From Paramecium tetraurelia (lineage: Eukaryota): a stretch of 64,000 bases of DNA. Positions 1 to 64,000 of this stretch are shown here, one piece after another. The notes under the pieces are model-generated. The model was not told the origin of the DNA. It made no database searches and saw only the letters and a program-made list of their open reading frames with translations. The stretch spans positions 764,601 to 828,600 of the forward strand of contig CT868096.1 in NCBI GenBank assembly GCA_000165425.1. The letters are read 5' to 3'. The position numbers were made by a program, and so were the translations under genes. How positions within the stretch are numbered: position 1 is the first letter of the stretch; each line of letters opens with the position of its first letter.

Positions 1-653
1 GAAGAAAAATATGGGAATTAATTTCAATGTTCACCTCCTCATATAAAATTTAATAAAATTGTTTTCGATATTGTATGTATATTTAACTCCAAAGCATCTC
101 AGCATAATTAAGTATGGTAATTAAATTTCAACACTTTCAACCAGATTTACTCTAAAATTAAATTAATAGACAAATCTTATTCTATTATGAACTTTATAAA
201 TTCTTTCTTAGTATTAAGTGTGATTAATTAAATTCATTTTAGGCAGTAGAATAAAGTAAATAAATTAAAATTATGTATGAGGGTAATTAAAGCATCAACT
301 TTTTAGATTAAGAATATTCAAAACAAATCTTTAATTAAGAGTAGAGGCTCTCTTTAGTTAGACATTACATTGAATATTATGAAAACGTTAATATTATTTT
401 AATCATTGTCATTACATTATTAATTTCTGAATAATAATTTGAATTTTTTCAAATTTATGATTCGTTGCACTAGTATATTGGGATTGAATTCTGATTAAAA
501 AAATCATATTCTTTCATTTCAAGGAGAATTCTTAACCATACTAGTATTTATCTTAATATATTAAAACTAATTTGGTCACCATGATTTATGAGGCCGAAGG
601 GTTTTTATTTTGCTTCATATATATGTTAATTAATAAATAATATAATAAAATCA

Positions 654-2215
654 ATGATGTAAGATTCATTATTTGCTGAATCCTTTTGGAATCCTATTTC
701 GCTCACTTCATTTTCACATGACGACGATTATAATGTAAATTTTTAGATCTCATTTAATTTAGGTCTTTTAACTACACTCTGAAAACACCCCAGTAGTAAT
801 AAGAGTCATTGATGGGTAATTAATATCTAGTAGTTAATAATTGGATTTATTTCAAACATACATAACTTTAGATGAGAAGGGAGTAACACTCCAAAATCAA
901 TTTGGATAAATTACATACTCAGGGCCATAATTATAGTAGTTTTATGAACTCATTAATAAACTCTGTATGCATCTAGATATTCACAATCATTACTAAATTG
1001 AGAAACAGACTCATTAGTTAGATAATTTTGAAGTATTATTATATTATTCAATTAGATTTTTCAATCTAGAGATAAAATGACTGGTATTTTAAAATCGATA
1101 AAAAAATACTCAAAAAACCTAGGAAAACAGTATTTGAAGGACATTCTCAGCTACTCAAATTATGAGATTTTATATGAAGATGACCAATATTTATATTTGG
1201 TCATTTAGTATTTAAATGAATAAAATATTCAAAACTTGGCTTTCGAACAGTCCTTCTTTGGATTACTTAAACTTCTATACAATTATCACAAGAAAGGATT
1301 AGCGTTGAATCATTTTTCTGTAAAACTATAAGATTTATGTTAGGAATCAAATACCATTTTGTTGGATGAAAATTATAATATGGAAATACTGGATAATTCT
1401 TAACTTAAAAGAATTACTTAAGATTATCAAAACGATGTCTTGAAAGATGTGTAAATTATCAAAAGTTATTTAATTTAATAGTAAGTTAACTTATATATTT
1501 CAGATTTCCCCACAAATAAGATACCCTCTTAGATGTTGTTGATACTACTTTTAACTCCGTACAAGAACTATTATTTCATTAATGTTTTATTAATTACTTT
1601 GGAGAGAGAAACTTTTTTGTGTTCCTCAATGCATAACCATATTAACAGTTAGGCTATCTCTCTTCTAATCCGTAATTAAATTTGCTTGAAACCTTCAACA
1701 CTATTAGATCAAGCATCATGGATTCATCTGATGAATCAGAAGACGTCTAATTAATTAATCAGTTTAATTTTTGCTAATCCCAGTTCGAAGACTCTCCAAT
1801 GCTCTCTCCTTAGTTGAAACCAAAACACCAATCAAGATTATCAAGTAGATAAGTTGTGCTAGAAACCCTATTAAATGAACATATAATTACACCTGAATAA
1901 TTCTAATAGTTTTATAAAGAAGAAGATTTTCAGAACGAACAAGAAATCAATGAATTCAGCGAGATGCTCTCTAAGGAAATTGAAAATTCTTAACTAACAA
2001 CTCCAAACTAAAGTGAAGTAAGATTATTCATTTATTATTATTAGTCTACTGCTACATGTCCTAACACAGTCATTATTCACTCAAAAAAAAATGTTGTTAA
2101 TCGCATTTGCGATATAATACATGAAGCTTAATAAGAATTTATTGAAGCAACTAAAAACCCATATGATGTTAATAAAGTTTAGAATGTAAGGAAGAATCTA
2201 TTCAATCTACATTGA
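654..2215 (+). CDS. Degenerate PH-like/kinase-fold protein (probable pseudokinase) with Ser/Gln-rich tail
   Basis: Frame stays open under the ciliate code from ATG 654 to TGA 2213-2215, with short GT-AG introns (e.g. 735-762). Kinase-like N-lobe segment 'ILYEDDQYLYLVIQYL', but no GxGxxG, HRD or DFG. Layout parallels the kinase at 56943. Confidence 0.6.
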
Positions 2216-2269
2216 TCTTTTTAATTTACCTAATACATAATTTTGTTATCTTTATTAATCTTTTAGTTA

Positions 2270-2855
2270 TTTCATATTCTTATTGCAATAAATTCTATTA
2301 ATAATAGTTCATTCACTAAAATGCTCTTTCATCTACAACATAAAGCTATAATAGAAAATTAAAATGACTTGCTTCTAAAATGCACCTCTTGTCTAATTAT
2401 TGGTAAATCCTAGAACCTTATAATAAAACTACCAAATACTTTAAATAATACTAAGTAAACTTTTAGGTAATAATAAACTCGTTAAATAATTTATTTATAT
2501 TATTGCTAATACTAGAATACTGACTCAAGTATTGGTCTGAATTTGTTAATTTATTCATCAGTATGAGAATAAGGTTTCTTAAGTGAAGGTTAAAACGATA
2601 TACTGTTGGGTCTTAATAGTTAGGTTGCCATTCTAATGATTATTTTTTATCATGGCTAACCTAATATTCTACTGATTTCAGCTATTTATCATCTAAGGTT
2701 TTCAGATAAAATGAGGATGTTTAATTGATTGTAAACTTCTCAATCATTTCAATTAAATTCATAAGTTTTGAAAATCGAATACATACTTCTAATATGTAAA
2801 CTTAAAGACAGCTTTAAACATAAAGATGCAAGAATTATAAATCAAAGAAACTCAT
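2270..2855 (-). pseudogene. Possible small gene or decayed gene remnant directly downstream of the K+ channel
   Basis: A long TGA-free frame starts at an ATG (2855) that overlaps the channel stop. The protein-like reading seems to switch frame near 2590. No recognisable domain; the 3' end is approximate. Confidence 0.25.
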
Positions 2856-4724
2856 TTAATATTATTTTTTATACTATTTTTCAATCGAACATCTTAGATA
2901 TTTGAGAGGCTTTACATTTTACAATCTAAATTGTTTTCATTATTATTGCTTTCTTCATCAATATTTCCACTAGAATCCTCTAAATTAAACTTGAATTCAG
3001 CATTTCCTTTTAAATTTTATAAGACATCATTTTAGATGGCAGAATTCTTAGAACTAATTTAGGCATAAATTATGCTATTGTTATGTGCATCATGGTTATC
3101 ATTAATATCTGTTTAAGTTTTATAAGGGTTGTGAACACTATTATGAATATTGTTATTATTGTTATTATTATTTATTATACACATGTAAGATCCTTTATTA
3201 TTTTTACTTCTTAATTTTTCACTCTTTTTAAGTATAAAAGATTTGCTTTATCTGCTTGCAACACTGAAAAGATCTGCTTAGCTTTCTTCACACATTAAGA
3301 TTGATTGCTAAGACATCATCTACTGCTTTTCTTTAAAAGCCTTGACTACTTAACCCAATTCTATTGATTTTTTCTAATTAAGATTTTTCTCCATTTTCAT
3401 AATCTTAATTAATAAAACTTAATTACTCTATGCTTTGCTTTCAGGTTTTTAATTTTAGTTTCAATATGGAGATCCAATTATTCAGTTAAGGCAGAATAGA
3501 GACTCATCAAGTCTTATGTAACTTCATCGAACAAATCCTAAGATTATGCCACAAAATCCATGACTTTTTAATTGTTATCCAATAATTATTCTAATCTTCT
3601 TTCCATGAACTTCAATTCTTTGAGATTTAAAGTTTGTTAATCTTATAAATTTGGATCTGAATCTACAACAGCAAATTATTCTTTTATTTTTACAATCTCA
3701 TTGTTCTCTTCTGCAATTCTTAAAGTTTAAGTTAAATTCATTCCCATAACAGCAACAGGCCTATAATTTAATGACAATTTACAATGAAACAGATGTGATT
3801 CCAAAGAATGCAGCAATGCATGCAATAAATTTGCCAGATAAACTCAACGGTAATTTGTCTCCATATCCAACAGTTGTCATTGTTGCGATGCACCACCAAA
3901 TTGCTTCTGATATTGATTATATTTTTTATTCATCATATATTTCAATGTTGTCATTGAATTCCAAGTAGTATACTATAATTGAAAAAAATAACACAAGGAA
4001 CAAAAACATGGTTATCAATATAAGAATATCCCTAAGTGAATTCCTAACTGTGTCTACCTTTTTAAGTGATGCTAATAATTACAATCATCAACATGTCCTT
4101 AATAAATCGAGATAATTTAAATAATCGAAATACTCTCATGAACCTAATGATTCTGATGACTCTTAATCCAGAAAGATTAGCTCCTTCAAATATCAAATTA
4201 AACAAGAATGGAGTTATGGCAAACAAATCAATTATGTTTAGCGGGGATAGAATAAATTGAGTGAAAGTTGAATCAAAAGCAGTTGAACTGAACATTCTTA
4301 AAAAGTATTCTGAACCGAAGAATATGAATAAGTAATATTCTAGATAGAACGAAATGTTATCATATTCCTAATTATTCTCTATTAGTAGTTAAATTATTTA
4401 AATACCATTATCCATTAATGAATCAACAATTATGGCTACACATGATAACAAAATACTTGTTAGCAATAAGAATTAGATTACATAAGCAATAGCCGAGGAA
4501 TTTGGATCTTCTAATAGAACATAGATATATTGTTGCATTCCTTTACATATCACTTTGAATTTCCCATAAAATGTTTGATTTTATAGTTTTTTTTTAAGAG
4601 AAAAATCTTCTGTTTTGAATTTTCTGACCCTATTTTTTTAAGTAGAAGCCTTTAGCTTTTAATTTGAAGAAGCACTTTCTTCCTTTGGTGAGAATAGTTA
4701 GCTAGGGTTTTATTCTGAATTCAT
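2852..4724 (-). CDS. Voltage-gated K+ channel, Shaker-like 6TM, with coiled-coil C-terminus
   Basis: EDPNSS before S1, S4 'LRVIRIIRFMRVFRLFKLSR', pore 'WWCIATMTTVGYGD', S6 'SLPVAV'. ATG at 4724, TGA at 2852-2854, several tiny introns. Confidence 0.92.
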
Positions 4725-5159
4725 AATAATTAAATTCCCTATTTTTATAATTTATAAATAATATCAATTATTCTTTTTCACAAAATAAAAATCCTTAATG
4801 AAAACACATCCATTATTATTCAATTTTTTGTGTATATAGATTTGTCAATCTAAGTTTCATATTTGTAAGAAGTTATTTTGAATTTTAGATAAAAATCTTA
4901 CTCCAATACTCTAATTGCTGTTACCTCAAATCAAATAAAATTTTGATAAAACTTATCAATTAACATTGAGCGTAAAATTTTAATTGACATTTTGCTAATC
5001 ATATATATGTCATTGCTATACAAATCTCTATAGCTTTTTTATAGAATAGTTAAGTTCTCTTTTTGATTGATTATTTTACCTTCAATATAGATAGTAGAAA
5101 TGGCTTTCCTCTAAATTATAAATAAATTTATTATATTATGTTGTTGTATATTTAATATA

Positions 5160-7382
<2,223 letters not shown>

Positions 7383-8480
7383 AAAAATATTAAAAATAAT
7401 TTTTAGAATTTTTAAATGATAATTCAGATATTCAATCCCTATTAATTAATTACAAATAAATATAGATATTTATACTTTTTAAAAAATTTCATCGACTTTT
7501 CTCAATAGTAACAATCATTCACATTATTCAAACTCTTATATTAAACACACTAAATATGATTTAATCATATTTTATTATAAATATTAGATATATTGAATTT
7601 TATCTACAAATTCCCACTAAAAAACAAGCAAATCATGAAATCTAAACATAATTAAAGAGAGAAGAAATATTTAATGTATAAACTTCCTTTGGCTAATCAA
7701 TTAGAGATGTAATTGGTCTATATTTTTGATAAATTGAATATATTTTAATCAATTTACTTTTTATTTGAATTTGAAATACCTATTAAATATATTTGTGTAA
7801 ATTAACAAACTATTTATCGATATTTATATTGTAATATTCTTTGACATTTATTTTAATTGTTAAAATATACTTTTTTAATAGCTTGAAATTGTTTAATTTT
7901 AAGATATGAATAAACTTTAGTATATTCCTTACATTTCTTATTTAAATGGTTTAGACTCTCCATGCCTTTTAATTGATTATAGATGTGATTTAATTAACCT
8001 CTTAATAAAGGGGTTAAAACAGTGTTTTTACTACAATTCACTTTTTAATTTATTTCATTCTGATTTAAAGCATTTATAAAGTTTAGCAAATTAAGATTGG
8101 ATTCTTAAAATTCAAAGTCTAGAGTACTCATTCATAAAGTAATATAAGATTTATTGTTTTACAATACAATAATTTAAATTTCCTTTGATCTAATAAATTC
8201 TTAATTGTATTTAATCGTCAATGGAAAGGTCAATTTCTAGCTCAATTTTGATATAGTGACTTGAGTCAATTTTGCTAATAGTACTTATATCAAATTGTAG
8301 ATTATAAAGTGCAATATCAATCTGCATTTAAAAAACCCAATTCATCTTATACATTCATAACCAAAGAGAATATGTGCAAAGTAAAGGGTTATTCTTGAAA
8401 GCAATATTTTTTTCATTTCTTCATTACAATTTTCTTGGTCTCTAAATTAAAATAAAATAATAAATATTTAAAATAAAAGA

Positions 8481-9206
8481 ATGAGACAGTTGTCCTATGA
8501 TTAGTTTACATGCCATACAGAAATCGATAATTAGCCCCTTTTAAGAACTAATAGTTAATCTATATCCATCGCTGATATACATACTGCTGATACAAACAGA
8601 AAATTATAATAAATTGCTTTTGAATCTATAGAATATTTATTATAAGAGGAGGCAGAAGAGAAGGAATATATCATTCTTTAAAATAGCATTCGATAGTAAT
8701 TAGCTATGCAACTTAATATTGAAAATTTAGGTAGGAATATACTAAATTTATAGCTAAGTTTGATTTTTCAAATTTGGAGAACAAAATACAACTGATTTTT
8801 TAATGGATCATAGTAGTGTTTTACAGGACTAGTAGCGAAATGTTCGAATGGAAATCTTTTAAGGTAACGTATATCTGAGAATAAAAGGAAATTTGCATAA
8901 TTGAAGATAAAGGTGTAGATTTAAGAAACAGAATTGGATTGAAAAACATAGTTAGAATGACAAAATTAGAATTTGAACTGACAAAATAATTGATGCTATA
9001 TAGACTTAGTATTGAATCCAAAAATAACAATAACAAAGATGTTGTTTAATTTATAAGTCAAATTTTTGACATAATATAAATAATAATAAGGACGTTTGAA
9101 GCTGGCTAAAAGGTTATGCGAATTGAGGAAGAATTAATAAGAGTAAAATTTATCATATCATTAGAGATAAATTTAAGAAAATTAGTCAAAAGAGGAAGAA
9201 AAGTGA
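8481..9206 (+). CDS. Hypothetical protein
   Basis: ATG 8481 to TGA 9204-9206, open under the ciliate code after removing three 22-24 nt GT-AG introns. No known motif. Confidence 0.65.
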
Positions 9207-10223
9207 TATAGATTATTGATATTTTTCTATATATATAATCTTATGTTCTTTCAAAAAGTTACTTGAAATCATAATAGTATGATAAAATCAATTACTTCAA
9301 TAAATTGCGAATTAAAATAAATAATAATTAACATTAAATATATTGATACATTATTTATATTGCACTTAGAATTATTTGAAGCAGTCCAAGCAGTCAGTCA
9401 AAAATAATTAGTTTTAATTTAATTAACTGTATGTTATTCTTAGTGGAGAGTTTTGAAAAAAAATATCAAAATAAGTTAAAATCAGATTTGGGTTATTTTT
9501 ATTGCATATATATACAATATTCTTCCCTTTTTTATTGACGCTTCTATTTATATTCATAATATTCAATTAAGATAATTCTGATGAGTCCAATAATATGGCT
9601 TTTGGAGTTATGTTCTAAATCTTTATTCATCCCCAAAGACAAAAATTTAGAGAATAAATGAGATGATATTACAAACAATAGTTATTCTCACTAGAAAAAT
9701 TAAAAAGTAATTTTTAAATGCAATAATCCTAATAGAATAAACCTCAGATTAGTATGCGTAGCTTCAATTATACCATAAAAGGCATTATTTGATTTTTATC
9801 GGTATGAAGCATTTTAATCTTCGCAAAAAATGCAGTTCTTTCGAAGTTGAAGATGATCTCAATAAATTTACTAAGGGAATTATATAATAAACATACTGTA
9901 TTTATCTGATATGAATCTAAATATATTTTATGATTAGTTAATCAGAGAAAGAAATAAATTAAATTAGTTAAAAATGGTTCTATAATCCAAAATTAACATT
10001 AATATTCCTTTTTCTTTTTAAAAATATCATTTTGAAATCACACTCATATATATTTAAGAAAGAGGATTTTCATGAAGAATTGCAAATGATTTTCTATTAT
10101 ATAAAGTTGTAGATCTAAGAATTTGTTTTATCACATTCTGTCTTTTATTTCATCTTAAGTATTTAATTGATTAGAACCACTTTTTTTTTTTTGTTTCCAA
10201 TATCAGTATAAGTAATCAAGAAA

Positions 10224-10295
10224 GTGCTTGTAGATTAACGGATAGATCATCAGTCTGATAAGCTGAAGGCGAAGGTTCGATCCCTTCCAAGCATA
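10224..10295 (+). tRNA. trnI-GAU: tRNA-Ile with GAU anticodon
   Basis: Complete cloverleaf: acceptor GTGCTTG/CAAGCAT, D stem GATT/GATC with GG in the loop, anticodon stem TCAGT/GCTGA with loop CT-GAT-AA (10257-10259), T stem GAAGG/CCTTC with loop TTCGATC, discriminator A, no encoded CCA. Confidence 0.93.
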
Positions 10296-10302
10296 TTTTT
10301 TT
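10296..10302 (+). terminator. RNA polymerase III oligo-T terminator
   Basis: Run of 7 T immediately after the tRNA discriminator base. Confidence 0.75.
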
Positions 10303-10479
10303 AATTTTATCTAAAACTTATTTAAATAGGTATTTTTAGAATAATAGCATAGTGATATGAAAAATAGCACAAAACAACATTTGGAAATTAGAAGCTAAAA
10401 AAATTCATAGGATATTATCATCAATTTATATTATATCAACCATTTTGGTATTATAAAATAACATTTAATTTCCAAACAT

Positions 10480-11156
10480 TATCATTCATATAATTTTCAG
10501 ATTAATATATGCTAAATTCCTGATATCTTTTCGATCAAAAGAACTTCAATTAATAGAATCAGGAGTGTCTCATCAATAAAAAGAATTATTTAATAGCTCT
10601 TTTCAATTCATTTAAGAGAATTCTCTCAACTCTCTTGATGGAATTCGATCAGAACTATCTCGAATGTCTTTTCTATAATCTTTTGTATCATAAAATAAAT
10701 CTCTTCACCTAATTTTTTATTCCACCCTTACCCAATCTATAAGAGGAATAGCTTATGTTTTTGAATCATGAAAAGCATAAACAAACACTTAGCATAACAA
10801 TCTTATTCTTAATAAATTATATTGCAAAGTAATTTCTCTTATTAATATTGGATTCTAAGTTTTCCTAAAAGTAGCTTCTTTCCTTAGTGCTTATATTTTA
10901 GATTGAATCATATGATTAAAAAGGTATAAGACTCAAATTGTTTACAAAATATTCTTCATTCTTGGCGTTTCAGTTAATTAAGGCTATCATTTATTGAATT
11001 AAATTTTTCTATTTATATACTTCTTAACTTCATATTTATTAATTTATTTTTATTTTCTGAATTTTATAAATCCAACCCACCTTCACCTTATAAACTTTAT
11101 TTTCTTAAGTCTTAATTCTTCTAATAATGTTTGTATTTAATACATTGTTTTTGCAT
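10480..11156 (-). pseudogene. Probable decayed coding remnant
   Basis: Purine-rich, coding-like composition on the minus strand and an intron-like GT..AG segment, but all three frames are interrupted by TGA. Confidence 0.3.
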
Positions 11157-11681
11157 AAATAAAATATATTGTCTGGTGGTTATATTATTATGTAAACAAA
11201 ATAAAAGATATTTAATAAATAGTCCTCAATTTAATAAATTTGTTTAAATCACATATATTTATATATATCTATAAATATATAAACTTCAATAAAATATGTA
11301 TATATTTATATATTTCAGTTGAAGAGATTACAAAATTAGTTATCAATTAACACTTAAATTTTTTCAGTTACACAAATGCAATTAAGAATGATTATTAAAT
11401 ATTTTATATGTTGAGGACATAATTATTGATATTCCAATTAACTTCAATATTGTTTCTTTATAACATACACAGGTCTGAAATCATTGGTTGAAGATTTCAA
11501 TTTCTGACTGTTATCCTGGAATTATGTAACTGTGCTTTTTAATTATTAGATGATGATTCTTAATTAAGGATAGAATTGAGAGATTTAAAGATATAAGTAA
11601 GCAAATATATTAGAGATTCCACAATAGGGAATATATATTAACATGAATTAATGAATCAATATTAAAATTTATATAAATAAC

Positions 11682-12304
11682 ATGGGATGTGTTAATTCTC
11701 GAAGTGTTGAGGTTTATCAAAGGAAATTCAAACTAGTTATTGTAGGGTTGGAAGGAAGTGGTAAAACATCAATATTTGAATACATCAGACAAGGAAAATT
11801 TGTGCAAACAAAACCAACAGTTGGTTAGGATTTATAATTATCAATAGGTGTAAATGTAGATTTTAGCCATCCTGAGTTTATGATTTTTGACGTGGGGGGA
11901 AAAGTACCAAGCTTATGGAGTAACTATTACGAAAACACTGATGGACTAATTTTTATCATAGATTCTTCAAATAAAGAGTAGTTATATTAGGTCAAAGAGC
12001 AATTTGTTAAGTTGAATAAAGATTTAGAATACTTGAATGTATTACTAATTAAGTGAAATAGGTAGTAATTCTCATTATGTTTACAAAACAAGACAAAATA
12101 CATCTTGATAATCAGGTTTTGATCTAAGAATGCGGAGTGTTTGGATATCTAGAATAAGATACTATATTCTAAATGTGCAGCGCTAAAACCGGTGATGGAG
12201 TGTAGGAAGGAATTTAAAAATTAATAAACTTAATCAAAAAACAATAAAAGCCGAACATTCCACTTAACCCAATTAAATAACATTAAAAAAAGATAGCAGT
12301 ATGA
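11682..12304 (+). CDS. ARF-like (Arl) small GTPase, divergent
   Basis: MGC N-terminus, G1 GLEGSGKT, G2 PTVG, G3 DVGGK, G4 TKQD, G5 CSAKTG. Two tiny introns. Confidence 0.9.
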
Positions 12305-12312
12305 TAATTAAT

Positions 12313-15300
12313 TCAAAAATATAAATCTAAATCTATTTTACACAATTTATCATATGGTAAAGATTATATTTACTATAACTGTTATTTCTTTTGCATTATT
12401 TTTTAATTATTGTTCTAGCTACCATTTGAATTCATTTTACTGCTTTTCATTTAGTGTCTCTCGCACATGTAATTACTCAAACTTTCAACATAAGGAGGAT
12501 CAATAGTCCATACTCCACTTTATACCCAATTGGTCGTTAAATTTTTAATAACTTAAAATCCCTTTCCTAAATTGTTATCAAATAATCCACGTAGACAAGC
12601 ATAAGTGCAATATATAATCGAAATATTATTGGAATAAGAACTGAGTACTCTGACAATCTAATACTCCTTTCGATTCAAATAATTGCATTTTTAGATGAAT
12701 GGCTTGAAATGACATTGCATAAGAATAGTGCCATTCGTACCACACCAAAATAATTGTTTATTTAGTACACAAGAACATTTCATGCCAGCCATTACCTAAT
12801 CTCCACTCATTTATGATAACTTAGGTTTGTTGATGTTCTCAAAGTCACCAGTTCCCAATTAGCCATGCTCATTACATCCCCAAATAAATACTTTTTTCAG
12901 AGAACTTAAAGCTATTACATGCTTATATCCACATTCCACCTAAATTATTTTTTCATTAAATGGCAATCTTTCCACTTGTTCTCTAGTTTTGTTATCCCCT
13001 AATCCCAATTGACCTTTCTCATTTTGACCATAACCGTACAACCCTCCATTTTCACTTAAAAGTATTGTAAATGCACTTCCACATGACAATGAGGTGATTT
13101 TCACATTCATTTAAATACATTTTAATTAATCATACACTTTACCTTCTGATATAAACAGGATTCTATTTCTATAAGCCTTGATAAATTCAACATTCTCGTG
13201 TAACAACTTAGGATGCTAAATATATTTATGTTAAAGACAACCCCAAATAAACAACCTATTATCATTTTGTTATAAGAGACAATGATTTTATCCCATTGAC
13301 ATACTTTTCATCTTCCCAGTAAAACTCAATGGGGTTGGATTATGTTTCTCTCCGTCCTATGTGAATCCTAATTAACTCATATCATTTAAGCCCCAACCAT
13401 ATAATTTATTACAACATGCCCCAATTGTTGTATTTTCACCAACTTAAATAAATTATAATGGATTTTCCTTTTCAAAACTTTGGATAAATAAATCCTTGTA
13501 GTTCGATGCAAATGTTCCATTATAACTATCAGAAGTATCTGAGATGATCTCCAAATCTATAATAAAAGCAAACAAATATATTTTAGGCTAAATCAATGAT
13601 TCCATCCCCAAAATCAATGCTGAATCATAATCAGTTTTTTAACCCATTTTTAATCCAAATAGATCACTCTCCTCCTGTAACTTTTGCTGTTGTAATTATT
13701 ATTCTAGTGGTAAAATGTATTGATCATATTATTATTTTAATTCTCTTCTCCTTGGTAATATCATTCTAAATCTCCTCTGAATTATTACAGCAGCTTATCT
13801 CATTCTCTAAAATACACAACTCAAATGTTTCATTCTAAAGAAACCTTGAATTAAATAGGCCGCTTCATGCATTTTGCTTAATCTCACTCTTACAATATAT
13901 CCTCTAGCCCATCTCTAAATAGTTTTTATTCTTTTTTCCATTCTTATTCTTCTTCCTACTTCCTTAATTTATTAGATTTCTTTTTTGTGATGTTTTCTAG
14001 TATAATAACCTCGATAGTATTTTTATATTATTATGGCAGCATTAAATCTTACCTAATCCCAAGATTTATCAATAACAATGTTCAAAATTCTTCTAATATT
14101 TAAATATTACATAATTCTCTTTTAAATTCTGCTAATTCTAAAATTTTTTTGTATTTTCCTTATGCATTCTATTTTTTTTTTAAATTTATTCTGATGTATT
14201 TTACTTAAAATAGCATACTTTAAATATTCAATCTGTTTTTTATATAACTTTTATTTCTTTCTGATTTAGTACATATAATAAAATTTTTGAATGAGAGTAG
14301 CAGCTTTCATTTTTTTTCTAAATTGTATTTTTCTTAATTTTCTTTTAATCTTTTTTGCAACTCTTTTAATCATTGCCATAAACTTTTTGAATTTCTCTCT
14401 CAATTAACCTCTTCGAAAAGCAGATTAAATACATCTAGCCTTATCATTCTTCTCTTTCATCAATAATGTGTAAATCTTATCAATCTAGGTCATTCCTGCT
14501 TCTTATATAAAGATTTATGTATTTCCAAATAAATATAAATCCTTAGGTAATTCACTAAATTATTCCTAGAACATTTTTTAATCCAATGCTTTATAATCTT
14601 TATTTAACGGATCCTAAAACCCACCTTCTTAAATGAATCTATATTTTAGGTAAAACCTCCAAAAGTCTACTCGAATAGGGAATGATTCTTTTCTAACTTT
14701 TAATGAGTCTAAAACACCTAAATATCGAATTTATTTCATGGCATATTTATTATCTAATTTATTTGGAACCAATTCATCATTTGGTTTGATACATCGAATA
14801 AAATGAACTCCACACGATTGTAATTCTGTCATTAAACTTTTCATTTCATTTTTAATCTTAACAACAATTGACTTTGGTTTTGGTTATAATTAGACCATCT
14901 AGCTATTACATTTTGCTTCTAAAAGTAATTATGGAATTTCATCTTGATTTTTTTCAACAAATTCTTAGCAAGTATATTCTACATCTTTAGCAGTATGCTT
15001 TATAGTAAATGTAGGCTTTACAGAACTGGCAAATTTGAGTTCTTTTCTAAAAGATTATAATAATTATTAGTCAGATTAATTTAACCTACATGCTTAATCA
15101 ATAAGATTAAAAAAACAAACAGGAGGTTTATCAAACATATCAATCAATTAAGTGTTGTCTTCAAATTTAATACTATCGACAAATTTTTCTAGACCTTCTC
15201 TTACAAATATTTTTTTCTCTTCTTTGAAAACGTATTCAATATATAATTAATGCAGTCTTTCATTTGAATAATTAATCATCATTTACTCAAATCCATTAAA

Positions 15301-16506
15301 ATTATCGAAAACTTCAAAACCATAGATATCCAATAGACCAATATATGTTGTTTTTTCCTGTTTAGTAATCAAGGTTTCATTAAGCTTCTCTATAATCCAA
15401 TTAAATAATCTTTCATAAATTTCTTTAGCCCAAGAATCCCTTATTCTTATACAATCAAGTAATTTAATAGGTGACATAATCTTTTCTTTTCCATAGATAG
15501 CTTACTTTAAGGTTAATGCCTTAACAATATCGTTGAAATCATAATCTAATAATTAGCAAATTTATTTCAATAGATCCTCGTTTTTTACACTACAAGGATT
15601 GGTGTTACCATAATTGCTATCATCAAATTATAATTCTCCTATCAATAAAACAGAATAAACAACTTAAAATACGGCTTCAGCATCAATATTAACAGTAGTG
15701 AATGCTTAGATCAATTCATCAAAAAATTTCTAACTGAAATAATTATCTGTGCCCAAATAATTAAAATTTTATCTTTAATACTTTGGATTGCCAAATAATA
15801 AATAAAATATGTGAAAATTTCTATCTGATTTGGAATGTGAAACAACTCTACTCTTTTCCAACAGATAATTTACAATGTCTCCTCCAACAATTTATTATTT
15901 TTAATTAACAAAGAGTCTAGTATACTTTCCAAATCTACTGGAATTCTTGTTTCTAATTGTTTTAGCATTACCAAATGCTTCTAAGATTGGATTACACCCC
16001 ATAATCTTATCAGACAATTCACTTTCTTCGGAATTAACACTGGTTAATAGATTAAGACAATATCTTGCATTTTCTGTTTTGCCTGCTCCACTTTCCCCTG
16101 ATATGACGATGGCTTAAGTTTTTTCAGTCAATTTGGTAAAAGCATATGCAGCAATTGCATAGGTGTGAGGTGTAATTGATTTATAGTTATGACGTTTTCT
16201 AATAATATATTCTACATATTCTTATAGATTTGCATCGAGACTCTTAAATGGATTAATAACAATCAGAGTTGGTCCAACATATGTAAATATTTAATCGTTT
16301 TTGTATCTCTCACTTAAGTTATATAAAAGTTATGGATCATTAATTATAGCCAGATTGACCATGTCTGCTTAAACATCCTCACATCTTTCCCACACCTGTC
16401 CATTCAATTTCCGACCATTTTCTTCACTTATATAGTTGTTTCCATCTGCAATTATACCTTTTATAAAATTATCACTCTCTAAAACCCAAACTTTATTACT
16501 AAACAT
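12313..16506 (-). CDS. Myosin heavy chain with multiple IQ motifs and RCC1-repeat tail
   Basis: [16 protein letters not shown]-loop [46 protein letters not shown]. At least 5 IQ-like motifs. RCC1 repeats ([25 protein letters not shown]). 4194 nt with start and end in the same frame, so apparently intronless. Confidence 0.95.
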
Positions 16507-16538
16507 TCTAGAATAATAGTGATGTGTTAATTATTTTA

Positions 16539-17897
16539 ATGAACAAAGTTATCTGTCTTCTTTCACTATTGTTGGCTACTTCTTATGCACTTTATGACTC
16601 AAGATCCAAAGTACAACTCCTAACCCCTCAGACTTTCAGAGAGAAGGTGCTAAATTCTAAATCTCTTTGGATAGTGGAATTCTTTGCTCCATGGTGTGGT
16701 CATTGCAAAGCCCTTGCCCCAGAATACGAAAAAGCAGCAAAAACATTAGAAGGAATTGTGAATATAGCTGCAGTGGATGCAGATGCTCACAAAGATCTCG
16801 GAGGACAGTATGGTATTTAAGGATTCCCTACAATCAAATTTTTCGGAGAAAACAAAAATTCTCCATCTGATTATCAAGGAGAAAGATCAGCATAGGCAAT
16901 AATCAACTTTGCATTAGAATAAGTCAAATCGGTAGATATCTTTTCTATTTATTTTAGACTGTAAATGGTAGGTAAAAAGGTAGTTCTTCAAATAAAAATC
17001 AATAAAAATAATCCTCTGGTTCTGGATCTGGCTCAGGATCAGGATCAGGATCAGCCGATGATGTTATTGTTCTTACAGATTCAAATTTCGATGAAAATGT
17101 TCTAAAATCTAAGGATTCTTGGTTTGTTGAATTTTATGCTCCTTGGTGTGGTCACTGTAAGAAACTAGAACCAGAATGGAATAAATTAGGATCAGAACTC
17201 AAGGGAAAGGTCAAAGTGGCTAAGGTTGATGCCACTGCAAATACCTAATTAGCCACTCGTTTCGGAGTTTCAGGATATCCAACTTTGAAATTCTTCCCTG
17301 CAGGTTTCTCTAATGATTCAGAAGCAATCTCTTATGATGGAGCCAGAGATTCTTCTGCAATGATAGAGTATGCTTTAGAATAATCTAACAAATCAAAGAA
17401 GGTGGAAGTAGTAGAGTTACTATCAAAAGATGTTTTAACAGAAAATTGCATAGATTTCAATGGTATTTAATTATTTTTATTATTTAGGTGTGTGTATTAT
17501 TGCTTTTCTTCCTCACATTTATGATAGTAATAAGTAAGAGAGAAACTAATATATCAATTAATTATTAGAAGTGGCAAAATCTTTAAAAAATAAACCAGTC
17601 AATTTCTTATGGACTTAAGGAGGAGATAACTACGAATTTGAAGAAGCATTCTAATGTGCTGCAGCTCATCCTTCTGTTATGGCTTTGAGTGGTAGAAAAT
17701 CTGTTTATGCTAAACTCAAAGGTGCTTTTAGCAAATAAAATATCGAATAGTAATCAAATTATATTAACTTTAGATTTGTCAATAATGCATTAAACGGAAG
17801 AGAACACTTCAATCAATATTCTAGGCTTCCTAATTTTAAAAAGGTTGAAAAATGGGATGGATAGGACCACAAACCAGTTTATAATGATGAATTTTGA
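16539..17897 (+). CDS. PDIA6: Protein disulfide isomerase, P5/PDIA6 type
   Basis: Signal peptide, two WCGHC thioredoxin domains joined by a GS-repeat linker, b domain, C-terminus NDEF*. Confidence 0.93.
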
Positions 17898-18031
17898 TTA
17901 TTTTGTGATTGAATAATTTATCGTTATCATTGTTTAAATTTCTTATATTTTTGTATATTTTATTGAAATAGTATTATTCCTTCAATTTCCTTAATTATTA
18001 AAGAAATAAAATTATTAATTGTATATTTCTG

Positions 18032-18629
18032 ATGCAGCAGGAAGAAGAACAATATTCTTGTTTAGAGGAGTTCTTTATTGACAGTTGCAGATTTGGGTAA
18101 GCATTTAATACATAGTTAGAGATTATGAAGATGCGATTGGATGCTTTGAAGATAATGTTGATTTATTTTGGATTGACATTAATTAAAATAATTGCATTCG
18201 TATATTTACTCATATTTTAATTAGATATGGTATCGGCTAATGGTCATTTATCTATTCTTGTAGAAATTATCTAGTATTCAAAAAAAAACAATATTGATCT
18301 GCATAAACTAATAAATCATTAAAATCAATATGGTTGTACCCCTCTACGTAAATAATCCAATTTTATTGAGATTGGGCTGTATTCAATAATTAATTAGCTA
18401 TAATACCAGTATTGTTGTAGAATGGAGCAGATATTTCAATCAAAAACTTAAACGGATTAACATGTATAGACGAAGCTGTCTCACTTGATAAAACAGAAGT
18501 TGTAGTAAGGCATTCTATTATTCTTAGGAATTGTTATCAAAAAATATATCTTTAACCGAAGACTAATAATAGACCTTTAATGAAGCTACTGATATAATAG
18601 AATAGGATGATGAAGATTCAGTTGAATGA
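18032..18629 (+). CDS. Small acidic ankyrin-repeat protein (Yar1-like)
   Basis: 'NNCIHMVSANGHLSIL' and 'GCTPLHWAVFNNQL...LLQNGAD' ankyrin repeats, acidic tail, several tiny introns. Yar1 similarity is inference. Confidence 0.8.
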
Positions 18630-18731
18630 TTGTTTATATATTTTTATAGTTAATACAAAATAGACTTACTTTGTAACAAAAATAATACTAATGCTTTGTA
18701 ATTTTAATTATTTAATAATCAAAAATTAACA

Positions 18732-20873
18732 ATGAGCGTTAAAAAACAATCATATGCAGGAAGCACAACAGATTATTCAGAAGCTATGTTTCAACCAAAT
18801 TTTACACAGAGAAACCTAAGCCTGAACTAAAATTACCAATTACCTCCCTAAAATCAATAATTTGCTCAATAATAGCCATTTCAAAACTAAAGGATTTCAT
18901 TTGGTTAAGGGGATATGTGTCAACCTTAACAAACTATGCCAAAGCAAAGATCTGACTACAACTATCAACCTCAATATCCAGTAACTGACATAAATAGTAC
19001 ATTTACAATGCTGCCCAAAGTATTTGAAATGGATTAAGATTTCTTACCTTAAGAAATCCTATTCCTGTTATCAGAAGAGAATAATCATCTTGATAGATTC
19101 AGAAAAAAAGTAGATAGGGAAAAGGAAAAAATCAAAAGAGATGTTAGCTCCATTAAGTTGGAAATTTCAAATATGATTGAAGATCTTGGAGTTTAGATGT
19201 AACAGTTTGTAGATGAACATTATAAAAGATATTTGAATGTTTATGCTGCATTTAAGGATGAGGTTATTCAATTTAAGAAAACAAAGTTAGAAGCCCCTCT
19301 AAATCTAGTACCTCCTCCACCCCCAAATAATTTTGGAGACTGTTCAAATGCTAACTTGATCAAAGAGTTAGAAGAAATGAAATATTAAAATTATGTTAGC
19401 AAAGTAAATGCATACATAAGCAATTTGGCCAGATAAAGAGTTGAATAAATATAAATTGTTTCAAAAGAATTATTATAATTGACAAGTCAGAATAGCGAAT
19501 TCTATCACTCAGAAGCAACTTTGAGATAACTGAATATTATAAAATAAGAAGTGGAAGAAAGATTAATTACCAAATTTGGTGACATGACCAACTACATCCT
19601 ACCTTTAGATTTTATGGAACAAAGTTAGTAGAAGTAAATGCCTTAGGAAATTAAAAGTTAAAGTAAACTCAATCTGGAGACATAATCTCTTCCTTAATCA
19701 GCTATCAAAATAAATCCTTACTTAAATATCTAGGAGCCAAAATTAACTACTCTAAACTTTGAGCAGCAATTGAATTAATTTAATCAATCCTCATAGACAA
19801 TATAATAGTCTCCAATCCTATAATTACAAAATCACTTTATAAATACGCATACGATTTAAGGGAAGGTCACTGAATTATAAGAAATTTAGTCCTAAGATAT
19901 TAGACATAATGGAATGATACTTTGTTTTATCAATATCAAAGACAACCTTATTGCCACTGGGTCTAAAGATACTTTCATTAATATTTGGGATAATTCTTCT
20001 CTGGTATCTTAATTGAAGGGTCATACTGATGGGGTTTGTACATTAACTACTATTAAAGCAAATAATGTGCCTTTCTTCTTAGCATCTGGAAGTGATAATG
20101 GAGATAAATCAATTAAGATATGGAATTTATCAACTTTAAAAGAGCATAACACTTTAGTAGAACATCAAGCAGCTGTAGTTGCATTATTATCATTGGATGA
20201 TGGGTCAACTCTTGTTAGTGGATCATATGATAAATCCTTATTAATTTGGAATATCGATAATTAAAAACCAATTTAAAGATTAACTGTTCATTCAAATGCT
20301 GTAACTTGTCTCACTTTAGCAAAAGGAAGATTCATTTCCGGAGGATTAGATCAAAATATCAATGTGTGGAAAATTATCAAAAATGCTTAAGGATAGTTTT
20401 AATAAGCATAATTAGAAAGAACTATAAAAAATCAAACTCTTGTTTGTGCTTTGAATATTGTTTAGATCCAAAATAATGTATTTAATATAATAATTTATAG
20501 ATCAAAATTATTAGTGGAGGAAAAGATGGTAAACTTAGAGAGTTTGATGTCAATACTGGTGAACTATTGTCATCATAGCAAGTAACTAATGGTCCCATTG
20601 TGGAAATGATTGTTGCATAAGATTATGTGAATTATTCGATTATCTCAATGTCAAATAAAGTAACAATATTTATAGATTATCCAATAGGATAGAAATTTAG
20701 TGATGACCAGTTAAGGAGTAAATAAAGTTTTGGATACAAATGACCAAGTATTCATTGAGTTTGGATGTGGAGTTTACCCAAAAATGGAAGTTGTCGATAA
20801 AGGAGGACAATTATAGTTAAATATTATCTCATAAAAGCAGGACATTTAGAAGATATTTAAGTATATCATTTGA
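18732..20873 (+). CDS. Coiled-coil plus C-terminal WD40-repeat protein
   Basis: Q/P-rich N-terminus, coiled coil, repeats such as 'GHTDGVCTL...LASGSDNGDKSIKIWN' and 'LVSGSYDKSLLIWN'. Confidence 0.88.
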
Positions 20874-20918
20874 TTTAAAACATATATATATATCAAAGAT
20901 TAATTATTATCTATCTAT

Positions 20919-21476
20919 TCAACATTTTAGTTGTTCTATTAATTGAATAATTTAACTATAAATCCCTTCTATTGATGATTGTTATTCATTTAACTCTTTT
21001 ACGCATCTTTATTATTAAATGATTTATTGATCTGGATCTATTAATTCAAGCTATTTCTCTTGTGCCTATCTTAATAATTGAATAAATTAAGTTTTATATT
21101 GAAATGGAATATTAATATAAACCGATCCATCATTTCTTATAAAGCTTTTTGTATCATTATTATGTTGTACACATATTTAGCATTTTTATAAACATAACAG
21201 AACCTCATTGATTATTTTCTCTAAACTATCCAATTATTATATTCTTTATTCAAATTTCTTAGGGTCAATCATATCTCCAAATTATTAATCTATAATTTGT
21301 ATTGCCAACTTTTATTTCATTTCTTATATTTTATTTGCATTGTTTAATATTGTTATATAATCAAATTACAGTTTTTCATCTGATTGCAATTAATATTTTT
21401 TATTTAGGATGTTGTAACAAACCCCATATGTAATTTATTATTAGGCAACTGCTTGTTATGTCCATGGATTCTTCAT
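20919..21476 (-). CDS. Hypothetical protein (185 aa)
   Basis: Uninterrupted frame ATG 21476 to TGA 20919-20921 (558 nt) under the ciliate code. Confidence 0.65.
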
Positions 21477-21561
21477 TAAATGTTTACTTCTTTAAATTTT
21501 GAATTTGTTGTTAATAATTCAAATTAATAAAAATGGACTAATAGTTTTTATTAATATATAA

Positions 21562-24500
21562 ATGAAATAAGCCTTATTAAAATTAAGAGACAATAAATTA
21601 CTTGAGGCATTCTCTTACTTTGAATAGCATAAGCCCTTTGAAGAAGGAGCTTAAATACTTATAAAATACTCCCTCACTTAAGAGTCAAATATTAAGGAAT
21701 TGATATATAGATGGATTCTTCGTAATACAAATTCGCCAAATATCAAATTAGATGTATATAACTTATTAGGTAATTCTTTTTTAACACTAAGGTTGTACTC
21801 TGACAAACAAAGATCAATAAATCGAGATCTTAAACGAAGCCCTAAAATTGACTGTTGCACATGAATTAAATCCCTCTACAACCCTAATCAATTTAACGCA
21901 TCTATTCTAAACTCAAACAGCACCAGAGAGCATTACAAATTGCATTACAATCAATTGAGTGTTCAGTTGGCAAATAATTGGTAATCGCATATCATAATGC
22001 AGCTATCGAATACAAAGCATTATCATAGGATGAATAAAGCAAAAGATTTCATGAAAAAGCATACGAATAGAGTGTTGAACTATTTGGACACTAAGACCCC
22101 CTGACTTAAAAATTAACTAAATATGTAGAAAAATTACCTCCAAAACAAATACCTGTTTAAAATAAATTTAGATTAAGAAGTGCCTCAAGACACGGAGAGG
22201 AGACAAAATCCTTTTACTACAAAAGACCTATATCAAGGATTGATTCATTCACACAGTCATTAAATTAATCTATCAATCAATCTGATGATGCCAATTATAA
22301 ATCCAATAGTTAAATCAAAGGTAAAAGACAGAAAACTTTGAATTAATCGTTTTTGACATCAAGTAATGACTTTAATGAAGAAGAGGAATGCGTGATTTCA
22401 AAATAATTGCAAAATGAAATTGAGACTTAAAGTAAAATCAGATAAAGATTTTTGTAATCTATTCATCAATAAAACATCTAACTACTAGAGAGAAAACTAA
22501 AAAAAAGAAACAGTTATCATATTAATTTCTCTTAGGAATCCATAGTAAATGTTGAATGTTAGGATTAAAAATCTTAAGATTTTATTCATTTTGAAAATTA
22601 ACAGCCCGATGGATAATTTGATTCTATGATACCTATAAATTAATAAGAAGATCTTACCTATGATGATCAAGAATTAATTATCAATTAGATTAGGGGATTT
22701 GAATCATAAAAGGAAATTACATTTGCATCGTTTGCTAATTAAGAAACATTTGAAAATACTTTTGAGTAAAAGAATAAATAGGGAAATGCCATTTGTAAGA
22801 TATAAAAGTGGTATCGCAAAAAATAAAGGAATCACTCCCTTAAAAATAATTAAATTAACCCACAGGTTCAAGCGTAGGCAGCTCTCAAAATATAAAGATC
22901 TTATAGAAGAATGCTCTAATAGAGATTGATGCAACTGAAGAAAAAAAATAAAAAATATGTAAAATACTTAACAATATCTAAATTATCAATAGAAAACGAA
23001 TAAGAATATTGCTTAATAATTGCTAAGAAGTACTAGAATGAGATCTTATATGTGATTAATGAGTTGAAGAATAAGCGATAGAGGAAAAGAGCAAAAGTTT
23101 ATAGATAAAGTTTTGAATTAGAGCAGTTACATTCTAAGTATCGTTCATTTGATGAATTTTGTTAAAAAACTAATATGTCAGCAAGAATGAACTTAATTGC
23201 TTATAAATAGGCTCGAGCAATCAATTATAAAGAAATTAGCACCTTATTTTATGTTCATAATAATTAGCTTAATTTATATGGAGTCACAGATGCTTTATCA
23301 AATGAATTGATGGAGTCTGATATTGATGAAAAAACTTCAATTTCTTCTCGTAGATCACCAATTAAATTAACTAAATTAATGAAACTATAGTCTTTATTGA
23401 GGGGATATTTGGCAAGAAAATAGTAAGAGTTAATTAAAAATCAGAAATATAAACATAAGAGATTTATAGAAAAGATCTAAGGAGGTTATTTCATTTTAAT
23501 TTTTAAAGAAGAAAATGTGATACAATTCTACAATCTTTAACAAAAGAATTTATGTGAAAACGAGATGATCATTCCTGATTCAGTCATTAAATTTTTTGGT
23601 CCAATCAATAGATAAAATTGTAGTGAGATATTTTATGCTACTAATAATAAGATATTATTTACTGACGATGCTCAATATATTATTGATAAAGATACTAGAT
23701 CAAAGGAGAAGATTGATTATACTTTATTAGAGAGAGCCGCCAAGAAAATTTAAAGAGTGTTGAGAACTAAGATAAAATTCTTTGATTCATCAATACTAAA
23801 ATATAAAGCCATAACTTTAAAAGCAAAATAATGTTAATTATTATTTAAAATAAGAAAATCCATTTTGTTTGAATAAAAATATCATATTATCTTAACTGCC
23901 TCTGGTTAAATTTATTAAGAACATTAAGAATTGCTTATTGAAGGAGGAATCGTATAAAAGAAGTATTCTAATCTTAAAATTGCTTAATGTTGTCAGAGAT
24001 TGTTTTAGGATATATCCATTTCTGATTTCACTCAAGTGACCAAAATAATTTTGGATGAAATTGACTTTGAATGGAAAAACGAAAAACTTCATTTAAAATG
24101 TCATAGTTTAGAAGAAGTTTATGGATTTCTTATGGAGAGGTAATTAATAAGTTTGATTATATAGAAATTATTCTTCATTTAAGGAAAGCTTGAAGGATGC
24201 TGCAAACAAAGAACCCACCTTCTTAGGCAGAAATTACTTAAGTAGGAAAATATATTGTTAGTAATATCTAAAGAACAGATTTGAAATTGAGGACAGACCG
24301 ACAATATTTTGTACAATGCCAGATCCTTCTGTTTATCAAATTACATACATAAAGAATCTTTATTTAGAGAGATTAAAGAAAAAGTATGAGTAAAAGAGAA
24401 AGGATAAGCAGGTTGGAAACAATATCAATCATTATGTTAATAAATTTCCTTCTGTTTTTAATTATGAATGGATTCAAGATCCTGATGAACTATATTTGGA

Positions 24501-26967
24501 GATGCTTAACAAAAAGGCAAAGTTAGTGTAGAGAGGTAATCCTGTATTTGATTATTAGCCTTTAGATTACTAAAGTTCAGAGCCATAATACACCAGAAGT
24601 GTTTGATAAGAAGAAGAAGAAGACAAGCATTGCTTGAATCGTAAAAAGTTGTGGTCAAACAATATTACTTTGACGAGATTAAGAAACCTCAAGCATATAC
24701 AACAATTGAAATTATAAAAAAAAGAGGAGAAACTCCGATTCTTTTAAAATCAATTCACATTGATTCAGTGCTTTATGAATGGATACTAGTGCTGCCTTAT
24801 TAGGATATTGTGGTGACAGCATACTCAATTCCAAGGTAATTTTATCAAATAAAATATAACGAATATACAAATCACTATATGGATATAGTTTTATCAGAAT
24901 CAGTTGAAAAAATTCAATAGTATTTTAGTTATCCTATAGAAAAATTTCATCCATCAGAGAAAGTAGAATTTATTACAGAATTGAGAGAGTAATTTAGTAA
25001 GAAAGTTATAAGAATTGTAAGATTGAAATTATTCCTTAAAAAAATCAAAGATACTCCAGTGACTAAGAAATTCTTAATAAGGACATTTGTGAATGAGTTT
25101 TATGTCTAAATAAATTACTTTTACAATAAGGTTGACTAAAAGATTATTATATTGCTGTAGAAAGAGAAACGCAAAAGAAAATATCTCTTGGATTTGCATT
25201 ACTTAGATTGCTTCTTTGGAAATTATCATGGATTGAAATACCTGGATAAGGAGATGTTTATAAAACTCTTAACTTTAAATGAGCCAAAAAGTTATCATAA
25301 GTATAGAATACTATTAATGCCAATGATTAATGTTCTCCATCTTTACATAATGATAAATGCAGAATTAGACTTATAATTTTAATATAAAGATTTTGAGATA
25401 CCTTTGACAGAAGAGATCAATGAGAAATTTTATACATCTTCCTAAGGATTTTATATGATTACAAATGAATCATAATCTAGACTTTTACCAACAATCATAT
25501 CATTGTAGGCAAAATGGAGACTATGTCAATAATAAAAAAAATATTAATTAATGCTTTTTAGATGTACGAGAATGAAGATCAAAATGATGAATAAGAAAGG
25601 TAAGGAAGTTTAGAAGACATTTTTGAGGAGAAAAGATATCAGTGATGATAAAGAGAGTGATATCATGTACATTTGTAGTATTTATCAGTCTAAAGATCAT
25701 CAAGTAGTAAGAGTTAGAGTAGAACTGAGAGCTTACAAAAGTAAGTAAGAACAAGAATTATTCAATTGTTTCACAATAGAGCCATATTCAATTCTATTAA
25801 ATGAATAACTAAGTTAATATGTGTTGAAGAATATCTACATAGAAAACAATATTTTACTTTTGAGGTAGAATTATACTTAAAAAATTGAGATTCCATAGGA
25901 GTTTTAATAGAAATAATTGAAATTGATCACTAAGAAACCATCATCTCCAAAACTCATCTACCATTAAAAAAGATAATATTCTTAAGGCAAGCAATTCATA
26001 TATGATGCAATTCACACTGGGGAAATGCCTCAACAATAGAAGACGACATAAGAGACTAGAAATATGATAAAGATTGATATTGATTTGAAGGAGTTAAAAT
26101 CCTAATATCCAGGAGTTAATTATAAACAAACTAATATCTTATCATAACTATCAGAATAACTAATCACAGGATTTAAGGTTGACAAACAAACAATTATTTC
26201 AAAGCCTCTATAAAAGAGAGGAATTAAAATATAAGGAAATTGTCAAAATGAAGAAAAAGGAAAGGAATTAAATATTGCTGAGAGTGTCAAACAATAAAAT
26301 ACCCTTTTATTAAGATTCACTTAATTCTACAATAATCTAAGATATATGATTGTGATTTCATAACTTGACATACCTATTGAGGGCTATGAGAAATTAGATT
26401 CAGTTTATGAACCTTATCATTCATATATAAATATTACCGCCCAAAATTAATTGAATAATAATAGAATAATTTGGTAGATGAATTTACAATAGGCTAATAA
26501 AATAACAAATTAATAGGATTTAAAGGAAATTGCCGCAACGATCAAACTTAATATATTAGTGTTGGAAGATAAATTTGTCTATGTGGCTGATTTTGAGATT
26601 ATTGAATTTGATTATGTGCTTATGATTAAGAGGAATACCATGAATGTAATTTAAAGGATGTTGAAGAATAAGAAATTCAATAAATTAAGAAAAGAATTTG
26701 AAGTGGAGGTTCGATAATTGAAGGAGAGTGATAATCAATTCTGGAATAACATGTATTTAATAATTATGAATTAGAATTTATTATGGTATTAATCAATTTC
26801 AGTCCAATGATTACTTCATCTGCATTGGAATCGAGAGACGTCAATATTTGTTGTTGGCTTGGAACATCAAAGACTATTAGCGCTATACTCTGACTATGTA
26901 TAAGAAGAAAGCATTTCATGAGCAATTGGAATAGATAAGGTTTATTAATCAAAATTTGGAATTGTGA
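21562..26967 (+). CDS. Large TPR plus dispersed multi-IQ-motif protein, with one apparent frameshift near 21899
   Basis: N-terminal TPR-like helices. IQ-like motifs (KIQKWYR, KIQRSYRR, KLQSLLRGYLAR, KIQRVLR, LVQRAFR, SLQAKWR). Frame open from 21900 to TGA 26965-26967 after removing tiny introns. Start codon uncertain. Confidence 0.75.
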
Positions 26968-26973
26968 TTTAAT

Positions 26974-27606
26974 ATGGAATAAAATTATATTAAACTTGTT
27001 ATAGTTGGTGAAAGCGGAGTTGGAAAAACACAAATTCTGAATTCTTATTGTTTTGGATTGGCCCCACAAGCAGCTTCTGATTTCACAATAGGATGTGATT
27101 ATGTACTGAAGAGAGTTCTTTTGAATGGTAAATTCTTAAAATTGTAAATCTGGGATGTATCTGGGGCTGAAAGAGAGTCTCCTTTAATGAAAATATATTT
27201 GAAAGGTGCATTGGGAATCATATTTGTATTTGATGTAACAAATGAAATGAGCAGATAATAATTAGTAAAATGGTAAAATATAGTTTATCAATATGTTGAT
27301 GAATATAATGGAAGACACATTCCATTCTTGATTGTTTAGAATAAAATGGATTTGGTCCATCAATATGATGATTAAAATTAACAGTAATTTCTGTAGTAAT
27401 TTTGTTAAACTTTTGGTTTCTTTGATGGAGTGTAATGTTCAGCATTTGATAATCAAGGGTTGAAGAATGTCTTCGAAACAATAGTTGATGAAATCATTAG
27501 AAGAGATCTAGTGGAATTGTAATAGAAAAAAAATGAAAGTAAAATAAGTAAACTGTAAATAGAAGACAAAGGATTGAAACTAAAATAGAAATCAAGATGT
27601 TCATGA
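26974..27606 (+). CDS. Divergent Rab-family GTPase
   Basis: GESGVGKT, FTIGCDY, LQIWDVSGAE, NKMD, CSA, C-terminal SRCS*. Intronless, 633 nt. Confidence 0.9.
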
Positions 27607-27649
27607 TTAATATATGGATATATCTTCGAATAACAATATTTATTAAATC

Positions 27650-28335
27650 AATTACTTTCCAAAAACACAAAATGCATGGATCTAATAGTTTCTTTTGGAT
27701 TTATAAATACTACTTCAGTATTTCTCTATCAAATAATTGCCCATTCATTTTGGATTTTAATACCAATTCAATAAGACACTATTTCCTTACTTTCAAAAGA
27801 ATAATGTAAATTACTCAGTGAAACAAACAATATAAAATTTGATTATTATTCTTTTCTCCTTCTGCATTAAGATAGTACTTTTATAGTTCCAAATATTCAA
27901 TATTCGACTAAGCAATTATTCTATTGCTACTAACACTATTCTCTTTGTAAAAAAGTTTTTAAGCATCCTTTTCTTTAAATATTTATTTTATAATTCTAGC
28001 TAATTATCTTTCAATTAGTAGTTTTGCTTATAATAATACGATATTGATTTTCATTTGTTTCAAAATCCTTATTATCAGATGTACTATTTCTACTTTGCAC
28101 CTTATTAATAAACCTTTCTTTATTCCAATTAATAATTGTTCTTTCATTTTCTTTTGTAATCATATAATTGATTTCTTCTAATTATAATAGATACCCAACT
28201 AATTATTGGTTGTATAATTTCCGCTCCATCAATTTTAACCGCTATCCATATATTCTATAATTATAATAATCTATGTTATGTTTCTATTTTATCTATTATT
28301 ATTGTTAAAATAAATCTTCTAAAACTTATTCCATT
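27650..28335 (-). pseudogene. Probable pseudogene (frameshifted coding remnant)
   Basis: Begins MEQVLEDLFQQQ with an intron-like segment. Protein-like reading shifts between frames and is interrupted by TGA. Boundaries approximate. Confidence 0.35.
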
Positions 28336-29802
28336 AAGAATTAAGTAAATAATTAATATACTGAGCTTCTTGATGAAGTTTGATTTGATATACAAAAAAA
28401 TTTAAAGACATTTTAGAATTTTTAGTAATTTCTATACATTTTAGCTGTTATTATATGATTTAGATAAGTTGTCTGGAATTAGGAATGGTTGAAAAATATA
28501 AAGGATAAGTAGAATAAAAATATGATTGCAAAGGACTAAATGAATTCTAAATATGAAAAAAACAAATTTTCAAATTTTGATATAATAATATTACCCATTA
28601 TTTAAACTTATACCTTTTAATTTAGTTGATAATTCATCAATAAAAACTGGACTTATATTTAGAAATTTATAAAAGTTATTGATCAATAATAATATAGTCT
28701 GAGGTAAAACTCAAAGATGAAAATAAAATCTAATAATCCCGCCAATTATTATATTATTGTAAAAATCATAATTAAATTCTAATCCAAGATTTACCCATAA
28801 AGCAGTATTTATTGTTACCAATAAATTCATACATCTTTAAAGATGATTATTATATTCAAGTTTTAAAGGTATAATAGATTTGGTTAAATTGAGTCATTAG
28901 CTTCGGTTATATTTACCAAAGAAAAACCAAATAAAAAAAAATTAATATAGTTGATATTCTCAATTATATAAATTAGAATTAAGTTTATTCTTATAAAACA
29001 TATTATCCCAACAACTAATCCTAATTATTAATAGAAAATAAATTTCTATTTCACTCACATTAATTTTTGATAACTTAATTAAAATTCCTTTAATATCACC
29101 ACATTTGAGCTCTACAGTAAGAAAATAAATCTTGAAAGATAAATGTTCAAACTTGAATTTGTCTCATTTTGAGTCTATGAATGCATATAAAATAAGCTCA
29201 TTTACTTGATCAAAAACTATTAATTAAGTATAATTCAATATCAAATTATTTAATTAATGAAATTTACGGAATTTGACAAAAATAAAAATTTCATGTAATG
29301 TTTTAACTCTTGTCTATTTAAAATACAATTTCTATTTTTCTTAGATAACTTGCTTGTATTAGGTTTCATGATAACCTGTAAACGTAAGAATATCAAAAAT
29401 TATAATAATTGTGATTGTGGTTTGATGATGAGTCTAATAATTTAAAAATTTTAATAGTGACTTAATTCATGATGAATGTGTTTTCTCATTTATTTATTAT
29501 GATGGATAGCAATTATGTGTTAAAATGAATAAATTATTTTATATAATATATTTTTAGAAAAAGGATATTCAAAAATCTTAAAATAGTAGTGAATGAATAT
29601 TATTGTTGATTATAAGTTAGCTCAATAATAAGAATTTAGGAAATTTATTATAAATATACGCAGACCATTATAGTGCAAAATAAAGTTTTGAAGATCAAAT
29701 TAAATAATAGATAATAAAATTTATCATTTGATAGTGTAAGGAATTATTGTATTTATTAATCAAAAGTAATTTAAATATGTATTATTATTAATAACATATA
29801 TT

Positions 29803-30287
29803 ATGATAAATGATTTAGATATTAACTTGTGTCCCCTTTCTCCTTTAGAATTCCAGACTAATCAACAACAGCTGATTTCTGAGTAATTCTTGGACGAAAA
29901 TTGTTCAAAAAAATGTAGAGTTAGTTCCCAATGCTTACTTTTTAAAAAGTACTATTTTTAGAATCATTATAGAAAAATTCGTCATAAGAAGTCTAGACCA
30001 TCCATTCTTCGTATCGAAGAGGTCGTTAGAAACGTGAAGATATACAATAATTGCTCCAGCCAATAGAATCTTGAGAATCTAGAAATTATCTAAAACAAAC
30101 CCCTTGTAAAATCTGGTTGACTAGGTTTTGCTTACTTGATCTATATTATTACATACTTAATATAGTCTGATATATATATGATTCTAATCTTATTCAAAAA
30201 TGTTCTAGTTAGGAATCCAAAAATGATGGATTAGATTTTTTTAAGTTAATTTAAAAGAATGTACCTGCCCTCCACTTTGATCTCTGA
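29803..30287 (+). CDS. Hypothetical small protein or remnant
   Basis: Open frame ATG 29803 to TGA 30118-30120. A possible further exon ends at TGA 30285-30287; splice structure unresolved. Confidence 0.35.
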
Positions 30288-30829
30288 CAAAATTTACCTA
30301 GCAAGAGAACAAACAATATGAGAAGATTAAAAATTATCTTAAAAGTTGACAAATATAAAACAATTATATACCTGGTGACTATGGTTTCAAAATTATATAG
30401 AAAGCTTAATTTAATGACGTTCTTTTAGGGTAATTCAAGTGATTCTGATATCTTAAACCTTAAGACTTTAATTGCCTATATTATATAAATGCACCAATAT
30501 TAAATGAAGTGAGAATTAACTAATTTATTTTTGTAAATATCTTGGAAAATTATTATATTTTATGAATAATATGATTTGGATTCATTATTTATTATTAAAA
30601 GAACTTGAAATAATAAATATTAATTTCCTAACGGAATAATTAGATTGTGTGTATATATATTCTCGATGTACCATTTGACAGAATAAAAATATAGTAAAAA
30701 AATGTTGGTATCCTAAAAATGATTGGGAATTTACATTTATAATAAAGGGGTGAATATTAAATTCTACTGGATTTTGTAAAAGGTTGACTTTTAAATAGCA
30801 ATTCGTATTATATAACATATTTATATATT

Positions 30830-31936
<1,107 letters not shown>

Positions 31937-32011
31937 TTTAATATAATTATTTGAACAGATTATTAAAATAAGATATATATATATCCATAAATAATAATAA
32001 AAATCATAACA

Positions 32012-32998
32012 ATGGGTGGAGCTAAAGTTGATTCCAAAGATCCAGTAAGAGGTATCATCTCAGGTAAACTCCCATCTCACTCATTTTTATTTTAGGTGGT
32101 ATCACAGGTGGAATCGAAATATGCATCACATACCCCACTGAGTATATTAAAACCATGATGCAACTCTATAAGGAATACTCATAGAAAGGAGTCAAATATT
32201 GCATCGGTGAAACTTATAGGAATTTTGGAATCCCAGGATTTTATAGAGGCTTAACACCATTGGTCACATTTTCCATTCCTAAAGTCGCTTGCAGATTCGG
32301 TGCAAATGAATGGCTTAAGAACAACGTATTCACTGACAGAAAGAGCAGACTCCAAACATTCTTTGCAGGATTGGGAGCTGGTGTGTTTGAAGCCGTTGTT
32401 GTAGTCACACCCACTGAGACTTTGAAGGTAATAATAAGATTTAGAGACTAGGTCAAATTAATCCATGACAAATTATCCACCACTCCTAAATATAGAGGAA
32501 TGATTCACGGAATTGGATCAATCGTCAATGAAATGGGTTTGTCTGGTATTTATAAGGGATTGGTTCCAACTATTGTAAAACAAGGCAGCAATTAGGGTAT
32601 CAGATTTGTTGTGTTCGAGGATACTAAGAAATTGATATAGGTATGTTCTAAATTTGTATTTATAGAAAAATTTCACATTTTTGCCAGAACCTGTTGTCCT
32701 TCTATTTTCAGGAGGTATTGCTGGTGCAGCATCAGTAATGTGCAATACTCCCGTTGACGTGATTAAGACATAAATGCAAGGCCTTAAAGCTCATTAATAC
32801 AATGGTGTTTTGGATTGTTGTAAATAAACATATCAACATGAAGGAGTCAGAGGATTCTACAAAGGTAGAATAAATATTTCTAAGTTTTTAGGAACTGTAC
32901 CAAGATTGGGCAGAGTTGTTATGGATGTTGCTATTACATTTACACTCTATGATTACATTGGAAGAGCTCTTAATTTAGTTTGGCCACCAAAACATTGA
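32012..32998 (+). CDS. SLC25A1: Mitochondrial tricarboxylate (citrate) carrier, SLC25 family
   Basis: Three carrier signatures ([28 protein letters not shown]). '[10 protein letters not shown]' and 'KQGSNQGIRF' are typical of citrate carriers. Confidence 0.92.
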
Positions 32999-34031
32999 TA
33001 GTTCATATATTTTTATTCAAAAAGTAATATAAATCTATAAATTACTAAATGAAAGACTAAAGAATCTCATTTCTTCATTGAAAATTAAAGAAGAAGCATT
33101 TTTTCAATTTTCCAAAGGCAAAAAAATGATAGATAAAGTTAATAATGGAGTAATTCTTATTATAAAATCATTTAGATATTAGATATATTTTTAGATTTTT
33201 AGAATTTGATCTTCTCTTTATAAATATATAAGTATATCCCTAGTCTTCTTACTATATCACACTTGCTGATAAAGGAGAAATGAAATTTAAGAAATAATAT
33301 TTTAATATAAAAAATATCTTATCCTGTTTGATCAGCTTCAACATCGAATAAAGAAATTATGTTCTTTCAAAATATATCAATATTCAATAATGTTTTTACA
33401 GATACGGGAAGAGTTTGAATTGTTGAATTTAGAACCTGATAAGATTATAAGATTAGTATCAAAGCTAATTAAAATTTAATCTTAATATATTGAAAATTTA
33501 GTAATTATTTCTAAGTGGAAGATAATTCTCTTTTATAATTTTTTAAATCTTTAGTTATTAACTACTTTTGACTGATAATGAATTGCAATTTAATTCTTAT
33601 CTACATTAAATTTCTAGATGATATTATTTAGTTCAAAATAACCAAAGATATTAGATTATTCTATGAATAAAAAATAAATACAATTATATACTACTTATTG
33701 ATTACAAATATGCGATCATGTTTCAAATACTATATTTAAAATTCTTAATACCACATATAATAATAATTATAGTGCTATAATTTATAAATTTCTGTTACAA
33801 ACACCACAAGAATTCAAAATCTTATAAAATTAATAATTTTACAAAATCTTTTAACTATAAAAATGGCATTAAAGATTATTTGGAAGAATTGGGGCTCAGT
33901 GTTTTCTCTATCGCTATTTAATAAGGTTTTTGAAATATACTTAAATGCATTGTTGATTTTTATAATACAATCTCGACTTATTTTGTAATAAATGATGTAT
34001 AAGTATTCATAAAACAATATAAAATTATTAA

Positions 34032-36184
34032 ATGGATATCAAAAGTAAAGGAAGTCAAAAAAGCAGGAAAGAACTTGGAGGTATAAACCAATTGAGTATT
34101 TAGACGAATTAAGTTTGAAAGGGTTATCCCTATTTAAATTAGATGTCAATTATGACTATTTGAAATAATTTTTGGAAGGAGTTTAAGGAGATCTCGAAAA
34201 CCATACTGTTGAGATTGAAGCTATTAAGAAGTTAGTGGGACCTAGTGAAATTTTACTATTAGTTATAAAGATGTTTATTTTAGATTCAAGAATAGTTTCA
34301 ATTATTAAGCGAATCATTATTGTTTACAGATAAGGATATTGAAAAGGATTTATCGAGTTCTTTGCATACCTATATAACTTAGATTTAAGGAAAGTAGAAA
34401 TTTGGTAAAGGAGCTTTGGAGAAGATAATCACTGAATTAAGAGGCAAGCTATTTTCGGTGGTTTCGATGATTCAACATTTGCACAGAGAAAAAATAGTAT
34501 GAGATGAATCTATTATTAGAGATAAGATTAGCGTATTACGAAATTGGAAAATGATATGCTTACTAAATATGATACTAAGGATTGCAAGGAAAAAATGAGA
34601 AAACAAAAGAACTAATTGGAATCATAAATAGATGAACTACAAAAGAGTGGTAGAAATGAATTAGATACAGTTGAGAAAAAGATATCAACTGACATTTAAA
34701 AATTTGAGGAAGCTGTTAGAGATGTAGAAAGGTTAGAAATAATCATAATTTGATAGAAAAACTCTTTGGAAAATTCATGATTGTCAAGATCTATTGTCGA
34801 AGAGAACTAACGAGGAATTTGTTAATGAAGCAATTAGAGCTAGCGAGGATAAACTTTTAAAAGAAGTAATAAAGCTAATTTTACTCTAGATTCAATAAAC
34901 ATAAAATAATGAATAATTAATTAAATTTCAATAAGACGTTGCTTTTATAAGAAGTTAAATTAAAGGATTAGATGATTTAGTAGGAGAGAAATAGTAAAAG
35001 TTGAAATTATAATTTAATGAAATGAATGAATTGTAAATTTAGAATATATCAAAAGATTAAAATATAAAATAAATCTGATTGACAAGTTAGTTGAATCAAA
35101 TAAATAGCAAAGTAATAAAATTATAGATTTGAATAGCAGATTAGCAACTGCCATAAATAAATTAGATGTCTCTAATTAGTTAGATTAACATAGACAAAAA
35201 ATCAAATAATTGGAAGATTAAGTTTAAAAATTGAATGATGAAGCAAAAGAAAGAGTTGAAGCATTAAAAGATATGAACATTAATGCTGAAAATGTAGCAT
35301 TTCTTTTATCTAAAATTGATCCTCATAAAATATGTACTCTTGAAGGGGACATTAAAAAATTAGAATAAATGTCAATTAGAAACAATGTGCATTGGGAAAC
35401 ATTGGATGCTGAGTTTAAATCAAGATATGATAGTTTTTAATTCTTCTCATAATTATATTAATAGCAATAGTAATAGTAAGTGTAAAATACATCAGAAGAA
35501 CAAAAGTTTGTAACCAAAGATGAGATAAATAGAATGTTTGAGTAATTCCATCAATAAGGAAATATTGAAGACGATAAAATCAAAAAGATTCAAAAGGATT
35601 TGTAAGATATTGCTCATAAAGTTGAAAATGCAAATGAAATTGAAAGAAGAGTCACTAGAATCTTTAGAGATCTTGACATAAATAATCTAATTAAATAAGT
35701 AAAAAATAAAGTCAATGAAGATGATATGAAAAGAGAACTACATAATTTAGAAACTAGGTTGGGATAGGCAATAGACACAATTAATTATTTGCGAAGAGAA
35801 ATCGATTCATTATAAGGTATTCACAATAAATAGTTTGAAGTCTAAATCAAGAAAACACCTATGAATATGTAATAATCCGCTTCTCCACCAACAGATTAAA
35901 TTATTGGAGTTGGAACCAAAAGGCTCTATCCTATAAACTGTCTAAGTTGCAGTACAACCAATTAATAAAAAGTACAAATAATTTCTAATTAGGTGAAAGG
36001 AACAGATGGAAAATATTATTAAGCCGATACGAAAAGATAAACTATGGAACAATATTAATAATTTTAAGATATTTAAGATGATTCTCAATAATTCCCTTAA
36101 TCACGTTATTCCTCAAGACCATAATCTGCAGTTGGTAACAAATCTCATAATGGAACTAAGAGACCAATAAGTGCTAAGAAATGA
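34032..36184 (+). CDS. Long coiled-coil protein with C-terminal CLSC motif
   Basis: ATG 34032 to TGA 36182-36184 with multiple tiny introns. Heptad-rich K/E/Q sequence; 'TKRLYPINCLSCS'. Confidence 0.8.
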
Positions 36185-36361
36185 ATTTACAAAAAACATT
36201 ATCATATCTATTTATGAACTAATTATGAAGAAATTAAATATTAAACTCAATTAATCTTTGAACCTTCAAATTTTCAGGTGTAGGTTTCTATATTTTTATA
36301 ACTATTAATTAATTAAGAATTATAAATAATCTTTTCTGTTATCAAATAACATAAAAATAAA

Positions 36362-38085
36362 TCATTTATTAATACTTTATAATGGGGATAGTAAATTTAT
36401 ACCCTTTGATGGTACTTTTTATGGCGTTTTACTGAGTGCATTTGCAGATTAAGGCTGTTGTTATGATATGGAATGTTATTATTAAGGTTAGGACAAAGTA
36501 TTTTGGGGTTTTGGCAAGGTATTATTAAAGTTTTCTTAATTGTTGTAATAAGGTTGAACATAATGTTAGAGAGTTTAAGAAAAGTATTGTTACTGATTAA
36601 ATTATTTCTAATTAACAGCTTCAGAATAATATTCTTGTTATAATGGCTGAAGGTTAGTATAATGCTTAGGAGTAACAAATGTTAAAGCTGGTTGATGAGC
36701 TGATGTTTTTCTGGATTAGTTTTATATTGGACTTCTGCTTATCACCAGAACATTTCTAGAATTATCCGTTACAGTATTAAGTTTTCTTCCTCTTTCATTT
36801 TTGATAGGAGTTTGACTTTAAATCAATATTGGTGGTTTATTTGGACTCTTATGAAACAAACTTAAAGCTGTTGTATTTCTGCTCTGAGCAAGATTTAGAT
36901 ACTTGTTAGATCTATCCAAAATAGGAGAGACACTTCTTTATAAAGGAGTCCTAAATTATGATTGGTTTGATAGATCTCTTTACACTGGAGATTTGCTACT
37001 CCATCCCATGTCAGGTGGTGGAGAGTTAGTCCTTTCAGGTTATTTAGGAGGAGATGTATATCTTCGTATTTTGGATTAGGGTAAGAAACTGCTGCCTTGC
37101 TATGATTACAGATTTGTATCATAAAGGAAATCAGATAGTTTTGGTCTTGATTATTCATCAAATGTTATCAATCTTTACACAAAATCGATCAACTGTTAGG
37201 AATATCTCTTTCTTGCGGATGACAACAGATCCATTATTGATTTAAAATAAATAGTCTTTCTTTGGTAATCTATACAATCTTCCAAAACTCATTATAAATG
37301 ATTAAGAATACTTGAGGTCATGGTCATTAATTCTAGTAAGGTGAGTCCAAATTAAAATGAATCTGTTTTCAACGGGTCGTCTGTTGGATCCACTGATTGG
37401 GTAGCCAAAGAATCCATTTATTCTGGTGATATGTAAACACTGGCATCAGAGTAGGCTAATAATTTAGCATAAGATGTAATTATTTCTGGATAAGCATTAT
37501 GATACTATTTTGTTATTTATTTCAAGTACCAATATTTTAACTTATTTGGAATTATCAATAAAGATTGTTTATGGATTCAAATCTCCATGAAATAAATCTA
37601 ATTTTTGTAAAAATGAACAAGCAGAAACTATCTGTTGAATTATCTAAATGATAATAAAATCAAGTACTTTCCAAATTTCAGATTCCTCCAGATAACTACA
37701 ATTCTTCTTATGAAAACTGATAACATTATCTAAAGTGTTTGGAACATATTCAAAAAAGAATTTGGTTTAAAGGATATTACCTTTAAATGTTAAATAATTG
37801 GATTAGCAGCCATAATATTGTAGAATATTTGGGTGATTCACTTTTTTTCTATCATTATGTTCATTTGTGTTGATATCATGTCGTTATCCACTGTGAGATT
37901 GCTTTTATTATTAGTTTAATAGATACTTTCGAGAAGATTGTGGGATTGCTTTTAGAATCTCTCCTCCATAATTAAATCTATCCTAAATATTTGTGCTACT
38001 TCGATCCAATGCATTCTAAATTATCCTCTAATTTGCCATCCATTGAGATCACTTATTCATTTACATAAGAGGTTTAATTACCCAT
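36362..38085 (-). CDS. Putatively N-myristoylated pseudokinase with Q/S/P-rich tail
   Basis: MGNQTS start, 'NHPNILQYYG', 'FHGDLNPQTIFID', 'YISPEQ', 'DSFQFGLTLLELMT'. DFG is replaced by YHN and there is no glycine loop. 3' end uncertain. Confidence 0.8.
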
Positions 38086-38307
38086 TTTTTAATAATAAAA
38101 TTTGCTGTTATATATAATTATTAAAACTGTAATGTATGAACAATCATATGAGTAATACATCTGATATTCAAACTAATTTGATGAAATCAATTGGTATATA
38201 AAACTAATTGGACATTTTAATTTAGACTGTTTGATAAATTGTATCTATGTATTATTTAATAATAATTCATAAGTAATTATATATATTAATAATAAAATAA
38301 TTATATT

Positions 38308-40230
38308 ATGCTTTAAATACCGAAGAAATCCATCACTTATGAGAAGATTTTAGCTGATTTTTATTAGCAATTTATCTCTTAGGAAATAGCAAGTTAGAGA
38401 CCACAGATTGAATTTTTGCATTTCTTATGCAGTTCATTCATGATGGAAAAGCTATTTCAAAATTATCAGGAAAGTTTGTAAAAGAAGGAGGATGACTAGA
38501 TATCTGCACGAAAAGAATTAAATGATTTCATTACATACATGGTCAATTAGAATGCAGCATATTTAAATGAGTATATTCGTGATGAATTATTAATATTATC
38601 CAAGAATCGACATGATGATTAGTATTTGAGCGGTTATAGTCAATTTTACAAATACTGTTCAATAACTACTACCTCAATAATGTATGAGAAAATAAATTAC
38701 ATCTTGGAATATTTAAAACATTAAAATCAAATATTCCAAGATTTCAAAAATAAACTCAAGTTTAATCAATATTCAAACAGCGATTGCTTCACTACAAACA
38801 GGTATGCAACTCTGAGTGGACTATTCTATTTCAATAAATAAATAGGATCAATGGAGGTAAACGCAAAGGATGACAAATTAAGGGATCTCAGATTGATTGA
38901 AGAAAACATGAGGACCAAAGAAAAATACTTTAATACCTTTATTGAAGATGATTGGCTCAGAATCATTGTTTAGATAGAAAAATGTTAAAAGTCTCATCTT
39001 GATCCTCTGAGTCAATAGGATTTCTCAGAAATTCAGTAACTGATTGAATAGAAGCAATTGCCCTATTAAATCGCAAATCAAATGAAACAAGAAGTGATAA
39101 AGAAATTATAATAGAGAAAACAGCAACAACAACAATCATAAGAAAATAACAATGAGAAACAAGTCAAATATTCTCAATTAATCAAATACAAATTATCACA
39201 TGACACAAAACTAGTTGAGTGTTTATTAAATCAACAAAAGAATTTACTTGGCATCAAATTACAAGATCTGCCCAATGTGATCTCCTACATCTAAATAAGT
39301 AAATTCTGCAAAATAATATGTTGTGGTTGTTATGATGGTAACATACTAATTTATGACATGAATGAATTAAAATAGAATAGATAAAATAGGCTACTTTGCA
39401 ATCCTAGTTTTGAAATGCATATCCACGAAGGACCTGTAACTGCCATTAGCATTCTCTATGATGAGAATTACATCATTTCAGTCTCAGTTGATTTAACTAT
39501 AAAATTCTCATGCTTAAAATCTAGACAACCTTTGGTAGTTTACAAAGGACACTTACAAACTATCTGGCATTTAGCCTTTGCTCCTATGGGCTATTGGTTT
39601 GCAAGTGCCTCTTCAGATGGAACTGCTCTCTTATGGGCTACTGATTAAAATTAATGCATTAGGATATTTGGACCTGTGATGAATCAAGTAAAATTAGTAG
39701 AATTTGTTCCGTCTGTTGAATATGTAGTTACTGCAGAAGAAAACCGAATCTTTAGAATCTGGTCTATTGATAAGGCTGAATGTCTTTATATCTCATTTAT
39801 GGATGGAAATATCACGTGTATGAATGTGTCATTCACTGGTCAATTCTTATGTGTTGGATGCGATTCTGGATCAGTGGTTTTATACTATTTGCCTATGACG
39901 AAACTCCTAAAAGAGAAGATCTATTTACAAAGAAGTGACTTCCACAGTGCCAACGGGAGAGATTACATCAGGTCGGTGTCCATCAGTCTGGATGAAACAA
40001 CCTTGATGTGTTGTAACTCAAATAGAATAGGCTTCTTCAATATATCTGATTTGATGAAGAAGACAAGTGAAGATGTCTTTAAGGGTTTGGAATAAAGCAT
40101 TAAATCAATTGAATATGAGAAAAATAATTGGAGCAGAAATGCCATTCCCATTGAGTTATTAGAATTGCAGGATTACATTCATTTGGCCCAGTATGTATGT
40201 AATGGCTTTGCTCTATACGTTTGTAAATGA
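38308..40230 (+). CDS. TAF5: TAF5-like WD40 protein (TFIID/SAGA subunit 5 family)
   Basis: 'HEGPV...LVVYKGHLQTIWHLAFAPMGYWFASASSDGTALLWATD...IRIFG' matches the TAF5 WD40 pattern. Helical N-terminal domain; 1923 nt, start and stop in frame. Confidence 0.72.
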
Positions 40231-40386
40231 TAAATATATATTTAAAATATAATATTTAAGAACGAAATTTTACAATATCACCCAATATCTCCTTCTTTAA
40301 GCTCCGAAATATGTGGTCTAAAACTACTATTAAATTGGATATATAAACAATAATTTTAACATTATTTTAATAGCTTTCTTATAAAG

Positions 40387-40647
40387 ATGCAGAAGCTCGT
40401 TTAACTACCTATAACTAAACTCCAAAGTAATGGAGATGTCTACCCGGTCCCTGAAACTGGAGATACTGAAGTCAGTTGCTTATTAGCATCCCCCTAAACC
40501 ACGGTTAATTCACTAAGAAAGACCTCTTTCTAAAGTACTTCTAGATAAAGAAAATCTCATCAAGTTCTAGAATATACCGAATTACTTTACGTTTGGAATT
40601 CCTATCTTTCCAAAAAATTTTCTAAGTCCTCATTCCAACTTGAATGA
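40387..40647 (+). CDS. Small hypothetical protein (86 aa)
   Basis: ATG 40387 to TGA 40645-40647, uninterrupted, with higher GC than the flanks. Confidence 0.55.
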
Positions 40648-41993
40648 ATATATATACTTTGTGTTTAAAATTACTTATTTTGTGAGTTTTAGTTTTATAC
40701 AAATATAAAAAATGAAAACAAGTTCATTTCTGTCTTCATATTACTTATACTAAATATTCTATATGGACTTTACACATTTTGTCAAGTTAAGTAACTTCCA
40801 ATTTTTATGTAAACGACTCTCCAATATTGTACAATTCAATTTATCACATAAATATAATATATTATGATATATGCACTCTTAAGTATCATTAATCCTTAAA
40901 ATGTATAACAGGAAACTATATTTCTAAAAATAGTTCTCTGAGCTTCGGAATAGTTTTTGAAAAAAAGTTAAGGACCTGGATATAATGTATGCAAAAAAGC
41001 TATTCTCTTTGAATAAAGAATTCTTCGTTGTGCAGATAAGAGGTAAGGTAAAAAATTTATAGAACACTACTTAAGAGTATATTAATTACATAATCATTAC
41101 AATTACCATATTTGATAAATTTAAATCAATTCAATAGGATAAATAGTGTAACAAATTAGTTTTTGATAAAGATTTCTAGTGCAAATTGTGTCGACGCGTG
41201 TGATTTTGAACAGTATATGGTCAGTCTTCAAGTCCTTAAGAGTAATTGATTTTTAAATATTTCTAATCTTTCATATGTAAGTATAAAGTAAATATAAAAA
41301 TAATGTATCAATTTTAGTTAAAATAATATATATATTTTTAAATCTAGTTTTATAAAATAAGGTGATTCTATAATTCTGCTCATTATATTAATTTAAATTG
41401 TTTCTTCGATCTTTGGGAAAGTATTAAACTATCATTCTTAATTATAATTATTAGAATATAAACAGAGATTTAATTAATGGTTTATTTATTATTGATTATT
41501 CTGATTATCTCTATCAACAATTGATGAAGTCTAAGTGAGAAGATGCAAATCTGTGGACGTGAGCATTTGACAATTAGTTATATTTAAAGTAAATTGTCGT
41601 CAATTAGTTTATAAATTATGTTTTATAACTTATCAAAAGAATTAGAACGTGAGCAAGCAGAGACTTTTAATCGGTATGATTAGATAGCGATTGTAGAAAC
41701 AAAAGTGATGTTACTGTAATTTAACATCATTTAATAGTTATACTTGTTAAAAAATTATATTAATTAATTTAATATTAATACAAGCATTAGGGAATTTATA
41801 TTAGCTCTTAACACAACAGTACGTCTTTTTATTTAATTTAATCTTAAGAAATATCTTCATTAATGGAGTGTAGTTAATTGTAATCTATGGAATTGTGGAT
41901 TTGAGAAATATTCGTAAGAAAATAATTTCAGATTGTTTGTTAAATATGTTTAAATTCGAATCAATTTAGAAATATTAAGTATATGGTTAATTT

Positions 41994-43471
41994 TCATTGT
42001 TGTTCCTCACCATCAAAATTTTGATCAAATGAGATTATACTATTTCTATGTAAATTATTGGTGTTTTTATCCAAATAATCTGATTGTTCTGTTACTAGTA
42101 TCTAAATGCCATCATATTCTTTTTATAATCTATCAATCTCTTCTTTTATAGCATTCTTCCTTTAATCTCCCTCCTATTAATATTAATAACATATTCATAC
42201 ATTTAAGGATGCCATTTGTTCCATCTTCTATTTGATTTCCCTTATTAGAGTATCAGCTTTTTGATTTAATTCTGGCACTGTAATGATGTCTTCACTTTAT
42301 TTTTTAATTTTCATAAAGTCTGTTTCCTTGAGCATCTAAAAGTCTAGCTTTTGATGTTGATTGAATTGTATTGCATTAATTATATCTCTAAATTAAATAA
42401 AGACTTTTTAGATAAGAGGATCTTGTGTCAAAGACAACAATTAATCAGAGGTCCCCTATAGAAATTGATCTATTAATTCTTTGATATTATCATTCTGAAA
42501 ACCGAAAACTTGAAATTCTTATTCTGAGTTCTTCTTGCTCATAATTGATCTAGAGACAGAGGAATAATTGTCCACTCTAATTTATATAATAATTTATTAC
42601 TATAATAAGAGTAATTTCAATTGATTGTTTTCTTCGCGTAAATCATCATTTGACTACGTTAATTGCTCGTAGATTTTCTAGAATTTCTTCATTTGTTAAT
42701 CTTGAATTTCTTCGAGTTTCGATTATGAAATATGAGATTACTAAAGAGTTTTCATTTCTTGACTCTTTTGATTTAATTGTGTTTTCAGTTGCTTATTTTA
42801 TTTTTCAAGCTCTACTGTTTTTTATTCCTACTTATTTAACTTAACTTTATATTCATCTACTTAAAGACTGAGTTTCAGTTGTTGATCAACCAAAATCTAC
42901 TTTATTTTTTCAATATCACTTTTATCACTTGAGACCTTTTCTTCGAACTTAATAAAAATAAAAAATCAACCTTGATTGGTCTAAGATTTCTATCCGTAAC
43001 TTAATGGTTGTTATCATAAAATGGCTACGAGGAATCTCGCTTCATTTTTTCCCTTTCCATTCTATATTATTGTATATTTGGATTGATATTATTGTTTTTC
43101 TATTAAAACCAACTCGACTCTTGGGTTATAGAATTTTCTGATCTTTTGAAGATTTAATCGAACTATTATTTGCTTGTATTATTGAATTCCTATTGAATAG
43201 AAATTTAACTAGATTAATATGTAGGAGGATATTGACTTTATTATTATCTGCGAATATATTCAGACATGTCATTGTACTAATTTAGATGATTAGGAATTAC
43301 ACTTTGATTTTGATTTCGATAAGGCTGCTTCATAGCTCTGTCTGGTGTGAGATATACAGGACTTTAATTTAATGATGGTTAGGTGTATGATTGATTTGGA
43401 TTTCCAAACATTCGCTTGGGTGTAGTTTCTTGAGTGTTGATCACTCTGGTTCTTAAATAATATTCGGACAT
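41994..43471 (-). CDS. Coiled-coil protein with Q/N/S-rich N-terminus
   Basis: ATG 43471 to TGA 41994-41996, open under the ciliate code with tiny introns. Extended heptads. Confidence 0.78.
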
Positions 43472-43515
43472 TGAGTAGATAATTTATATTGTCAGTTAAT
43501 AATTAATATAAAAGA

Positions 43516-44328
43516 ATGGAGTTTTTTTAATTCGATGATTTAATTCGATATGGCTCTTAATTAGCTGATTTTGCTTTGAATATTGGTATTTGATCCTGTT
43601 TTGATATATACTTAGGATTTGTGTTGGGTCCTCTAATTGGATACGTGGCTCAATATTAATTGATAAAGTCATAAAAGAGTGTAGGCTCATTTTCGATCGA
43701 TGTGTGTGCAATATTATTGTTTGCAAATTTGTTAAGAATAGTGTTTTGGTACGAAAAACGCTTTGAAAATGCATTATTGTATCAATCAATTCTAATGATA
43801 ATGATGTAAGTAATGAATCATACAATAACCTTAAGGTTGAATTGCTTAGGTCATGTTTGACAATAATGAACAAATCGATATTAAAGGCTAAGCCAGACAC
43901 ATTCTTTGATAGTCCATTGAATAAGTTTTGGCGATGGAGTCAATTACATTCATACATAGCATGCTTGATATCCTTCTTAATTTTCGTTTTGCTTTCTAGT
44001 TATTTGAATCTTGGCAATCCTCAGTACTGGGAGATAATTGGATTCCTGAGTTGTGCAATTGAAGTAGAAATTATTTTATATTGACCAGGCCACTTTGGGA
44101 TTACCTTAAGCCATTAAGAATCACTCAGCAAAGAGCGTAAAGGGATTATCATATGCAATGATAGGATCATGGTTTTTAGGAGATGCATTCAAGACATTCT
44201 ACTTTATAGTTAAGAATTAGCCGACTTAATTTGTGATGTGTGGAGTGATCCAATTAAGTGTGGATATTTGGATCATGTTATAAATAGCAGTGTTTAGTTC
44301 TAAGAAAGGAGATCTAGCTGAAATATGA
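43516..44328 (+). CDS. PQ-loop repeat membrane protein (PQLC1/SLC66A2/Any1-like)
   Basis: 'GYVAQY...SFSIDVCAILLFANLLRIVFWY...LLYQSI', 'ATLGLPQAIKN...KGLSYAMIGSWFLGDAFKTFYF', 'QFVMCGVIQLSVD'. Confidence 0.88.
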
Positions 44329-44365
44329 TTTATTTTGGAATTAATATTTATGATAATGATTGATA

Positions 44366-45354
44366 TCATTTTGGTACAACTGAGTTATCCCAAACACTGC
44401 AAGTGTTTTTTCCTCCTTAAAGGTAGATGTATCCATCGACTCCCCAAACGGTGTTCCATGAGTTCTTGACGATAAGAGCTTCACTGGTGAATCCAACAGC
44501 CAAGACAGCGTGGTTGACATCTCCTGTGCATTCAGAATCTGGGAAGATGTAGTTGTCACCTTTGGGTTTATAGTTCTTCCAATCTGAGGCCTTGACAGCA
44601 ACTGAAACTGGTCCGCTTTAGAGGGCAGCTTAGTGAGCGGCTTCGTTGGCGGCGATGGCAGTTGATCCACTGACTTTGTATTCACCTCCCTTGATTTTGC
44701 AGGCTTAATCAACAGCTTACTATAAAGAATGATATGATATAATACGTATGGATAAGCATCTTAAGTTGTAAGACCATTTCTCTTGACATAGTTCAAGGCT
44801 CTTGATGGCATACCTCCATTGCATCCTTAGTTCAAATCAGGAATAAAGGTTGAGCAATCAACCAATTATTATTCTGAGAGATTTGGTAACTTTCCAGTGT
44901 TGATCTAGAACCATCCTTCCAAGACACCAGTTGTACTGAAAGCCCAGCATGAACCACATGCTTATTAATCCTTAACTGGAGTGACTGCTCCTCTTGATCT
45001 CCAATCGATGGGGGTGGCTGTGACATTCTCAAATTAAGATTTTTGTGTTTCAAATTCTTCAGGGACGACTTTGAGGGTCAAGTAGATGGCAGCGAATTCT
45101 TCATCGGTAAGGTCTGTGAATTAGGTTTCGCCAAAGATTTATCTTCCGACTCTTTGATTTCTGGCTTTAATGTCAGCAAGGTTGGCCTCATAAACTTATA
45201 ATCTATAGAGGAGTTCAGATCCTGAGTATTATTTGTTGAATTGGGCTTAGTAATTTGTGAATTTTTAAGCCAATTCCAATTCAGGAACGCTTTGAACATT
45301 GTAAAGTGTTCCGACTAACATCATTAAACCTATGGCAAGGAGTGTCTTTTCCAT
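44366..45354 (-). CDS. Cathepsin L-like papain-family cysteine protease
   Basis: Signal peptide and I29 prodomain (QFTDLTDEEF). Catalytic motifs QQACGSCWAF, NHAVLAVG, KNSW. One intron near 44720-44750; relatively GC-rich codons. Confidence 0.95.
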
Positions 45355-45438
45355 TTTTTAATTATATTAATTTGAATATCATAATCATCGATTTTTATAA
45401 TACTATGATGATGTCATCATTAAATACAATATAATACT

Positions 45439-46309
45439 TCATTTTTATTTATTAATTGATTTTCCAGAACTATAATTATTGTACGAAATTGCCACTCCCA
45501 TTATTGCCCAAGTCATACTCAACAAATAACCTCCAAAATTTAGTAGCACATTCTTGTTGTCTAAAATTATATGATAATATAAATACATTATTTTGAATGA
45601 CAATAAGCTAAGCCCAAATAAATTGAATGAGCAACCACTATACATACCCAAATCAATTTAGATATCATGTCTTGTGTGACACCAAAGACATGCACTAAAC
45701 AAATGCAGAAGTTCAAACATTGTGCACTTGAAGTCCATCCCAATTAGAATGCTATTGCTCCTCTCATCAAGTATATTGACCAATCATCGTTCTCCAAAAC
45801 CAAGGTACTCTTCCAAAGAAGATAAATATTCTTAAATATTATTTCATTTTTAATACAATTGTTAATAAAATTAGCACTATTTTGCATAAAAGTATTGTTA
45901 TTTTGCTAACTATTGCCCAAAGTAAGATCCAAACTGAAATTGTGAAACAATATAGCCAAAAGTACAAGTGAGTTTCTAAACTCCAAGACACTGAATGAAT
46001 GCTCCACAATAATGCCACCAATGTAGTGCCTTTATTAAGTAAATATCAATTCATACTGAAAATGATTCCCCATATTGAAAATGCCCAAGGAGGGGGTGTA
46101 ACTACCAATTTATAACTATCGCTCGTCGATTTGGCAGTCTTAACACCAACTGTGCCATTAATTAATAATGCCAAAATGTATGCACAAACAGAGATGCTAT
46201 TTTTAATTCACATCATTTACATGCAGATTAGATTGTAGTTGTTGAACTTTACTCCTTGTCTGAAGGGTATTGTCTAAGACTAATGTATAAGGTTTAACAC
46301 AAAATCCAT
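45439..46309 (-). CDS. Multi-pass Trp-rich membrane protein (TspO/MBR-related)
   Basis: 'VTPPPWAFSIWGIIF' motif, later 'AFQLGWTSSAQCLN' and 'SMTWAIMGV'. Several hydrophobic helices; four tiny introns. Confidence 0.7.
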
Positions 46310-46907
46310 TATTACTTTTTTTCAAGAAATTTATTATTCTTAAAGCTAATTCTTAGAATTTCTTTAAATATTCATTTATAAATCACAGCAAAATTAATAC
46401 AAATCATTATTAATCTCATCCTTAAATTGGACATACTAATTATATTCTATTCATCTTTTATTCCTTCAAGATCTTTATATAGTGTAAAAAATTGAAATTA
46501 TAAGAATAAGCAAATATATCTTAATCCTTAACATGTTATTTTATATTTGATTATATACTCATTATTGTTATTTGACAATAGATTCTAATTCTGAATTTTT
46601 GTTCATTATTAGTCTATTCATAAATTGTAGGAGTACATCCTGCTTAGCAAATATACTCTCTATCTAACAAGAAATCTCTATTCTAACTCCATCTTTTGTT
46701 CTTTAAATTCAACTTTTATAAAATAAGTCCATAAAAATGCTAAACAAATGTAATAGTATTTACTTTACTCTGATTCAAAATATTATTGTTCTCTGTGCTT
46801 TTTCTTTCACATCTAAAATTACATCACTTCTACTCATTCTCTTGTAGTTTATCATAATATTCACTCTTTGTTGTTCAAAACTAATTAATAAATTAATTTA
46901 ATATAAA

Positions 46908-47667
46908 ATGGCTGATGAAAATCCAGATGACAATAATTTTGAATTTATCAAATTCCTCCCTGAAGGTGATCAAAAGACCAAGTCTTCTAGAGATTATACA
47001 GGTCGAGGATAAGCCAAATATGCCAATAATGAAATCTATGAAGGTGAATACGTCGATGGAGTAACTGTTTCAAATCTAATTCTTAGAAAAGAAATGGTAA
47101 AGGCAAATATAATTATGCCAATGGTGACCTTTACTTTGGTGATTTCATCAATAATGCTAAACATGGAATTGGCAAATTAACATACAAAGAGAAGGGAGAA
47201 TATTTCGGTTTCACTCTCATTTATAATCTTAGGCTAATGGGAAAATGGTAAGCGACATGGAGAAGGCAATTTCACCTATCCAAACAAAGACTAATATAGT
47301 GGATGGTGGGCATTTGGTAAAAAAGAGGGTAATGGAACATATATTTACAATGATACTGGGATGAGAGTATTTTCTTATTATCTATCTTCAATAGTTAGTT
47401 GGTTTATGGAAGGAAAACAAATTTGTCTCTGGAAGATGGATTCTACCTAATGGAACCTATTATGAAGGAGAATTTGATAATAATAAACCGAACAAAGTTG
47501 GTGTCTGGTAATTCAAGAATGGTAATCAAGTATAAGGAACATATAATCAAAAAATAATTCCAAATGAAGATTCTGAAGATAAGAAACTTAATATAGAAAT
47601 GAAATGGGCATCTAATGGATATTTATATTAAAATGCAGATTTAGTAAATGCACATGAAAAGTTCTGA
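46908..47667 (+). CDS. MORN-repeat protein, radial spoke head RSPH1/RSP10-like
   Basis: Tandem MORN repeats (YEGEYVDGKRNGKGKYNYANGDLY, YFGQWENGKRHGEGNFTYPNKDQY). Three introns. Confidence 0.88.
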
Positions 47668-47892
47668 ATTATCATATTAATATAATATATTCATCTATTA
47701 ATTCTTTTCATAAATAATAAATAATAATGTTAGTGACTCTTGATTTCTATGCTAACTTAAATAAATATTAAATTTTATAAAAATAAGGATAGTTTGATCT
47801 CCAAAACTTGGTTTATGTGTGATTATCAGTCTTAAAGAGAGAAATAACATAATTATTTTAATTTGACTATATAAGAAGAGATCCTTTTATAA

Positions 47893-49431
47893 TCATTCAT
47901 TATATAACTTTAATTATTCCTATATTACTAGTAAATAATTACATTCTTCTTATTAATTCTAATATTTTCAGTATCTAAAACGTGCTTTTCCATGTTTTCT
48001 TCTTTATCAAACCCAAAATTCAAAATGAAATTGTTTGATTTTGAAGGACTCTCTCTACCTTTAAGATTAGGAGATGCAATGGTCTCAGGGATTCTCCTAT
48101 CAAATAAGCACAACTGTAAAATCTCCAATAACATAGCTCCAAACGTTAAGACTAATTCAGGAATGCAAAGAGGCATCAATTCTGCATCAATAAAATCTCT
48201 CATAAAAACAAGATTCAATATGTTTGACCAATCGGTGCATTTCTATCGTATTATAATGAAACACAATTACATTTTCAATATAAGTATGCATAGTAGTTCT
48301 AAAATGAGCAAGAAATCCCAATTTAGTGCCTACAATAGCTAAATGTGCCATGTGAAGAAGAATGAGGAATGTAGTAGGACAATAAAATTTCCAAGTAACT
48401 TTATATATTTTATGCTTGAATATTCCTTTTCTAGTTAAATTTTAGATGATAGCTGAATGAAATATAGCTCCGAAACCCATCAAACAACCTAATTTATTTT
48501 GATTATAATTTACCTGCCATTATGAGAGCAATCAAAAATACAAGTTGAATGTAATTGTCTCTATAATTAGAGACGTCAATCTATTTAATAGTACAATTAT
48601 ATTCAGTAAACTTTTCACCAAAAAGACCAAATTTAGGTGTTTCATTAAAATATTTTAATCCTGGTAAACTCTCATAAGGATATTCATTTTCTTCAAATAA
48701 CATGTATTGATCAAACTCATCAATGAAAGCATATTCTGATGATTAAATCACACATTTATAGGCTGATTCTAATAGTGGATATTGATTAATTGACTCTCCA
48801 TCCTCGTAGCAAACATCTATTCCATAGTTTAAAGTGAAATTGAAATAAGATTGAGTTAGATTTTCTTTGGAGAGTAGATCTTGGTAATTTCCACAAGTAT
48901 TTTGATTATTTTTAGTTTAGCAAACTCCATTGCAAATGGCAGTGCAATTCCTTTCATAAAATAATTCTCTGTAAGTGTATTCAGATCTTTTACCGCAGAT
49001 GGAATACCCCTTCCAAATGATAAAATCCTAAGATTCTATAGGAGTTATTTCGGTGCATCCTTCATCAATGTCAGATGTCTAACAATGTTCTGTTTTCAGT
49101 TTATCATAATCAATTTGGCCATTCTCATCTTCTTCGCCAAAACCACAATCACATCCTTTTAATTATTATTTTGATTAATACCACTGGAAGATTCTGGGTA
49201 ACTATAGTCAAAGAAAGTTTCCAGATCTGATGGACATTTAGAGCCCTATATTTTCTGAATTTCAATAATGGGTTTATATTCCCAATTGTCATATAGGTTT
49301 CTATCCATTTTGTAGTGATTTATGTATAGAATCAAAGCCAATGGGAAGATGATGCACTCAATAATGAAATTAAGATATTGGACAGAGGCAGCAAAGTGAG
49401 TAGATTTCCAATAACTTGGTTTGTGCTTCAT
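47893..49431 (-). CDS. Multi-pass membrane protein with large Cys-rich extracellular loop
   Basis: N-terminal TM helix, Cys-rich loop (GCDCG, SICGKR), three further TM helices. Stop at 47893 assumes a final 23-nt intron. Confidence 0.72.
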
Positions 49432-49455
49432 TAAATAAAATATTATAATTTTATA

Positions 49456-49963
49456 TCATGTACTTACATTTACTAATTTTTCCATGGCGAACAATATTTT
49501 CTTGGATGATTTGTAATGTTTTTAGGGATCAATAAGTAATTCGCATATTCGTTGCAAAGTAAAAGGTGGTCTGGTAAAATAGTAAGAGGATAACTTACTT
49601 TTATTCAAAAACACAGAGAAATTGGAGCACGATATCTAATTCATCTTCGAAGCCTTCGTTTTGAGCAGTCTTTTCGTATGGATAAAGTTTCTGCATATTC
49701 AATAACATATCTCTGGTTGTGATGACAATAAGTGATCTCAAATGGAGCCAATTGTATTTTTGAATTTCACCATTCTACGAGATAGATTCTAATATAGGTT
49801 TCAATTGTCCCATTAAATTGCTGATTTGAATTGGTATATCCTTTGAATATTAGATGATGTCTTTTACTTTCTTAATTCTGATTCCTTACTGGATTGAACT
49901 AACAATCTCCTAGGTTTATTCGTAGAATTCCTTGAGTTGAGTTTGATAGTCATGTTGAATCAT
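49456..49963 (-). CDS. PPP4R2: Protein phosphatase 4 regulatory subunit 2 (PPP4R2/Psy4)-like, short form
   Basis: Signature 'PPFTLQRICELLIDPQKHY...FAMEKLVNV'. Confidence 0.88.
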
Positions 49964-50123
49964 TTCCTTATTTTCATTCATTTTATTTAATTAATATAAT
50001 TTATATACTGTGGTATAAAGTGTGAGTGCTGATTTGAGTTAAAAATGTATGTAATTTATTATTATTCACACAATCCCCTAATATCTATGAGAAAAGAAAT
50101 CAAATAATATTAATTAAATAAAG

Positions 50124-50826
50124 ATGAATCCAATTTAATAAGCATGGTTGAAAATCCTGAACCCACTATCCGTGGTCATCAACGAGAAGTTAGCCAAACG
50201 ATCAGGATTATTGGGTAAGATCGGCAGATTCTTCCTCATTGGTCCAAGAGAATTCGGATTTCATCCTACAAACCAAATGTTCATTTATTTCAACAGAAGA
50301 GTGCTCTTTGCAACAGCCTTCATGGGTCACAAATACTCAGTCTTAAAGTAACTAACACCAATATGTTTACCATAGAGGACTCACTCATTAAGGATATCAT
50401 ATGTTGAGACCAATGAGAGCAGCCGTGTTCTTGGGACCAATTGGAGTTTTGTCAGGTCTCTTTAGATTGGTCTACTATTCCTCTGAAAACAGATCATATT
50501 AGTATGCAATATATTTGGATAGTTAGTCCTGATAATTTGGATTACGTGATGAAGAAAGCAACCAATGCATTACATTTTCCATTGAACACATTGAATCAAA
50601 GATTGTCAGCACATTACACTGAAATTAGTTCTATTTATACTGCTGAAATGATGAAGAGAGTAACAATCAATAATTATTCAAATCTTAGTATCATAAATAA
50701 CATGCCAAAATAATCAAAGAGAGAGCAACATAATCCGTACAAGTTAAGAAAACTAAATATGCTGATCCATCATATAAATATGTCCCAATGACTCCAGTCC
50801 ACATTGAAGATGTAAAACTCGCTTGA
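50124..50826 (+). CDS. Ciliate mitochondrial ATP synthase Fo accessory subunit (probably i/j)
   Basis: 'MNPIQQAWLKIL...GRFFLIGPREFG...PLNTLNQRLSAHYTEISSIYTAEMMKRYHK' resembles, from recall, a Tetrahymena ATP synthase Fo subunit. Three introns. Subunit name not verified by search. Confidence 0.72.
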
Positions 50827-50845
50827 GATAAATAATATAAATATA

Positions 50846-52192
50846 ATGTTAACAATCTTCGATGAGTTTTATAATAATAAAAATATCCCAGACTTCCTTG
50901 ATGATGATAGCATCCTTGTGAATAAGGAGAACAACATCCAATTGAAAGAATTGTAAGGATATTTATAAACAACAACCAAATTAGTTTAGTCAATAATGAA
51001 GATTTAGTTACATAGATGCTATCCTTTTTTGAATATGATGAGTTAGAAACTGATTACAAAAGAGTAATCAAGTATCCTTTTGTCGTAAGCGAATTGTTGG
51101 GTTCACTTTATGCATTAAACGCCAAACATCTGAATTTCCTCATCCAGTTGCTGAATACCTAAAATACTCTGCCTTCTATTACAATTGGACATGTGAGTAA
51201 AGTCATTATGAATGTACTCAAAACTAATCCTTGTATTGTAATCATCCAACTTAACAATTTAGTTTTGGTAAAATGTCTAATTGTCATAACTATCCATTCT
51301 CATACAAGATATCAATAACTATTCCATTGCAGAATTAATCTATTCCATGATTATTTATTAAACACAGGAGAATCAATTAGAGCATATGGATAAAAGAATT
51401 GAGTTAGTCAACCATCTATTGAATGATCTGAACACTGATAAATGTGAGGGTATCTCCATTGTCATATGTATGGTATTGAATCAAATTACTGAAACACTTC
51501 AAGAATAGAAGTCTCTCATAATTAAACATATCTTCACTAAACTAGACACTTTTTTATCTGCCTTGTCCAATCATCCATAACCAATTTTAAACATCCTAAT
51601 AGGTTTAATTAATCACCAGGAGTAATATAAATAAGAAGTCACCTAAATTTACAATCGTTTTATTTAAACAACAAAAGACTTTTTTTAAAACATACTGAAT
51701 AAAGAGAATACTTTTGGTTTAAATAATCTCACATATATTTAATTTTATGATGTACTTACTAATCAGCCATACATTTTAGAGAACATCAACAGATAAGAAT
51801 TGGCTTAAGCATTATTTGTAAAATTTCTTATTATAGATAGCAACTAATACAAAAATATTAATAGCATAACCAATTACACAAATATGCTACAAACATTATA
51901 CTAAAACTAATACCTCAAACTGATACATAGTAATTACTATAGACAGCAATATCTGAATTTAAGTATTTATATTATATATATTAGAATGAAACCAGTCAAA
52001 GAGAATAGAGGATATGTGATTTAGATAATTAATAAAATATATGAAGTGTCAAATCAACAAGTTTAGGAAGAAGAACTACAAAATTAAAACTCAATTTAGA
52101 ACAATTATTTTTTTGGCCATGTTCCTGATTAGAGACCTATATTCAATTTATAAGAAGAATTTGAGGCAGCAATGAATAAATTATAGATATGA
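50846..52192 (+). CDS. SAPS-domain protein (SIT4/PP6-associated regulatory subunit-like), divergent
   Basis: 'FLDDDSIL...LKEF' and 'KYPFVVSELL', late 'NRGYV'. Helical-repeat character; several tiny introns. Confidence 0.68.
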
Positions 52193-52194
52193 GA

Positions 52195-52965
52195 TCATTA
52201 AATTTGATTCTCTTCTTCATCAGAACTACTTGGCATATCATAATTCCTTTATCCAGTGTTCTCCTTCTTTTAAGCCATCTCCAAATACTTTTGTTCTGCT
52301 ATTCTTAATTCTTTATCATTCTGACATTCAGAATAGAGATCAAAGGCATCTTTATTTAACTTAAAGAAGTTCTCTCCCCAAGTGAATTTACTAAGAATGA
52401 AATCTGCCTATTCTCTACGTCCACATAAGGCTAATGTAGCTGCAATGGCTTCTACACATGATAATTTAAATTATTTCCCATAATTCACTGGGTTTACAGC
52501 AACCATATGTGGTAATAGTCTTTCATTTGGAGATACATAAGTAATTTCTTCTATCTTTGCCCATGAACAATCAATTACACAAATCCCTTTTTGTAATAGT
52601 TCCTCATCTTCTTTTGATACATATTTCTTTCCATTTGCGCTTACTATGATTCCTTAAAATTTGACTTTTGGCTTTATTGCAGTCAATAGTTTAAATCTTT
52701 CCATTTTTCTGCCTGTGCATTTCTTAACATCACATTATCCATAATCAATCATGAACAACTTAACATCATTCAATCTTTCCTCTGTCTTTGCTATTTATTA
52801 TTAATCATCCTCATCGTCACTTTCATCTTGACTATTACTTTATTAGTTATTTAACTATTGCAATTGATGCAATGATATTTATTATTATTAACCTTACTAT
52901 TACTTTTGATCTCTTTTGTCCGATCTTGCCTTTTTCCAATTTTAATACCTCTATTTATTGTTCAT
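52195..52965 (-). CDS. TSR3: 18S rRNA aminocarboxypropyltransferase Tsr3
   Basis: 'QCDVKKCTGRKM', 'VIDCSWAK', '[28 protein letters not shown]', 'FTWGENF'. Intronless, 771 nt. Confidence 0.95.
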
Positions 52966-52994
52966 TAATTTATTTTTAATAATTACTAATATAA

Positions 52995-53530
52995 ATGAAA
53001 GCAAATCGATTTATTATCCATAATCCTGCTATTGAATCTTACTAACTGGAAGAGTATTATAATCACTTCAAAAGGATGGAAGAGATCAACAAAGAAAAGA
53101 CCAACATTTACAAAGTTATTGAGTCCAATAAATCTGCATCGAATAACAGATTTTTGATGCTTTAAAAAACATCTAAATTTAATAAATAACAATAATAAAA
53201 TGCTTAACATCGTCTTAAGAAAGTATTCTTCACAATAATTTACATAAGTTACTAGATGATAAGATCGAAAGGATAAAGGTGAGAGAAAATCCATATGTCA
53301 ATTAAACTAGATTAAGAGGTATTACTTCACTTGATCTAAAAAGTCCAAATTTCAGTTTCAACAGTTGTTTAGAGAGTCACAACTTAATGAAAAAACTTTA
53401 ATCTCTTAAACCCACTATATCAAACAAAATTCTGGACATAGATTACTAAAAATAAAAGGAATATGGAAGTAGACTAAGAAAACTACCTAAATTACCAGAT
53501 TCAGACAAAAAATATCACTATTTGTTTTGA
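52995..53530 (+). CDS. Small basic protein, possibly CFAP97/Hemingway-like
   Basis: ATG 52995 to TGA 53528-53530 with one 26-nt intron. 'LMKKLQSLKPTISNKILDIDYQKQKEY' resembles the CFAP97 domain (inference). Confidence 0.65.
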
Positions 53531-54275
53531 TTTATATATTTTAAATCAGTCACATTAATTCTAAGTCTAATCTTACCCAAGTATGATTTTAATCGCACTC
53601 TTGGGATTTTCGTTGAAATTCAATAGCAAAATCACATTTCGCACATCTTCATAAACACTTACCATTATTGATTGAAATATTAATTGGTTTCGTGGACCGC
53701 TTTGTTACAATCGTTAAATTGAAGAACTAATCTTAGATACTAAGTTCTATATTAAAAATGGTTATTAATTTTATAAAATTTATTAATAATGTCACATATT
53801 AATTTCTGATGTATTCTTTTCATTACAAATATGATATATTATCAATACTACTCTTCTCTATAAAGATAACAAGATCAATATAGTTTTTATTTTATCTCAT
53901 TCTTCAAATGCGTGAGCTATTTAAACAAGTATTTTTATTGTGTCAATCATCAGATTTTAGTGATTACTCTACTAAATTTATTTAAAATATAGCAATCGAT
54001 ATTGTTTAGCATATATACTCATAAGTGATTTATCAAACTCAAATAGTTGCTATTATCATTTTTGCAAACATAATAGAGATTGAAATCATTAGTTTTACAG
54101 TTCCATTTTGTTTAATTTATTCACACATAGAGATGATTCTATTCATGTAATTTCTCAACATAACTGAATTTGAATTTAATTTATGATTGATTCAGATTTA
54201 GATCAAATAATGAATGAACTTTTTTCGATCTAATGATTATATTTATATTTAATAAAAACAATTAAGTTCCGTTAA

Positions 54276-55420
54276 ATGAATTAAGCCTCGAGTTCTCACT
54301 CCAGAAACTTTTATAATTATAATGGAAGTGCCTATTCAACAGATAGCATGAGAGTGTATAGTAAATCTCCTAAAAATGCATAATAATACATTAATCGATA
54401 TTAACCCTGTATTTATTCCACGATGAGCAATATCTAAAATTTACAGTCTCTTAAAAACCAAATATCTCAATTGCAATCTGTTTTAACTCAATAGCACCGC
54501 AAGAGTAGTTTTACGAGATCAAAAGCAGACTCATCAACAAATATGTCCAATGATAGATCCTTCTACACCATGATCAAAGAATAATTGAAATAGGTTGGCA
54601 ATCTATAAACCATTGATAAAGAGACCAGCAATCAAAATATCACCCAAACCACTTAGCAATTCAAAAAGGATTATATCAGTAATAAGAAGTTGGAATAGGA
54701 CACAGAAAAGTAATCCAAAAACGTAACTCCTCAAGGGAGTGCTGTGAAGAACTCAAGCATCCTGAAAGAGACAACAACTAATGTGATTAAGAGTGAAAAA
54801 TAATAGGCTTTAAAACATTTATTATATCCGGTCAGTGAGACCAAGGGAGAAAAAAATATGAAACAAAACAATAAATTAGAGGAGTAACTTCGAGTCGGAC
54901 TTCAAGATAAGTTGAGTTATTTGGAATAGAACAAATAGGAAAAATTGACGAAATTAGTTTAAGGTAATCAATCAATGAATTACATAGAGTTTAAGAATGC
55001 TAAGAAATCACTTGAAGAAGATTATTAAAATCAAGTTCAAAATGAGATCTAGATATTTGAGAGAAAACTCAGAAAATTAATGATGTCATAAAACAAAGAT
55101 AAGAAATTAAAAAGACTTAAAAAAAGTAGTTTATTATTGAATTCAAAACTAAATCAAGATTCTCCTTGTATGGTATTGTTTGTAATAATTTGAATAGCTT
55201 AAAGCTCATCACAATCATCAGAATAAGAAATCAAAAGTTCTTACAATTTAATGAACACTTTCAAAAAATCAGATAGGACCTAATTAGTCAGTAGTTTTAA
55301 AAAAGATTGTAATATTTTCATTTATTCTTTATAGCTTCAATAAATAAGGACAAAAAGTAAAAGGTTAGATTTGAAAATGAATAGGGCACTAGGTTCAAAA
55401 CAGAAACAGAGAACATATGA
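54276..55420 (+). CDS. Hypothetical low-complexity/coiled-coil protein
   Basis: ATG 54276 to TGA 55418-55420, with two tiny introns near the 3' end. Confidence 0.75.
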
Positions 55421-55992
55421 ATCTACTTTGATATTAAAGATTTATAATTTTTTTGTAAATGTATTATTCTAAAACTTTTTCAATATACAATAATCACAAA
55501 CAATTTATTATAATAATTTATAAATATAGAATAAATTGACAAAAATCACAAATAACTTTCATAACATCAATCTGAGATTGCTATTGTGTAATTTATCTAG
55601 AAATTGGAAGAGGGACAACAAAATAATTTCTACATTTTTTTCAAATAAACTAATTAATGAGAAAATAAGATCAAAAATATAACATCTCTTTGATTATTAT
55701 TAATATATTAAAGACTTGAAAATAGAATGTTGAAGAGAGATAAATCAATCTACAGAGTATCTTAGGAATTGTATTCACAATTAAAAATTGTATAAAGTAA
55801 ATAAAATATATATATTGATATTGTAACAGTTCAATGTATAAAGGACTCTTTAATAATTTATTGACATTTCTCCAATGATAAATTACAACAAAATCATTTT
55901 TAAATCTTTCAGATAATATGGTTTTAAGAATGAATATATAAACAACTATTGATATTTCAGATTATTTAAATTAATTGGAGTACCTCATATTA

Positions 55993-56361
55993 TCAAAAGA
56001 CTTTGCAAAAAGGACAACAGGATTCCTTCTCTTCTTCTTAATTATCATTGGAGTTATATTCTTTCCAGCTTTCTACATAATGTATTTGGTATAATTGATT
56101 GCAAAACGTAATTTAGTGAGCTTTGGATTTTTTCAATATTGGTTACCCTGTGGAATCAAGTCGAACTTTCTTTTATGAGCAGGATTTCTAATCTGAAGAT
56201 AGCATTCCTTTGGATTTAAATTAAGTAGATAATTAATCTTTTTAAGTTGTTTCAATGCTTTCTGATTAGAGTTTATTTTATTGAGTTTGTTCCTTAATAT
56301 TGAATGGGATTTCAATCAATTTTCTATCTGTTTCATCCTAAGGTTGTGGATAAATTTACAT
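55993..56361 (-). CDS. Small protein (122 aa) with RVxF-like motif and Cys-rich CaaX-like C-terminus
   Basis: Intronless. 'RLDSTGQPILKKSKAHQITF...IHYVESWKEYN...SCCPFCKVF*'. Confidence 0.75.
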
Positions 56362-56942
56362 AATAATGTGATGATTAATAATATAATATATATATAATGT
56401 TAAAATAAAATATTATTAATCATGCAACAAATTAATTATTAAATTTCCAATTCTCAAAGTTAATAAAAATGGAAGAATATATAAAAAGAAAATAGAAGAA
56501 TGCAAAGTAGGATGTGGGATCACAGCAAATTTCTTATTTTGAAAATTAAATGTTTTGAATGTCAATGCAAATCTTCAATTGATTCAATTATATTTAAATG
56601 CACAATAACTGTAAAATAAAATTTATGATGATGTGATGAAGTCGTGATTGTCAATGTTCATGTGAAAAATAAGAAATCAAAAAAGGATTCGTAAGGGAAT
56701 GCTCAATTAGAGTACTTTGATATAGTTTATCAAGTGATTTTATGATGAAAACATTATCTCGGATATTATTGTAGTTATAAAAAAGAGGTCGGAAAAATTA
56801 AAGTAAAATAAATTTGTGAATAATATGACGAATAATTTTAAACCGGTTTAAATGATTGATTATGAGATATCTTTAAATATATCAACATTCGAGATTGAAT
56901 TGAAGCTATTTTTATTCAATTTGATAATTTTTAATAATAAAT

Positions 56943-58691
56943 ATGATATTTAGCAAAGGTCAAGTGGAAAATTAAGAGTTTTGGAATAAAACTGACATTC
57001 CGTCATTTGACAAGGAAGACTTTCAAAATATGCATGTGCTAATGGGTAATTTCACCAAGGTAGGGAGGACCTTCAAATAGAGATGCCTCAGAACCTACTT
57101 TTTGGTGAAATAATTTTTATTGTACTCTGATGTAGGAAGTGGAAATAACATTAAAGGATTTGTATAATTGGATACTGTATATTGTTAATTTAATTAATTG
57201 GAAACAGGATTTTAAATAGCATTAATAAATAATGGTTATTAGATTCACCTGAATACAGAGGACAAGTAATAATTCAAAACCTGGGAAATTGCATTATCAA
57301 ATTGCTGTATCTTAAGTGATTTCGATAAAGTATACAAACTGGGAATGCAAATAGGTTCAGGAAGTTTTTCAACAGTAAACCAATTTTTATATTTTAAGGT
57401 TCATTAATGTTCTAATCGGGAAGGTGAGATGTTTGCTGTAAAAATAATAAAAAAACAAACAATAAAATAATTTAATAAAAATAAGAGTTATGAGGAATAA
57501 TTATTAAATGAAATCTAAACTCTTAGAATGTTTAATCATTCAAATATATTAAAATTATATAGAGTTTATGAGAATCAATAAAAAATATGTCTATTGACTG
57601 ATTATATCGATGGTCCGGAGTTGGTATCACAGCAATCCTCAAAAAAGATTTACTCCTCTGACGATTTAAGAATAATGATAATCCACCTTCTCAGCGCAAT
57701 TGAATAGATACATTAATAAAAAGTAATGCATCGAGATATCAAACCACAAAACATCCTATTAAAAAATAATAACATTCAGAACCCTGTTCTAATTGATTTC
57801 GGATTGGCAGCATTTACTTGGTAGAAGAATATGCCATTTCCTTAATGTGGAAGTCCAGGGTATCAAATTTTACTATTTATTATAGCTATTCAGCCCCAGA
57901 GGTATTGAAATATGATGAATCTAAAAAGATATACAATTAATAATGCGATATTTTTAGTTTAGGAATTACTTTATTTGTTGTTCTTTATGGTTATAATCCA
58001 TTTAAACATAACGATTTAAAATAAACTATTAAAAAAAATACTGATGGATATTTTGAAATACCCTCATCTAAATATCCTAAATCATGTAAATACTCCTTAT
58101 TAATATTAATTAGTGGAGAATCTAATCTGTTAAATGACAAAGAAGTATCCTAAAGATAGGATTACTATATCAGAAGCATTAAATCACCCATTCTTTTAGA
58201 CCCCATTTTTTTGTTAAATTCAATTACCCAAATAAATTGTATCTAAATAATATCATGACATCATTGCCAAAGGAGAAATTAATACACACATCAACGCCAG
58301 TATGGAAATGGATCAAGGTGTCAATTATGTCAGCCAAGCTAATACCTAAACCACTCCTCAAAATAATGGCTATAAAAATAGAACCATCTCAATAATAAGT
58401 GTGCCTATTAGTAGAAAGAGTCAGGATTATTAAAAATAACAGGAGATAAGTTCATAATCTAGAACATCTAATGATAGGGATTTTAATCCGCAGGATAAAA
58501 TTCGAATGCCCTCTAAAACATTATCTTATCAAAAAAACATTCAATTAGATTATGAGGACGAATATCAACTCAATAATATGGAACATGATAATAATTATGT
58601 AGACCAAGAACATTTATATAAACTAAACTTCTCTATTAACTAAAAGTTATTTTAAACCTCTAAGCTTTGTTTAAGTAAACAAGACAATTGA
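56943..58691 (+). CDS. Ser/Thr protein kinase (CAMK group) with N-terminal PH-like domain
   Basis: IGSGSFSTV, FAVKII, HRDIKPQN, DFG, CGSPGYSAPE, DIFSLG. Three introns. Confidence 0.93.
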
Positions 58692-58733
58692 CTAATTAAT
58701 ATTTATTTATTCCTAAAATACTTTAATTATTTA

Positions 58734-60534
58734 TCATTTGTATTTTTGTAAAATTCCACCTGCTGAGCCTACTAGACAACCAATATCGTGAATCCAAAGA
58801 AGTGGTTCAGAGAAATTCTTTTTTGGACCATTAATAGCTTTTTTGATTTCTCCATCAATTACAGAAATGAATTTGTGAGTGCCATCCCAGGATGAAGTTA
58901 CAAATAACCTAATAAAAATAGATGAAATTTATTTACTTTTGGTCTATTCTACTAAGAAATCTAACTACAGAATCATGAACTTTAATTATTTACTAAATTT
59001 CTATTGATTCAACAAAAGTGTAGATTGTTACTTCCCCAGAACTGTTTCCAGTAACAAATCTAACTCCATCTAAGGCAATTACTGATTTAATTTCACTATC
59101 CTAAGCAACTATTCCTACTAAATCTCCATTAAAAAAATTAGAAGCTACTAGGGTACAATCATCTGATACTGAGACAATAATGTCTGGAGTTATTAAAGCT
59201 ATGTCATTAACACTTGCCTAATGAACATCAATTTTCTACACCTATTCTTAGTTTTAAGCATCAAAAATTTTAATAGTCTTAATTAACAATAGATATTTAC
59301 TGCATCTTCTGAACATGATGCTATTAGATTTTTAGGTAAATTGATTATCTACCAAATGTATTTATCATGAGCATTAATGACTTTCCATTTTTCAAAGTTT
59401 TCCCAATCCCAATATTATAATTAAAATGATTCTTCATTTTCTTCAACACTTATTATTATTCCTTATTATACCTTGCAATTATATAGGTTTTATTATCTTC
59501 TAATGTAACTGAACGCAAAGCTGAAATGTCACTTTCACAATCTAACTATTAAACAAATGAAAAGTTTTTTGTCTTGTCAAATATAAATATCCTTGTTTCA
59601 GAACTATAAGCAAGAAGATGTTAATTAATGGAGATTATCGATTTCACTTAAGGATGCTCTTACTTCTCTTCTTGATTTGGTTCAATTAGAAAGTCCTTCT
59701 CCCCTTATAACTTTGTTTATATATGATATTACTCCTTTTATAGTTTCCACTAAAAATTCTTGGTCTTGCTTATTCTTTTCAATTAAGAATTGGAGTACAG
59801 GTTCATTTAAATCTACTTTTGGTTTCTCTACTACGCTCTAAAATCAAATAAGATTATTGATCAATACTTGTTTACTCATCTATTCAATCCTCTTTGAAAT
59901 TTCATTTTTATGCTAAGCAAAATCACTATGAACCTTCTCCAATTTCTATTTCACTCCTGATGTTTCAGTTAAAGCATCTAAAAATTACATTGATTCTTGA
60001 TCATTAAACAGCACTTTAGCCAATAAACCTGCACTTAATTCATCTCCTTTTTAAAATGAAATCTATTGATCAATTATAGAACCGAAGTCATCAATAGTTT
60101 TTGGATTCACCAACTAGAATTAGGTAATTAATAGTTGTTACATCGAATATATCATCAGTTGTGAAAAGATTATTAGGCAACTACTTAAATAAACAATTAA
60201 CAAATAAAGAATGAATGCTATTGAGTAAGATCTCATGAATATCATCTGCTAATTATAGTAATTTTGTTCTTAATTCTTCTGTCTCATTAAATAATGGAGT
60301 CATTTTTAATTTGAATTCTCCTACTAAATCATTTGAGACTTAAGTTTATAGTTTATTTTATATCTCTTTATAAGTGACAAACTATTCCTTTGTTCTTTAT
60401 TATTTGCAAATTGCACATGCTTTAAATGTTAATCTCCTGTCTGTATTATTTAAGCTTACACAATCATATGCATTATTGTGAATTTTGCATTAATCTTCAT
60501 TAAGGATTTTACTTTTGCCACTATTTGCTATCAT
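58734..60534 (-). CDS. WD40-repeat protein with N-terminal Cys/His (B-box-like) motifs
   Basis: 'CKIHNNAYDCV...CAIC' and a second C/H cluster, coiled coil, WD40 repeats ('IASCSEDA', 'IVSVSDDCTL', 'FVTSSWDGT'). Confidence 0.82.
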
Positions 60535-60911
60535 TCTTATTTTGAATTTTTAATTATCTAATTAATTAAATACAACAATATAAATTTAATCTTCTATGAT
60601 AAATTATTTGTTCAAACCATTTAAAATATTCTAAAATTTCATTGGTTACTAAATGACCCGTATTTTGATATTGTTGAAGATGTGAAGATGTTGTTCAGAT
60701 AACTTTTATATTTTTATAATTTGATTTTGAGAAATAAGAGGTTTAATTTTTTATATTTCAAATCAATCAAATCTGCAATCTAGCAATAAATACAAATTGA
60801 AATTATAAAATCAATCAGATTTCATAATATCAGTAATAATAATACTGTCGTTATTAGGATATGTGTAAGGATTCTATATTATTATTTATTATTTTTTTTT
60901 AATATATTTTA

Positions 60912-61825
60912 TCAATTTTAAAAAAAACTAATGAATTCTTACTCCTCTATTGAACCACTATTATTTTGATCCATAATTCTATAAACCCTGTTGATTACTG
61001 CCTTATTCCAATCCAATTCAAGCTAAAAAATTCAATAATTTAATTTACTTTCTTTAGTAAAAAAATGAATTCACTAATAGATAGATCTTTAGATTTATTA
61101 GTGTCAAACTCTTTAAAAACATTGACAACAAATGGCTTACCACCTGCTCTTGTAATAACTCGTTCTTTAATCTATTATAAGCTATTCTATAAATATTCTT
61201 AGAATGCAGTGTCTTCTTGCTTTTCATCAATATTCCAAGCTTTAGATAAAATAGATGTAAAGGTTTCATCAGATGCTATATTTAATGATAGCTCTTCATG
61301 AAATTCCAAAAATTATTCATAGGTTAATTCATCACCGACACGAATATTATCAATAAATGTCTTCATTCCATCTGTTAAATTATCAATCTTATAAATTTAT
61401 CCTAGTTTTATAGGCTTTAATCTTACTTAAATAATCTGATGTAATTTTGGTGTTCTACTAACTCTCATATACTTTGAGTACCATAGCTTTTCTTCTTTCG
61501 TTCATTTCTTCTCTAATAAAAGTTAGAAATTCTCGAAAACTCAAAACCCCATCTCCGTCTTTATCAAAATATTTAATTAGTGCTTGCAATTCAACAATTT
61601 TTAAGAACATTCCAACACTCTTTAACAGGTTATCTAATTCTTCTAGATTTAGTTTTCCGTTACCATTTTTGTCATATTATTAAAATATTGCTCTAATATT
61701 CAATGACTTTCTTAATACTTTAATCTTGATAATGTACAATAAGGATTGGCTTTGCAAACATGATTTCTAAATCTAAAAACCAATTCCTAAATAGTTGTGG
61801 GCAATCCAACTCCGTAATATGCCAT
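60912..61825 (-). CDS. Multi-EF-hand protein, calcyphosin-like
   Basis: EF loops DKNGNGKLNLEE, DKDGDGVLSFRE, DTNKSKDLSISE, DQNNSGSIEEQE. 'EEMNERRKAMV' and 'SDETFTSILSKAW' are calcyphosin-type segments. Confidence 0.88.
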
Positions 61826-61949
61826 TGTTTTTATTATATTATTAAATTTAATGAAAATAAAGAAATTATAAAACTTATTAATCTTATGAATTTAATAAAT
61901 CACAAAATTGTTTCGCATACAAGAGGTTTATAAATAAATAAAAGTCATT

Positions 61950-63017
61950 TCATTGAATTAATTGAGAAGAGACTGTTTAAGAATTAAATTATGGAAATTC
62001 AAACTTAGGTTTGTTTTGAGATTTTTCACAAGTCTTATCTAATTCTAGATAACCATCCAGATTCAGATCTTATACTTGTAATTTTGGCTTTTCTTATTAT
62101 AGTTATGTGCCACTTTAAGTTTTTAATAATTTATTAGTTCTATTTTTGATCTACAAATCCTATAATTAAGCAAAAGTATATACAGATCTTCCGAAAAAAT
62201 GACGAGCAATCTAAGCCCATTTAGATCCAAGTTAATTATATAACTACAATAATTTTTGATCCTCTGAATTAGACCATGGCTATTTCTTGACATCTACAAT
62301 ATCTGACCTTAATTTATTTATGTATCTCTCCCGTATTTGTTTGCCTGTCTTATTTTTTAATACTGTCAACATATGATATTTTATTTACTTGTAGCTATTG
62401 CTGCCCAATTGTTTTCTTCCTTATTTATATTGTCTAAAATTAATTAATCTTCTTCCGGAGTCCATTTGCTTTTCTAGGGTTATTCAGGTTTATGCTTTCT
62501 CTGCCAATACTATTTGCATTATGCCATGGTTCTTCCTGACATTCTTTCAACAATCCTCTGCCAATCTCCATTAAATTAATAATACAAATTTGCTAGTAAA
62601 TCATTTTCATCTTAGGTCCATTTTTTTATTTTCCCAGTCTGAATTCTATTCTAACTAATTGATTACATTTTTTTCAATCTCTCTACTTCTACTCCTGGAT
62701 TCACAGGTGCAATCTTCCACTTTATATTGATTATTGAAAATCTAATTTTTGTTTATCAAACTTGAATCAATTTCTATAGCAAAATTATTTGTAGATGACA
62801 ATCTCTAAACAGCATCCAAATTATCAGATATTTCATTGAATTCTTCCTAAAAACTAAAAGAATTTCATCAATTATACTTCATATCTCCAAGTTATTCACA
62901 TTCAAACTTTAATTAATTGTTTTAATCTAAAAGGTCATCTAGAAACTAATTTCCCTAAATAAAACAAAGTTAATCATCGTTCTAAGGATCAAAGATGAAG
63001 TCTTCATCATAGCTCAT
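61950..63017 (-). CDS. Three-repeat (R1R2R3) Myb transcription factor
   Basis: 'KWTQDENDLL', 'KWTPEEDQLI...KTGKQIRERYINKL', 'PWSNSEDQKL...GSKWAQIARHFFGRS..QIKNR'. Confidence 0.92.
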
Positions 63018-64000
63018 TTTAAATAAATATAAGTAATTATCAAAAAAAACACATCATAATTCATATTCTTTCAACTTCTCAACAGCTATATCTCGTATTT
63101 CTGAATTTAAGAACAAACCATTTAATGATTGTTAAAAATATACATTTTAATTTACAATTGCAAATCTATCTAGTTAAAATATTATAAATATAATTATATA
63201 ATACAACATATATTTAATAAATAATATAATGATAATAATAATAATTCGTATTTGAAAAAGAACCATTTTATATTCACACAAATCCTAATATAGATTCAGT
63301 TTCAATAAAATATTAATAAAATTACTTAACCAATTCAAAAACAATAAAAAGCACTTAAAATTCTAATTTAATGCATTAATTTATTACAATAAATATCAAT
63401 TATAAAGATAGATATCAATTACAGAGTATGTAGGTTCCAAATAAGAATTTGATATCCAACAATCTGTTGATTATTGTAATAGAAATTAACAAACTATAAA
63501 TTAATTAAGTCTTATAAAATCAAAATTGATAAGTTTCAGTTATTTTAATATTTTTTTTTTTTCCAAAGATCTATTAGTGATTTTATACTTTTAATTTGCA
63601 AATTTTAGATTATTTCTTATTCTTAATTTAAATTATCCGAGCAAACCATCAGAAACATACCCATATGAATTGAAGTCAAAGTGTTATGAAGTGTTTCACC
63701 ATTGCTGTCCGATTATTTAAAAATTGGATCCAGAGTCCCATTTACAAGGATCTCAAATATATATTTTGATATAATAAAAAGGTTTCCTATTACTTTCTCT
63801 TTATCGTTTTTTGTAAATTATAATAAATCATCCTTAAATAATGTAATACAAGATAGCGTATAAATCAACTAAAAGACTGTTATTTATTTGGCTTCAATTT
63901 CCTTTGACTTTTTTTTAGTTAGTTTCTCTAATTGAAACATTTAATAGAGGATGGAATATAGAAGATTACAATGATTGATATCATTTTCATCATAATGCTT

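Follow-up and report, generated by a model that had tools for sequence, protein, structure and literature searches.

An intact, apparently single-copy tRNA-Ile(GAU) gene with a bacterial-like acceptor stem in the nuclear genome of Paramecium

The window analyzed in this work (the whole stretch of DNA, 64 kb in length) carries an intact, real and apparently single-copy tRNA-Ile(GAU) gene belonging to the Paramecium nuclear genome. This gene, a tRNA-Ile (gat) located at 10224-10295 on the forward strand, is the sole tRNA that ARAGORN detected in the 64-kb window. The Rfam tRNA model, RF00005, is also the single Rfam family matched across the window and aligns over its full length (1-71 of 71) with a score of 66.2 bits (gathering cut-off 29, E 3.5e-12), the cmscan alignment flagging no non-standard pair. 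This score falls within the range obtained for 42 tRNAs from one bacterial genome (52-76.3 bits). On the minus strand, a match to the Rfam family 'Plastid-ycf2 5UTR RNA' (10226-10294) reached 24.8 bits vs a cut-off of 65.7 and was rejected as the antisense of the tRNA shape. The features of the locus are as follows:

10224-10295, forward strand: tRNA-Ile(GAU) gene, 72 nt, intron-free, CCA not encoded (ARAGORN; Rfam RF00005, 66.2 bits)
10257-10259, forward strand: anticodon GAT, positions 34-36, flanked by C32, U33, A37 and A38, giving a U36-A37-A38 context (sequence, ARAGORN)
10231-10241, forward strand: A-box-like sequence TAGATTAACGG, positions 8-19, with A11 instead of the usual C11 (sequence)
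10274-10284, forward strand: B box GGTTCGATCCC, positions 52-62, matching the GGUUCgAaUCC region of the Rfam consensus (sequence)
10296-10302, forward strand: T7 run right behind the discriminator A73, candidate Pol III terminator (sequence)
10181-10212, forward strand: putative upstream elements, a T12 run (10181-10192) and TATAAG (10207-10212, -17 to -12), in a flank of 22% GC (sequence)

An earlier note on this DNA had described a 72-nt cloverleaf with a GAT anticodon, wobble pairs, A15/C48 and a 4-nt variable loop, and all of these are present according to the sequence, ARAGORN and Rfam. The stems have 7, 4, 5 and 5 bp (5′ strands GUGCUUG, GAUU, UCAGU and GAAGG), with a D loop of 8 nt, an anticodon loop of 7 nt and a variable loop of 4 nt in the ARAGORN string. 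The 21 stem pairs include only Watson-Crick and G:U pairs, the latter being G1:U72, U13:G22 and U31:G39, and the Levitt position A15/C48 is non-canonical. The tRNA also carries A37, A38, A73, C4:G69 and U12:A23. Recognition by isoleucyl-tRNA synthetase (IleRS) is anticodon-based and involves GAU, A37/A38 and the discriminator A73; these isoleucine-accepting features are all present in the sequence, from which charging is predicted. Furthermore, U36-A37-A38 is the usual context for t6A37.

The intact stem pairs (21/21) and an Rfam score in the middle of the range of real tRNAs favor a functional gene. So does base composition, the GC content of the tRNA (44.4%) being twice that of its flanks (21.8%), as expected from selective retention or from recent arrival. 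The same points argue against a non-functional relic, i.e. an unused though still foldable tRNA, transcribed or not, left from an old duplication, from organellar DNA or from a foreign source. We consider such a relic possible, although on the unlikely side, because several other characters count against function. The predicted fold is a cloverleaf but a weak one (-18.1 kcal/mol, z -1.32, 21 of 200 shuffles being as good), three of the pairs are G:U, A15/C48 departs from the canonical pair, and the A11:U24 pair was found in only one of 139 comparison tRNAs. The stems are also AT-shifted, 44.4% GC comparing with means of 58-61% in bacterial tRNA sets.

The window is ciliate nuclear DNA, from the Paramecium aurelia complex: its long frames are open only with TAA and TAG read as glutamine (table 6) and its GC content varies from 21 to 35% along the sequence. 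An uninterrupted ORF of 1,397 aa on the minus strand (12313-16506) encodes a myosin motor fused to RCC1 repeats, and its first 700 residues show 96% and 93% identity to proteins of Paramecium pentaurelia and P. primaurelia, respectively. This myosin-RCC1 family is widespread in ciliates. The recognizable genes nearest to the tRNA are a piece of a class II aminoacyl-tRNA synthetase gene (6123-7040, minus strand) and a gene encoding an Arf-family GTPase (11682-12056, forward strand). Between 7697 and 11484, none of the 11 ORFs of at least 83 aa has a Pfam match, and the two ORFs overlapping the tRNA lack Pfam matches above the cut-off. The gene had previously been described as alone in a gene-poor stretch, which agrees with one tRNA per 64 kb and about 4 kb devoid of recognizable genes. 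Such an isolated single copy also fits a decaying or foreign relic.

Three neighboring regions deserve a mention. The class II synthetase piece (6123-7382, minus strand), located some 3 kb upstream of the tRNA and matching tRNA-synt_2b and the editing domain tRNA_edit, resembles a prolyl-tRNA synthetase by eye; its proximity to a tRNA gene is probably a coincidence. Just downstream of the tRNA, the segment 10507-11017 is covered by contigs of two runs (X17 and X18) guessed to be RNA. The ORFs located there have no Pfam match, and the segment may correspond to a transcript missing from the annotation or to a small, rapidly evolving gene. These contigs cover only this segment and short repeats, not the tRNA, and are uninformative on its expression. 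Finally, 37-41 nt at 11029-11069 are common to several other contigs, with a summed depth raised about four-fold (788 vs 197), and look like a short dispersed repeat.

The A-box-like sequence, the B box and the T7 run directly after the tRNA, all pointed out in the earlier note, were confirmed in the sequence (TAGATTAACGG, GGTTCGATCCC and 10296-10302). Compared with a type 2 Pol III gene, the B box and the T7 run are present and the A box departs at position 11. Runs of at least seven T begin at 56 of the 128,000 strand-bases of the window (4.4e-4 per strand-base). Such starts are so rare that a T7 run placed exactly at the end of the tRNA is unlikely to be due to chance and is better taken as a real signal. 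A scan for bacterial promoters and terminators remained at chance level (7 found vs 6.1 expected). The perfect B box and the T7 run lying exactly at the 3′ end therefore count in favor of function and against a relic.

Copy number was examined by aligning the contigs of two DNA-type runs, carrying two organism labels, to positions 9900-11300 at 80% likeness. The window may itself derive from these runs, which for this reason do not provide an independent confirmation of its sequence. In both of them, one contig of 9,228 nt with Paramecium-like flanks spans the tRNA locus with 0 differences, and the depth over 10182-10275 is that of this contig alone (197.4 and 25.3). At a likeness of at least 80%, neither of the two DNA assemblies contains a second contig that aligns to the tRNA. 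Pieces of 35-41 nt with 5-7 mismatches, originating from elsewhere in the genome, did align to other parts of 9900-11300; it should be emphasized that contigs demonstrate presence better than absence.

These data bear on whether the gene arose recently by mutation of position 34 in the host tRNA-Ile(AAU) or in its elongator tRNA-Met, or whether it results from a sequencing error or from contaminating bacterial DNA; all of this now appears extremely improbable. A variant with a single change, at position 34, would have 31-letter words in common with the gene and should therefore have appeared as a contig or have broken the one observed. Since no other contig is found on the tRNA, a recent anticodon mutant or a contaminant is unlikely. 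A host tRNA nearly identical to this one except at position 34, which the earlier note had listed among the observations that would refute its proposal, was thus looked for in the two DNA assemblies and not seen.

Comparison with eukaryotic tRNAs points in the same direction for both suggested parents. According to PMC9023262, metazoan tRNA-Ile(AAU) has the stem motifs GGGCC.R, GCUC, UGGUG and GCGGG, the Ile-specific pair U30:G40 and G15:C48, Table 1 of this source covering mammals and insects only and not ciliates. Measured against these mammal and insect motifs, the tRNA of the window fits none of the four and has G34, G30:C40 and A15/C48. One observation would suit a mutant of tRNA-Met: the 5′ strand of the anticodon stem, UCAGU, fits the UMAGU motif of metazoan elongator tRNA-Met, but the remaining three stems miss the metazoan Met motifs (mammals and insects, PMC9023262, in part). 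A motif scan of viral contigs yielded 113 loci and 35 tRNA-Ile(AAU) called by ARAGORN (25 distinct), several of them with the UGGUG anticodon stem. The identity of the 25 distinct sequences to the tRNA of the window (mean 33.2/63, maximum 41; 4.8/15 in the acceptor stem) is no better than that of unrelated bacterial tRNAs and argues against a mutant of tRNA-Ile(AAU). Taken together, the reading as a point mutant, an error or a contaminant is largely refuted.

The gene had also been described as being of bacterial or organellar type, and this description stands for the acceptor stem. The pairs 3:70 to 7:66 (G-C, C-G, U-A, U-A, G-C) and A73 are those of a widespread bacterial tRNA-Ile(GAU) stem. 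The two strings reported earlier as shared with bacterial tRNA-Ile, GCTTGTAG and CTGATAAG, do co-occur with the spacing of a tRNA, and they do so in at least 120 species records of prokaryotes belonging to many phyla. For a comparison by arm, tRNAs called by ARAGORN were placed on canonical positions and each arm was scored. Mean identity in the acceptor stem is 10.9/15 with 49 distinct bacterial tRNA-Ile(GAU) compared to 5.3/15 with 30 other tRNAs of one alphaproteobacterial genome; the Ile set was picked by a pattern over positions 3-10 and 32-39, so that the two paired strands of the acceptor stem (5′ and 3′) do not count as independent evidence there. GCTTG at positions 3-7 occurs in none of 82 non-Ile tRNAs, and four of its five letters in four of them. 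This stem favors a descendant of an organellar or bacterial tRNA-Ile(GAU), placed under nuclear Pol III and imported into mitochondria for bacterial-type translation and IleRS, with little or no cytosolic use. The failure to fit any of the metazoan Ile(AAU) motifs, i.e. an unlikeness to the animal cytosolic type, agrees with such an origin, which we nevertheless regard as improbable in view of the rest of the molecule.

Apart from the acceptor stem and anticodon loop, the tRNA is no more similar to Ile than to other isotypes: 8.7 vs 9.1 of 14 for the D arm, 6.3 vs 7.0 of 14 for the anticodon stem-loop without the anticodon, and 10.5 vs 11.1 of 17 for the T arm. Among the 31 distinct tRNAs of one alphaproteobacterial genome, the best is Gly(CCC) with 44/63, and Ile(GAU), with 37/63, ranks behind seven others. 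BLAST searches gave a similar picture. Against 401 alphaproteobacterial genomes, the best E-value is 3.4e-5 and the top 20 places include 10 Lys(UUU), 3 Trp, 2 Arg and 5 non-tRNA sequences but no Ile. E. coli genomes gave nothing at E<=10, and phages gave 13 weak generic tRNA matches (Arg, Met, Gln, Asn), none of them Ile.

The bacterial IleRS identity elements listed in the earlier note are present in the sequence, but each of them is common in the 82 non-Ile tRNAs (C4:G69 in 29, U12:A23 in 42, A73 in 48, A37 in 63 and A38 in 64) and thus says little about an imported bacterial-type tRNA. The identity set of E. coli-type tRNA-Ile includes C29:G41. In place of the C29:G41 pair and 5-nt variable loop of the E. 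coli type, the tRNA described here has A29:U41 and a loop of 4 nt, which also argues against this origin. Since no Ile excess appears in the D arm, the anticodon stem, the T arm or the BLAST results, the Ile-specific bacterial resemblance is, among the sequences compared, reduced to the acceptor stem, and the label of bacterial or organellar type does not extend to the other arms.

Relatives were also searched with a pattern made of the anticodon arm of the window tRNA and a degenerate T loop. This pattern gave no match among 185,579 species records of prokaryotes, nor in viral contigs. Descent from an endosymbiont or by horizontal gene transfer, as had been proposed, receives no backing from these searches, neither BLAST nor the arm pattern having found a donor lineage in prokaryotes or viruses. 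In metagenomes, the pattern retrieved eight loci, each with a tRNA-Ile(GAU) at the match. Three of the eight (L002, L003 and L007) lie on mitochondrial fragments of protists: L003 bears rps11 and YMF19/atp8, L007 bears nad5 and cox2, and L002 resembles L003 through a common ORF of 390 aa. L001, L004, L005 and L006 are dense tRNA arrays. The rps11 ORF of L003 has only two relatives, and the L007 nad5 is closest, among named sequences, to proteins of diatoms and Palpitomonas (about 50% identity).

The three mitochondrial loci and the fact that the closest single sequence, L002, is one of them (48/63) could be taken in favor of import into mitochondria of an organellar-type tRNA. However, metagenome loci chosen by the pattern have an identical anticodon arm by construction, which accounts for 14 of the identical positions of L002. 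Over the positions not covered by the pattern, L002 reaches 28/42. Non-Ile tRNAs average 18.2 there, with a maximum of 26, and ordinary bacterial tRNA-Ile, with a mean of 26.5, does about as well as L002.

Other characters of these loci were observed. L001 (1-3520) and L004 (1-4845) include 11 and 23 tRNA genes, respectively, many of them 2-6 nt apart and many with an encoded CCA, and these arrays resemble the tRNA islands of phages or small genomes. The ORF common to L002 (56-1228, minus strand) and L003 (1908-3065, forward strand) encodes a conserved basic protein of about 385-390 aa without Pfam match. As called by ARAGORN, the tRNA-Ile of L002 and L003 have mismatches in the acceptor stem, which could reflect tRNA editing or shifted ends.

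Overall, the gene is a mosaic without a clear parent among the sequences compared. Its acceptor stem is of the bacterial or organellar Ile type, its anticodon stem fits the metazoan elongator-Met motif, and the remainder is generic.

With regard to a use in organelles, Tetrahymena imports only one of its glutamine tRNAs. All mitochondrial genomes of the P. aurelia complex carry three tRNA loci, in most cases Y, F and W (PMC6505448, in part), and trnF, trnW and trnY form the set common to ciliates (PMC3318907, in part). Since the tRNA loci of P. aurelia mtDNA are Y, F and W only, mitochondrial tRNA-Ile must be imported, in line with the previous statement that ciliate mtDNA encodes few tRNAs and that the rest are imported (PMC6505448, in part). 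This need speaks for import of the tRNA described here, but an imported ordinary tRNA-Ile(IAU) would serve equally well. As regards a recent NUMT (nuclear copy of mtDNA), the flanks of the tRNA, with 21.8% GC, differ from the value of about 40% reported for aurelia mtDNA, from which trnI is absent according to the literature.

A more specific version is that the gene would be a surviving nuclear copy of the ancestral mitochondrial or bacterial trnI(GAU), transcribed by Pol III, imported and dedicated to mitochondria, its acceptor stem being retained because a bacterial-type mitochondrial IleRS still reads the tRNA; we hold this to be doubtful. Two weak and non-discriminating hints go with it: the GC content of the tRNA (44.4%) is within the 40-45% of P. 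aurelia mitochondrial tRNAs (PMC6505448, in part), and the nearest sequence, L002, is a protist mitochondrial tRNA-Ile.

In eukaryotes, the purine that is absent or avoided at position 34 for Ile is G (PMC8007984 and PMC8266599, both in part). Ile(GAT) is predicted in 31.48% of sampled eukaryote genomes vs 97.85% for AAT (PMC9858662, in part), so that the earlier statement that eukaryotic nuclei normally avoid G34 for Ile is borne out as a description of a minority form. In a related oligohymenophorean ciliate, many Ile_AAT (scores up to 84.9) and Ile_TAT are accompanied by one low-scoring Ile_GAT (25.3; PMC10553269, in part). The low score of this Ile_GAT amid normal Ile_AAT and Ile_TAT is a further point in favor of a relic. 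The supplement on Ichthyophthirius gives 'Ile 7' without anticodons. Our literature search found no paper describing a Paramecium nuclear tRNA-Ile(GAU); most subscription journals, GtRNAdb and ParameciumDB were outside its scope, and absence from print is therefore not claimed.

Considering all these elements, the reading that we prefer, with a probability of roughly 0.55, is that the gene would be a functional, Pol III-transcribed, single-copy minor nuclear (macronuclear) tRNA-Ile(GAU) reading AUC and AUU. The absence of a near copy and the precedent of Ile(GAT) genes predicted in other eukaryotes add to the points already mentioned in favor of function. The internal A-like and B boxes would recruit Pol III, which would stop at the T7 run right after A73; the ends would then be processed and CCA added. 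The isoleucyl-tRNA synthetase would charge the tRNA through GAU, A37/A38 and A73. The charged tRNA would read AUC and AUU by G:C and G:U pairing, beside a presumed main tRNA-Ile(IAU) and a tRNA-Ile(UAU), its G34 not being modifiable to inosine. The minor role beside IAU is assumed from other eukaryotes and from the tRNA list of one related ciliate (PMC10553269, in part). More generally, we infer the transcription, charging, decoding role and cell compartment of this tRNA from its sequence only.

AUU and AUC are almost always read by an inosine tRNA in eukaryotes, and well-formed G34 Ile genes are exceptions whose use is mostly obscure. The present gene stands out by the lack of a look-alike in its own genome, by its bacterial-type acceptor stem and by a host whose mitochondria must import tRNA-Ile. 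If it were truly dedicated to the organelle, it would provide a specific and traceable substrate for ciliate tRNA import and a rare case of a transferred tRNA gene turned functional in the nucleus, as well as a mitochondrial counterpart of the plastid cases of Selaginella. If it is a minor cytosolic tRNA or a relic, it amounts to a small annotation note.

Among known systems, bacterial and organellar tRNA-Ile(GAU) share with the Paramecium gene the GAU anticodon, the CUGAUAA loop, A73 and the acceptor pairs 3:70 to 7:66. However, they usually have 74-77 nt and a variable loop of 5 nt (compared to 72 nt and 4 nt), and they have G:C pairs where the Paramecium gene has G1:U72 and U2:A71. Furthermore, the Paramecium gene, unlike them, is nuclear and is followed by a T run of the Pol III type. 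In the eukaryotic cytosol, tRNA-Ile(AAU), which ADAT2/ADAT3 convert to IAU by deamination, serves the same amino acid box and is encoded by a Pol III gene with internal boxes; the G34 of the Paramecium gene is not deaminable, unlike the A34 of this tRNA. The human tRNA-Ile-GAT genes are close variants of the Ile(AAU) body, whereas the Paramecium gene resembles nothing else in its genome at 80% or more and carries a bacterial Ile-type acceptor stem. The human nuclear tRNA-Ile-GAT is likewise a G34 Ile tRNA gene with a well-formed cloverleaf, and it has an oddity at C54/A58 (PMC9023262).

For the mechanism proposed in the case of import, Selaginella provides one documented analogue, which concerns plastids (PMC11573648, in part). 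In Selaginella kraussiana, a nuclear plastid-like tRNA-Pro and a bacterial-like tRNA-Arg(UCU) are expressed and present in plastids (PMC11573648, in part), a precedent that speaks for import of the Paramecium tRNA. The proposed mechanism is the same, i.e. a tRNA gene of organellar or bacterial descent that is expressed in the nucleus and whose product serves an organelle that no longer has such a gene, but the organelle is a plastid in Selaginella and would be the ciliate mitochondrion in Paramecium. The origin of the Selaginella tRNAs was established by trees and their expression and localization by tRNA-seq of purified plastids, whereas the Paramecium gene is known from sequence alone. Overall, this gene joins a known kind of eukaryotic G34 Ile exception, to which the human tRNA-Ile-GAT also belongs, and is not a new kind of system.
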